A stretch of DNA of 64,000 nt, from the NCBI GenBank assembly GCA_951406725.2, contig OX597817.1, forward strand, positions 34,906,001 through 34,970,000, written 5' to 3'. Origin of the DNA: Octopus vulgaris (lineage: Eukaryota). How positions within the stretch are numbered: position 1 is the first letter of the stretch; every line of letters starts with the position of its first letter. Below, piece by piece: positions 1 through 64,000 of the stretch. Position numbers and translations under genes: made by a program. The notes beneath the pieces were generated by a model. The model was not told where the DNA came from. It did not search any database and saw only the letters and a list, made by a program, of their open reading frames with translations.

Positions 1-887
1 TCACGAGCAGGCTGTTCCGTTGATTCGGATCAACCGGAACCCTCGTCGTCGTAACCGACGGAGTGCTTCCATTCCATGAAAAAAAAAAAAAAAAGATGTA
101 TATGGAACCATACCATTGTTGTCTAACATCGAGTCAGTCTTAATATCACAAGTGACTAAATATATGTAGTTCCTGATGTTTCCCTATCATTTTAGTAGTC
201 AATGTGCGCAAAAAATCTTATGGAGTACAGACTTTTGCTTATCTTGCAGAAATAAGTGCGCGCTAATGTATAAGTAAAATAATTAATAACTGATCAAGAT
301 ATTAATTACTAAATTATTTTAGGCAATTAACTTCTTAGTTTAGCATTAATTTCCTGTGCGCCTTTTAATTTATTTTGTGCATTGCTGATTGCAAAACATG
401 CACCAACTTGGAAGAAACATTGTTCCATTTACATATTTATGCATTTTAATATATATATTTTAATCTTATTATGCTATTAGTTGATTTGTAATTGGTCTTG
501 GTATTGCACTAGATAAGGCATCTGTTTCATAACCAAGCAAACATGCTACGATATCTTTATAAAATACCATTAAAAAAAATTATACTTGAAAGATGACCTT
601 TGTAGGCCTTACTAAGCCAGTGGACATCTATTTGTCAGTGTCTGCATTTGCAAGAAAATACAACCTGGTTGCGAAAGGAATTATAGAAGGCTGCATTTCT
701 AATTGGGAATGATTAAGTAAAATGTTTAGTATGAGATCAGCAAAGTGATACACAAATGGGATGATAAAAGAGAAACAAGATGTTCTAAGTAGGTGGACAA
801 GGACAAGCAAAAACTTAGTTTAGAGGAGCATTAGAGAAATTAACGTCTATTGGTACCGAAAACATGGACAGCTTGCCTCTCTATACC

Positions 888-1335
888 TATTTCTTTACTA
901 CCCACAAGGGGCCAAACATAGAGTGGACAAACAAGGACAGACAAACGGATTAAGTCGATTACATCGACCCCAGTGCGTAACTGGTACTTAACTTATCGAC
1001 CCCGAAAGAATGAAAGGCAAAGTCGACCTCGGCGGAATTTGAACTCACAACGTAACGGCAGACGAAATACCGCTAAGCACTTCGCCCGGCGTGTTAACGT
1101 TTCTTATTTCTTTATTGCCCACAAGGGGCTAAACATAGAGAGGACAAACAACGACAGACAAATGGATTAAGTCGATTATATCGACCCCAGTGCGTAACTG
1201 GTACTTAACTTATCGACCCCGAAAGGATGAAAGGCAAAGTCGACCTCGGCGGAATTTGAACTCACAACGTAACGGCAGACGAAATACCGCTAAGCACTTC
1301 GCCCGGCGTGTTAACGTTTCTGTCAGCTCGCCGCC
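888..1335 (-). mobile_element. Tandem dimer of tRNA-derived SINE family B (MetaSINE-like central domain)
   Basis: Two head-to-tail copies with A box TGACAGAAACG, B box GAGTTCAAATTC and body GCCTTTCATCCTTTCGGGGTCGAT. Flanking 13-bp TSD GCCTCTCTATACC (875-887 / 1333-1345). Confidence 0.85.
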
Positions 1336-2946
1336 TCTCTATACCAATAATTCTACTGTAACGGCGATAGAATAGGTTGTGCGCCTCTGGGTAAGTAAAT
1401 GTAACATAATGGAGAATGAACCCTTGCCAGTCAGCCACATGGATTTTTTAATATGCTGCCTAAGATGTTTGTGTAGCAATAACATCATCCGAATTATATG
1501 AGAAGTACTCAAATAAGATATTTAAATTTTGTCATGAATTAACAACAGATCAGAGTTGATGTATCCATGAAGAGAAAGCCCAGTCTTAAAGAAATTGGAA
1601 AGAACCACGAAAGTTACTTGGGAATTGCAAGACAGGGCACCAACGTTCAGTAATGCATTGGTGAAAAATTCCCTACCCAGTCCAATTCTAAACAAAACAA
1701 CTGAACTTATTCCGACATGCTAGGATAAGCCTAGGTTTCTACTCATGAACTTCAAAGCAGACTCTCCTGGTAAATAAGGAACAGCAAATTTTCTCAGAAC
1801 CAACATGATTATCTGAAAACACGCCGAATGTCATTTAAACTGTTCACATGTTATCAATCGTTATCAATCGTCACTTCTCAATTTATTGATGTGTAGAGTA
1901 AATGATCGATTGAACGAAACTGTAGATCAGTTGTGTAGTCTTTTTTTTAACCTTACATATAACAAACTTGTTTCAAAATCTACACTTCTTGGAGAGTATT
2001 GAGCACTCTTATGATTTTATACTTAAAAATGAACAACATATGTTTGTTAGTGAGTGTATGCTGTGTGTGTGTGTGTTTGTATTGTTTTTCTTTATTTTCA
2101 TTGAATGAGTTTTAAGTACACAAACACATTGTGTCCTTAAAATTCTTTTAATAGACTTTTTTTCCATGCTGAATATTAATCCTTCTGCAATGCTAGCTTA
2201 AATACTAATCCTGTCTAGAATATTATTTTATTGACACAAATATTCATATTTCATAACCACCCCTGATACGAATGGTTTGCCTAAATTACGAAAATGGCTT
2301 CACCAAAGTGCAAACAGCCGACGTTTTTTTCTTTTTTAGTTCATCCAATAAAGTTGATTTAAATCATATTTTTAGGAAGAATTTTTTTAAAAAAAGCAAG
2401 TAAAGCGATAAAATGCATGACGAAATGAAGGAGTGGGCAAACGCGTTTAGGTTAATTGGGTTGTTTATTCGAAAGTTGGGTAAAAACAACATACCAATGC
2501 AGTTACTCTCATAAAGCAACAATGATGATGATGATAAGAAAGAAAAATGGCTCTTATAAGGAAATGAATCCCAAAATTTATTTAATACAAGCATGTTAAT
2601 ATCATTAAAATAATATTAATGCGGAGGTTTATATAATAATCCGACCACATTCAGAAAGTTCAGTCAAAGAAAATATGTTCAAATACCAGAAACATATTGA
2701 AAATTGTTTTTGCAAACAACTGAGAAATGATTATGTTTCGAAGGACAGAGTTCAAAGGTTATTGTTTTAAAAAAATACCATGTTGAAATGTAATTTCAAA
2801 GTGTAAGTGTAAAAAGGTTCTTTTGCATAGTGTGTGAGAAGTAAAAAATAATAAAATTATAAAGACGATTGCAGGGTCGAAGATACAGATTAGCTGTTCA
2901 AAAACACACAAAGACTGTTAATTTCATTTAAATATTTATTATTTGG

Positions 2947-2989
2947 CATCAAAATTTTCGTCGCACCAATTGCGACCTGGTCAGTGACA
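2947..2989 (-). ncRNA. Degenerate minimal hammerhead (G8>C)
   Basis: TGTCA-CTGACCA-G-GTCGCA-ATTGG-TGCGAC-GAAAA-TTT-TGATG; perfect stem II but the core is mutated. Confidence 0.4.
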
Positions 2990-3769
2990 TGTTTCATTTG
3001 CATCTGGTTTATGAAGTTGTTGTTTGATAAATAAAGAGATTAAGTGATAGATGTGAACTAAGAGGACAAGCAGCTTGGAGTCGTTTTCAAATACAAATGC
3101 CCGCTGGTTAGATGATGTATTTGGCCTCTATTAATACATTTTAGTCAGTCAAAACTAAGCTCCAGGCCTAAATTCTAAAATTTGCGGCTAATCATTGTGA
3201 TTGATCAGTAACTGACAATGTGGTATCAAAAGTACAAACGGTTGAAAGTAAAGCCATTTGACGGGCCAGTTTTAGTAACAAGACACTAACTTATTTGAAT
3301 GACGTTATCAAGATACATTGTGTCATATGAAACACAGCATTCTGCTACATATTTACTACCAAATCTTACAAAATACTATTTGGATAGACAAAATTACACT
3401 ATCAATAGAATTAGCTGCCAAGAAGGCGTTTATGTGCGAACTGGTCTAGCCGGTTTACATATGATCCAAGTAATAGGGAGTTTATAAGCGGGGCAATTAA
3501 TGGTTTCAAGTTTTGGCGCAAGACCAACAGTTGTAGGGAGAAGATTTAGTCGACCCCGAAAAAAGAAAAAGAAGAGAAGCTAACCATCAAATATGATTAG
3601 CAGTGAAAGAAGAGATTTATCACTATTCTGTGATGTGAGGATCAGAGATGTAAGGTATTCCGTATTGCAAACAGTGTTTCAGTATAAATCAGCGGCACAG
3701 TCGCCCTCACAAACGCCGAGGATTTGAAGGGATGCTACAATGAGAGCTTGCTGAATGAGGAGAATATAC

Positions 3770-3813
<44 letters not shown>

Positions 3814-4146
3814 ACCCACAGTAGATCCAACAGATGAACCTGCTGTTGAAATTGGCTGTTGTCAGAATGTCAAGAATGCTCGAAGCTTGTGAAAGGAGTT
3901 AGACCACCAGGGATAGTTGCTGAGATACAAGAAGTATCCAGCGAAACGAGTCAAGGATTAGTCACATGCATAGTCTATCAGGGAGTATAGAGATGGGACC
4001 ATTTCTAATAGCTGGCATAAAAGTATCATCATCAACTTCTTCAGGGATAAATACATTTGAAAGAAGCATCTACAGAGGACCAGGTTGTGAAGATAACATA
4101 GAATGTTATAACACAAATAGTTTGAAAAAAATGATAATTTAGACGA

Positions 4147-4476
4147 TGTAGGATGACGTCAGCAGCTGGGGAGCTGACCGGAAGAGGAAGGGGCAGGAGT
4201 GTCGCGCACGCAGGCAGGGGAGCATTAGGCTCTTTCGATCGGGGTAGCTGACAGAGCTGGACGCGTGAGCGCTTTGTCAAGGTAGGGGAAAAGCAGCTGC
4301 TATTTTTGACGTTCGAGTCGGGCCACGTGGAAGGGTGCGTTACCGCCGGAGAGGTCTGCGTCGACGAATAGAAGTAGGTGTCTTTATTTCAAATCTCCTG
4401 CATACACCAGAGACGAGATACAACTTGGGTCTGCGACAGAACGGACTACCACTGATGCCCTCGTCCTAATAAGACA
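4147..4476 (-). mobile_element. Possible solo LTR
   Basis: GC/CpG-rich island with TG...CA ends, partial terminal inverted similarity (TAGGATGA / TCGTCCTA) and a minus-strand AATAAA near 4385. No clear TSD. Confidence 0.35.
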
Positions 4477-4761
4477 ATTACAAAAGTTCTTAGTAAAGAA
4501 CAACCATTATACATAGAATTAGTGAACATGGAGAAAGCTATTAGGAAATACTACACTCTGTAGTTTAATGATCACTAAGAAACTAGGTGCAGATAAATGG
4601 CTTGTGTGAGCTGTACATGCCATTTGTGGATACGCTGTCAGCAACGAGTTCATTGATTAAAAAGTAGTAGCTCACCTATTTAGATTTCATTGTGATTACA
4701 CAAACGTCGTCTATGTTTAAAGTTTATAATAGTTAAGGTATGTCATTTTATAGTAGTTTTA

Positions 4762-5018
4762 TAGATGATGCACCGGACGTGAGAGGTCAAGTGACGTCAA
4801 ATTATGAAGAGGGCAGTCGACTAGCAGTTGCACGACCCAGAGACTCTCTCTCTCTCTCTGCCCTCAACTGTTGACCAGAAGCTAAGAACTCCGTCATCAT
4901 ATCCGTACTGGCCGGTTACCTGTCTTAAAAATCTGTCAAGACTCTTCCGCCCCCCCCCCCCCCACCCTGCTTCGTCACTTAATGTCACTTGCCTCCCCAC
5001 GTCCGGCGCATTATCCAC
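4762..5018. mobile_element. MITE-like element with about 45-bp imperfect TIRs
   Basis: GATGATGCACCGGACGTG..CAAGTGAC at the left end versus GTCACTTG..CACGTCCGGCGCATTATC at the right end. Confidence 0.6.
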
Positions 5019-5074
5019 TAACTCCCTTTTTTACTTCCGGTGCTTCTGCCTCATGCCGTATTTATATCGAAAGT

Positions 5075-5290
5075 ATTGATCTCAAATTTTGGCACAAGGC
5101 CGGCAAGTTCAGGGAAGCGGGTAAGTCAATTAGATTGATCCCCGTACTCAACTGGTACTTATTTTATCGACCCCGAAGGAATGAAAAGTAAAGTCAACTT
5201 CGGCGAAATTTCGAACTCAGGACGTAAAGACGGACGAAATGCCGCTAACCATTTTGCCCGGCGCGCTAACGATTCTGCCAGCTCGCCGCT
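5075..5290 (-). mobile_element. SINE family B copy
   Basis: Same head and body as 888-1335, with the alternative CCTTGTGCC tail. Confidence 0.8.
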
Positions 5291-5544
5291 TTATTTATAC
5301 AAAAAATAGTAACAGCCAAGGAATAAGATTTTGCCAGAATGTAATAATATTATTGTAAGTCTTCATGTAGACACATAAAAGACTTGTTATATTTTATTTA
5401 ACTATTATTTTACTTAAATATAGGAGTCATGAAAAAGTGTTGAAACTCTTAACAAATATGGAGACTTTTTCAAATACATCTGCCATAAGTTTTCGGGTCT
5501 AAATGAAGCAAAAAATAGATAAATAAAGCGTTATTGTAGTGAAA

Positions 5545-5790
5545 GCGAGCGGCCTAGTAGTTAACGTGTTCCACTCACGATAGCAAAAACGTGGTTTCAA
5601 TCCTGCACAGGAAGATGCGTTGTGTTTTTGGGCAAAATTCTCCAACTCACGTTGCTCCAGTCTACTCTGCTGTTTATTAGTGATACTGCAATGGACTGGC
5701 GTTTTGTTTAGGGGAATATGTTGTGGTTTCAGTTGCTTATACGTCCCAGAAATTGAGTATCTGGTCGTGTGAGTCTTATGGCTCATGACA
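5545..5790 (+). mobile_element. Diverged tRNA-derived SINE of a third family (V/CORE-like body)
   Basis: A-box-like GGCCTAGTAGTT, B-box-like GGTTTCAATCC, then TGTGTTTTTGGGCAA...GTTGCTCCAGTC. Confidence 0.5.
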
Positions 5791-5966
5791 GTAATGTTCA
5801 GGGATTATAGTTATTGTTGATGTAGACGATGATGTTGATGAAGTGCCACAAAATGGATAACCGGAGAAAGTTAATTTTGAGAACTGTGTATCTGAAGTTG
5901 AGTAAGAATAGTTGCAAATATTTAAATCTATTATTTGGAATTTTTTAAGAAAAATGAAAACTATAT

Positions 5967-6362
5967 AGGCGCAGGAGTGGCTGTGTGGTAAGTAGCTTGT
6001 TTACCAACCACATGGTTCCGGGTTCAGTCCCACTGCGTGGCATCTTGGGCAAGTGTCTTCTGCTATAGCCCCGGGCCGACCAATGCCTTGTGAGTGGATT
6101 TGGTAGACGGAAACTGAAAGAAGCCTGTCGTATATATGTATATATATATATGTATGTATGTGTGTGTGTTTGTGTTTGTCCCCCTAGCATTGCTTGACAA
6201 CCGATGCTGGTGTGTTTACGTCCCCGTCACTTAGCGGTTCGGCAAAATAGACTGATAGAATAAGTACTGGGCTTACAAAGATTAAGTCCCGGGGTCGATT
6301 TGCTCGACTAAAGGCGGTGCTCCAGCATGGCCGCAGTCAAATGACTGAAACAAGTAAAAGAG
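5967..6362 (+). mobile_element. tRNA-derived SINE family A, full length
   Basis: GGCGCAGGAGTGGCTGTGTGGTAAG...GGGTTCAGTCCC head, internal (TA)/(TG) tract, tail ...GACTGAAACAAGTAAAAG. Related copies at about 8777-9195, 11650-12025, 16660-17000 and 30833-31230 (+), and 36030-36390, 51125-51520 and 56507-56903 (-). Confidence 0.85.
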
Positions 6363-7300
6363 TATATATATTAAAAAAAAAAAAGATGGTGGGAATCGGC
6401 AATTTTCTTCTGTTTCATTTATGGATAGCGAAAAATGTCTTCAAGCATAAACTGAAACCGGATCCTCTCTCAGTTTGCCACCACGAAACATAATTTCTTT
6501 TGAATCAGTACAAGGTCATGTAAACATAAAACAAGAGGACATTTTTCAGTGGAAACGAAAGAAGTACATTTATTTTATCAACATCGACGAAATCAAAGAC
6601 GGTGTTGGTCATAACCGGATATGAACTCAAAAACATAAGAGACAAAATTAAATTCTGTAAAATAATTACCATGTTTACTCGTGAATAATGCAAGACATTT
6701 AATAATTCAAAACTGGAGATAGCATTGTACTCGAGTGCAAAAAAAGTGATAAGAGAATAAAATTTGTTATTGATTTTTTAGGTACAAAATGTGGACATCT
6801 CATTATATTCGAAATTGCATTGTATTCAAGTAAACACGGTAGTTATAAACTCTGCTGTTTCAGCTATCTCCATACCTTAACAAAGCGGCCATATACATTA
6901 TTTATTGTAGAAGGTGTTGCATTGATCTTACTAAGCATTATCTGATTGGTTATGTTAATCAATTTTCTTAGCCTCTAGTATTCATCGAATCTGAGTTTAA
7001 TTCCGGTTGGTGCAAAATTAAGCAGCTTAAGAAAATACATCTGAACAGGATGCTAGTACGAATAGGATGTTTGCGACAGCTATATTAAACCCAGATATAT
7101 ACCTATGTCAAAGTATACAGCGCACTGAGATGAAGAAACGTTTGCACTGTATGAACTCACCAGCCATGAGCTGGTGGTTTGATGCTTAATCTATTTGGAT
7201 AAACAAATTATCAATATTTGAAGGGAAAATAAACCAAACTGGTGGTATCATCATTTTGTGTATAGACAGGACAGTGGATTGGTTAGCGGTATTTGTTCCA

Positions 7301-7530
7301 GCGGCGAGCTGGCAGAAACGTTAGCGCGCCATGCGAAATGCTTAGCGGTATTTCGTCTGTCACAACGTTCTGAGTTCAAATTCCGCCGAGGTTGACTTTG
7401 CCTTTCATCCTTTCGGGGTCGATAAATTAAGTACCAGTTACGCACTGGGGTCGATGTAATCGACTTAATACCTATGTCTGTCCTTGTTTGTCCCCTCTAT
7501 GTTTAGCCCCTTGTGGGTAATAAAGAAATA
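7301..7530 (+). mobile_element. SINE B inserted in an older SINE B
   Basis: 13-bp TSD GGTATTTGTTCCA (7288-7300 / 7531-7543); the flanks rejoin into a decayed SINE B. Confidence 0.85.
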
Positions 7531-7724
7531 GGTATTTGTTCCAAATGTTTAAGTTCTGAGTTCAATTCCCAACCAGGTCAAGTCCTTCTTACTCTTCAGT
7601 GGTAGATGAGATCAAGTAGTGTGGAGTTTAATAGACTAGCTCTGCTCCATCAACCTAAATTTTTATCCTTGCACTTATGTTGGAAATAATTAATTTGTAA
7701 ATAGATATCCAACACTTATATATA

Positions 7725-8730
7725 CACGGCTGAGTGGTTAAAAAGCTCGCTTTTCAACCACGCGGTTTTGAGTTCACTCCCACAGTGCAGCACCGTGGAC
7801 AAGCACCTTCTAGTATAGCCAAGGAACTGCCAATACCCTGTGAGTGACTTGGTAGAAGGAAATTCTTTTCTACTCTAGGCACAAGACCAGAAATTTGGGG
7901 GAAGGGGGTCAGTCGATTAGACCGACTCAGTACACAACTTGTACCTAATTTATCGACCCCGAAAGAATGAAAGGCAAAGTCGACCTCGACTGAATTTTAA
8001 CTCCGAACGTAAAGACACACGAAATACCTATTTCTCTACTGCCCACAAGGGGCTAAACACAGAGGGGACAAACGCATTAAGTCGATTATATCGACCCAGT
8101 GCGTAACTGGTACTTATTTAATCGGCCCCGAAAGGTTGAAAGGCAAAGTCGACCTCGGCGGAATTTGAACTCAGAACGTAGCGGCAGACGAACTACCGCC
8201 AGGCATTTCACCCGGCGTGCTAACGATTCTGCCAGCTCGCTGCCTTAAGACAGACGAAATACCTATTTCTTTACTACCCACAAGGGGCTAAACACAGAGG
8301 GGACAAACAAGGACAGACAAAGGGATTAAGTCGATTATATCGACCCCAGTGCGTAACTGGTACTTATTTAATCGACCCTGAAAGGATGAAAGGCAAAGTC
8401 GACATCGGCGGATTTTGAACTCAGAACGTAGCAGCAGACGAAATACGGCTACGCATTCGCCCAGTGTGCTAACGTTTCTGCCAGCTCGCCGCCTTTATGG
8501 TAGACGGAAATTGCCTGGAAGATCGTCGTGTGTGTTTGTCCATCACCGCTTGACAACAGGTGTTGGTTTGGTTACGTTTCCGTAATCTAGCGGTTCGATA
8601 AAATTCACCGATATAAATGTCACCCTTTTAAAAGATAAGAACTAGGGTCGATTTGATCGATTAAACACTTTACAGCAGTACTCCAGCATGACCGCAGTCC
8701 AGTGACAAAGAAAAAGCAAAAAAAAAATTA
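7725..8730. mobile_element. Nested SINE stack: SINE A (+) interrupted by three SINE B pieces (-)
   Basis: SINE A halves at about 7725-7862 and 8497-8730; SINE B units at about 7865-8028, 8029-8246 and 8264-8495. Confidence 0.75.
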
Positions 8731-9391
8731 TAAAGAGATACAGGTAACACTATTTACCGAAACTGTCATCGATCATAGGCGCAGGCGTTGCTGTGTGGTA
8801 AGAAGTTTACTTCCCAACCGCATCGTTCTGGTTTCAGTCCCACTGCGTGGCATCTTAGGCAAGTGTCTTCCACTATAGCCTCGGGGCGACCAAAGTCTTT
8901 TTAGTGGATTTGGTAGATGGAAACTGAAAGAAGCCTATCGTATATATGTGTGTGTGTGTATGTGTGTCTGTTTGTTCCCCATCACCAGCTTGACAACCGG
9001 TATTGGTATGTTTACGTCCCAGTAGCTTAGCGTTTCGGTAAAAGAACCGATAGAATATGTACCAGGCTTTAAAGAAAGAAGTTATTGGGGTTGATTCGTT
9101 CGACTAAAATGCTTCAAGGCGGCACTACAGCAAGGCGGCACTACAGACCACAGCAAGGCTGCAGTCTAATGATTGAAACAAGTAAAAGATAAAAGATCAC
9201 TTCATTCCCTAGACAGTTTAAAAACACAACGGGTTGAAGTAAGCTTCTGGATTGTGTAGTCATGTCGAGGTTTCGATCCACACTTATAATCTTTTCACCA
9301 AATTCGCGATACAATTACTTTTTTAAAAAACAAATCAGTATCAAATTATTTCAAATGAATCTGTGGTTCAATATTAAGGCAGATTTAATTT

Positions 9392-9614
9392 AAGGCGGCG
9401 AGCTGGCAGAAACGTTAGCACGCCGGGCGAAATGCTTAGCGGTATTTCGTCTGCCACTACGTTCTGAGTTCAAATTCCGCCGAGTTCGACTTTGCCTTCC
9501 ATCCTTTCGGGGTCGATTAAATAAGTACCAGTTACGCACTGGGGTCGATATAATCGACTTAATCCGTTTGTTTGTCCTCTCTGTGTTTAGCCCCTTGTGG
9601 GTAGTAAAGAAATA
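9392..9614 (+). mobile_element. SINE B with 19-bp TSD
   Basis: GGTTCAATATTAAGGCAGA at 9365-9383 and 9615-9633. An inverted copy follows at about 9719-9920. Further copies at about 22354-22579(-), 28208-28400(+), 33958-34170(+), 48328-48550(-) and 58484-58650(-). Confidence 0.85.
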
Positions 9615-10783
9615 GGTTCAATATTAAGGCAGAAATAAAAAAAATTCTTGAAATACAAACGAAAATATGAATCACTTAAAAATTAAAGACGAATCAAAAC
9701 GTAAAGACATGAAATACCTATTTCTTTACTACCCACAAGGGGCTACACACAGAGGGGACAAGCAAAGACAGACAAACGGATTAAGTCGATTATATCGACC
9801 CCAGTGCGTAACTGGTACTTATTTAATCGACCCCAAAAGGATGGAAGGCAAAGTTGACCTCGGCGGAATTTGAACTCAGAACGAAGCGGCAGACGAAATA
9901 CGGCTACACATTCGCCCGCCCCCTTCTAAATCTTATATAATTGCAATTACTCGGAATGAAATATATATACGTGTGTGTGTGTATGTATGTACACACACAC
10001 ACAAATATATTGTATCTCTCTCTCTCTCGATACAATACACACACTTGTTCTATTTGACTTCTTTCATTATTATTAGTTACTTATTTAACATTTAACTAAT
10101 TAACAAATTCATTGCCTGATTAATTGTTTAGTTTATCAATCAAATGGCTAAGTTGGAGTAGAGGCGGACGGATTAAGTCGATTATATCGACCCCAATGCG
10201 TAACTGGTACTTATTTAATCGACCCCGAAAGGATGGAAGGCAAAGTTGACCTCGGCGGAATTTGAACTCAGACGTGGAAGAACGCAAAATCGCAACCGTC
10301 CTACAATCCTTATATAATTGCAATTACTCGGAATGAAATATATATACGTGTGTGTGTGTGTGTGTATGTACACACACACACACACACACACACAAATATA
10401 TTGTATCTCTCTCTCGATACAATCGAACAGGTTAAATATGACTGTGTATGAATATATTTTACTCATGGCTGCTTCGTGCGACATCATTTATTTAATTCTA
10501 GCTTGACTAGTTTTACGCGCATACTGTATATTGTTCTGATAATAATGAATTCGTTCTTATCGGGCTGTGAATGATAGATTTGGTGCTCGTAACTGATTGG
10601 TTGACCGAAAGACGTGGAAGAACGCAAAATGCCTTTACGATCCAGTGATATCATTCATAGCCCACTATGTGCTTTAACACATGTTATCCATACGAAGAAT
10701 TTTCATCCGGGACTATTTCCGCAGCGAAAGCTCTTCTCGTGTCTGAATATATTCGAACGCGTTAAATATAACTTCACACACAC

Positions 10784-10847
<64 letters not shown>

Positions 10848-11331
10848 GCACGCAGACTGTCAGAGAAAAGAGTACTCGATACCATGGTAGAGATTAATAA
10901 TATTTTGGTGTTCGGAAACTTTAGGATCTTCGTTCTTATTTATATGAATGAATGGAACAAAAATGAGCGTAGAAAAATAATTTAAGGATAACAATGGTAT
11001 ATTTTGAAAGAATAGAGACTAATAAATGAATATCAAATATCATACAAATTTAATTTTTGATTTATTGAAATTATCACGGCTTCTGGGCTCAGATTAATTG
11101 CTTGGTGTTAACAGATACCAATTCTAAATGATAAAGAAAGATAATCTCAAGACTGCTATAATCTTCAAAACTGATATGCCATTAAGGAAAAATATGAACC
11201 CTATTTAGACGCGAACACATGTTTACAGTTACCCTCTTGTCTTCAGACAGGCCTCCTTTTCTTTAACGGCATATCAAATTTGTGCAGGTGCATGGCTTAG
11301 TGGTTTCGGCGTTGGAGTCATATATATATTG

Positions 11332-11647
11332 ATAGAAATGGTAAGACAACAAAAGAACGAAAGAGACCTCGATATTACGTGACAATTATTCGGTAGCCAT
11401 GATAAAACTCGAGTTTCGGATGTCGGGGCGGAAACCCACGCCGGCATCTCTTCAGTTATCATGCCATCAAAAAAATGCTATGAAAATGACCGTTAAACAA
11501 AAAATGCATTTTTTCCGATGGCGACGTGGATTTCCATCCCACGACATCCGAAACTCGGAGTTTTATCATGGTTGCCGAATAATTGTCACATATTACATTT
11601 ACATAATATCGAGGTCTTTCTTTCTTTTGTTGTCTTACCATTTCTAT
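11332..11647. mobile_element. Inverted pair of Penelope-like element ends
   Basis: About 115-130-bp imperfect inverted arms; the left arm carries the hammerhead. Confidence 0.55.
11398..11463 (-). ncRNA. Minimal type I hammerhead ribozyme (PLE-type)
   Basis: CATGATAA-CTGAAGA-GATGCCGG..CCGACATC-C-GAAAC-TCGA-GTT-TTATCATG: 8-bp stem I and palindromic loop III. Confidence 0.65.
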
Positions 11648-14600
11648 ATAGGCGTAGAAGTGGCTGTGTGGTAAGTAGCTTGCTTACCAACCACAGAGTT
11701 CCGGGTTCAGTCCCACTGCGTGGCACCTTCGGGAAAGATCTTCTATTATAGCCTCGGGCTGACCAAGGCCTTGTGAATGGATTTTGTAGACGGAAACTGA
11801 AAGAAGCCCGTCGTATATATGTATATATGTGTGTGTGTCTGTCTCCCCACCTCGGCAACAACATCGCTTGACATGCGATGCTGGTGTGTTTACGTCCCCC
11901 GTAACTTAGCGGTTCGGCAAAAAGAAACCGATAGAATAAGTACTAGGCTTACAAAGAATAAGTCCTGAGGTCGATTTGCTCAACTAAAAGGTGGTGCTCC
12001 AACATGACAAACAAAAGAATAAAAGTATATATTATAAATAATGTAATATATAATATATAACATATATTATATATATATATATAACGTATTTCGTTTTTGA
12101 ATTTGGTTTGCAAGATTCTTTATTTAAATTCGTGAGTTGAAGCATATATAACATATATTTTGTTATATTACTTGTGTGTGGTAGATAATATATATATAAC
12201 ATATATTATATACACACACACACATATATATGAGAGAGAGAGAGGGGGTACTTGGAATGAAACTTTTTTTATCGGCTAGTATAGTAAGGTAAGGGAGATA
12301 ACTCTTCGTTTGCCGTAAGAAATAAGTTTCATGATCGCGTTAAAAAAATTATATTACAAAAACCAAGTGAACTAATGTTAGATGAAACTAACATTTTACG
12401 ACAATTGTTAGAAAAAAAGTTTTCCTTTAAATCCCTCTTCGAAACATTTCCACAGAATTTCTAAACGCATACTTTTCTGATGACGATGGACCATTTTGCC
12501 TGAAATGTATAAAGCTTTTCCAACTTACCTCTTTCATTGAAAGAAGAGATTTCTTTTTACTAATTATCCCTGATGCTGTATTAAATACCCCAATTTGTTA
12601 GATGGGAGACTACTCTGCATAATACTTTTACATAATGTTCTGCATATAGGTGTAGTTACATAGCCTTATCTTGGATAGTCTTAATATTTGCCGGGTTATA
12701 GGAATATGTTAATTTCTTTCATTACTGGGTTATTCTTTGAAGAAAACAAGCTATTTGAATAAATCGCTTTCTTTTTCTTTCTTATTGACATGTCACAGGC
12801 TGGAACAAAATATCATATCCTGCTTACACAATAGAACACTCTATTAAAGCAGGCCTTGATTTGTTTTATCAAATATAAATAATGAAGTCAACAATTGAAA
12901 TGTGAACACAGAAGTAAAGCATCCAGCCACCCAATCTTAGTCATTGCCCCTATGTACATATCAAATATCTAAAATCAATAGGAAATAAATTGTCTTTTCA
13001 AATTTTCTTAAGGGCTTAGTCTGTGAGGAAAAAAAAGGGAAGCAGTCCCTTCATGACAGTTGGGAAATAAAAGTTTTCTTCTGACTGGACACCTGGTCCA
13101 AATGCTTGTAAAAGAATGAGCTTAAAATTTACTTCCCAATAACAGATGTAGTCAGATAAGCTTCCAGAATTTCCATCAACCTAATTTCACTCTAGGTCTG
13201 AGTTGATTGGAGGGTATAGCAGAAGATACTCAACTGAAGGCTATGCAATAGTGAGGAATCGAACCAGGAGTTCCTGCAAACCAAGAACTTCCCGAATGTA
13301 ACCATGCAGACATGCCTGTACCTTCATTTATAAGATAAAATAAACCTTTTCTTTCAACAATGCCAAGTATTTTAATCAGCCTCGCAATTATATATTAGGA
13401 GAAATAGAACTGCAATAATCATATTTCATCCATATTAGAGACATACACAAAGTAAAATGGTTCCAGCTGAGAATAAAGTGTATTTCTTAGATTAGACATG
13501 CCTTTATGTTGCAAACTACTTTGTCATTAAACAAATAAACACACTAAGCTGTTGAAAATAACAGCCAAATCTCCCTCAAATTACACCTTTTAAAAAATTA
13601 GAACACATAAGATAATTGCAATTTTAGATATCACTAAAGCAAGGTATTTACTCGTTGAAAGCCTTTTAATCATAGGTGATTGACCAAGGTTGATCTAAGA
13701 TTAAACAGGAATATTCATACAAATGAATCTAATATGTCAATTTGCAGAAACAAATATAGAGTGAAATTATTTGAATTAAGAAAATTAGAAAGGTTGAAAA
13801 ATAACTTTTTTAATAAACAGTTATATCATGAAAGAACCATTTTAACTATTTAAGAAAACACTAAAACTGTTTTATGTTCTTTTCACTTCTTAGTGTCCAA
13901 AGTTTTGCTGTACTTCTGTGAATGGAATTCTCAGTGACAAGGTTACAGAAGTGTGACGAAAATTTTCACTCCTCAAAAAAACAAATAATATAGTCCTTGT
14001 GTTCCTAAACGGTTATTCCATAATTAATTGCTTCAGTTTCAACACAATTTCATATATAGCCACTCATCAAAAAAGCTCAACTCCAAAAGAAGTAATAAAA
14101 ATATTAGTAAAGTAACAAAAAATAATTTTTTCAAATTAAAAACTTTTTTATTTATTTATTTTAAAATATATATTTTATTTTTCCAATTCTTCGACATTAC
14201 AATTTCATTTTTTTAAATTAAAAAGAAATCAGCTGATGGGTTTTCAAAGATATAAAGCTTATGGTGAAAATGTCAAAATGGACATAGTTTTAAGAGTTTA
14301 TACAATTTACTTAAAAGAGGAATTTTTATAAACTACTGAATCAGATTAAAAGTATAGAGTGTTATTAACAATCTTATATATTAATTAGTTCTAGTGAATA
14401 TAATTATGGTTTAAATAAAGAACTTGCATAAAAATGGTGGAGAATTACATATTTATCAAATTAACTCTCAGTCCACCTGACATGATTCCTTATGGCAATA
14501 ACAGTAGCTAATGTACATTTCTTTATTTAAGAAAACAAAACTGGCAAGAGGAAATTTCAACACACAGACACAAACACATTCTCTCACAAACACTGAACTG

Positions 14601-15039
14601 AGTCTTTGGAAGAGATCACATTCAATGGTCCAATCCACGTTGAAGTAAATAGGTAACATTAAGAATTGTTTCTTTCGATTGTAATACAGAGTTGAATCCT
14701 TCTATGAGCAAAAACCTGTGATAAAAGCCGAGTTCCTATTTGTAAGGAAATGTCTCACAGTACTTTGACAGTTGATCCAAACTCAAGTACACTTCACCTA
14801 CAGCTCATTATGTCCTCGACAAAATGAACTATACAAATATATGTGATGAAAGATCCTCTTCAAATTAGTTTCATTTAATAATACTTCACCCCCTCCACAT
14901 CAGTATCTCAGACAATCCATCCATTGGCTGTGATAATGAGTTGAGAAAAAGATGACTGAATGTCTTCATTTGCCATACATCTGGCCCTTACCATTTTAAC
15001 ACACACGTTCTAAATAAAATCTATAGTTAGAACAGCTTA

Positions 15040-15045
15040 TTTATT
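15040..15045 (-). terminator. Candidate polyadenylation signal of AIMP2
   Basis: AATAAA on the minus strand about 130 nt after the stop codon. Confidence 0.5.
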
Positions 15046-15172
15046 GTTAAATATGTTAAAAGCTGAAAAGTTAAAACAACATTTTTCTTTAATAGAAAAA
15101 CCTATATCATCATCATCTCAATATAAAAGTTGATTGGAAACCATCAGTTTAAGTCTAGCAAAAGCTTTGACT

Positions 15173-15573
15173 TCAGAGTTGTGATAATACTTTATTAACA
15201 AAACTGAACATGGGATGACTCGCACAAGTTTTCATCCAAACTTCAACATTTGGTGAAACAAGTTTAGCAAGCTTGTTTTTCTGGATACCAGACCAAGAAA
15301 CAATATCAGCTAAAGACAAGTCATGACCAACCAACCACTTTCTCTTTGACAGTGTTGAGTCTAGATCTTTTATCATTTCATTTTTTTGTTCAGCATTACC
15401 ATTATAAAGTAATAAACTGGCTTTATCTACCCAAGCATCTATCAGCGTTGACTGAACAGGATCTTTATCATATGAGGGGTTTATCAACCTAGAAAAATAT
15501 CGAGCAACATTCACTTCTCCATAGATAAAGGTTTGTTTCTCAGGATTGACCATCAGCGAACATCCTTGACGAA
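15173..15573 (-). CDS. AIMP2: AIMP2 coding exon 4 (GST-C-like domain) to stop
   Basis: IYGEVNVARYFSRL...TLIDAWVDKA...LDSTLSKRKWLVGHDLSLADIVSWS is a GST-C-like AIMP2 signature. Acceptor ttttactttcAG completes the phase-1 codon G|TT; TGA at 15175-15173. Confidence 0.92.
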
Positions 15574-17031
15574 CTGAAAGTAAAAATTAATAGAAAATGA
15601 AATTACAAATTAAATAATAATTTGATTTTCAATGAAAATGACAATTTGACAATGTGAATGAAAAGAAACCCAAATTTTACAATGTTTGAGAAACAAATAT
15701 TAAAAAAATAACCATTAATAAATAGCCAGTTAACCCCCGTAAAGCTGATCTCTCGTTTTCTATTTATATTATTTTTAGTCTTTCGCCAGTTCAATATCCA
15801 TGATTTATCCAGTGTTTATCATGATCTATTCTGATTATCTTGATTGACTTGGTGGTAAGTACTAATCTAATTGAGAAGTAAACACTTATTTGGCAGAAGT
15901 TATGCACAACACACCAACTAGTAAAGTTTTCTTCAACATCAAACAAGCCAAAATTTTCTGAGTACTTGGCAAAAGCGATCCATCTAAACATGGAATAATT
16001 TCGGGTGAATCAGCTTAAATCTTCAGCATTCACATGGTAACATTTTTTTACTGTATTAGAACAGAAGATTATGAATGTAGATATTACAGATGAGCTCTTT
16101 AATATGTAATCATAAATTCAAGGTGGTTAGAAATAAAAAGTAGCTTATGGGATTTTTGTATATCAGAAGCTAATGTCCAATGTAGTATATGATATGAGCA
16201 ATATACCTGCTATTTCTAACAAGTAACAACTACATAAAGGCACTTTTATGTCAGTGCTTAATCTCCAGAACCTATGATCAAAGGCATTCCAGACATGATC
16301 ATCTCTTATTATATCTTTGTTTTAGTATATCTAGGACTATATAATTTAATGTGTCCTTATTTTCTTTAATAAAAGTAGGATATGATTTAAAGGAGATTTA
16401 TAACAAGCTAAGCAACCTACCCATCGATTTAACACAGAAATTACAAATCCCAGCACCCTATTATGTTGTACCTACAGGTAAATAATTCTAATTCTTTCAG
16501 TTTACAGAAGTGATAGCAAGTTCTAATGCTATAAGTGAGTAGTAAAAGAAATTCAGCCAAATCTTTGAAGCTGCAAACTTTAAATTACAACCACCATCCT
16601 ACCAATAAAACAAAGAAAGATTTATAGGAAACAGTTTTTTAAAAAATGGCAAATAAATAGTGCAGGCATGGCTGTGTGGTTGAGCTCACTTTGCAATCAC
16701 ACAATTTCAGGTTCAGTTCCACTGCACAAAAATACCTTGTGAGTAAACTTGGTAGATGGAAACTGTGTGGAAGCCCACCATGTATATGTATGTGTGTGTG
16801 AGTATGCGTGTCTTTGTATTTGTCCAACAACACTACTTGACAACCAGTGTTGATTTGTATATCTACCAGTAACTTAGCAGTTTGGCAGAAGACACCAATA
16901 GAATAAGTACCAAACTCATAAATATGTACCAGGATCAATTTGTTCTTCAAAAACCCTTCAAGACAGTCAAATGACTGAAACATGTAAAAGACAAAAGACA
17001 AATAGAAAAGTAGTTCTAATGGTTCTTTTAC

Positions 17032-17275
17032 CATTTTTGTAAATAATTGTGAGCAGCAGATCGTTTGACAGCCGACTGTCTTCCGGTTTCTTCAAAGGTG
17101 AGGCAAAGTCAAATAAATTACGTAATTTTGGTGAAGGTTTCTTCTCAACAGAAGAATGAACATATATAGTAGGCTTCACTTTCAAACTTCGTGAGAGTTC
17201 TTGATATAGAATAAGTACAGACAACGGGACTGAATTCGGGTCAACACCAATCACTAAATCTTGAAATTTAACATT
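17032..17275 (-). CDS. AIMP2: AIMP2 coding exon 3 (thioredoxin-like / GST-N domain)
   Basis: NVKFQDLVIGVDPNSVPLSVLILYQEL...YVHSSV...LTIIYKN matches the AIMP2 pattern DIVINANPxxPPLSLLVL...HTHSSV...TLIWKN. Acceptor ttttattctacAG, donor AATG|GTAAAA; phase 0/1. Confidence 0.9.
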
Positions 17276-17550
17276 CTGTAGAATAAAATAAAAAACAAAT
17301 TATATAAATACAAGAAAAAGAAATCACAGATCATTATTTAGTTTATTATTCTGTAGTTATTAGGTTATCCTTTTGTAACCATAATTCAAATGAAAAATAA
17401 AACGTGAGGCATTTTCAGCCATAGGAAAATATTACCCTGCTTGGTAACAAGTGAAGGTTGGTGACAGGAAGAGCATGTGGCCACAGAAAATCTATTTCAA
17501 CGATTTTCATCTGACCCATGAAAGTATGAAAAAAATGGGCATTATAAGAA

Positions 17551-17940
17551 TGATCATCATCATTTAACGTTCGCTTTTCATGCTAGCATGGGTTGGACGA
17601 TTTGACTGAAGACTGGTGAACCAGATGGCTGTGCCAGGCACCAATCTGATCTGGTAGAGTTTCTACAGCTGGATGCCCTTCCTAACGCCAACCACTCCAA
17701 AAGTGTAGTGGGTGCTTTTACGTGCCACTGGCACGAGGGCCAGTCTGGTGGTATTGGCAATGGCCACACTCAAAATGGTGTTTTTTACGTGCCACCTGCA
17801 CAGGAGTCAGTCCATCGGCACTGGCAACGAACTCGCTCAAATGTTTTGTTCATGTGCCACCAGCACAAGTGCCAGTAAGGCGATGCTGGTAACGATCACG
17901 CTCAAATGGTGCTTTTTACGTGCCACCAGCACGATGATGA
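17551..17940 (-). mobile_element. RTE LINE 3' UTR remnant
   Basis: Ends in CCAACCCATGCTAGCATG...GTTAAA(TGA)n, the same terminus as the RT-bearing copy at 49200-51123. Similar ends at about 21650-21820, 22872-23385, 29745-29840, 30375-30828, 34930-35210, 57460-57880 and 59160-59470. Confidence 0.75.
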
Positions 17941-18959
17941 TGGTCATAATGAGGTGTGTGTGTTTCCATGCATCTTTGCATCAACCCTGCTTGGGCAACA
18001 GTGACATTCATTTCCTGCATAATCAACATGTCTGGCAGCTTGATAGTTCAACAAAGATGTGGAATAAAGAATCTTACTTGAAAAGAAAGTAAATGTTAAC
18101 ACCAAGAAAGATATCCATCCCTAGAATACTACTTGAAGAGGCTTCATCCAACACATGCCAACAGAGAAAAAGCAGACCAAAGAGCAATGATGATGACAAT
18201 GATCAGAAAAGCCCTTATGTGAAGTTATCATTGCATGTTTTCCTTCACAGAAACAGAGGTCATACGTTGATAAGGCATCAATTTTTTTTCTGTTTCCTTT
18301 TTCTCATATCCATATATAAAGAGAGAAGAGAAAGATAAGTGATTGGTGTATGGTTAAAGATCAATGCTCTACTACTTCATTCTTTTTATGTCCAGTTTTT
18401 CCTTGCAAGCATGAGTTAAATGAAAATGTAATGTGATGGGTGCAATGCTTTACAGCTCAATGCCCTTCCTTACACTAACCCTAAATAGTTTTAGAGATCA
18501 CTTATTCTACAGTTTCAAAGGCATGAAGTGCCCAGACAATTTGCTGACAGGAGAAACTGACAACACCACACGCCACAAACTACAATTTGGCACAAATAAC
18601 TGCAGATCTAAACACATGCATGCATGCACACACACAACAGTTTTCTCTCTGTTTCTGTCTACCAAAACCAGTTACAAGGCTTTTAAAGGTGCTCTACAGC
18701 AGGACTGAACCTAAAACATGGCTGAAAAATAAACTTCTCAACCACACAGCCATGTCTGTTAACACAGAAACCATCTCCAGAATGAGATAATTTTATTTTC
18801 CTCAGTCAACTCATTTCAAAGATTAATCATTAAACAAAGAATACCATTGCAAAACTTAGTTCTAACATTTCACACAAATAGTATCCATGACAATGTTTTG
18901 TAGCTTTTTTTTTTATATAGAAAAGAGACATCAAAGAGCCAAATTGAAACTGTACTTAC

Positions 18960-19103
18960 ATCTAGAACAGGGCCCAATGTCTGACTGCTCTCCTGGCATT
19001 CACTTCCACATGACATTTTATCTAATTCATCTTGTATTCTTTTGAGTCGAGCAAAGATAGCAGCTTGTTGCCTCTCAAGATCAGAAATTGGGTTATTTAG
19101 TGT
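18960..19103 (-). CDS. AIMP2: AIMP2 coding exon 2 (coiled coil / leucine zipper)
   Basis: TLNNPISDLERQQAAIFARLKRIQDELDKM resembles the AIMP2 zipper (LExRQxxILxRL). Pyrimidine tract + AAG acceptor, GAT|GTAAGT donor; 144 nt, phase 0/0. Confidence 0.85.
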
Positions 19104-22100
19104 CTTCATGTAGAAAAAGAAAGAAAATATAACAGAAATAAATCAAAACTAAGAAAGCATCTGAAAGTTAAGTCCAGAATCAATATAAAGGATAACTAAA
19201 ATAAACAACTCTTTTTCTATTAATTCTTACACTTCAATATTTCTGAGTAATATCACAAAAACAAAGTTGGAGGAGATGGACAAAAAGTGTACAATTGCCA
19301 TCCAGAATGTTGATCACCTTCTTGTAATTTGTGTAGTTTATAACCCCAGGTCCAATATGATTAACCGATCAACCATATCTATGATCAAAAGCATTCCAAA
19401 TATGACCATCTTTATACCTGACAGTATTTCCATAACCATAACCACTGTTTTCTTCTTTTTTTTTTTCAAAGCCAATAGAATGTATTTGAAGATTTGACTC
19501 CTCTTTCTGGTAGGTTGAATACTACGTAGAGGCTCCCTCATATTGTGCTTATACTCTGTCCACCACTTAATGCTTATGACTTTTCATTCAACCAAGCTGC
19601 AAATAAACATGATAGTAACTTCCTCACTATGTAGGAGAATACTACAAAAATTAACACATATTTTCTTAGCTTTAAGTATTTCTTCTCCATTATCGATATT
19701 GAAGTCCTGATTAAGGGTTGTAGGTGATGAGTGTTGAGAAATGGTAATGGTAAATTCCATATTAAATTCATCCCACAAAGGTATTTACGACCAAGCAGAT
19801 ATATTACTCAACTGCAACTAATTCCATGATAATAGTTTACAAGACTGATCTCACTTTGAGTCTCATAAGTAAATGAAATTTTTAGAAACACATTAGAACA
19901 AGTAAACTGGAGTAGTTTCCCTTTGCCTGCACCAAGTAGCCATAAGCCCCTAATATTTTACAGGGGAGGGGGGGAATATGGGTATGAAACAAGCCATAAA
20001 TAATGAGATCATTTGTGATATAAATGAAGTAAAATTAACTTTAACAGATTATCAAAACTGGGATACTGACAGTTTATCGAGTATGCTTTCTAATCCATAG
20101 CATCTTTTAAAATGGGGTAAAGATTAAACTTATGAACTTCCATTACAACATAGTGTCTCCATGCACTTATACACTGCCCTTGTTTCAAATCAATTTGAAA
20201 AATAATGAAAAATTTAGTAAAATAATTTTGTGTTTCTCAATCTGATGTCAGGAACATAAATTGACATTACATTTTGAAGGAATTTTTTTGATTTAGATTA
20301 CTTTGAACCTGAGAATTTGTATTATAGAACCAGAAGTAGTCTCAGGCAGATTGATATTAAGAGGGTTAAGCGAATTTTACTGTTGTTTTTACACAAAAAT
20401 CTTAGGTCAGTTTTGCATTCTTAGAGAAAACATCACAAGGATATACATGTATATGTTTGAATGTATGCACACACAACAGAGAGGGTGTTGCAGGCAGAGT
20501 GGTTGGTATCTTTCTCAACTGTGTCCTAAAGCTGGTGAAGTTGTAGAAATTCTGCAACAACCACTTCTGACTTTTATTGGAGTTGTGGCAAATAGCCGAA
20601 TCCTGCTGCCACACATATGAAACCATTCAACAAAAGCTAACGCCCTTCTTGATCACAAACATTTTCATTTTATTTTCCCTTTTTATCCACCACAATTTGC
20701 TAGAGATTATCTTTAATACTTTTCTTTCAATAAGTGAAAAACATCTCTTTACCTGGACAGACTAACAGCAATCTACCACAAACTAAACATTCCAGGATAA
20801 CAAAACTAAATAAACTATTATCTGTGCTATTTACTTCAGTCAGCTGTACTTAATACAGCTGGTCCATCTCAGTACTATCATCACTATTTTGCTCAAGTAG
20901 GGACAAGTGTGGAATATCAACATTCATCAACATTTATATACATGTACATCATTTTAATGCCCACTTTTCCATACTTGCAGGAATCAGAATAAATTTGCTG
21001 AGGTAGATTTTTTTATGGAGGATACCCATCCTGTTGCAAACCTCATACTTTTCTAAACAAAGCAGTATTTAACCGTAGCTGGACTTGTTTTCACAGAAGA
21101 TTGGAAGTGTGTGACAGTACTTATATGATGGTGATGCACATTTACAACAATAACGCACAAAACAATTTTCTTTCAATTCTGTTAATTAAATCCACTCACA
21201 AGGCTTCAGTTGGCCGAAGGCTATGGTAGACGACTCTTGTCCAAAATTCCCTGAAGTAAGACAGAACCTAAAACTGAATGGTTTGGGAAGCAAATTTCTT
21301 CACTAAACAGCCATAGGTTTTCTGCAGTTTCCATCTACCAAATTCATTCACAAAGTATTGGTCAACCTGAGGCTATAATTGAAGACGCTTACCCAAGGTG
21401 CCATGCAATGGGACTGAACCTGAACACCATTAAGTTTCAAAGAAAACTTCTTAACCACACAGCCATGCCTGTGCCATAGTATTAACATATTTAATGAATG
21501 AAAGATTACAAATAATATAAACAATTTCAAGAGAATCTTTGTAGTTGGAACCAGTGAACTTTGGTCAAAAGTTCAATACTCTAACTACAGTGCCACAACA
21601 ACAAACATCATGTTTGTGTGTCTGTGTGTACATACACAGGTACTCATCATTTACATCATTTAATGTCAGTCTTCCATGTTGGCATGGGTTGGTTTGACAG
21701 GATCTGGTAAACCAGGGGACAGCACCAAGCTACGCCAACTGCTTTGGCATGGTTTTTACAGCTGGATGCACTTTCTGATGACAACCATTTTACACACTGG
21801 ACTGGATACTTTTTACATGACTATATATAGGCCGTGGGGCATCCTTGTTAATGCCTCATTTATACCTGCCTTTATGGCTTAGAGGTTAAATGAGGTATGA
21901 CTGCCCTCACTGCCGAAACAGCTGTCAGTTTTGATTTAATTGCATATTATATTTGAAATTTTTTACTTATATCTCTTTATCTTTTTTACTATTACTGTAT
22001 ATCTCATTTTGTATAATGCCTTTACTCATATGTAATGGTGTATTAAAGTATGGATTGGGTATCATCGGATAGTTGATGTTTTATTGATTTAAGTATGTTT

Positions 22101-22122
22101 CTCCATTCTCTAATTTTGTAGT

Positions 22123-22160
<38 letters not shown>

Positions 22161-22261
22161 TTACCTGTTATGCAAATACTCATAATTAGAATAAACATGC
22201 TACTGAAACATGTGTGTAGTGATGCCCTGAAATATACAATAGTTTATTCTTGTTTACTCTG

Positions 22262-22358
<97 letters not shown>

Positions 22359-22616
22359 TCTTTATTACCCACAAAGGGCTAAACACAGAAAGGACAAACA
22401 AGGACAGACAAAGGGATTTAGTCGATTATATCGACCCCAGTGCGTAACTGGTACTTATTTAATCGACCCCGAAAGGATGAAAGGCAAAGTCAACCTCGGC
22501 AGAATTTGAACTCAGAACATAACGGCAGACGAAATACGGCAACGCATTTCGCCCGGCGTGCTAACATTTCTGCCAGCTCTCTCTCTATATATATATATAT
22601 GCATGTGTGTGTGTGT

Positions 22617-22871
22617 GTTGGGTTTTCCCATAATTAATGCGATTTTTTTCAATTGCATGAACTGAAAGTTGGAAGGGGAATGGGATAAACTACCTGCATC
22701 AACTTGCTATAAAAGCAGGTAGTAATTTTACCATGTCCTTATTCTAAGTGCAAGTTTTGAAGAGTGTAGTTCGATTTTAACCATTATTTTTTCAAAGCTA
22801 TAATGGAAGTGACAAAGGAGCATATTTGGCATATTTTGCTTTATGAGTTCGATAAAGGCAACAATGCAACA
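22617..22871 (+). mobile_element. Mariner 5' remnant
   Basis: TTGGGTT.. TIR-like start; ATG at 22803 gives MEVTKEHIWHILLYEFDKGNNAT, a typical mariner transposase N-terminus. Truncated by an RTE fragment. Confidence 0.65.
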
Positions 22872-24375
22872 TGGGAAGAAGTGGTGAAGCTTGATCTACA
22901 AACACTGGGTCTCACAGAGGCAATGATTAGTGACTGAGACTTTTGGTGATATGCCATGCTTGAGAAGACCTGTCGAACCAAATGAAATCATTGTTGTGGT
23001 TGATGTTGGTGTCATGTATGTGGCACCTGTGCTGGTGGCATGTAAAAACCACCTATCAAGCGTTGGGCCTCATGGAGACAATGCAGCTGATGCTGGTATT
23101 ATGTAAGCAGCATCTGTGATGGTGGTACATAAAAAGCACCTTTCAAGCATTGGGCCTCACGGAGGCAATGAAATCGTAGTCATGGCAGATACTGGTGTCA
23201 CGCAACTGGTACCCATACCGGTGGCATATAAAAGCACCCATTACACTCTCGGAGTGGTTGGCATTAAGAAGGGCATTAGAAAACATGCCAAATCAGACTG
23301 GTTTCAGGCACAGCCCCCTCGGCTTCCCAGCCCTAGTCAAACTGTCCAATGCATGGACAATGGATGTTAAATGTTGATGATAATGATATAATAAGTTTGT
23401 GTTTTGAAACTGATTTAGTATAAGGAAGTAAAAGCTTCCAGAGTTATTTGAAGGTTGTTCCTCTTGTGGTACATAGGGATGATAGCCAAGAAGCTAGAAA
23501 TGCATTCACCATAGAGGGTAACCATGAAATGACTGTTGGTGTTTTAACACCTACTGCCTAAGGCAAGAATTGTTCTCAATGGCAACCAGCAAGAACTGTT
23601 CTCAACAGTAAATAGACTCTCGCTTGTAAGAAAAAGCAAGCAGAAAAATGACAATAAAATATAATCACTCAGTAAAAAAAAAAAATGAAGCATCCCATTT
23701 CATGTTGCTCTGTAATAACTTCAACAGTTAGCATGATACACCGTGTACTGGCAATGTCGATTTGATGGAGAGTGAGGTCATGTATGGCACAAACATTTGA
23801 TCACTATAAACAAAGCATTTGTGCAAGTTGTTCGGCAAGACATTGCAAAACCCTCATCTGTCATTTATGACAGGAAAGAGAATCCAGTTCATCAAATGAG
23901 AGTACTCAGTATTAAAACAGATCACTCATAATATATGACACAATATTTTTCCGTAGGCATGAAAGAGAATTGGTGCCAAGTTTCCCTGTACTTTAAAGCT
24001 GGCAAGTTTTAGGTTTCATAAGGATCACCAAATCACATCTTACCCAGTCAACCATTAAAATGACAGTGGTATGAAATCAAGATATTCCTCAAACCAGAAT
24101 GGAGTATGACTTGCTGGAATGTGGAATGCTGAATGACAGTGTGATTAAGAATTTTACAATCACATAGCTTTGGGTTTTTTGCATATGAGACTACAGTTTT
24201 ATCTTCCATTTTCCTTACTAGCCATGGGAACCTTGCAATGTCATGATACTGTCTACTCAGACTTAAGTCATATAAAAAAAAATGTACCGAGTTTGTTTAA
24301 ATTGTTTGCTTTATTTTGGTCTGATGGTGATGGAATTATAAATCTCTGAGCAAGATATAAACAGTAGCTGCAATA

Positions 24376-24642
24376 CATTGTGAAGTAAGTATGTCACTTA
24401 AATGTGGCTAACCCCTAAGGGTGGATGCTACTGTTGCTTGTAGCCCCAGGAGGACACCTCCTCCAGCTGGCTATTGACATAGGTTGAAGACGGGAAGGAT
24501 GGCTTCCTTTTGCAAATACTGATAGGGCACAGAAAGTGTATTAATAGCCAGCTGGAGGAGGTGTCCTCCTGGGGCTACAAGCTACAATAGCATCCACCCT
24601 TAAGGGTTAGCCACATTTAAGTGGTAAATATACTTCACAGTG
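24376..24642. mobile_element. MITE with about 105-bp TIRs (CAC/TTG termini)
   Basis: CATTGTGAAGTA...CCAGCTGGCTATT is inverted against AATAGCCAGCTGG...TACTTCACAGTG, with a spacer of about 60 bp. Confidence 0.75.
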
Positions 24643-25898
24643 ATGGAATCAAGGCAAAAGGAGAACTTTAACTATGCTATGTAAGCTAATAAAAGTCACC
24701 AATTTTACAATGTGCCCTAAGATTTTCAATGGCATATTGTACCCCGCTATGATTCATTATTAAAGCTACATAGTCTATACCAAGATAAAGCAACAAAGAA
24801 GCCTCATGTAGTTGCTGGGTCTGCTATAAATAGCAGCCAAATCTAACCCAAATAAGATTTCAACCATCTTGAGAAAAAAGAAGGACATAGATAATTTAGT
24901 ACTAGATACAATGTCCTTCCTTGAAAACAAGCTGGGATAGTCACAGTTGGAATATATCATCATATGCCTGTTCAGTCAGGCTGATCTGAAGCTAAACAAC
25001 AAATGCCTTTGTTTTGGTAACAACACAGTGCTAAGTTACCAGCCACTGATCATTAGTTTACTAATCCAGTACTATTGACATGGTCAGCTGAAACTTACTG
25101 AACATTAATAAGAACTGAAATAGTCACCAGTCTCTTTAAAAGAAGAAATATAATTAGAAAATGTTGGAAATAAAATCACTCAGCAAAAAAAAAAAGAACA
25201 ATAATGTCTTAAACAGAAAAGTTTCATTAAATTAAAAAAACAATTAATTTCCCCCCATCAAAGTCGTTAATTATCGAGAAATTAATTGAAGAAACAGACC
25301 ATTATAGAATTGGAGCAAGAAATCAGCACAAACTAGTTTAATCCTTTATATATATGTTAATTGAAAACTTATCTGCTAAAAAAAACAGTTAAGTCATATG
25401 TACACACTTTAAAAAAGTGGGGGCATAGGATAATGTAATCCTGGTGTGTGCAAAAAAAAAAATACTTAGGAAGAGGAACAGTATTGATCAGAAATCTATC
25501 CTATCACACTGAGTCAATACTAAACAACACCAACTGAAAACTTCTATTCATCTATTGACGCTTAGAGGCAGAATAACAGCTAAGTTAATAGACTACAAGT
25601 TATACAGGTAAGTTGATAGTTTATATTGTCACCTGCAGAGTGTTGAGTCCTTGGAAAATGTACTTAATTCTCAATAAACGAGGTCTTCTTAGCTGAATAA
25701 ATAACAAGCTCTGTTTATTATTGTAAGCAACAAAGCATTGTTGCATACTTAAGAATTATTACATTTGCTCCCAATTTTGAACTCAAAACCCTTTTAGGGG
25801 CTTGGAGAGGATAACAACAAACTACTCCAGTGTATTGTGCATGAATCAATACATGTAAACAAATGTTTCAATGGCACCCCATGAGCTATGGAACATTT

Positions 25899-25953
<55 letters not shown>

Positions 25954-26204
25954 CACACAGAAATATAAGAATAGTGGATAGGCAGAATCATTAAATAAAA
26001 TAAAAAGCCTTGCAGTATTCAGTTACAGCTCTTTACATTCTGAGTTCAAATCTCACTGAGGACAATTTTACCTTTCATCCCTCTAGGATCAATGAAACAA
26101 AGTATAAGTTATGTACCATAGTTGATTTAATCGACCAATACCCTGCCCCCATCCCCAACACACCAAATTTCAGATGTTATGCCAATATTAAAAAACATAT
26201 TTAA

Positions 26205-26399
26205 CCCTTTAGTATTCAGATTAGTTATTTGCATTTATTTGAATCAGTCATGCATTATCCTGTAACTTTGAGATTTCAATGACATGATTGTTTATTTCTA
26301 GAATAAAACTGTAAATATGAGAGACTGGATCTGGTCAGTTTGAACATAAAACAGGTAGAATATTTTGGCTGGGTATGGTCAGTTTAAATGCTTAAAGGG
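26205..26399. mobile_element. piggyBac-type non-autonomous element
   Basis: TTAA|CCCTTTAG ... TAAAGGG|TTAG termini. Confidence 0.55.
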
Positions 26400-26720
26400 T
26401 TAGGTAATCATTAATCACTTTTTAAAATATCCACTAAATATTTCTATATTGTTGTAACAAACCAATAACCAAAGAGAATTTCAAGGATATGAATAAAAAA
26501 CTGTTTAACAAAAGCAGCATGGTGTACAGGCTCTCTTCCTTGTGATTCTCATATAATATATGACCCACTTAAAAATAAAGGTGCATGCACTTCAATCAGT
26601 TATACAAACCAGATAGTAACAACAGCCACTATTATAGTTACTAGTAATAAAATGTATGTCAATTAAATTAAAGAGAATTATTTTGCTGTTATTGTTATTT
26701 GAGAATACCTGTACTTTTAC

Positions 26721-27275
26721 CTGAATATTTTCATCAACATTTTTTAATAAATCCACATGACTCGTTGCATCTTGGCTGACATGAGTGAAGGATGGGTTAG
26801 ATTTGGAAGTAGATACTTCTGATGAAATACTACGGGACTTTTGATTTACACAAGTGCTGTCTGAATGAGGAATATCTTCTATAGAATGAAGTAGTTTTGT
26901 AGGAGAGTTTTGTGGTTTAATTTCACAGGTATATTTATCCATATCTGATGAAGAAGGTTTCATCTCAGTTACATTCTCCACAGACATAGCTGTATTTTCT
27001 TTCTGTTGATTACGGGATGAAACTAAAACATAGTCCTCAACTAAAGCTGTCTCAATATTCCCATTGTTTTCACAAGCATCAATATTTTCCATTCTATCTT
27101 GATTAGCTACAAAAGATTTGGTAACAGCAGTTGAAGAATTTTTAATAGTTGTTGGTTGTTCTAAAGGAGTTTTATCAGAGCACATGTCAGATTTTCGTGA
27201 TTTTTTCTTCTTAGCTCCACATGCAATAACTCGGTGAAGAAACTGCTCTGCAGCTTTAGAAGCAGTATTTCCCAT
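26721..27275 (-). CDS. Putative alternative first coding exon of AIMP2 (N-myristoylation-type leader)
   Basis: 185 open codons in AT-rich intron 1; acaATGG Kozak with an in-frame TAG upstream. Two phase-0 donors (CAG|GTAAAA at 26721, CAG|GTATTC at 26709) are compatible with exon 2. Begins MGNTAS...C..KKKKSRK. Confidence 0.6.
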
Positions 27276-28517
27276 TGTAGCAGTCAGCAGCTAACTAACA
27301 CTGACAACAGAAAAATAACTGACTTTCAAAGACTGAAAGAGAAGAGTTGAGGTGTGTAACCAAAATAGACTTACACAACAGTGAGTCAGCAATGCAGAAC
27401 TTTATAAAGGCATCACTTGGGTTGATTCAATCTATTCATTCTTATGAAACCAGTTCTAGCTATACTAATTTTTCAGTATAGTTCGTACCATTTTGGAGGG
27501 AATATTTGAGATAAAGTGAAGAGGTTTAATAGTTTGAATGAATCTCTACTTTTCCAAAATATGAAGGAAACAATAATTTAGAACCAACTCTTGTTAAGTA
27601 TTTGAACAAGGAAAACTTTCTATAAATTTAAAGATACACACATATACACTTTTTTTTTAAAAGTCAAACCTGAAGATTTCATAATTCAAACTGTCAACCT
27701 GTCAGTAAAATAAATACATTATTAAATTGTGTATGAGTTTGTGTATGTGGAGGTGAGTTTGTATGCATGTGTGAGTTTGTAAGTGTGTGTTTGTGTGTGC
27801 ATGATTTTGTGTGAGTGTGTGTGTGAGTTTGTGTGTGTGTGTGTGTACATGCACGTGAGTGAGTGAGAGAGGTAAAAACATGAAACACACTTGGCGGTTA
27901 CAAATTCAAGCCTTACTACAACATATGTGACCTCTTTCTACTTATTTTATTGCTACTCTCTATCTAATTCTAGTATATCACCTACCAGCACACAATAGAC
28001 TTGTTTCTCCTTCCCACTTTATCTTTATTGGGTTTCGCTGCCTCCACAATAATTATTCTGCCCAATCCTTCTTCTTCACAAGGCCATCCTACTGGAATTT
28101 CCTCTCTGCCCAAATTTTTTCATGTAAATTTTAACCTACATTAAAACTAAATATCCACCATACTGATCTCACGAGTCCAGAGACCCTGGCAATATCATAT
28201 AAATTGCTAAGATAGTGAGCTGGCAGAAACTTTAGCACACCAGGCAAAAACGCTTTGCAGTTCATTTGCCTTTATGTTCTGAGTTCAAATTCCACCATGG
28301 TCAACTTTATCTTTCATCCTTTGAGGTTGATAAAATAAATACCAGTTGACTGCTGGAGTCAGTGTAATCGAAATACCCACTTCTACAAAGTTGCTGGCTT
28401 GGTGCCAAAATTTGAAACCAAAATATCATGTTAGTTTCTCTGAAAAATTTACATAATTATGGTCACTTTGTCTTGGTATCACATTATATTTGAGACTGCA
28501 TTGTACTCAAGTAAATA

Positions 28518-28830
28518 TCTATTATATAAAATCCGTTCTGTCTGTCTGTGTCTTCTAGGATCTCGGGCATCCTCCATCCGATTGCGCTCAAATTTGATAT
28601 GTAGATACCGATGATATCAGGGCGTGTATAAATCTTGAAAAAGTTATAAAAATCAATTCCAGGTGAGAATGCGATTGATAAAGCCGTGGGAACGTGCATT
28701 TGTAAAATCATTTTTCTTGGAATAGAAAAAAAGTCTATCTTTATTTCTTCTTTTGCTGGTGTCTCAAATTTTATGTTAAATCAGTGTTTCTCAAAGGGGA
28801 GGCCTATGGGACGGTTGGACAAGTTGTTTC
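28518..28830 (+). mobile_element. Non-autonomous Helitron-like 5' fragment
   Basis: A|TCTATTATATAAAA..TGTCTGTCTGT..CCGATTGCGCTCAAATTTG pattern typical of invertebrate Helitron-derived repeats; 3' end not identified. Confidence 0.45.
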
Positions 28831-30104
28831 GAGAAAATTTGGTTTAAATGTTTGACAACTCAGCACCGTCCATTGGACAGGGGGGCGTTTTGCTCATAGT
28901 ATATAATTTGGTACTGCAAACAGATGAGACACAGTTTACCAGAAGATTTACCTCTGCCTTCAGCTGCTGGCTTTGGATGTATAGTATTGTCTCTATCTCA
29001 CAATTATGTACAGAACTATGAAATGTCAGCCAACTCAAGCATAACTTAACAAATATTATAAATATTGTAAGTAAGTAGAATCAACTTAGCTTTTGACCAA
29101 AAAGGATCAACTTTGCCTTTTTCTATTCTATTGCTCACAAGTACTAGTCATATACCTTGTTCTATTCACCAAGTACACGGTGTTCCACTTTATTTTGGAT
29201 GCCAGTGATATTAACATTTTCATTATAAAACCTTTTTATTAATCACATGCAAAAATACTAAGTCTTGAGAGCAATATAAGTGGGAAATAATTATTGGGAT
29301 TCTGTGATATTTTCTAAAGCTCATAACTAAGGAAAAGTAATACAGAGCTAAACTGATTGATATTTCTATTTATTTATTTTTTGTAGTAGGCTCAATAAAC
29401 TGAGTTCATTCAAAATACTGGAATCAACCCATGCTAGCATGGAAAGAGGATTTAAATGATGATGATGATAATGACAATAATGATGACATATACATCCCTT
29501 TCCCAAATTACTGAAAATGTTTCAGAGATTGACACAGTGATTGGTAAGAGTTCTATACAATCTTAACTAACTCAAGCTGAATGCAGTTTGAAGAAAAGAA
29601 AAACATCACACACACACTTCATTTTATGTATTCTGAATACAGAAATAAAATAAATTTTTTACACATAAATTCAATCAATTTGTCTTGGCTCAACTATAGT
29701 TATTTCTATTGGCTTTAATTTTAAAATAGTCTGAAGCAGTTTACTAGCAGAGTCTGGTGCAGCCATCTGGCTTGCCACTCCTAAGTCAAACCGTCCAACC
29801 CATGCCAGCATGGAAAGCGGACGTTAAACAATGATGATGATGCCATAATCATCATCATTTTAATATTCACTTTTCCATGCATTCATGGGTTGAACAGTTT
29901 ACTGAGGCAGATTTTCTAAGGACAGATTGCCTTTCAAACCACCAGCTTGTTTCCAAGCAAGGTAATGCTCCCCCACCTGGCCAAATATTTTACAGAATAT
30001 TAGAAATGAATGACATTGCTTGTATAACAGTGACACTCGTTTACAACTATCATATGATATCAAGACAAGAAGTCACAAACAAATACATACAAGCACACAC
30101 ACAC

Positions 30105-30154
<50 letters not shown>

Positions 30155-30235
30155 AGGTCCCGGGTTGAGTCGGGGTTAACCACAGTAAATAAGGTACTCA
30201 ATACATAGCAGAGTAAATTAATTTATTTTATAGAA

Positions 30236-30290
30236 GGAGCTTCTACAGGACTAGAACTGTTTCATTCAAAAGAAATCATCAGGAAGCTCC
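30236..30290 (-). ncRNA. Type I hammerhead ribozyme inside a perfect palindrome
   Basis: GGAGCTTC-CTGATGA-TTTCTTTTGAAT-GAAACAG-TTCTAGTC-CTGTA-GAAGCTCC: 8-bp stem I, 4-bp stem III, weak stem II. Confidence 0.6.
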
Positions 30291-33200
30291 TGATGATTTC
30301 TTTTGAATGAAACAGTTCTAGTCCTGTAGAAGCTCCTTCTATAAAATAAATATATATATATATATATATATATATCATCATCATCATCATCATTTAGCGT
30401 CCACTTTCCATGCTAGCATGGGTTGGACGGTTCAACTGGGGTCTGGGAAGCCAGAAGGCTGCACCAGGCCCAGTCTGATCTGGCAATGTTTCTACAGCTG
30501 GATGCCCTTCCTAACGCCAACCACTCCATGAGTGTAGTGGGTGCTTTTTACATGCCACCGAAAAGCATCCAGTCCACACAGTAAAGTGGCTGGCATTTGG
30601 AAAGGCATCCAACTAAAAACCATGTCAAAACTGATCTCGTCTGTGCTTCTGCCATATAAAAAGCACTCAGTCCACTCTGCTGGGTGACTGGTGTTAGGAA
30701 GGGCATCCTGCCATAAAAGCCATGCCAAAACAGACACAAAAGTCTGGTGCAGTTTTCTGCCTGGCCAGCTCCTATCAAACCATCCAACCCATGCCAGCAT
30801 AGAAAGCAGACATTAAGTGATGATGATATATATGAGTGGCTGTGGGGTAAGTAGCTTGCTTACCAACCACATGGTTCCAGGTTCAGTCCCACTGTATGGC
30901 ACCTTGGGCAAGTGTCTTCTACTATAGCTTCGGGCTGACCAAAGCCTTGTGAGTGGATTTGGTAGACGGAAACTGAAAGAATCCCATCATATATATATAT
31001 ATATATATACATAGGTGTGTGTGTGTCTGTGCATGCATGAGTCACCCCATCATTGCTTGACAACCGATGCCGGTGTGTTTATGTCCTCATAATTCAGCAG
31101 TTCAGTCAAAGCGACCGATAGAATAAGTACTAGGCTTACAAAGAATAGGTCCTGGAATTGATTTGTTTGACTAAAGACAGTGCTCCAGTATGGCTGCAGT
31201 CAAATGACTTAAACAAATAAAAGAAAAAGAGTACACACATACAACAGCTCCATTAAATATACACAATGAGCTTCTTTCGGTTTCCATGTAGTAAATCCAC
31301 TCACAAGGCTTTGGTCCACCAAGGACTGTAGTACAAAACACTTGCCTAAGATGCCACATAAATGGGACTGAACATGAAACTTTGTGATTGGGAAGTAAAT
31401 TTTTCAATCACGCAATCATACATACACCTATAAAACATTGTGAAAAGCCCTTTCTCCAATGTCCTCTGTGAAATAAAAGAATTCACAATAGACAGATATT
31501 TCAAGAGAAAAGCTTGTAGCTGGTTCCCATTACCATCTGATCTGTCATGAAGAGCAATCTAATTTCTTGGGACTCTTAATCTTTTGTTACTGATAGTATG
31601 GACACACTAATTCCTTAAACTACAAGGAAAGTCACTATGTTTTCTTGTGTGCATTGCTTAACATTTTGGTCATCATATTTCTAATGAAATATACTGCCTA
31701 TGTTTCAAGTAGTTACATTAATAATCAAGAATTAGGAAGTATTTTCATTAAGTGGTTGAAATTGATTTTTAGCTATAAGTCAGCCCTGACTGAACAGACC
31801 ATTGATCAAGATCATCCTATCGAATTCCCTTTACTTATTTGTTTTATTTTATTTTCTTCTTTTGGCAGTCAAAGTGAACCCTGGATGATAATGTCCAATG
31901 TGAAGTTATAAGGAATCAACTGAAGACTTGGCTGCAATTTCTAGCAGGCCAAATAACCATGTGGATGATCCTATACATTGTTGTTTGGTGTCACAACTTA
32001 ACAAAATACCCATACATAGAATTACAATGGAAGATTTTGTGCATAAACATCAGAGTTTCAGGCAAGCTGGGTCATATATAGCAAACATAGTTTCTACCTG
32101 CTATTCTATAATTTCAATATTTTTCACCTTCCAGTCACCTAGTTTATTTCAGGTTAGAGGCTTATGTAAATTTGATAAATATTCTGAGCCTATATTTGTG
32201 TTTTAAATTTGACCAGTGGCATTAAAAGACACTGTTTGTAACAACTCATCCGTAAGCATGTTGGAGTATGATGTTCATGTGAAATTCGGTCATAATAGAT
32301 TTTGTTTAAATTTCAAATTACTTATGCAGTTCTTTTACAATGAGAACCAGGTTATGAATATTCAGCAAACAACCAAAACAGAGATAGACCAGTTAAAGTC
32401 TAAACACAAAATAATACAGTTAGTATTAACGTATGTGGGAAGCATTGAAAGGCTAACTAAAAATAATCACACAATGAGAAAAGAATTATACTAATAACCA
32501 ATATTATTTTCACTTTTTTTTGTATGGCATGGGAGATAATTCTGAACTTGTTTCTGTTTAATTATGACTTCATCAGAAAAGCTTAACCTTTACTGTACTA
32601 TCAAAATAATATGAAAGAATCAATATATATATATATGACTGTACATTCATTGGGGTAGGAAAATAAAATTGCTCAGGAAATGTATAATTCAGAGAAATCA
32701 ATCATATCAAAAAGCTAATTAAAAATATGAGGTGAGGAAAAATAAACAATACTAATAACTAATATTACTTCATTTTTTCAGCATTTCTCTAACCATTGTG
32801 CAATCTTATTTACTCAGTAATTCTTTTGTCACTATTTTGACAAGTGGTCTTTGCTGATGAGATCATAAGACAAGACATCTTTGGAGTTCTCTCTCAGATT
32901 TGCTAAAATAATTAAGATACTATTGGTCATTAATTACTGTTTTTCTTTACTTCATAATTATTTCCAATAAATTTCCTTTAATATTTAAATGCTTATCATG
33001 TGAATAAATTCCCCAAAGAAAACACATTTTGACTAGATTCAAGAAAGTGGAAACCAGCAAAAGAATTGAAGCAGTAGTTCTTAAGCATTTTTTGGTTACC
33101 AATAGCACACATTGTGCATAAAGCCAACATATATATTTTTATTTAAAAAATTATATATTTTAATCAATAAATTTATAAATAATTTTAAAAAAAGAAACAG

Positions 33201-34219
33201 AAAAATTATCAGGTGTTTTTTTATTCAATAAATATATTAAATATAGATATGAAGACTTTACATTTAGGATTTCCATTACAGCATTCTAATTTTTAAAGAG
33301 CTAATTTTTTTTTTTTTTTTTATAGAACAATCACAACAGATTGAGACAAATTAGTGTGCTGCAGTACATTATTTGGAAAAAACCTTAAATTTAAAAAAAA
33401 AAAATAGATTCATTTCACATATAGCAAGAAAAGAATTTTTATCTAATCTTCATAGAATGCAACCATTCCATCTTAGATTTAATGGCAGTTTGCCTGTATG
33501 ATGTCACATCATAATAGCTATACTTTGCTTGGCAGCAGTACCCTTTAAAGCCAGTGGTACAAGATTTGTTCTAGCAGACACACCCATATCATGATGAGTC
33601 TATATTGAAGCTCAGACTAACCTTTTGGTTCAATTATTGCAATACACAGTTATTTTGCTTGTTTTATGTTAAATTTTCCATGCTAGCATGAGTTAGACAA
33701 GTATATTACTGAAGCAATTTTTATAGCTGGAAGCTTTTGCCATTGCTAACATCAGTTCTTCAAGTAAAGAACCTCTTATGTCACACATCATCAAAGGTAG
33801 ACAGAGAATAGACAATCTGTTGACAGAAGTGATGACAAAGCCATTACAGCACAGTGGGATTGAACCAGAGAAGTTAACTTCTTAACCACACAGCCATGCC
33901 TAGTGATTTTGTGTTTCCTATGGAGAATATTTAAATATTGGTAATATGTTAATTCATTAAAGTGGTGAGCTGACAGAAATGTTAGCACGCTGGACAAAAT
34001 TCTTAGCGATATTTCGTCTGTTTATGTTCTGAGTTCAAATTCCACTGAGGTCGACTTGGCCTTTCATCCTTCTGGGGTTGATAAATTAAGTACCAGTTGC
34101 ATATTGGGGTCGATCTAATCGACTGGCCCCCTCCCCTAAAATTTCGGGCCTTGTGCCAGAAAAGAATATATTAATTCATTTCTCACTGTCAGTTGCTAAA
34201 TACATTTCATTCATCCATC

Positions 34220-34790
34220 TTCTCTGCCTGCTATTCCTGGAAAGGTCATGGGAGTAGAGTCCTCAGGCATCTCCTCCATAGAGTGCTATCAGAAATAACT
34301 GTCAATAGATTTTCTGGCTGGATTCCTAAGCACAACCAACTAAGACTATAGATATCCAACTTTCTTGTTCTTGGTCTACTCCTAGGTCTCTTGCCAGTTG
34401 GCTTGGCTTGAGGAACCTGTCTTATGATCCTTTCCAGTGACATGCTAATCACACATCACATGTACTACCAGAGCTGTAACCTCTCAATGTGGAGAAGTAG
34501 AGGCTCAGCCTAGAGAGACTCCATGATCTCTAAGTAATGTTACTCCAGATATCCATTGAAGAACCACATTTTGGCTACTTGTATTTGCAGTCATACTCTT
34601 TCGGTCATTACCCAACATTCATGACCATTCATAGGTGAGGATAAGCATGAAAATTAAATTGAAGATTAACAAGTTTGGCTTTTATGCCAACCTCTCATCT
34701 TCTGGGGACCAAATGCTGGAGCTGGCACCTGCAACTCTAGCATCCAATTCAATGCTCTGCTTCTCATCCATTGTGATTATGATACCACTT
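34220..34790 (-). mobile_element. Degenerate RTE-like LINE 3' ORF fragment
   Basis: ERIIRQVPQAKPTGKRPRSRPRTR is the G-K-R-P-R-G-R-P C-terminal motif of RTE ORFs. Confidence 0.6.
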
Positions 34791-37700
34791 CCTCAATGGC
34801 TGTACATGTCAATCCAGTGTATAAATGTTATAAAACATCTCAAAACCTAACGAATACATTTTCCACTTTTTTTATAATTGAAACTGATTTCAAAGTTGAT
34901 CAAAATGAAAAGAGGAAACAAAAAAACATTCGAGCGAGGTCATTGCCAGTGCCACTGGACTGGCTCCTGTGCAGGTGGCACATAAAAAGCACTATTTCAG
35001 CATGGCCATTGGCAGTACCGCCTGACTGGCCCTCGTGCCGGTGGCACGTAAAAGCACCCACTACACTCTCGGAGTGGTTCGCGTTAGGAAGGGCATCCAG
35101 CTGTAGAAACTCTGCCAGATCAGATTGGAGCCTGGTGCAGCCATCTGGTTTGCCAGCCCTCAGTCAAATCGTCCAACCCATGCTAGCATGGCAAGCGGAC
35201 GTTAAACGAAGCTTCTTTAATCCTTTCAATATTCACTGCCGCTGGTTCAATGATACAAAACTGTCCATTTTTATGTATTCATATTCAAACTAAACTCTCC
35301 ATTACTTTTATGCAAGAAATATTTTATGTTCCAAAAACCAGCTAAATAATGACGAACTGAATTATTTGATAAAATCCCCCACCAAATGCTTGCATATCCC
35401 TACTCCTGTCTCTAATCATCTGTTACTCCCCTCTAACACTCTTACCCATCCACCCTACCCAATCCTCTGTCGACTCTCTTATACTTCTTGTACCTTAAGA
35501 GTAAGCCCTGACACCTTGTCACTGCTACCTTTATCTCCCTTTACAGCTATTCCCACACACCCTTATATAATATGAGGTAGCATATAGCTCCCCTACAACA
35601 CCTGTTCCAGTCTCTATCAAAATTTTAGTCTCTCAGTCACCTCTCTACTAAACCTCCATGCAATTAAGGGGGATTTTTTGTGACCTCACAAGTGTCATTG
35701 CCACAAAAAAAAGCACTCAGTACACACTGTAAAGTGGTTAGTATTAGAAAGGGCATTCAGCAATAGAAACCATGCGAAAGCAGATATTGGAGTCATCCAA
35801 CCCATGCCAGCATAAAAGACATGTTAAATGATGATGATGATGGATATAACTAGAAACATGGTCACAAAAGAGGTCAGATTTACTTGTCTACAACCTTAAT
35901 TCTTTTTAAGAGTCATCAATTTTGGGGACCACAGATTAAAATGAAAAAAGGGCAGACTTTAGGAACACAAAGTGAAAAACCTTTCAATTAAATACTTTCA
36001 TAAACTTTTTCACTATTACTCTTTTGTTGTCTGTGGTCATGCTGGAGCACTGCCTTTAATTGAGCAAATCGACACCAGGACTTATTCTTTGTTAGCCTAG
36101 TACTTATTCTATCGGTCTCTTTTGCCAAACTGCTAAGTTATGGGGACGTAAACACACCAGCATCTGTTGTCAAGCAATGTTGGGGGACAAACACAGACAT
36201 ACAAACATATACACACACATATATACAACGGGTTTCTTTCAGTTTCCGTCTACCAAATCCACTCACAAGGCTTTGGTCGACCTGAGGCTATATTAGAAGA
36301 CACTTGCCCAAGGAGCCATGCAGTGGGACTGAACCTGGAACCATATGGTTCATAAGCAAGCTACTTACCACACAGCCACTCCTATGCCTAATTGGATACT
36401 TTTGTTCTTTATTGAAGACAAATACCATAAGGTGATTCAGTTCACTACTTCAAACAGTAATGTGAAAAAGAAATATTTTGTCAGACAATACCTGGTTAAA
36501 TAGGTGTTTCTATCCAGGAAAAGAAAATGTCGCAGCTGTTAATTCCATAAGAGTTAGATAATCACTACCACACTGCCACATACTAGAATCAGAGATGATT
36601 CTAATGTCCTACTGAAATTAAGTTTAATTAAGTTTCAACAGTAAACCAGAACTAAGCAATATATCAGATTCCTTATTCTATGTTTTCATGCAAGCACAGA
36701 AAATAGTAAATTTACTCCTTTTGACAGCTTTATTACTAAAAAGCTTCCGATATCTAGATCTCAAAATTTATATCTTAAGTAGTCTAGCAATGATCTAAAT
36801 ATAATGTATTGCTTTGTAAGTATTATGAGGTATTCTGGTGTGTCTAATAACTCACTGCGTCCTTAAGCAAAGAAATACTTCACATTTATGTCATATATGA
36901 GGACAACCAGTTTAACATGTCATGTTGAGTTTAAAATGAAATTACATGCTAAGTTTTACACTGTAAATTTTACAGTGCTAATGCTATTTACTGTGAATTA
37001 AAGCACCTTACAAGAATATTAACAGCTAGGTTAACTGAACCATTTCGGAGGTATGTGACTATTGGCCAGAGATTTGTGAAGGTTTAATAATGTTAGGCAG
37101 ATAAAGAACATTTCACTCCTGAATATGAGTTCCATATCAGAACAGGAATGGTTCCCTCCAACAGGCATCCAGTGTTTCTGTCTACCAACTTACATTCAGA
37201 CAGCTTTAACCTGAAACTATGACAGAAGAAAAGTGTCCAAGGTTCACACAGTCGGCTCAAACTCAAAACCTGTAGTTGCAAAGCAAATTTCTTAACTACA
37301 CAGCCATGGTTGCATCAACAAAATGTATTGCCAAACATTTTTTCGTTCTTAAGACACTTATGCAACCTATCAAATTCTGCTGTTTTCCAAATTGTATTGA
37401 TTATTTAAGTCTGAAACATGAAACATAACCTAGATAATACAGCGTCAGATGAGGGTTAATGATTTAATATCCTTTCATTTTTACAGTCAATTATAGCCAA
37501 AACATCCTGTTCCTTCGTTTGCAGTACTGAGTTTAATTATTGTTGTATGCTTTGGCAAGGTAACCCATCTTTATATCTCTCCAGAAAATTCTATAGATGC
37601 TTCGTCTATGGGGTGACAAGGAGTTAGGCACAATCTGGAAGGTGATCCTTTATCTAACTACCCAGGCAAATTGAAGACAAACTAAAGTGTCCATTCCAAC

Positions 37701-39168
37701 ATCATAGAACAGTACTTGCAGTCTGCCATCTCCCACTTAACCATTATGAGATAAATAAACAAGTTAATTCTTTGATTTCCTGTAAGGAAAAAGACAGTCC
37801 CTTAAGGGGGTCGTGATGAAAGTAAAGATACTGAGTGAATTATTTATTCGATTCTTTTCACGTAACATGAAATTACTTTCAGAAATCCGTTTAAAAAATC
37901 CAACACCTCCAGTGCACCCTGATTCAATAACTAATTTTAATACAAAAATAAATATTGATGCTCGAAGACACAAAATCGCATCCAAAGCTCTTCGTTTCAT
38001 TCTCGGCTCTCATCTCTTCTCATATGTATCGATTACACTCACTCACCTCGAAACCTCTCACTCCACCCAAGTTTTTCCATCCAGAACATCGTCCCTTACA
38101 ATTCTACTTCCTGCACGTCTTCCCTGCAACTGCCGGCTTGCAACAGTTGAAGCAGAATATTAACGATATCAATGCCACCAGTAGACTGGGCCTACAAAGG
38201 CCATGACAATTATTCCTGTTTTCACTAAGCGAATAAAAATTAATTCACTCTGATACTGATTGCCATGGGCTTGTGGAAAGTAGTGCAAATTGATTTTGAA
38301 GCGCCATTTCTTAGGATACTAGCCATAATAGTAGCAGTGGTTACAAAGTGAAATTGAATTTAAAATTATAACCAAGACGTCAGAAACATAACAGAACTAA
38401 CTTTAGTGTAGACTGTAAACTACATTGAGGCTAAATAGCATTATTTGGTAGTAATTTTCATGGATCATGAGTCTAAGTGTGGTTCTGCTTGAATGATTAA
38501 CTAGAACATAATTTCATGATTTCTACAAGTGATATCAAATAAAATGACGAATAAATTTTGTTTTAAATAAATTTTTAGAACATAAATTTATATATATATA
38601 TATAATATATACTAAATATATAGGCAGAGAGGAAGTGAGTGTTGATTTTTATGCTAGAACATGAAAATACTAGTAGGATGATGAAATATGTTAGACATGT
38701 ACACTAACATCTTGTTTGCTTCGCTGCATGTTTTGCTAAATAGCTTCGGCCAGAAGTTTTTCATAATCAATGCATCCTTGGATCATATTCACAAGAAATG
38801 GGATAAACCAAATGTAAAATAGTTTTTAACAAGACGGCTGACGTAACAATTAATGAAAGTGAATTCCTTTACAAACAAACATGTCACAACAAAATGTCTG
38901 TTGGTTGAGATTAAGAACAGTTTCTTTCGAAAATGTTTAAAGTACTGCGTTGTTTGTAATTTCAGAAACAAATTTAGGTGATCTTACGACCAAATTTATT
39001 CTTGTATTATATGTAAAAGTTAAAGTTGAATCAAATCTGTTTAAAAACACAGCATCTCGAGCTTCGAGTATTGACGACGAGTCACAGAAAATAGAAAAGT
39101 GACACGTGCTAATAAATACTGAAACCAAAAGTATCATCTAAAATGAACATCAATTGAAATTTACTCAC

Positions 39169-39321
39169 ATCGGCTTTTTCATGAGCTTTGGTAATTCGTT
39201 TAACATAATACATATCTTCAGACGTCTTCAGATTCATATTATTAAAAGAGTGGTATGGTTTTACATGGTACATTTCGCCGCTATCGGCTACAGACGGAAA
39301 CGACGGCTCCGAAGAAGACAT
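39169..39321 (-). CDS. AIMP2: AIMP2 (p38/JTV-1, multi-synthetase complex scaffold) coding exon 1
   Basis: Encodes MSSSEPSF...MYHVKPYHSFNNMNLKTSEDMYYVKRI..., matching the AIMP2 N-terminal motif M-Y-x-V-K-P-Y-H...M-Y. ATG at 39321 in agcATG context; alternative start at 39273. Phase-0 donor GAT|GTGAGT at 39169/39168. Confidence 0.85.
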
Positions 39322-41273
39322 GCTGCCGATTTGACACCTCAACAACACTTTAGTGAAGCTGTCAGCCTGAAACTGCGCAGGAATCAAATAATCGCTCTTA
39401 TTCCGTCACCGAAAACCTGGTCCGGTGCCAACTTTTAGAAGCAACCATAAGTACACTATGAATAATAAACTCAACAAACTAGAATCGATTATGTCCCTTC
39501 AAATATTTCGAATTTGTTTTTTTTTCTTCATAAATACACTTTAATGAATACTTTTTAAGTTTTCTTAGATATTTTCAATTAGTTTTTTAATATACTTCAT
39601 TCCAAGGAACATTATAAGATTTTATTGAATAGGATATAATAAAAAATATTTTTTTAAAAAACATGTAATTACAACAATAAATATCATTCTTGAGCATGTT
39701 TCTGAATTTCTAACATGTAGATGAAAAATAATCATACAATATTTTAATTTAAAAAAATTTTAATGTCCACCAATGATGCAATAATAATGCATCACAAACA
39801 AAGACACTAGTGTTCGATAATTATCTCCCTTGTGTTGCATGGCTTTTTCAAAATAAAATGTAAGAAAACCTAAATAATGGGCAGATAATCCAATACCTTT
39901 TATTGAATTACTTTTTATAATTTTTCTTTTATATTTTACACAAACAATATAATAAATATTTTTTATATAAAAAATATTATTACTTCACTTATTTTAATAA
40001 ACTTACTATTTTTGTTCATAAAATTATGAATTTAGGAAATAATTATGCATTATTTTCACTTTGACAATTATACGAACATAAATGCAAAATGTCTGTTTGT
40101 ATACAAGTACGAAATGTAATATATATAAACGAGTATTATATATCGATAAAAATCTTTATAACTAATTTACAATTCTCTATCAAAAAAGATAATAAATTTG
40201 GGGGGGTTTTTTTTGTTCAAAACTGAACTGAATCTCTCATTCGTGTATAAAATCATTAGCAATATGGCTATTACAAAACAATAATATTGAACAAAACAAT
40301 GTCATGATCTTACATTGATATCGTTGCATAATAAATTATAATCAATATATTTTTTAAATACTTTTCTTGATTGATAAGCATAATTTATAATGCTTTTACG
40401 CTATATTTAATCGAATAATTTGGCAAGTCCCGAAACTGAAATTAGCTTAACAAAGCCAAGTGATGTAAAACGTTGCATCCTGTTAATAAATCGAATTTTG
40501 TAATTACCGAGCTAGTTTTGAAGAATTACTGATATTATTTTGACCAGTTATTTAGAGTTATCGCTCTTATTCCAGGAAATCTATTTATAGATTTATGTTT
40601 ACATAGAATATTAATAATTCAAGTTATATTTCTTTAGGAGGAAATATCAGTCGACGAAATCACCCTGTAAACTTCTCGGATAAAAAAATATATAACATAG
40701 CAAAAACATTAACAACAGGGGTGGGGATTAAAGTTTTATTTCTGAAAATTAAAGAGATGACCATTAACAATGTATTAATAATTTTCCTATAAATGATAAC
40801 ACTTCATATTGGGCTAATGGATAGTGAAACCTTTTTACTTCAGGTAGTGATCTTCAAAACAACCACTCCACTTCCTAGAAAAACTTTTTAATTCCCACGA
40901 AATCTCCCTCAAATTAAAACCTGCAGCCTTTAAAACAGGAGTTCACAATGCATAATGTAATCATATGGAATTGATACTGTATGGCTATGGTCAGAATTCC
41001 TTTGGTCATAGATCAGATCTATCATAGATCAGATCTATCTTATTGTTAAACAACAATAACAACAACCTCAGTTTACTCAGCTGGAGAAAAATTACCGGGC
41101 TTTCTATTAAGTAATAGGTAAACATTCTAACTGGGGCATAGATATATCTCATGTATGTAAGGAAGTAGGAAGCATGCCACACACGATATCCTATGACAAG
41201 GATATTACTACGACTGTTCTTTCACTTTCCCTCCATCTCACTCACTCTCTCACTTCCTCTCTTTTTGTCACTC

Positions 41274-41311
<38 letters not shown>

Positions 41312-41533
41312 CATCTATCTATCTGTCACTTATTTGACTTACTTATCTTTACCCTAATTTCCTTTCATAACATTTTTACTACGTTACTTTTGACGCACCT
41401 TATCATTTAACTTTATCTTTTGATTGTAGATTGGCTCCATTTAATATAATTCCAATTTGTAGCTTTGAAATTAATGGACTTAGTCTTTTGGCGTTTACTA
41501 GATAAATCAATTTAAATCACTACTATATATTTG

Positions 41534-41572
<39 letters not shown>

Positions 41573-41595
41573 ATCACATATACATTACATAAGCT

Positions 41596-41652
<57 letters not shown>

Positions 41653-41729
41653 GCGTAGATAATATAGATAAACAAATATGTGTGTATCATCATCATTATC
41701 ATTTAATGTCTGTCTTCCATGCTGGTATG

Positions 41730-42280
41730 AGCTGGACCTATATAAGACCTATCAAAAGGAATTACAAACCCAGTGTAGGTTCAACAACTATCTAGCAATA
41801 GCATGGGCAGAAATTTTGGGTTGGTGTCTGGTATGTTGGAAGACCACAAGGAGTAGAGGAAGGTCATTCTGATATGCAGGGAATGACATTGGACATTTTA
41901 GGAACATTTTGCTTGCACTTGAGATCAAGGTGCTCTCACATTCCTGAGCCTGCAGCCCATATTGTAACTAAATATTTTGTGTTGGCTTGTCTCTAGATCA
42001 TGTCAATTGCTTGGAGAGGGTCTATGAGGTGTTGTGCAAGTCTTATTGAACCTAACATTTTCCGCAGGCATTGTTGACATTTTGCATGTGGAATGGTCAG
42101 CGATGGTCCTTGGTCACAAATGGATAGCAAAGATCAGAACTTAACTGCTGCTCTTGATGGTCCAAATTATATATGCAATCTATGTGGGTGTCTTTTCAAA
42201 ATATCGTCTGGTTTAAAAAGCCACATCAGATGCCTTGATGGTTCTAATGTGTAGGTACAGAAGGTGACAACCACCACACA
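41730..42280 (+). mobile_element. Degenerate LINE 3' fragment with C2H2-like finger
   Basis: YICNLCGCLFKISSGLKSHIRC near 42170-42235, preceded by an SRGRS..W-like RTE tail. Confidence 0.45.
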
Positions 42281-42810
42281 TATACAAATATGTATATTTA
42301 TATACATATATACAAGACACACAAATGAAAGAAAAGGTAGGGAAGGAATATTTCAGATGCATTAGATCAATACTTTAAAACAAGCTTAATGCAAAAAAAC
42401 AAGTTAATATGCATCAACACACTAGCTGTCCCAGTAATAAATTGCAATGTTGATATTTTCAATTGAAAACTAAACATATTAGATCAGCTAGCAGGGAAAC
42501 AGTGAGAATAATGAGAATAGACAGTCTACCCAAAATCTTGACATTGCAAAATTATATTCATCATTAATACAAGGTGGTAGGGCTCTTATGCAATTAGAAC
42601 ACTAGTGCAAAATATCCACTCTTGGACTACTAAAACATTTAGTACAGAATCATGACATGGTTAGACGTTACACAAGTATTGCATGAGGTACATTCAATAC
42701 AGTAAAAATGACTAAACCAAAACAAAACACTACACATACCCAAAGCACATTCAGCTAACTCAATAATGAAATGAGAACATACAATAGAAATAAGACAACT
42801 TAATAATTGA

Positions 42811-42849
<39 letters not shown>

Positions 42850-43319
42850 TAGATAGTAGAGAGAGTATGAACACAAGCCAGAGGGAGTAATGGAAAATGA
42901 ACATTACAAAATACTCTAGGATTTTAACATACAGTACATCCGAATCATAGAGGTGAGATGCAATATCAGGAGATTCAAGGATGAAATGTAAAAAATAACA
43001 AGATATTGAGAAATACCAGCCACTGCCAGACAAGATAGGAAACTTCTTGGGCATAAGGAAAGTAATGGTAATACCAGTGGTAATTGGAGCATTAGCAGCA
43101 GTTTCCAAGGGCTTTGAAAAACATATTAAGAATATTGGAGCTGCTGTCAGGCTCAAGGTGATCCAGAAGACAGCATTGTTGGGTAGAGCTCACATTTCAA
43201 GAACGCTGTTGTCTCTTTGAGTTACAGGAAAAGGCACTATTTGAAACCTTTGGTGATTTGTTATTACCTGCTTTTAAGTAAGGAATAACCAGTAATTAAG
43301 AACTATCCAAGAGGCTTTC

Positions 43320-43320
<1 letters not shown>
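42850..43320 (+). mobile_element. 5'-truncated R4/Dong-like fragment between (AAT)n tracts
   Basis: Encodes KIEKYQPL..KI...KVMVIPVVIGAL..IQKTALLG-like RLE tail. Similar fragments at about 44180-44690, 46145-46456 and 48024-48297. Confidence 0.7.
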
Positions 43321-43417
<97 letters not shown>

Positions 43418-43459
43418 AAGAAGAAGAAGAAGAAGAAGAAGAAGAAGAAGAAGAAGCAG
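43320..43459. repeat. Compound microsatellite (AAT)n(AAG)n
   Basis: Directly visible. Other long SSRs: (AG)n 3773-3811, (TC)(TA) 22268-22353, (AAT)n 47908-48020, (CAT)n 53760-53905. Confidence 0.95.
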
Positions 43460-44050
43460 CAGTACCAGGCAGTGGCTCTCATGGCTTCTGATCTTAACTG
43501 ATTGGAAGTGTTATCATGTACATTGTTTTGTCTTGGTATAAAACATGGGCTACAGCAAATATTCTGCTCAGAACCACAAATTTGCTTGTCAATTGTTTGA
43601 CCCTAACCATTTGCGCATGTCCCTTAATGGCTGATGATATGTGCATCTCTGATCACGAGCATCATACTCATGTGTTGAGAAGACTTCTTTGAGATTTGGA
43701 TAATTCACCTGTGGAAACATGGGTGTTTCATTCAACATCCTTTACAATCCTTTTTCAGGGACCTTTTGAGCGGGATGGACTACTTGACCTGAAGAAAATT
43801 CTAACTGGGCCCCACCTGCAAGGTCATGCACTGTTTATCTTGACATGAAATTACCATGTCGCACGCACATGGTTATGATGCATGTTCCTGGTGTACCCTT
43901 ATTAGACGGGTAGTCATGGTGGGTATACTGGGCTTTGTATACTTTACCCCAGTGTCACTTTGCTGGCATGCACTGCTCTCTCACTCAATGATGATGATAA
44001 TGGTGATGATGATGATGGTGATGGTGATGGTAATGGTGATGATGATGATC

Positions 44051-44081
<31 letters not shown>

Positions 44082-44082
44082 C

Positions 44083-44124
<42 letters not shown>

Positions 44125-45819
44125 TGTGGACAGCCTAGGTTAAAGGTAGTAACCCACTACTCACATAAATTCTACTGAGAATAAGACTGAACCTGAGGCA
44201 AACCAAAATAACAATGACATAGCAATTATAGATAAGGCAAAGCAAATGTGTTTCCTAATCAACCCACCATGCCAGTTTGATTCCAGAATCATAAAGAAAG
44301 AGGAAGAAATACAAACCCTTAGAATTTGAAATAGAAAGAATCTGGAGAATGTGAACAGTGAAGGCCATGCTTATAATAATTGGTGTATTGGGAACAGTAA
44401 GCAAAGGTATAGACAAATGGCTGAAGGAGATTGAAATAGAATGCTTGGTAAAATCCTACAGAAAGTTTATCTCTTAGGGACAGCAAAGATTATCAGGAAG
44501 GTTCTAAGCACTTGAAAGACTGCTGAAAATTTGTGGATACCTAGCCATTTGTCTATATCTTTGCTTACTGTTTCCAATGCACCAGTTATTATTGGCACAA
44601 CCTTTACTGTTCACATGCTCCAAATTCTTCCTATTTCAAATTTTAAGGGATTGTATTCCTTTTTGTTTTCCTTCCTCTTTCTTTATGATATGACCCACAT
44701 AAATTCTACCAGGAATAAGACTAAACCTGAGCCAAACCTTAATAATAATACTAATAACAACAACAATAATGAAGTAGTCATGATGATGTTGGTGATGAGG
44801 ATAATGATGACAAGACGATGATGATGACAATGATAATGAGGGTGTTAATATTAATAATGATGATGTTAAGAAGAAGAAGAAAATAAAGGAAGGTAATAAT
44901 GCGATAGGGATAGATGAGGTATGGAAAAAATTATTAAAGTAAAATAGAGGTGAAAGAAAATAAAAGTTAGTAAGTAAAATGTGGTACATACAAGTATGAG
45001 AGAGGAAATTGCTTAAGAATGTCTCATAGTGTTGTGACAATAGACAATGACAGGTGTTTGGAGATGAATGCTATGTGTAAACAGATGTTGACAAAATAGG
45101 TGTAAGTATGATATCAGTGCAAATGAAGATGGAATTGCTGCAGTAGCGTAAGGATTAATGAAAGATGCAGGGGAACAAAGAAGGTGGAAATGGGTTGGCA
45201 GCTGAGAGAATTAGGTAGATGGAGAGAAAGATTTATGAAGGAACAGTATGTGAAGAAAGGAGGTGGAATAGGGAGGACAGTGGAATAGTGTAGGTAATCA
45301 ATTGGTGTAATCAGAGAAGTCGAATTGTCTGTATGTCCTATGGATTCTTTGAATGCATGAGAGAGTCCTTTCAGTGATTCTGTTCAGAAGGATGTCAGAA
45401 GAAGAATATTTCCAAGCTTTCTTGTAGGTACAAGTTGCACATTTTTCTGCTCCCAGAATTGGATCTAGATCAAGAAAGGATTTGCCATTGGAGGTTGTAT
45501 GATGTGGATTTGCTTTTTTGATCATGGCTGTGGTCAGATAAAATGGTTTGATTAGATATATTAAAGTATCTAAAGGAGTAAGTGTGAGAATTGTACTGTA
45601 ACTTAAAAGGGTTGGCTGTCATATCAATGTGGGCTTTAGAAGAAAAGTTGGTGCTAACTATATACTTCTAAACAATATTATAAATGAAACTTATTAATAC
45701 TCAGACTTTTCACTTGGAGTTCTTTATTCAAAGTAGCCTGACCATCTTTCTATGAATTAGTAATACTCTGGTGTACTCAATGCTATCCTTCAGCAAGCAT
45801 GCTCACAAACTGCTTATAC

Positions 45820-46080
45820 ACTTTGATCACTCAAAAACTAGACATCTCAGCTAAGAATATTCCTATTCCTCTCTCCACCAAGAAAATATACCTCAAATGC
45901 TTAATGCAGAAGGCAGTTGATTTTATGAGAACACATATATTGAGGGCTCACTTCTTTGACCAAGCAAAATTTGAAAAATTTAACTCAAACATCCTACAAG
46001 AACCTACTTATAAACAAAAAGCTGATACCTTTTGTGAAGAACCTCCTTCAGTTTATCAAATATATCAGGTTAAGAGAATC
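45820..46080 (+). mobile_element. Penelope-like element ORF N-terminal remnant
   Basis: SAKNIPIP....YLKCLMQKAVDFM....RAHFF resembles the S-x-K-N-I-P-I-P...R-W-K-A-H-F-F start of PLE ORFs (from memory). Confidence 0.45.
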
Positions 46081-46090
46081 TAATCTTTCC

Positions 46091-46145
<55 letters not shown>

Positions 46146-46509
46146 TAATAAGAAAGAAAGAAAAGTCAAGAAATATAACAGGTTAGCTTGGGAAGTTAAG
46201 CAGTTGTGGTCGATGAAAAAGGTAGCAGTAGCACCAATAATTGTTGGAGCCCTGGGAACAGTGAGCAAAAATCTCGAGAAGAACATGGAACAAATAGGGG
46301 CTGCAATAAGGGTGGAGCACTTGCAGAAAACAGCACTGCTTGGAACCGCTTGAATACTCCGGAAGGTGCTCGAAAAATAAGAGGTGTTACCTTAGTTCAC
46401 TGCTAGTGAACAGCTGACACTGTAGTACATCTTCAGCATTAGAAGCTGTGCAAAGGCAACAACAACAACAATAATAATGATAATAATAGTAATAGTAAAA
46501 ATAATAATT

Positions 46510-47907
46510 TTGGACTCAAGAAGTGTGGAATAATCTACCTAAATAGAGACAAGGTACAGTCCCTTGCAGGGATAGCATTACCGAATAGAGACATGATTAA
46601 ACAAATTGAAACGGAAGGATACAAATACCTTGGTGTACTAGAGTTCAATGAGATAATGGAAAAGAAAATGAAAGAGCAACTGAGGATGAAGCATTTCCAA
46701 AGACTGAGGTTGGTGTTGCACTCAAAATTGACGGGATAGAATAAAACCCCAGCAGTTAATATGTGGGTGATAGCATCACTTTAGTATGGAGCAGGAATTA
46801 TAAAATGGCAAAAGAGAGAAGTGAAGAAAATGGATACCAAGACCAGAAAAATGTTGACAGTACACAGAGCCTTCTACCCAAAGAGTGACACTGATAGGCT
46901 GTACTTGTCCAGAAGAAAGGGTGGGAGAGGTTTGATGAGTTGCCAGGACTGTATCAAAGCAGAGGAAAACAGCTTAGGGTGGTATATAAAAAATGATGTG
47001 GAGCTTCTGTTGAAACACATGAAGAATGCCAGTGTCGTCAAAACTGAAAATTATGCAACAAAAGAAAATTTAAACAAGAAATGAACAAAAAAAAAAAAGA
47101 AAAAGCATGGGAGAAAAAAAATGTATGGTCAATTTTCCAGAGTGAACACCAAGACAAATGCAGAGGACTGATGGCTATGGATGAGGAGGAGTGACCTGAA
47201 GATAGAGATAGAAGCACTCATATGCACAGCTCAAGAACAAGCATTAAGGATCAGAAGTGCAGAATAGACAACACTACAGAAAGTAACAAATGCAGAATGT
47301 GTTGTGAGGGGGATGAAATGGTATGGCACATCATTAGCAAATGCCTGAAATTGGCACAACGCACTTACAAAAGATGCCATGACAATGTGGCAAGAATGAT
47401 CCATTGGGAGCTCTGTGGAAATCATGGCCTACAAAGAGTAAAGACATGGTATGAGAAAACTTCAGAAGGAGTCACTGAAAATGAGAATTGCAAAATCCTG
47501 TGGGATGCAATTATTCAATGTGACCAGATGTCAAAAACCAGACATTGTTGTGGTGAATAAAAAAGAAAGAACATGTGTGATAATCGACATAGCATGCCCT
47601 GGTGACAGAAGAAGAAAAAGTAAACAACTATAACAATTTGAAGTGGAATATACGAAGGTTGTGATCAATGAAGAGAGTAGATGTGATACCAATAGTAATT
47701 GGTGCACTTGGAAGCATCAGCACTCAACTACCAAGTGCAAGTGTGAAAGTAGAACACTTACAAAAATCAGCATTGCTTGGAACTGCAAGAATTCTTCACA
47801 GGGTTTTTGAAGCATGACCAGTAAACAAATGTCACCAAAGTCTGCTGACTGTGGACAGCTGACACTTTCCATCATACCCAGCAAAATAAGCTGTGAGTTT
47901 TCATCAC
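46510..47907 (+). mobile_element. R4/Dong-clade LINE remnant (RT C-terminus, CCHC finger, RLE endonuclease)
   Basis: YKYLGV, DRLYLSRRKGGRGL, CRMC..E...HIISKC..LAQ..YKRCHD, KPDIVVVNKK..CVIIDIACP; frameshifted; (AAT)n on both sides. Confidence 0.85.
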
Positions 47908-47982
<75 letters not shown>

Positions 47983-48584
47983 GTAATAATAATAATAATA
48001 ATAATAATAGTAATAACAATAATTAAGTACAAAGTAGCCCTGCTCGGGAAAATGAAAAAGATGAAGATAGTGCTAATTATTGTTGGGTCCTTGGGGAAAA
48101 TATCAGAAAGCATCAGGAGGAATATAAAGGAAATCAGAATAGAGTGCCCAGTACAAAAGGTTTGCCTCCTTGGCATGGCCAAAATAATCGGCAGATTATA
48201 GTTGAAAAGAGCAGATAGCATGACACTGTAGGTTGCAAGCAGCAAACCCACTATGCATGCAAGACTCCAGGAGTTACAACAAAACCTGAGGTAAAATGAA
48301 AAATAATAATGATAATAATAATGATAATCCTTTCTACTATAGGCACAAGGTCTGAAATTTTGGGAGAAGTGGCTAGTCAATTATATTGAAATCAGTATGC
48401 AACTGGTACTTATTTTATAGACCACCTCACAAAAGAGATGAATGGCAAAGGTGACTTCAGCAGAATTTGAACTCAGAAAATGAAAGCAGATGAGATGCCA
48501 CTAAGCATTTTGCTCAGCATGCTAACAATCCTGCCAGCTTGATGTCTTAATAACAATAACAACAACAACAACAACAACAACAAT

Positions 48585-48730
48585 AAACAAGAGCACCCAG
48601 AGAGTGCAAATCTCCACCAAGGCAACACCAGCATCCTCTCAACTATTAGCCGGAGATGATTTTTAAAATGAGAATATCTTAAATAAACTTGACTGCTCTC
48701 ACAAACGAGAATACTACAAATGAACCTGAC
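48585..48730 (-). mobile_element. Helentron/HINE-like terminus
   Basis: Minus strand CCTTGGTGGAGATTT-GCACTCTCTGGGTGC(hairpin)-TCTTGTTT. Confidence 0.35.
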
Positions 48731-48758
48731 TGGTTATGGCAGCAATATCATCATCATC

Positions 48759-48803
<45 letters not shown>

Positions 48804-49199
48804 TCATAATCTGCTATCTGAATGTTAATTGTTTACTGGAAATATTTACCATAAAATTATAACACTGTGTTGATGGTTTGATGATACTATGAGTTGCTTG
48901 AATAAGGCAGAAAAGGAATAGTTGGGAAAAGTTCTATGTGGTACAAATCCAGATGGGAAAAAGGAACTACACCAGATGATAATGAAAGTAAACTATTTAG
49001 AGAGTTTTGATGCTACTGCATAAATCTATTAAGACAAATAGCATGTTAACAGTCAGTCAGGTCATGTACAAAGATACTATAAACTTATGTAAGGTTATGA
49101 TTGCAAGTGATTTCAATAAAGAATTTAGTGTACAAAAGGTGTTTATCAGGGCTCTGTTTTTATTGCTCTACTATTTATTATAGATCTTGAGACAGTTAT

Positions 49200-51123
49200 C
49201 ATCATCATCATCGCTTAACATCCGCTTTCCATGTTAACATGGGTTTGACGATTTGACTGAGGACTGGCAAGCCAGATGGCTGCACCAGGCTCCAATCTGA
49301 TCTAGCAGAGCTTCTACAGCTGGATACCCTTCCTAACGTGAACCACTCTGAGAGTGTAGTGGGTGCTTTTATGTGCCACCAGCACAAGGGCCAGTCAGGC
49401 TGTACTGGCAACAGCCATGCTCAAATGGTATTTTTTACGTGCCACCTGCACAGGAGCCAGTCAAGCAGCAATGGCAATGACCTCCTCGAATACTTTTTCA
49501 TGTGCTACCAGCATTTTTACATGCCACTGGCATAGAAGCCAGTCAGCTGCTCTGGCAACAATCATGCTCAGATGGTACTCTTAGCGCTCCAATGGCATGG
49601 GTGCCAGTCATTGAATTTGATTCGATTTCGATTTGCCTCAACAGGTCTTCGCAAGCAGAGTTTAGTGTCCAATGAAGGAAAGATATGCATAAGTGGGCTG
49701 ATTACATCCCTGGCATAAGCCACAGGTTATGGTCTCACTTGGCTTGCTGGATCTTCTCACGCACTGCATATTACCAAAGGTCTTGGTCACTAGTCATTGC
49801 CTCAGTGAGGCCTAATGTTTGAAGGTCGTGCTTCACCACCTCATTCCAGGTCTTCCTGGGTCTACCTCTTCCACAGGTTCCCTCAACTGCTAGGATGTGG
49901 AACTTTTTCACACAGCTATCCTCATCCATTCTTGCCACATGACCATACCAGTGCAGTCGTCTCTCTTGCACACCACATCTGATGCTTCTTAGGTCCAACT
50001 TTTCTCTCAAGGTACCTACACTCTGTTGAGTATGCACACTGACATTACACATCCAGCAGAGCATACTGGCTTCATTCCTTGCGAGGTTATGCATGTCCTC
50101 AGTAGTCACTGCCCATGTTTCACTGCCATGTAGCATGTCTGTTCGTATGCATGCGTCATACAGTCTACCTTTTACTCTGAGAGAGAGGCCCTTTGTCACC
50201 AGCAGAAGTAAGAGCTCTCTGAACTTTGCCCAAGCTATTCTTATTCTTGCAGCTACACTTTCAACACAGACTCCCATGCTACTGACTTGGTTACCTAGGT
50301 AATGGAAGCTATCAACTACTTCTAGCTTTTCTTCCTGGAATGTGGCAGAAGTTGTTCTCTGCACATTTTCAGTGTTTATTGCTCCTGACCATCTGCCACA
50401 TACAAAAACTATCTTCCTAGTTAGCCTTCCTTTGATATTGATGCACCCCTTATGTGTCCATAGCTTACACTGGGTACATCTTATAGAGTTTCTACCTATG
50501 CCTTTTCTATAGATTGAGCAGGGCCATCTACCTGAAGGGATTTGTAGTTTGCCTGCCTTCCTACTTATTAGGACTTTGGTTTTAGCTAGGTTGACTCTAA
50601 GGCTCTTTGATTCTAATCCTTGCTTCTACACCTGAAACTTCTCTAGTTCTGATAGTGACTCAGCAATTAGAGCAAGGTCGTCAGCATAGAGGAGCTACCA
50701 GAGGCATCCTGTCTTGAATTCCCCCGTTATTGCCTGGAGGTCTATGATAAATAGGAGGGGGCTGAGTACTGAACCTTGGTGGATCCCTACTTCTACCTAG
50801 AATTCTTCATTGTATTCATTGCCAACCCTCACCTTACTGACAATATCCCTGTACATGGCTTGCACAGGTTTTACTAACCATTCATATATCCCAAGTTTCC
50901 TCATCGACCACCAGATAAGGGATTGGGGGACCCTGTCAAAGGTTTTCTCCGTGTCAACGAAAGCCAGGTACAGGGGCTTATCTTTGGCTAGGTATTTCTC
51001 CTGCAGCTGTCTTACCAGAAATATAGCATCAGTGGTGCTTTTCTCTGGCACAGACCCAAACTGCATCTTATCTAAACTGACACTCTCCCTAATTAGTTGG
51101 ACTATGACCCTCTCCGTGACCTT
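49200..51123 (-). mobile_element. RTE-clade LINE, 5'-truncated (RT, C-terminus, 3' UTR)
   Basis: QFG..PEKSTTDAIFLVRQLQEK..LAFVD.EK.FDRVP, YADD near 50678-50689, FHYLG, HGSETWA, GRGRPRKTW; (TGA)n tail; stops and frameshifts. Confidence 0.9.
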
Positions 51124-52500
51124 CATTTTATCTTTTTATATTTTATCTGTTTCAGTCATTAGACTGTGGCCAAGCTGGGGCACCATCTTGAATTTTTAGT
51201 TGAATGAATCAACCCCAATGCTTATTTTATTTTTAAAGCCTGGTACTTATTCTATTGATCTCTTTTGCCTAACTGCTATGTTACAGGGAATGTAAACACA
51301 TCAACAGTTGCCAAGCAATGCTGGTGGTGGGGGGACAAATACAGACACAAACACACACACATTTATGTACAATAGGCTTGTTTTTGCCTACCAAATCCAC
51401 TCACAAGGCCTTGGTCAGTCTGAAATAGCAAACATTTGCCCAAGGTACCACTCAGTGGGTTCTGAACCTGGAACCATATGGATGAAAATCAAGCTCCTAA
51501 CCACACAGCTATGCCTGTGTCTTCGGAAATTTTATATACTAGGTACTTAAAGATCATAGCCAACATGGTAAATGCAATTTGTAATAGGGAGTTCAAAATT
51601 GCAGTGACATTTGGAGAGAATTTAACAAATATATATGAAGGTAGTTGGTAAACACTAAATAGTGTATACTCAGTGGTGAGAAAAGGCCTACAAAAAGTTT
51701 TTGTGAGATCTTTGAGAGGCTGACAGATGTACCTTTGTAATAAGTTGTGGAAGCATACATGAAGTAATGTTTATAGATTCCTTAGCTTGATAGTTACTGA
51801 TACTTAGGTGCTGGAGACAGCTGCAGGGATAGTTTGGCAGCTGGAGTAAAGAAATCAAAAGGTAAAACGGGGAAGAAGTCTGGGTGGTTTTTACCATTGT
51901 TGATATCAAATGAAACTGTAAGCTAACAAGCTTGTTGTGTAGAAGAATGCATAAAATCTGAAATCTGGAGTATCAACTGAGTGAATAATGAGTTTTGAAT
52001 GTGTGTGTGTGTGTGTGTAAATTGTATGCGTGTTTATGTGATTTGCATGCCAAAAATGTGTGTGTATGTGTGTCTCTGTGTCTGTGTTTGTCTCCCACTA
52101 CTGCTTGACAACCAGTGTTGGTATGCTTACATCCCCATAACTTAGCAGTTTGACAAAAGAGACCAATATAATAATTACCAGGTTTAAAAAAATAATAAGT
52201 CCTGGGGGTTGATTCATTCGACTAAAAGATTCTTCAAGGTGGTGCCCCAGCATGGGCACAGTCTAATGAGTGAAACAAATAATATATACACATATGTATA
52301 TACTTTATTTAAAAGCAGCAGAAATATAACAAAATGGAACAGCTGTTCCATTTTAACAAAACTGTCCGACAAATGGGAATGTGAAACTCTGAGTAACAGC
52401 TTTTGTTATAGTTCTGCTACTTTTCAATAAAGCATATTACTCTACCTTTTATATTTAAGTACTCTTTTTTCCACCTTGTTTCACATTTATGTGCTTACTC

Positions 52501-52564
<64 letters not shown>

Positions 52565-53007
52565 ACAAAATAAGAAAATAGAGAAATACATCGAAATCAA
52601 ATATCAATTACCAGATAATACTCAATCACATATTTTATTAAACCACTACATAAGAAACTATAAGGTTAACCCTAATAATGCAGGGTAAAGCAGTGTACAT
52701 GAAGGAGTGTACATAAAATAGTAATGTTATACAATAAGTAGAATACATATAATAGAACATGGATATAAGTACACATAAGTCTATATTTATATTTATGTGT
52801 ACTTATATTTATGTTCTATTATACGTATTCTACTTATTGTATAACATTACTATTTTATGTACACTCCTTCATGTACACTGCTTTACCCTGCATTATTATG
52901 TTTAACCTTATAGTTTCTTATGTAGTGGTTTAATAAAGTATGTGATTGAGTATTATCTGGTAATTGATATTTGATTTCGATGTATTTCTCCATTTTCTTA
53001 TTTTGTA
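52565..53007. repeat. Long inverted repeat, about 215-bp arms
   Basis: ACAAAATAAGAAAAT...GTACACATAA and its reverse complement with about 13-nt spacer and few mismatches. Confidence 0.85.
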
Positions 53008-53330
53008 TTATGAATTTGTGGTAAAACATTTTACCTTTGCCCATATAATACAATAAATGAATTAATTGTATCGCAATTCTTAACATTTATGTATTAACTT
53101 TGTTGGGTACCTTACTAGCAGTATATTGGATATATGGTATCCCATGGTGGGTTGCATTTTACAACCCCTATCTCAATTTGCAACTATATATATATATATA
53201 ATATTAAATTAGAGATAAAACCACTATTAGGCAAATCATACAATGAAAAACTTAAGCCAATACATAAGATTATTTAATTTATATTATTTAAATATATAAC
53301 AAAATTATTAAAAAAATATAATTAATATAA

Positions 53331-53394
53331 CACTACGATCGTTTCATGGCTGCTAATTTCTTTAAATTTTCGAGTTACAGTCATTCATCAGGTG
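53331..53394 (-). ncRNA. Minimal type I hammerhead ribozyme (PLE-type)
   Basis: CAC-CTGATGA-ATGACTG...CAGCCAT-GAAAC-GATC-GTA-GTG; palindromic GATC loop III, GUA cleavage triplet, short stem I. Confidence 0.65.
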
Positions 53395-53759
53395 GTTTAA
53401 ATATTTAACTTGGCGATTAAACCTCGGGTAAGTTATTGGATATAGTCTACATTTTCTGTGTGCAAGACTCCTTTCCCCTTCCTCTACTGGGGTTATGATG
53501 GAAATCTACCAAATTGTGCCACTTCAAGTGAAATTTGTGAGCTTGACAAACTCTCTTGAGGAAAACGCACCTCATATACATACTGAAACGTAGTTTGCAA
53601 ATGAGCAGAAAAAGCATAGGGCTGTGTGGTTCCTATAGCTCTGCCTCACTAAAGAATGTTCAGCCTGTGTATTCCATTCTTTAACAAGAATAATATTGAC
53701 AGTGATTTTGAAATTTTGACCAACCTGAAACTTCAAAGTCACTATCAATACTATTCTTT

Positions 53760-53801
<42 letters not shown>

Positions 53802-53904
53802 GTCATCGTCGTCGTCGTCGTCGTCATCATCATCATCATCATTGTCCTCACCACCACCACCTCCATCATCATCATCATCATCACCATCCTCCTCCTCCTC
53901 CTCC

Positions 53905-56900
53905 TCATTGCTTAACATCCATTTTCCATGCTGGCATAGGTTGGATGGTTTGACATGAAGTTGGTCAGCTGAGGAGCTGTCCAGATTCTAATTGTCTCTT
54001 GTGGCATGGTTTCTATGACTAGATGCCCTTCCTAATGCAAACCACTTTATTAAAGTGTGTGATGGGTGCCTGTGGGTGCTTTTTATGTGTCACTGACATG
54101 GTGACACAAGTGCATTCTATGTGGCACCAGCACCTGCAAAAGTCACGCCTGTATGTATGGATGATAACAATCTTACTTAGCTTGACACATCTTCTCAAGT
54201 ACAGCAAATCTCCACGACACATTGTCGTTTCCTCAATGAGGCTCTGCATCCGAAGACCCTTTCTTACCACTTCATCTCACATCTTTTTGGGTTCCCTCCA
54301 CAGTTAGAGCTTGTCACTTCATTATGCAGCTGTACTCATCCGTACACATCACATGGCCAAATCAGTACAGTTTACTTTCTTGCACACAACATCTGATGCC
54401 TCTTATACTCAGTTTTCCTCTTAAATCATTTATGCTCTGTTGTGTGTGCACACAGATGTTACCCATCCAGCAGATTATGCCAGCTTCATTTCTCTTAACC
54501 ATTCACAAGTCCTCTGTAATCAAAGCCCATGTTTCACTGCCATGTAGCATAGCTTTTCACTCTGAAGGAGAAGCCCTTAGTTACCGACAAAGGTAGAAGC
54601 TATCTGGACTTTGCCCAGCCCATTCTTACTCTAACAATTAAACTTTCTCCTCCACTGCTAACTTGATCTCCTAGGTAACAGAAGCTATCTACTACTTCTA
54701 ATGATTCCCCCTGAGCATTTGGGGGAGTCTATTATCTGCACATTTTTGGTGCTTATTGTGCCTGCACATTTGCCACACACAAAGACTATTTTCTCTGTTA
54801 ACCTTCCTGTGATACTGCTATTCCTCTTATGTGTCCAAAGCTTGCACTGGGTACAATGTATGGAGTTTCTATCAGCACACTTCTTATGTATTGAGCAGAG
54901 CCATATCCCTGAAGGGACTTGTGATTTGTCTGTTTTCCTACTTATTACAACTTTGGTGTTTGCTAAATTAACTCTAAGGTCTTTAGATTCCAGCCCTTGC
55001 TTCCACGCCTGAAATTTCTTCTCTCGGTCAGGTAGTGACTCAGTTATAAGAAAAAGGCCATCAGTGTAGAGGAGCTCCAAGGAGCAGCTGGTCTTGAATT
55101 CCTCTGTTAAGGCCTGGAGGACTAACATAAACAAGAGGTGGGTGAGAACTGAACTTTGGTGAACTCCTATCTGTACACTGAATTCATTTGTATACTCATT
55201 GCCAACCTTCACCTTACTGGCAACATCCCTGTACATGGCTTGTACAACTCTAACTATTCACTCATCTATCCCTAGCATCCACATTGACCACCAGATAAGG
55301 GAATGAGGGACTCTGTCAAAGGCTTTCTCCATGTCAACAAAAGCCAAGTAGAGAGGTTATTTTTGGCTAAATACTTCTCCTACAGTTGCCTAACCGGGAA
55401 TACAGCATCAATCATGCTCTTACTTAGCACAAATCCAAACTGCATCTCATCTATGCTCTCTTCCAGCAATCTGATGCCTCTGTAATTATTTTTGTCTAAG
55501 GCATCACCTTTGCCTTTATAACAGCTGATTATAATGCTGCCACAGCAATTATTGGGTATGGCTCCTTCGTGGATAGTCTGATTAACTATATGGGTGATTA
55601 AGCTATATCCTAATCTACCAGATATTCTAAGCATCTCATGGTGATTCCTGATGGGCCAGGGACTTTCCCTGTCTTCATATCCTTAATTGCTTTATCTAGC
55701 AAGCTACTATCGATTTGGATAGCTGGTCCCTCAATTGGATCTACATTTGGCAGGCTCTCTTTCTCCCATGCATTCTCAACATTTAGCAGCCTTTCATAAT
55801 GGTATTTCCAAGTCTCTTTCTTTGCAGAATCACTAAATACATTTCTCTCCTATGAAATCATGATTTTCTCTCACACAGTGTCTTGCAAGCTGAAACACTT
55901 CAAGTCTGGTCCTATCACTGCAGAACATTGGCAAACTTCTTTTTCTGTTTCTACATGGGCTAAATATGCCTGTCCCCTAGCCTACCTTCTGGCTGTCTGA
56001 TACAGTTCCCTGCTACCACCACACTTCTAGTTCTCTCAGGCCTGTTTTTTTTCTCTAATAGCCTTCAACTACACTATTCTATCACCATGTCACCTAAGGT
56101 CAAGAAGGGACTTTGTACTAGCCACAAATTTGATTACTGGCCCTCAACAGGTTGTTCTGTAGAAACTTCCAGTTGTCCTCCATGTTATATGCCACTATAT
56201 CCCCCATTTTTTCCTCAAATGCTTCAGTTAACACGTCTCTAAATCTCTTGCCATTCAGAGGATCCTTAAGCTTCCAAACCTTTCTTTTTCACACTGGTTG
56301 TCTTTCTGGTAGCTTTTTAGCCTTGCTTCTGAAATCTCTAATGACTAACCTATTTTTAGGGGTGCATTCTTCACCTGGGAAATTTTTGGCATTTATTAGC
56401 AATCATCTTCCCTGTTTTCTGGCAAGAATGTAATAAATATGGCTAGTGTGCCTACCAGATTGATGGGTGAACAGGTGACTGGCAGGTTTCCTGAAGTTGG
56501 TTTATTTTACTTGTTTTAGTCATTTGACTGCGGCCATGCTGGAGCACCGCCTTTAGTCGAATCAAATCGACCCTAAGACTTATTCTTTGTAAGCCTAGTA
56601 CTTATTCTATCGGTTTCTTTTGCCGAACCACTAAGTTACAGGGACATAAACACACCAGCATCGGTTGTCAAGTAATGTTGGGGGGACAAACACAGATACA
56701 CAACATATACACACACACATATATATATATACATATATACGACGGGCTTCTTTCAGTTTCCGTCTACCAAATCCACTCACAAGGCTTTGGTCAGCCCGAG
56801 GCTATAGTAGAAGACACTTGCCCAAGGTGTCACGCAGTGGGACTGAATCCGGAACCATGTGGTTGGTAAGCAAGCTACTTACCACACAGCCGCTCCTGTG

Positions 56901-57050
56901 CCTATTGCAGATTAAAAAGTCATTTGCATCACAGAACTCCAGCTGCCTCCTCATAACAGGATCAAATCTGTTGCCATCATGCATGACATGGAAACCACCC
57001 ACATGTTGCATAACATGCCCAATCTTGTCAATGAATAATAAATTTGTCCT
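53905..57050 (-). mobile_element. Degenerate RTE LINE (APE endonuclease to 3' end) interrupted by SINE A at 56507-56903
   Basis: LEFCDANDFLICN|TNFRKP..HLFT rejoins across the SINE; YKGKGDAL..NNYRGIRLL; QFGFV; LELLYTD. Confidence 0.85.
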
Positions 57051-57416
57051 TTACCAAATGTATTCAGTAATCCTTCAATTCAGTGTAAAATTGTTTTTAT
57101 GTTATACTAAAAACAAACACTAATATTAAATATATATATATATATAATTTTCAACTGCCTATTACCTCAATACACTTGACTAATATAAGCAGAATGAGAT
57201 GCTTTTGTCTATGGGCTGAAACAGCTGTAAGTTATTTTAATAATTTATATTCATGTTTTTTAATAATTACTTGTATCCTTATTTTATATGCATAGGAATA
57301 ATATGCTATATGTATGTATGTTATTATAATTATCAGTTTAATAAATAAATAAGTTAACATTTTTAATGTCCTAAAGTTGATGAACCAACTATTGTGCTCC
57401 TCCATTTTCTTATTTG

Positions 57417-57513
<97 letters not shown>

Positions 57514-57990
57514 TTAATGTCCGTTTTCCATGCTGACATGGGTTGGACAGTTTGATCAAAGCTGGTTAGGCCAGGGGCTGTATCAAGCTCAGTTGTCCGT
57601 TCTGGCATAGTTTCTACAGTTGGATGCCCTTTCTAGCACTAACCATTACACGGAGTGTGCTAGGTGTATTTTATGTGGCACCACCACCAGTATCAATTCT
57701 GCTGTGGTGGATGGGTGTTCTTGAGTACAGCAATGCACCACATATTTTGGTCCTAAGTCATCTCCTTCGTAAGGTTCAGTGTTTTTAGATTAGCCTTCAA
57801 TGCTTCATCCCATGTCTTCCTGGGTTTCCCTCTTCCACAAGTTCCATTCACTTTAAGTGATTGCCATTACTGTATGCAACTGATATATGTATGTGTGTAT
57901 GTATGTATGAATGTATATATGTATGTGTGTGTGTGTCTGTGTTTCTGTGTGTGCATGTGTGTATGTGTGTGTATGTATGTGTGTGTGTGT

Positions 57991-58039
<49 letters not shown>

Positions 58040-58055
58040 CATGTATGTATGTATG

Positions 58056-58450
58056 TTGGGTTGGCAAAAAGTCAATTTGTTTTTTCAAGTTTTAAACTCA
58101 AAGCAATTTACTTAATCAATGAAGGAAGTCTTGAAGACCACTTCTGGCACACACATTCCATAACAGCATTCTATCTGTACACAGCACATATCTTCCTGCA
58201 GATTTCTGCCACTTTCTTGTCTTATTGAAAATAAAAAGCATGAGGTGTTGATAATATTTGTTTTGGCTCTTCATTTTCAGGCTGATCCCACGCACACAAA
58301 ATACAACCTGTCATATCACAAGTTTGCATCAAAGAATGTTGAAGTGTCAAGTATCTAACAAGTATACAAGTGCAAAGGACAGACTGAAGTCAGCAACTTG
58401 ACTGCTTGAATTTTAGTGTTGACAAAAACCAATCACACTTTTTAGCCATT
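58056..58450. mobile_element. Possible decayed mariner
   Basis: TTGGGTTGGCAAAAAGT TIR-like start only. Confidence 0.3.
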
Positions 58451-59201
58451 CTACAATATGTGTTTGTGTGTGTGACCCTCACCTATTTCTTTACTTCCCA
58501 CAAGGGGCTAAACACAGAGGGGACAAACAAGGACAGACAAATGGATTAAGTCGATTACATCGACCCCAGTGTGTAATTGGTGCTTAATTTATCGACCCCA
58601 AAAGGATGAAAGGCAAAGTCGACCATGGTGGAATTTGAACTCAGAATGCAGCAGTCCTCACCTGACATCTAGCTCTTGCCTGTGGCTCCTCAAAGATGTC
58701 TGCATGCAACAGCAGCCAGATTCTGGACAATGCTTCAACAGACTGGTTAAACCATAATGAAGGTAGCTGGCACGTCTCAAACATTCGGTGAGCTAGAGCT
58801 TGTCTCCCTATGCATGTGAAGACTGCTCCTGACAAACTGTGTGGAAGAAACTACCAGATTGATTCAACTGACAGAAGGGTGGACCAGTAGGCATTGTGGA
58901 GTGCCAACAGGACACAGTGTGAGATGAACGATGTTGCAGCCATCCACAGCATCTTGACCTATCTCTAGTTGTTTTGACTTAGTCCTGCTACTAGAATCAG
59001 ACAGGAAAGGACAAGAGAATGAGGCAGATGACATTACACAACCCTCCCTCACTCACTTTAATCCATGTCATGCACAAGTCAAGACATCGCACCATCCCAG
59101 ATGGAAAGCAGAAGAAGCCCATCATACACACACACATATATGTGTATGTATATCACCACCACCACCACCACCACCACCACCACCACCACCACCATCATCA
59201 T

Positions 59202-59242
<41 letters not shown>

Positions 59243-59489
59243 ACACCAACAGCCAACATCCATTTTCCATTCTGGCACGGGTTCGATGGCTTGACAGGAA
59301 CTGGCAAGGCTAGGGGCCACACCAGATTCCATCTGTTTTAGTTTGGTTTCTACAGCTTAATGCCCTTTCTAACACCAACCACTCTACAGAGCATACTGGG
59401 TGCTTTTTACATGGTGCTGGCACCAGTAATTTTTGTATGTAGGACAAGCATCCACACTAATGCTTTTTACATAACACTTTAGATTTAAA

Positions 59490-59524
<35 letters not shown>

Positions 59525-59772
59525 CATGTGTATGTATGTGTGTGTTTGTGTCTAATTGTCTTGACATCATTGGATTGTTATGGTTGAATGTTATTCACTT
59601 CCAATATTCCATGAAAACATGCCTGACCAAGAATTACCACCTTGCTTGGAAAGGACAGCCAGCTGTAGAAAACCTGCTTCATGAATTCTGTCTGATCTAT
59701 ATAAGGTTAGAAAAATGGACATTGAAACAATGATGATAATGATATATGTGTGTGTGTTCATATATATGTGTG

Positions 59773-59813
<41 letters not shown>

Positions 59814-59852
59814 TTATGTATATATGCCTATGTGTATATATATATATGTAGA

Positions 59853-59920
59853 CTCATATTGTCGTTGAATGCTTGAAATGAGGAGTAGATAGACAGCCGA
59901 CAACTGATGAAGGATCATTC
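59853..59920 (+). ncRNA. Non-circularly permuted hammerhead-like ribozyme, copy 1
   Basis: CTCA-TA|TTGTCG..GAATGCTT-GAAA-TGAG...CGACAA-CTGATGA-AGGATCATTC; all three stems and core nucleotides present. Confidence 0.6.
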
Positions 59921-60605
59921 TCTGTGTTTACTTGCCCTGTTTTCCTTTTTTTGTCTCATTGCTTGCACATTTAACTCGTTTGTTTTCGTATTTCATGTTG
60001 TTTACACAGTTGGTGACGACCTACACCCATACACACACACACACACATATACTTGGAATTTACAAAAAAGAAAAACAAAGGACGAAGACAGGTGTCTGAA
60101 CAACAAACAGGTGTATTAGTTTAATGCTCGGGAAGGTGAAAAATCTTTTATGTTTCAAGCCTATGCTCTTCAACAGAAAGGAACACAAGAAAATAAACAG
60201 AGAGATTAAAAGAAACGTTAGTGGCTAGCGGACATGACTCTATTCTGTTTTCTTCCTTCTCTAATTCCCTTTTTTACCCCTCCCTCTTTCACCATTTTCT
60301 ATCTGACTGTCTCCCTCTCTTTCTCTTTTTCTCTCTCTCATTGCTCACACGTGACCATTGTCCATCTTTCTTTTCCTCACGTGACCATGTTTTTTTTCCT
60401 ACGCAGACATTCAAAGGACTGGACATTTTCTTTCTCCCTCTTCTATCTTTTTTCTTTTGAAAGAAAATATTTCTCCCAGCGTTCACTATTTTCCTCTCAT
60501 TTGGTTTCTTTGTATGTCTCCACTGTCCTGTTTTTGTACCCAACTTTGACCTTCCATAAATCCTAAATTTTATTTTAGAATTTATGGAGCAACTGTCTTT
60601 GAAGA

Positions 60606-60673
60606 CTCATATTGTCGTTGAATGCTCGAAATGAGGAGTAGATAGACAGCCGACAACTGATGAAGGGTCATTC
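60606..60673 (+). ncRNA. Non-circularly permuted hammerhead-like ribozyme, copy 2
   Basis: CTCA-TA|TTGTCG..GAATGCTC-GAAA-TGAG...CGACAA-CTGATGA-A-GGGTCATTC. Confidence 0.65.
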
Positions 60674-60744
60674 TCTGTGTTTACTTGTCCTGTTTTCCTT
60701 TTTTTCTCTTGTTGTTTGCTCATTTAACTCGCTTGTTTTCCTCT

Positions 60745-61272
60745 ACAATTAGAGATTGGCACCTCTTGATGCTACTGTCTTCATTCATATGCATCGCATG
60801 ACCATACCAGCATAGTGTTCTCTCTTGCACACTACATCTGATGCCTCATATATCCAGTTTTCCTCTCAAATCACTTACACTCTGTCCCATATGTATACTG
60901 ACATTACTCATCCAGTGGAGCATACTGGCTTCATTTCTTTCAAGCCTTTGCATATCCTCTGGTCACAGCCTGTGTCTCACTGTCATGTAACATAGCTGTT
61001 CATACACAGGCATCATACAATCTGCCTTTCACTCTGAGGGAGCGGCCCTTCGTTACTAGCAGAGGTAGAAGCTCTCTGAACTTCGCCCAGCCTATTCTTA
61101 TTCTAACAGCTATGCTTTCAGACCCCCCCCCCCAACTACTAACTTGGAAACTGTCTCCTGCTCTTGAAAACTGTCTACTACTTCTAAGGATCGCACACCA
61201 CTGACATTTGAGAGAGTCTATTTTTTGTACATTTCTGGTGTTTAATGTACCTGCACATCTACCACGTGTAAA
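60745..61272 (-). mobile_element. RTE LINE fragment
   Basis: Similar to 49950-50400 (RIRIGWAKFRELLPLL.TKG.SLRVKGRL). Confidence 0.8.
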
Positions 61273-61329
61273 GACATCATCATCATTTAACGTCTATTTT
61301 CATGAGGATGATGAGGATGTACATAAATG

Positions 61330-61800
<471 letters not shown>

Positions 61801-63277
61801 AATTAGTATATTGGTTGGTGATAGGAAGGGTATCGAGCTTTAAAAAACAAACCCAAATGACGCTACAAGCACCAGTCTATAAAAGTAGCATTTCCCAATA
61901 ACAACCAATAATCGGGACGACCTGAAAAGCGACGTAAATATGTGATGTTGATGGTGATTTGATACGCACACATACATAAATATATGTACACATACACATA
62001 TCTGTATCTATCTATGTATATAAATTTATATACATATATCCACACACACACACACACAGACATAAATTATATTTATAAATTAATAAATTATATATATTTT
62101 ACAGATATAATTAATATATATATATATATATATGTATGTATAAATTTTCACATGTATAGTATATATATATATATATATAATTTTGCATATGTCCAGTATA
62201 TATATATAAATATAAAATTATAAGCGAATATATAAGGCAGAGATATATAAAATTCTATGTAGAAATCTTTGTATATTTTATCGTTGTATGAATTTCAATT
62301 ACTAATAACAAAATAATTTACTAACAGAAAGACAATCATAAATTCCCGCCCTTCCATGATGTATGGCATTGCGAGGTCGGGTTAGCTACATACACATGTT
62401 TATATAAACACAATAGTGGTCGACTGTATAAAATGTCCCACTTCGTGCCACTTTTATTTTAGTATCAAACCTCATCCATTTGTCAAATTAGGATAAGGAA
62501 ATAACGTATTGAAAGAATTAATACAAATATGTTTTACTTATATTAATAACGAATATAAAAATTTTATTTAAATTAAAAAGAGACAAAGCATCTTTGTTTT
62601 TATTGAAATCGATAAATATAATTAAGATGCTTTTATAGCCTATCAATTGTACAATGCAATTAAGGTGTCTGATTCGTATTTCGTTTATTTCGTATACGAT
62701 TCCGGATTTTGATTTAATTTATCTCTGTTGTGTCCCTGCCACCATATTATACATGTAAGCTCGTCGCTTATTGGTTACTTCTGGTGTGTGTATACGCCAG
62801 ACTTGGTCGTCTAATTCCCGAATCACGCCGACATAGGTACCAGGAAGCCGGTTGTACCCTGACATTTGATTGTAGACATTACGCCAAAATAATATGAGAA
62901 TCATGCCAGCCTCAAATGTGGAGTTGTCGTTAAAGAAAGCAGAAAAAAAGCCAGGAAACGATTGATCCAATTGTAAAATGCGTTACTGGACCGCTTGTTG
63001 TTCTACAACATTGAGAATCGGCCTGGCTTCTTGTTGTTGTCACTGGCTCCGTACTCCTCCGCCTTCATACTCTGCATTTTCTCACAATAGTCACGGAATA
63101 GATATATTGTGGAGGCCATTGCATATTTAAAGGACAATTTAATTCGTTTTGCTGTCTTGCAGGTGAGTGAACACTCTCCAAACATTACTACTTGGCTTCA
63201 ATCTAAGCACAGGGGGGAAACAGCCCCGCTACCGTTGCCTTTACAGCCATGCCCGTCCGTTAACATATAGTTGGCTG

Positions 63278-63321
63278 GTCACGTGACTGCGATGGTGATG
63301 GGGGGGAGAGAAAATGGCGGC
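63278..63321 (+). promoter_or_regulatory. BPTF proximal promoter motifs: palindromic E-box and YY1-type site
   Basis: GTCACGTGAC at 63278-63287 and AAAATGGCGGC at 63311-63321, in a CpG-containing segment 130-170 nt upstream of the ATG. Confidence 0.55.
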
Positions 63322-63449
63322 TTTCCTAACTGTTCAACCTGGACCACTGTTAAAATGCTCATAATCCACATCTAAATACGCTTTGTATTATTAAGATCTA
63401 TTCTAAAAATATGCTTTATTCCATATAGATAACGTACTTGTCGTGAAAA

Positions 63450-64000
63450 ATGTCTACGAAATCGAGGCGTGCGAGAGGTCGTCCGCCAAAAACCCCATTG
63501 TCGGGTCGGACCAATTTTCTGAAAAGACCTAAAGCTTTCTATCATGGTACGTTTGGAGATAGCCACCACTTTGACGGTGGAATACAAAGTTCCACAGGAG
63601 CATATGCTGGTAGTAGCTCTCATTTAACACCTCATAGTCACCATCATCACACGGGTAGGGCTGGCTCTACGGCCAGCGGCATTAGTATGAGCAGTAGTAG
63701 GGGTGCCCGTCTAAGGGAGGCCGCTCAGAAAAGCCGTAGCTACATCTTACAAATGCTCGAAGACGACGATGATGAACATAAACATTCAGAGGTAGAACCT
63801 GACAAATCTAGTGACTTAACAGATATGGATAATGTCGATGAAGACCGTTGTTCGGATGATACCTATGAAGAGTCTGAATCTATACACAGCGAAGAGAGTT
63901 ATAGTACGGTGGGTTCTGTGAGCAAAAGAAGATACCATTCACGGCGGCCCAAAACTCCGGATTTAGACGAAACCCGTGAAATTCCTCCTTTGAACCTGCC
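63450..64000 (+). CDS. BPTF: BPTF / NURF301 nucleosome-remodelling factor subunit, first coding exon (truncated by window end)
   Basis: Open frame MSTKSRRARGRPPKTP (AT-hook, as in Drosophila NURF301 RGRPPKTP)...NFLKRPK..., an acidic tract, then RPKTPDLDETREIPPLNLP, matching the pre-DDT segment of BPTF (RPRSP..EEKDIPPLEFP). No stop before 64000. Confidence 0.88.
   Translation, partial: MSTKSRRARGRPPKTPLSGRTNFLKRPKAFYHGTFGDSHHFDGGIQSSTGAYAGSSSHLTPHSHHHHTGRAGSTASGISMSSSRGARLREAAQKSRSYILQMLEDDDDEHKHSEVEPDKSSDLTDMDNVDEDRCSDDTYEESESIHSEESYSTVGSVSKRRYHSRRPKTPDLDETREIPPLNL

Follow-up and report, generated by a model that had tools for sequence, protein, structure and literature searches.

The AIMP2 gene of Octopus vulgaris carries, within its first intron, an alternative first coding exon that almost certainly yields a real, translated long isoform, in which the amino-terminal peptide of exon 1 gives way to a predicted acylated tip and a long spacer. 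We consider it probable that this tip, with predicted myristoylation and palmitoylation, tethers the AIMP2 product of this single gene, and likely a LysRS-poor part of the synthetase complex, to a membrane. The window (the whole 64,000-nucleotide stretch analysed, contig OX597817.1) contains a single AIMP2 gene, encoded on the minus strand (Table 1), with a canonical product of 313 residues whose exon 1 and core are identical to P0001, labelled Octopus vulgaris. Both domains expected of AIMP2, thioredoxin-like and GST C-terminal, are present on Pfam scanning (PF18569, E 2e-23; GST_C above cut-off), and human AIMP2 GST chains match at E 1e-28. A coiled-coil helix with a conserved LE-x-x-Q block precedes the GST-like domain in the long form.

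Table 1. Features of the AIMP2 locus, in window coordinates (slash, exon–intron boundary)
Feature	Position	Strand	Remarks
Canonical AIMP2 exon 1, coding part	39321-39169	-	51 codons, phase-0 donor; equals P0001 residues 1-51
Exon 1 MY-x-V-K repeats	residues 17 and 37	-	from motif list; presumed LysRS-docking peptide
AG acceptor and pyrimidine tract, candidate	27333-27350	-	36 nt without other AG
Putative 57-nt untranslated leader	27276-27332	-	applies if the 27332 acceptor is used; without ATG
In-frame TAG upstream of intronic ATG	27293-27291	-	six codons before ATG
Minor AGs in putative leader	27324, 27320, 27302, 27296, 27292	-	
Conserved tip, codons 1-30	27186-27275	-	Gly2, Asn3, Ser6, Lys7, amphipathic 3-19, Cys19 (27221-27219), basic patch 22-28
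Linker, codons 31-185	26721-27185	-	155 residues, polar acidic, net charge -9, no structure predicted
Donor in use, CAG/GTAAAA, phase 0	26715-26720	-	from database protein junctions
Second in-frame donor, CAG/GTATTC	26703-26708	-	used by 0 of 45 proteins
Read-through stop codon	26592-26594	-	227 codons if intron retained
Exon 2	18960-19103	-	48 codons; coiled-coil helix common to both isoforms; modelled helix 190-216
Exon 3	17032-17275	-	thioredoxin-like half of GST-like domain; PF18569 E 6e-24
Exon 4	15173-15573	-	GST C-terminal half and stop; single genome match

CpG is depleted over 12000–60000, a span that includes the gene and its flanks, and rises locally at 38000–41000 around exon 1, the pattern expected of a methylated gene body with an open promoter. 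Elsewhere in the window, fragmented reverse-transcriptase-like frames on the minus strand (49771–51135 and 54685–55682) are, we assume, probably LINE remnants, and an open frame in CpG-rich DNA on the plus strand (63450–64000), which runs off the window edge and has an acidic stretch besides a basic RGRP-type start, is presumably the start of a transposase-type gene.

A preliminary description of this DNA had proposed a long open reading frame on the gene strand within AIMP2 intron 1, and the exon positions (exon 1 at 39321–39169, exon 2 from 19103) place it there. Its strong Kozak context (acaATGG, ATG at 27275), the in-frame TAG six codons upstream (27293–27291) and donors that fit the phase-0 acceptor of exon 2 are confirmed as well. 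Left unspliced, the frame spans 227 codons; no other gene-strand frame in this 20,065-nt intron exceeds 102. Markov simulations of an intron of the same length (n = 300) gave a longest ATG frame of 97 codons at the median and 218 at most; one simulated intron reached 185 codons and none reached 227. The ORF DNA is single copy in the octopus genome, as are the 388 nt upstream, and protein searches with 189- and 35-residue queries returned no second intact copy of the exon. A transposon or repeat ORF, the objection anticipated in the preliminary description, is rejected: the frame is single copy as DNA and as protein, Pfam detects no mobile-element domain in it and no match comes near the cut-off (COMMD8_HN and BORCS7, far below it, were both discarded).

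The predicted isoform of about 447 residues matches a database protein exactly. CAI9720823.1 (P0004, Octopus vulgaris, 447 residues) has window 27275–26721 as its residues 1–185 and exon 2 as residues 186–233, and its carboxy-terminal 262 residues are identical to those of the canonical form; XP_029635515.1 (P0006, O. sinensis RefSeq, 446 residues) matches the exon at 180 of 184 positions and the core at 261 of 262. Both are annotation gene models, in a seven-member octopus cluster. Logan contigs, an independent line of support, supply P0010 (475 residues, 11 contigs, the longest 2,125 nt) and P0015 (472 residues, one contig) in an 11-member cuttlefish cluster, and the last 256 residues of these two are shared exactly with the short forms P0011 (nine contigs) and P0003. 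A further decapod-like cluster, of four members, pairs P0025 (451 residues, four contigs) with the short form P0020 over 260 shared residues. A frame that continues over the junction on contigs this short (at most 2.1 kb) would therefore come from spliced RNA. P0017 tracks P0015 for 216 residues and then departs at the junction, marking an intron there as would a read-through product. Gln is the last residue of every cephalopod exon, matching the CAG/GT donor at 26721. Of the tandem phase-0 donors put forward earlier, both GTs are in place (after 26721, giving 185 codons, and after 26709, giving 189), but only the former is in use among 45 proteins, and the latter is dropped as unsupported. 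Isoform pairs with identical carboxy termini and different amino termini recur in octopus, in two decapod clusters and in three mussel assemblies; in these pairs the alternative exon joins exon 2 in frame and is mutually exclusive with exon 1.

A search of 1.84 billion representatives with phmmer gave two matches, of which P0023 is a true relative and P0024 was rejected as a low-complexity repeat protein. In the octopod-like relative represented by the P0023 cluster the frame is open for 211 codons, with 153 of 184 identities despite four indels, and all five members (Logan, 180–211 residues) read into the intron. Querying longer proteins with the exon gave none among 605 candidates, a count that misleads because the long isoforms sit as non-representative cluster members. 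The O. bimaculoides and Argonauta records in the cluster are of the short form only. The O. sinensis (P0006) and Aplysia (P0022) proteins bear RefSeq names without an isoform suffix, each the sole form of its species in its cluster, and the long form may be the main annotated one in both. A metagenome scan found, among 135 candidates, two loci with an AIMP2-like last exon and no usable amino terminus; in both (L004, 746–1288; L005, 406–948) that exon lies tail-to-tail with a gene that we take, from its peptide, to be MAD2-like, in a compact animal genome. The preliminary description knew of no such isoform. It was in fact already in public annotation, where it sits unremarked, and none of the papers listed by full-text searches of the open literature describes it.

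Splicing exon 1 to 27332 would end the frame at codon 65, with the stop 15 nt ahead of the new ATG, so the long isoform requires either a separate start site or a leader without coding sequence. Five acceptor positions were tried after exon 1; four lead to an early stop and only 27292–27291 keeps the frame. The acceptor described as strong at 27332 does have its pyrimidine tract and AG, although splicing into it is only predicted. Candidate consensus-like donors between 27333 and exon 1 lie at 38046, 37193 and 33621. The first of these (minus strand) has a full GAG/GTGAGT consensus, 1.1 kb below exon 1, in nearly unique DNA (37800–38320, with two weak 71–75% matches elsewhere in the genome), and this region is a candidate leader exon, though with upstream ATGs.

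The tip is the part of the exon that has lasted. Aplysia californica AIMP2 (P0022, RefSeq, 517 residues, three accessions as one cluster member) starts Met-Gly-Asn and has a Cys at 19, and among the first 40 positions only Met1, Gly2, Asn3 and Cys19 are fixed in all four lineages (octopus, cuttlefish, P0025 and Aplysia). Compared with shuffles, residues 4–25 are alike between octopus and cuttlefish (p 1e-5), between octopus and P0025 (4e-5) and between Aplysia and the three cephalopods (3e-4, or 3e-3 without Cys19). The linkers, 155–210 residues long across lineages, have diverged beyond recognition: those of octopus, decapods and Aplysia align no better than shuffles in five of six pairs (p 0.34–0.98), the alignable pair being the two decapod-type proteins. 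At the level of sequence, conservation is thus shown to be restricted to the first ~25 residues, the proposed anchor.

Mussels offer a more ambiguous case. Three of the 15 listed cluster members (17 in total) have an alternative first exon; in these RefSeq isoforms (XP_076073561.1, XP_071130161.1 and XP_063444520.1, from three assemblies) a 29-residue first exon is exchanged, at the same junction, for a 27-residue peptide that starts MGNTL and has Cys8. The first five residues are those of cuttlefish, and beyond residue 5 the mussel peptides show no likeness to the others (12 tests, p 0.14–1.0). They have Asp6, a net charge of −3 over residues 2–35 and no amphipathic signal (p 0.34–0.55), and the mussel exon may be unrelated or work differently. 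P0036, a further mussel RefSeq isoform, shows yet another start at this junction, the third and unrelated to the others, which implies that such 5′ ends can be annotation noise. Our reading is that this alternative first exon arose once, before cephalopods, gastropods and bivalves split over 500 million years ago, with convergence in mussels as the alternative. The six clusters retrieved held no non-mollusc AIMP2. AIMP2 ends seem to have been remodelled in other lineages too: an arthropod Atlas cluster named ‘AIMP2 isoform X1’ (672 residues) has a tRNA_edit domain (PF04073) in 98% of 64 members, and an arthropod PheRS cluster (714 residues) has the AIMP2 thioredoxin-like domain in 96% of 85.

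The long form lacks the peptide that exon 1 encodes. The amino-terminal N36 of human AIMP2 is the LysRS-interacting region and lowers the Km of LysRS for tRNA two-fold (10.1101/2024.12.07.627298), and a cross-link joins AIMP2 Tyr35 to LysRS (PMC7470956). Two MY-led repeats ~20 residues apart are present in all eight mollusc short forms examined, where they overlap weak matches to PF16780 (‘AIMP2 LysRS binding’; four of six short forms, best E 7e-4, and none of four long proteins). Every mollusc match to this family lies below the curated cut-off, including that of the window’s exon 1 (E 0.054), and querying the PDB with exon 1 brought up no AIMP2 peptide. From the repeats, PF16780 and background knowledge of the family, exon 1 is presumed to be a two-motif LysRS-docking peptide. 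Scanned with a profile built from the repeats, five of five cephalopod long forms give no match (p 0.25–0.48). The suggestion that the LysRS-binding peptide is swapped out therefore stands for cephalopods, and for mussels, whose exchanged peptide is LysRS-binding-like. In Aplysia it may not apply, because P0022 residues 194–201 hold a weak copy of the LysRS-type motif (score 12.7 against 17–30 for true copies; p 0.005, one of six tests) and its one-member cluster holds no short form. Some LysRS contact may persist in Aplysia, where one protein may combine the two functions.

What the long form would gain is a lipid anchor. In all 13 MGN-start proteins Gly immediately follows the initiator Met. 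N-myristoylation is favoured by Asn3 and Lys7, and in octopus Gly2, Asn3, Ser6 and Lys7 fit such a modification. Ser or Thr is preferred at position 6 (PMC5170614), and the MGxxxS consensus noted earlier holds in octopods and Aplysia (Ser6) but not in decapods (Gly6) or mussels (Asp6). On its own, myristate gives weak binding, and a further signal, for instance palmitate, is required (PMC3668125). Candidates for that signal, as sequence features, are Cys19 in all four lineages, the basic patch in cephalopods and Cys8 in mussels. The polybasic patch of the preliminary description is likewise a cephalopod feature: the net charge of residues 20–30 is +4 to +6 in six of six cephalopod sequences and −1 in Aplysia, and the mussel peptides have no net basic patch. 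Residues 3–19 have a helical hydrophobic moment of 0.36–0.62 (shuffle p 0.005–0.046 in six of seven sequences, 0.12 in P0025), and Cys19 closes this amphipathic stretch. An AlphaFold2 model of the long form (19-sequence alignment, mean pLDDT 50) has a folded core with pLDDT 60–86, a helix at 2–19 with pLDDT about 33, residues 20–189 without structure and a helix at 190–216; the low amino-terminal confidence fits disorder, and the model lends weak support to a tip helix. The tip is unmatched in the PDB (first 60 residues, no matches), in Pfam and in the Atlas (residues 1–40, no usable match). Taken together, we are fairly confident that the long form is lipid-anchored.

A mechanism can be drawn from these features, of which we infer every step after splicing. 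The intronic exon would be used in place of exon 1; Met would be removed and Gly2 myristoylated; residues 3–19 would lie along the bilayer as an amphipathic helix, with Cys19 S-acylated and Lys/Arg 22–28 binding acidic lipid; and the 155-residue linker would act as a flexible spacer. In human AIMP2, AIMP1 and the GST core attach through the coiled coil and GST-like domain (PMC7470956 and PMC9136112), and GST dimerization is stated in PMC9136112. The intact coiled coil and GST-like domain of the long form could still recruit AIMP1 and GST-core synthetases, and LysRS would be left without a docking site unless short-form AIMP2 shares the dimer. On balance we lean towards the long form carrying complex members to the membrane.

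A lipid-anchored isoform might instead act outside the synthetase complex, either as an adaptor at the membrane, for signalling or the ubiquitin pathway, or by drawing partners away from the cytosolic complex as a sink. Free human AIMP2 has non-translational roles and is a parkin substrate (PMC5676866), and loss of the LysRS site could destabilize assembly; yet the binding regions for AIMP1 and the GST core, the coiled coil and GST-like domain, are fully kept, and in Plasmodium a membrane AIMP can still assemble complexes, making this reading unlikely. We judge it distinctly improbable that the tip is unacylated, serving as a basic amphipathic targeting peptide (a mitochondrial presequence or nuclear localization signal) or as a protein-binding helix. 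Its amphipathic character, net charge of +3 to +7 over residues 2–30 and Lys/Arg run in cephalopods would suit such a role, as would Gly6 and Asp6, which fall outside the preferred consensus; but a fixed amino-terminal Gly2-Asn3 in three mollusc classes and a Cys at exactly 19 in four lineages would then go unexplained, and the basic run is missing in Aplysia and mussels.

Two further readings concern the transcript. Were the exon internal, after exon 1, it would be either a poison exon (through 27332, terminating at codon 65) or a spacer that keeps the frame (through 27292–27291), and Gly2 would never be a free amino terminus. The strong acceptor ahead of the ATG, the outcome of the five acceptors tried (four early stops, one in frame) and the lack of an identified upstream alternative first exon speak for this arrangement. 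It is nonetheless very unlikely: all ten long or read-through cephalopod and Aplysia tip proteins start Met-Gly-Asn, none of 45 proteins has exon 1 followed by this exon, and conservation begins exactly at Met. We regard it as hardly credible that the ORF serves chiefly as a short gene in its own right, or as an intron-retained product with its own stop. The five P0023-cluster Logan members (180–211 residues) and P0017 do enter the intron, and AATAAA hexamers lie ~300 nt past the stop, though these are common in such AT-rich DNA; against this, the cuttlefish cluster has 12 spliced contigs to one read-through, the donor position is conserved and the lengths of the read-through tails (42, 8 and 7 residues) bear no relation to one another.

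The preferred reading, an acylated AIMP2 from an alternative first exon, has partial parallels. Metazoan AIMP2/p38 is the same gene with the same core (PF18569 and GST_C); it has a PF16780 amino terminus, whereas the octopus long form replaces the LysRS-binding-type exon with a 185-residue exon that has a predicted acylation tip. A known human variant, AIMP2-DX2, skips exon 2. In Plasmodium, tRip is a membrane AIMP that anchors two synthetase complexes, and PMC9136112 states that such a localization had not been reported for any other AIMP. The likeness is a GST-like scaffold at a membrane, where tRip assembles synthetases and the octopus counterpart is predicted only. tRip is an Arc1p-type protein, integral to the membrane, with a tRNA-binding domain and one form; the octopus protein would have a lipid on an optional exon beside a cytosolic form, and its long form has no EMAPII-like tRNA-binding domain by Pfam scan, and is not a tRip-type membrane AIMP. 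c-Abl 1a/1b is one gene with two amino-terminal splice variants, one of them myristoylated (PMC5676866); it is an unrelated protein, and the octopus switch also drops a partner-docking peptide and adds a 155-residue spacer. By analogy, the isoform would share its gene logic with c-Abl 1b and its outcome with tRip, without belonging to either. Dually acylated amino termini of Src-family kinases and plant CDPKs share Gly2 and a Cys and/or basic second signal, but their Cys stands at 3–6, and that of octopus at 19, behind an amphipathic stretch.

It is unsettled why synthetases are assembled into one complex in animals and whether that complex is positioned in the cell. Plasmodium tRip is the sole membrane-bound scaffold that we found described. 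A natural, long-conserved isoform pair differing only in a LysRS dock versus a predicted lipid anchor offers a handle on where the complex goes and which enzymes go along. With N36 lowering the Km of LysRS for tRNA, the switch could alter local lysine charging. Aplysia, squid and octopus are standard models of neuronal local translation. Tentatively, and with less than even confidence, we propose that since the ancestor of cephalopods, gastropods and bivalves a first-exon switch may have supplied an acylated AIMP2 and, around it, a multi-synthetase complex tethered to membranes and free of LysRS, close to membrane-local translation, for example in large neurons, freeing LysRS for signalling; this would be the first scaffold of a synthetase complex to be lipid-anchored in an animal.
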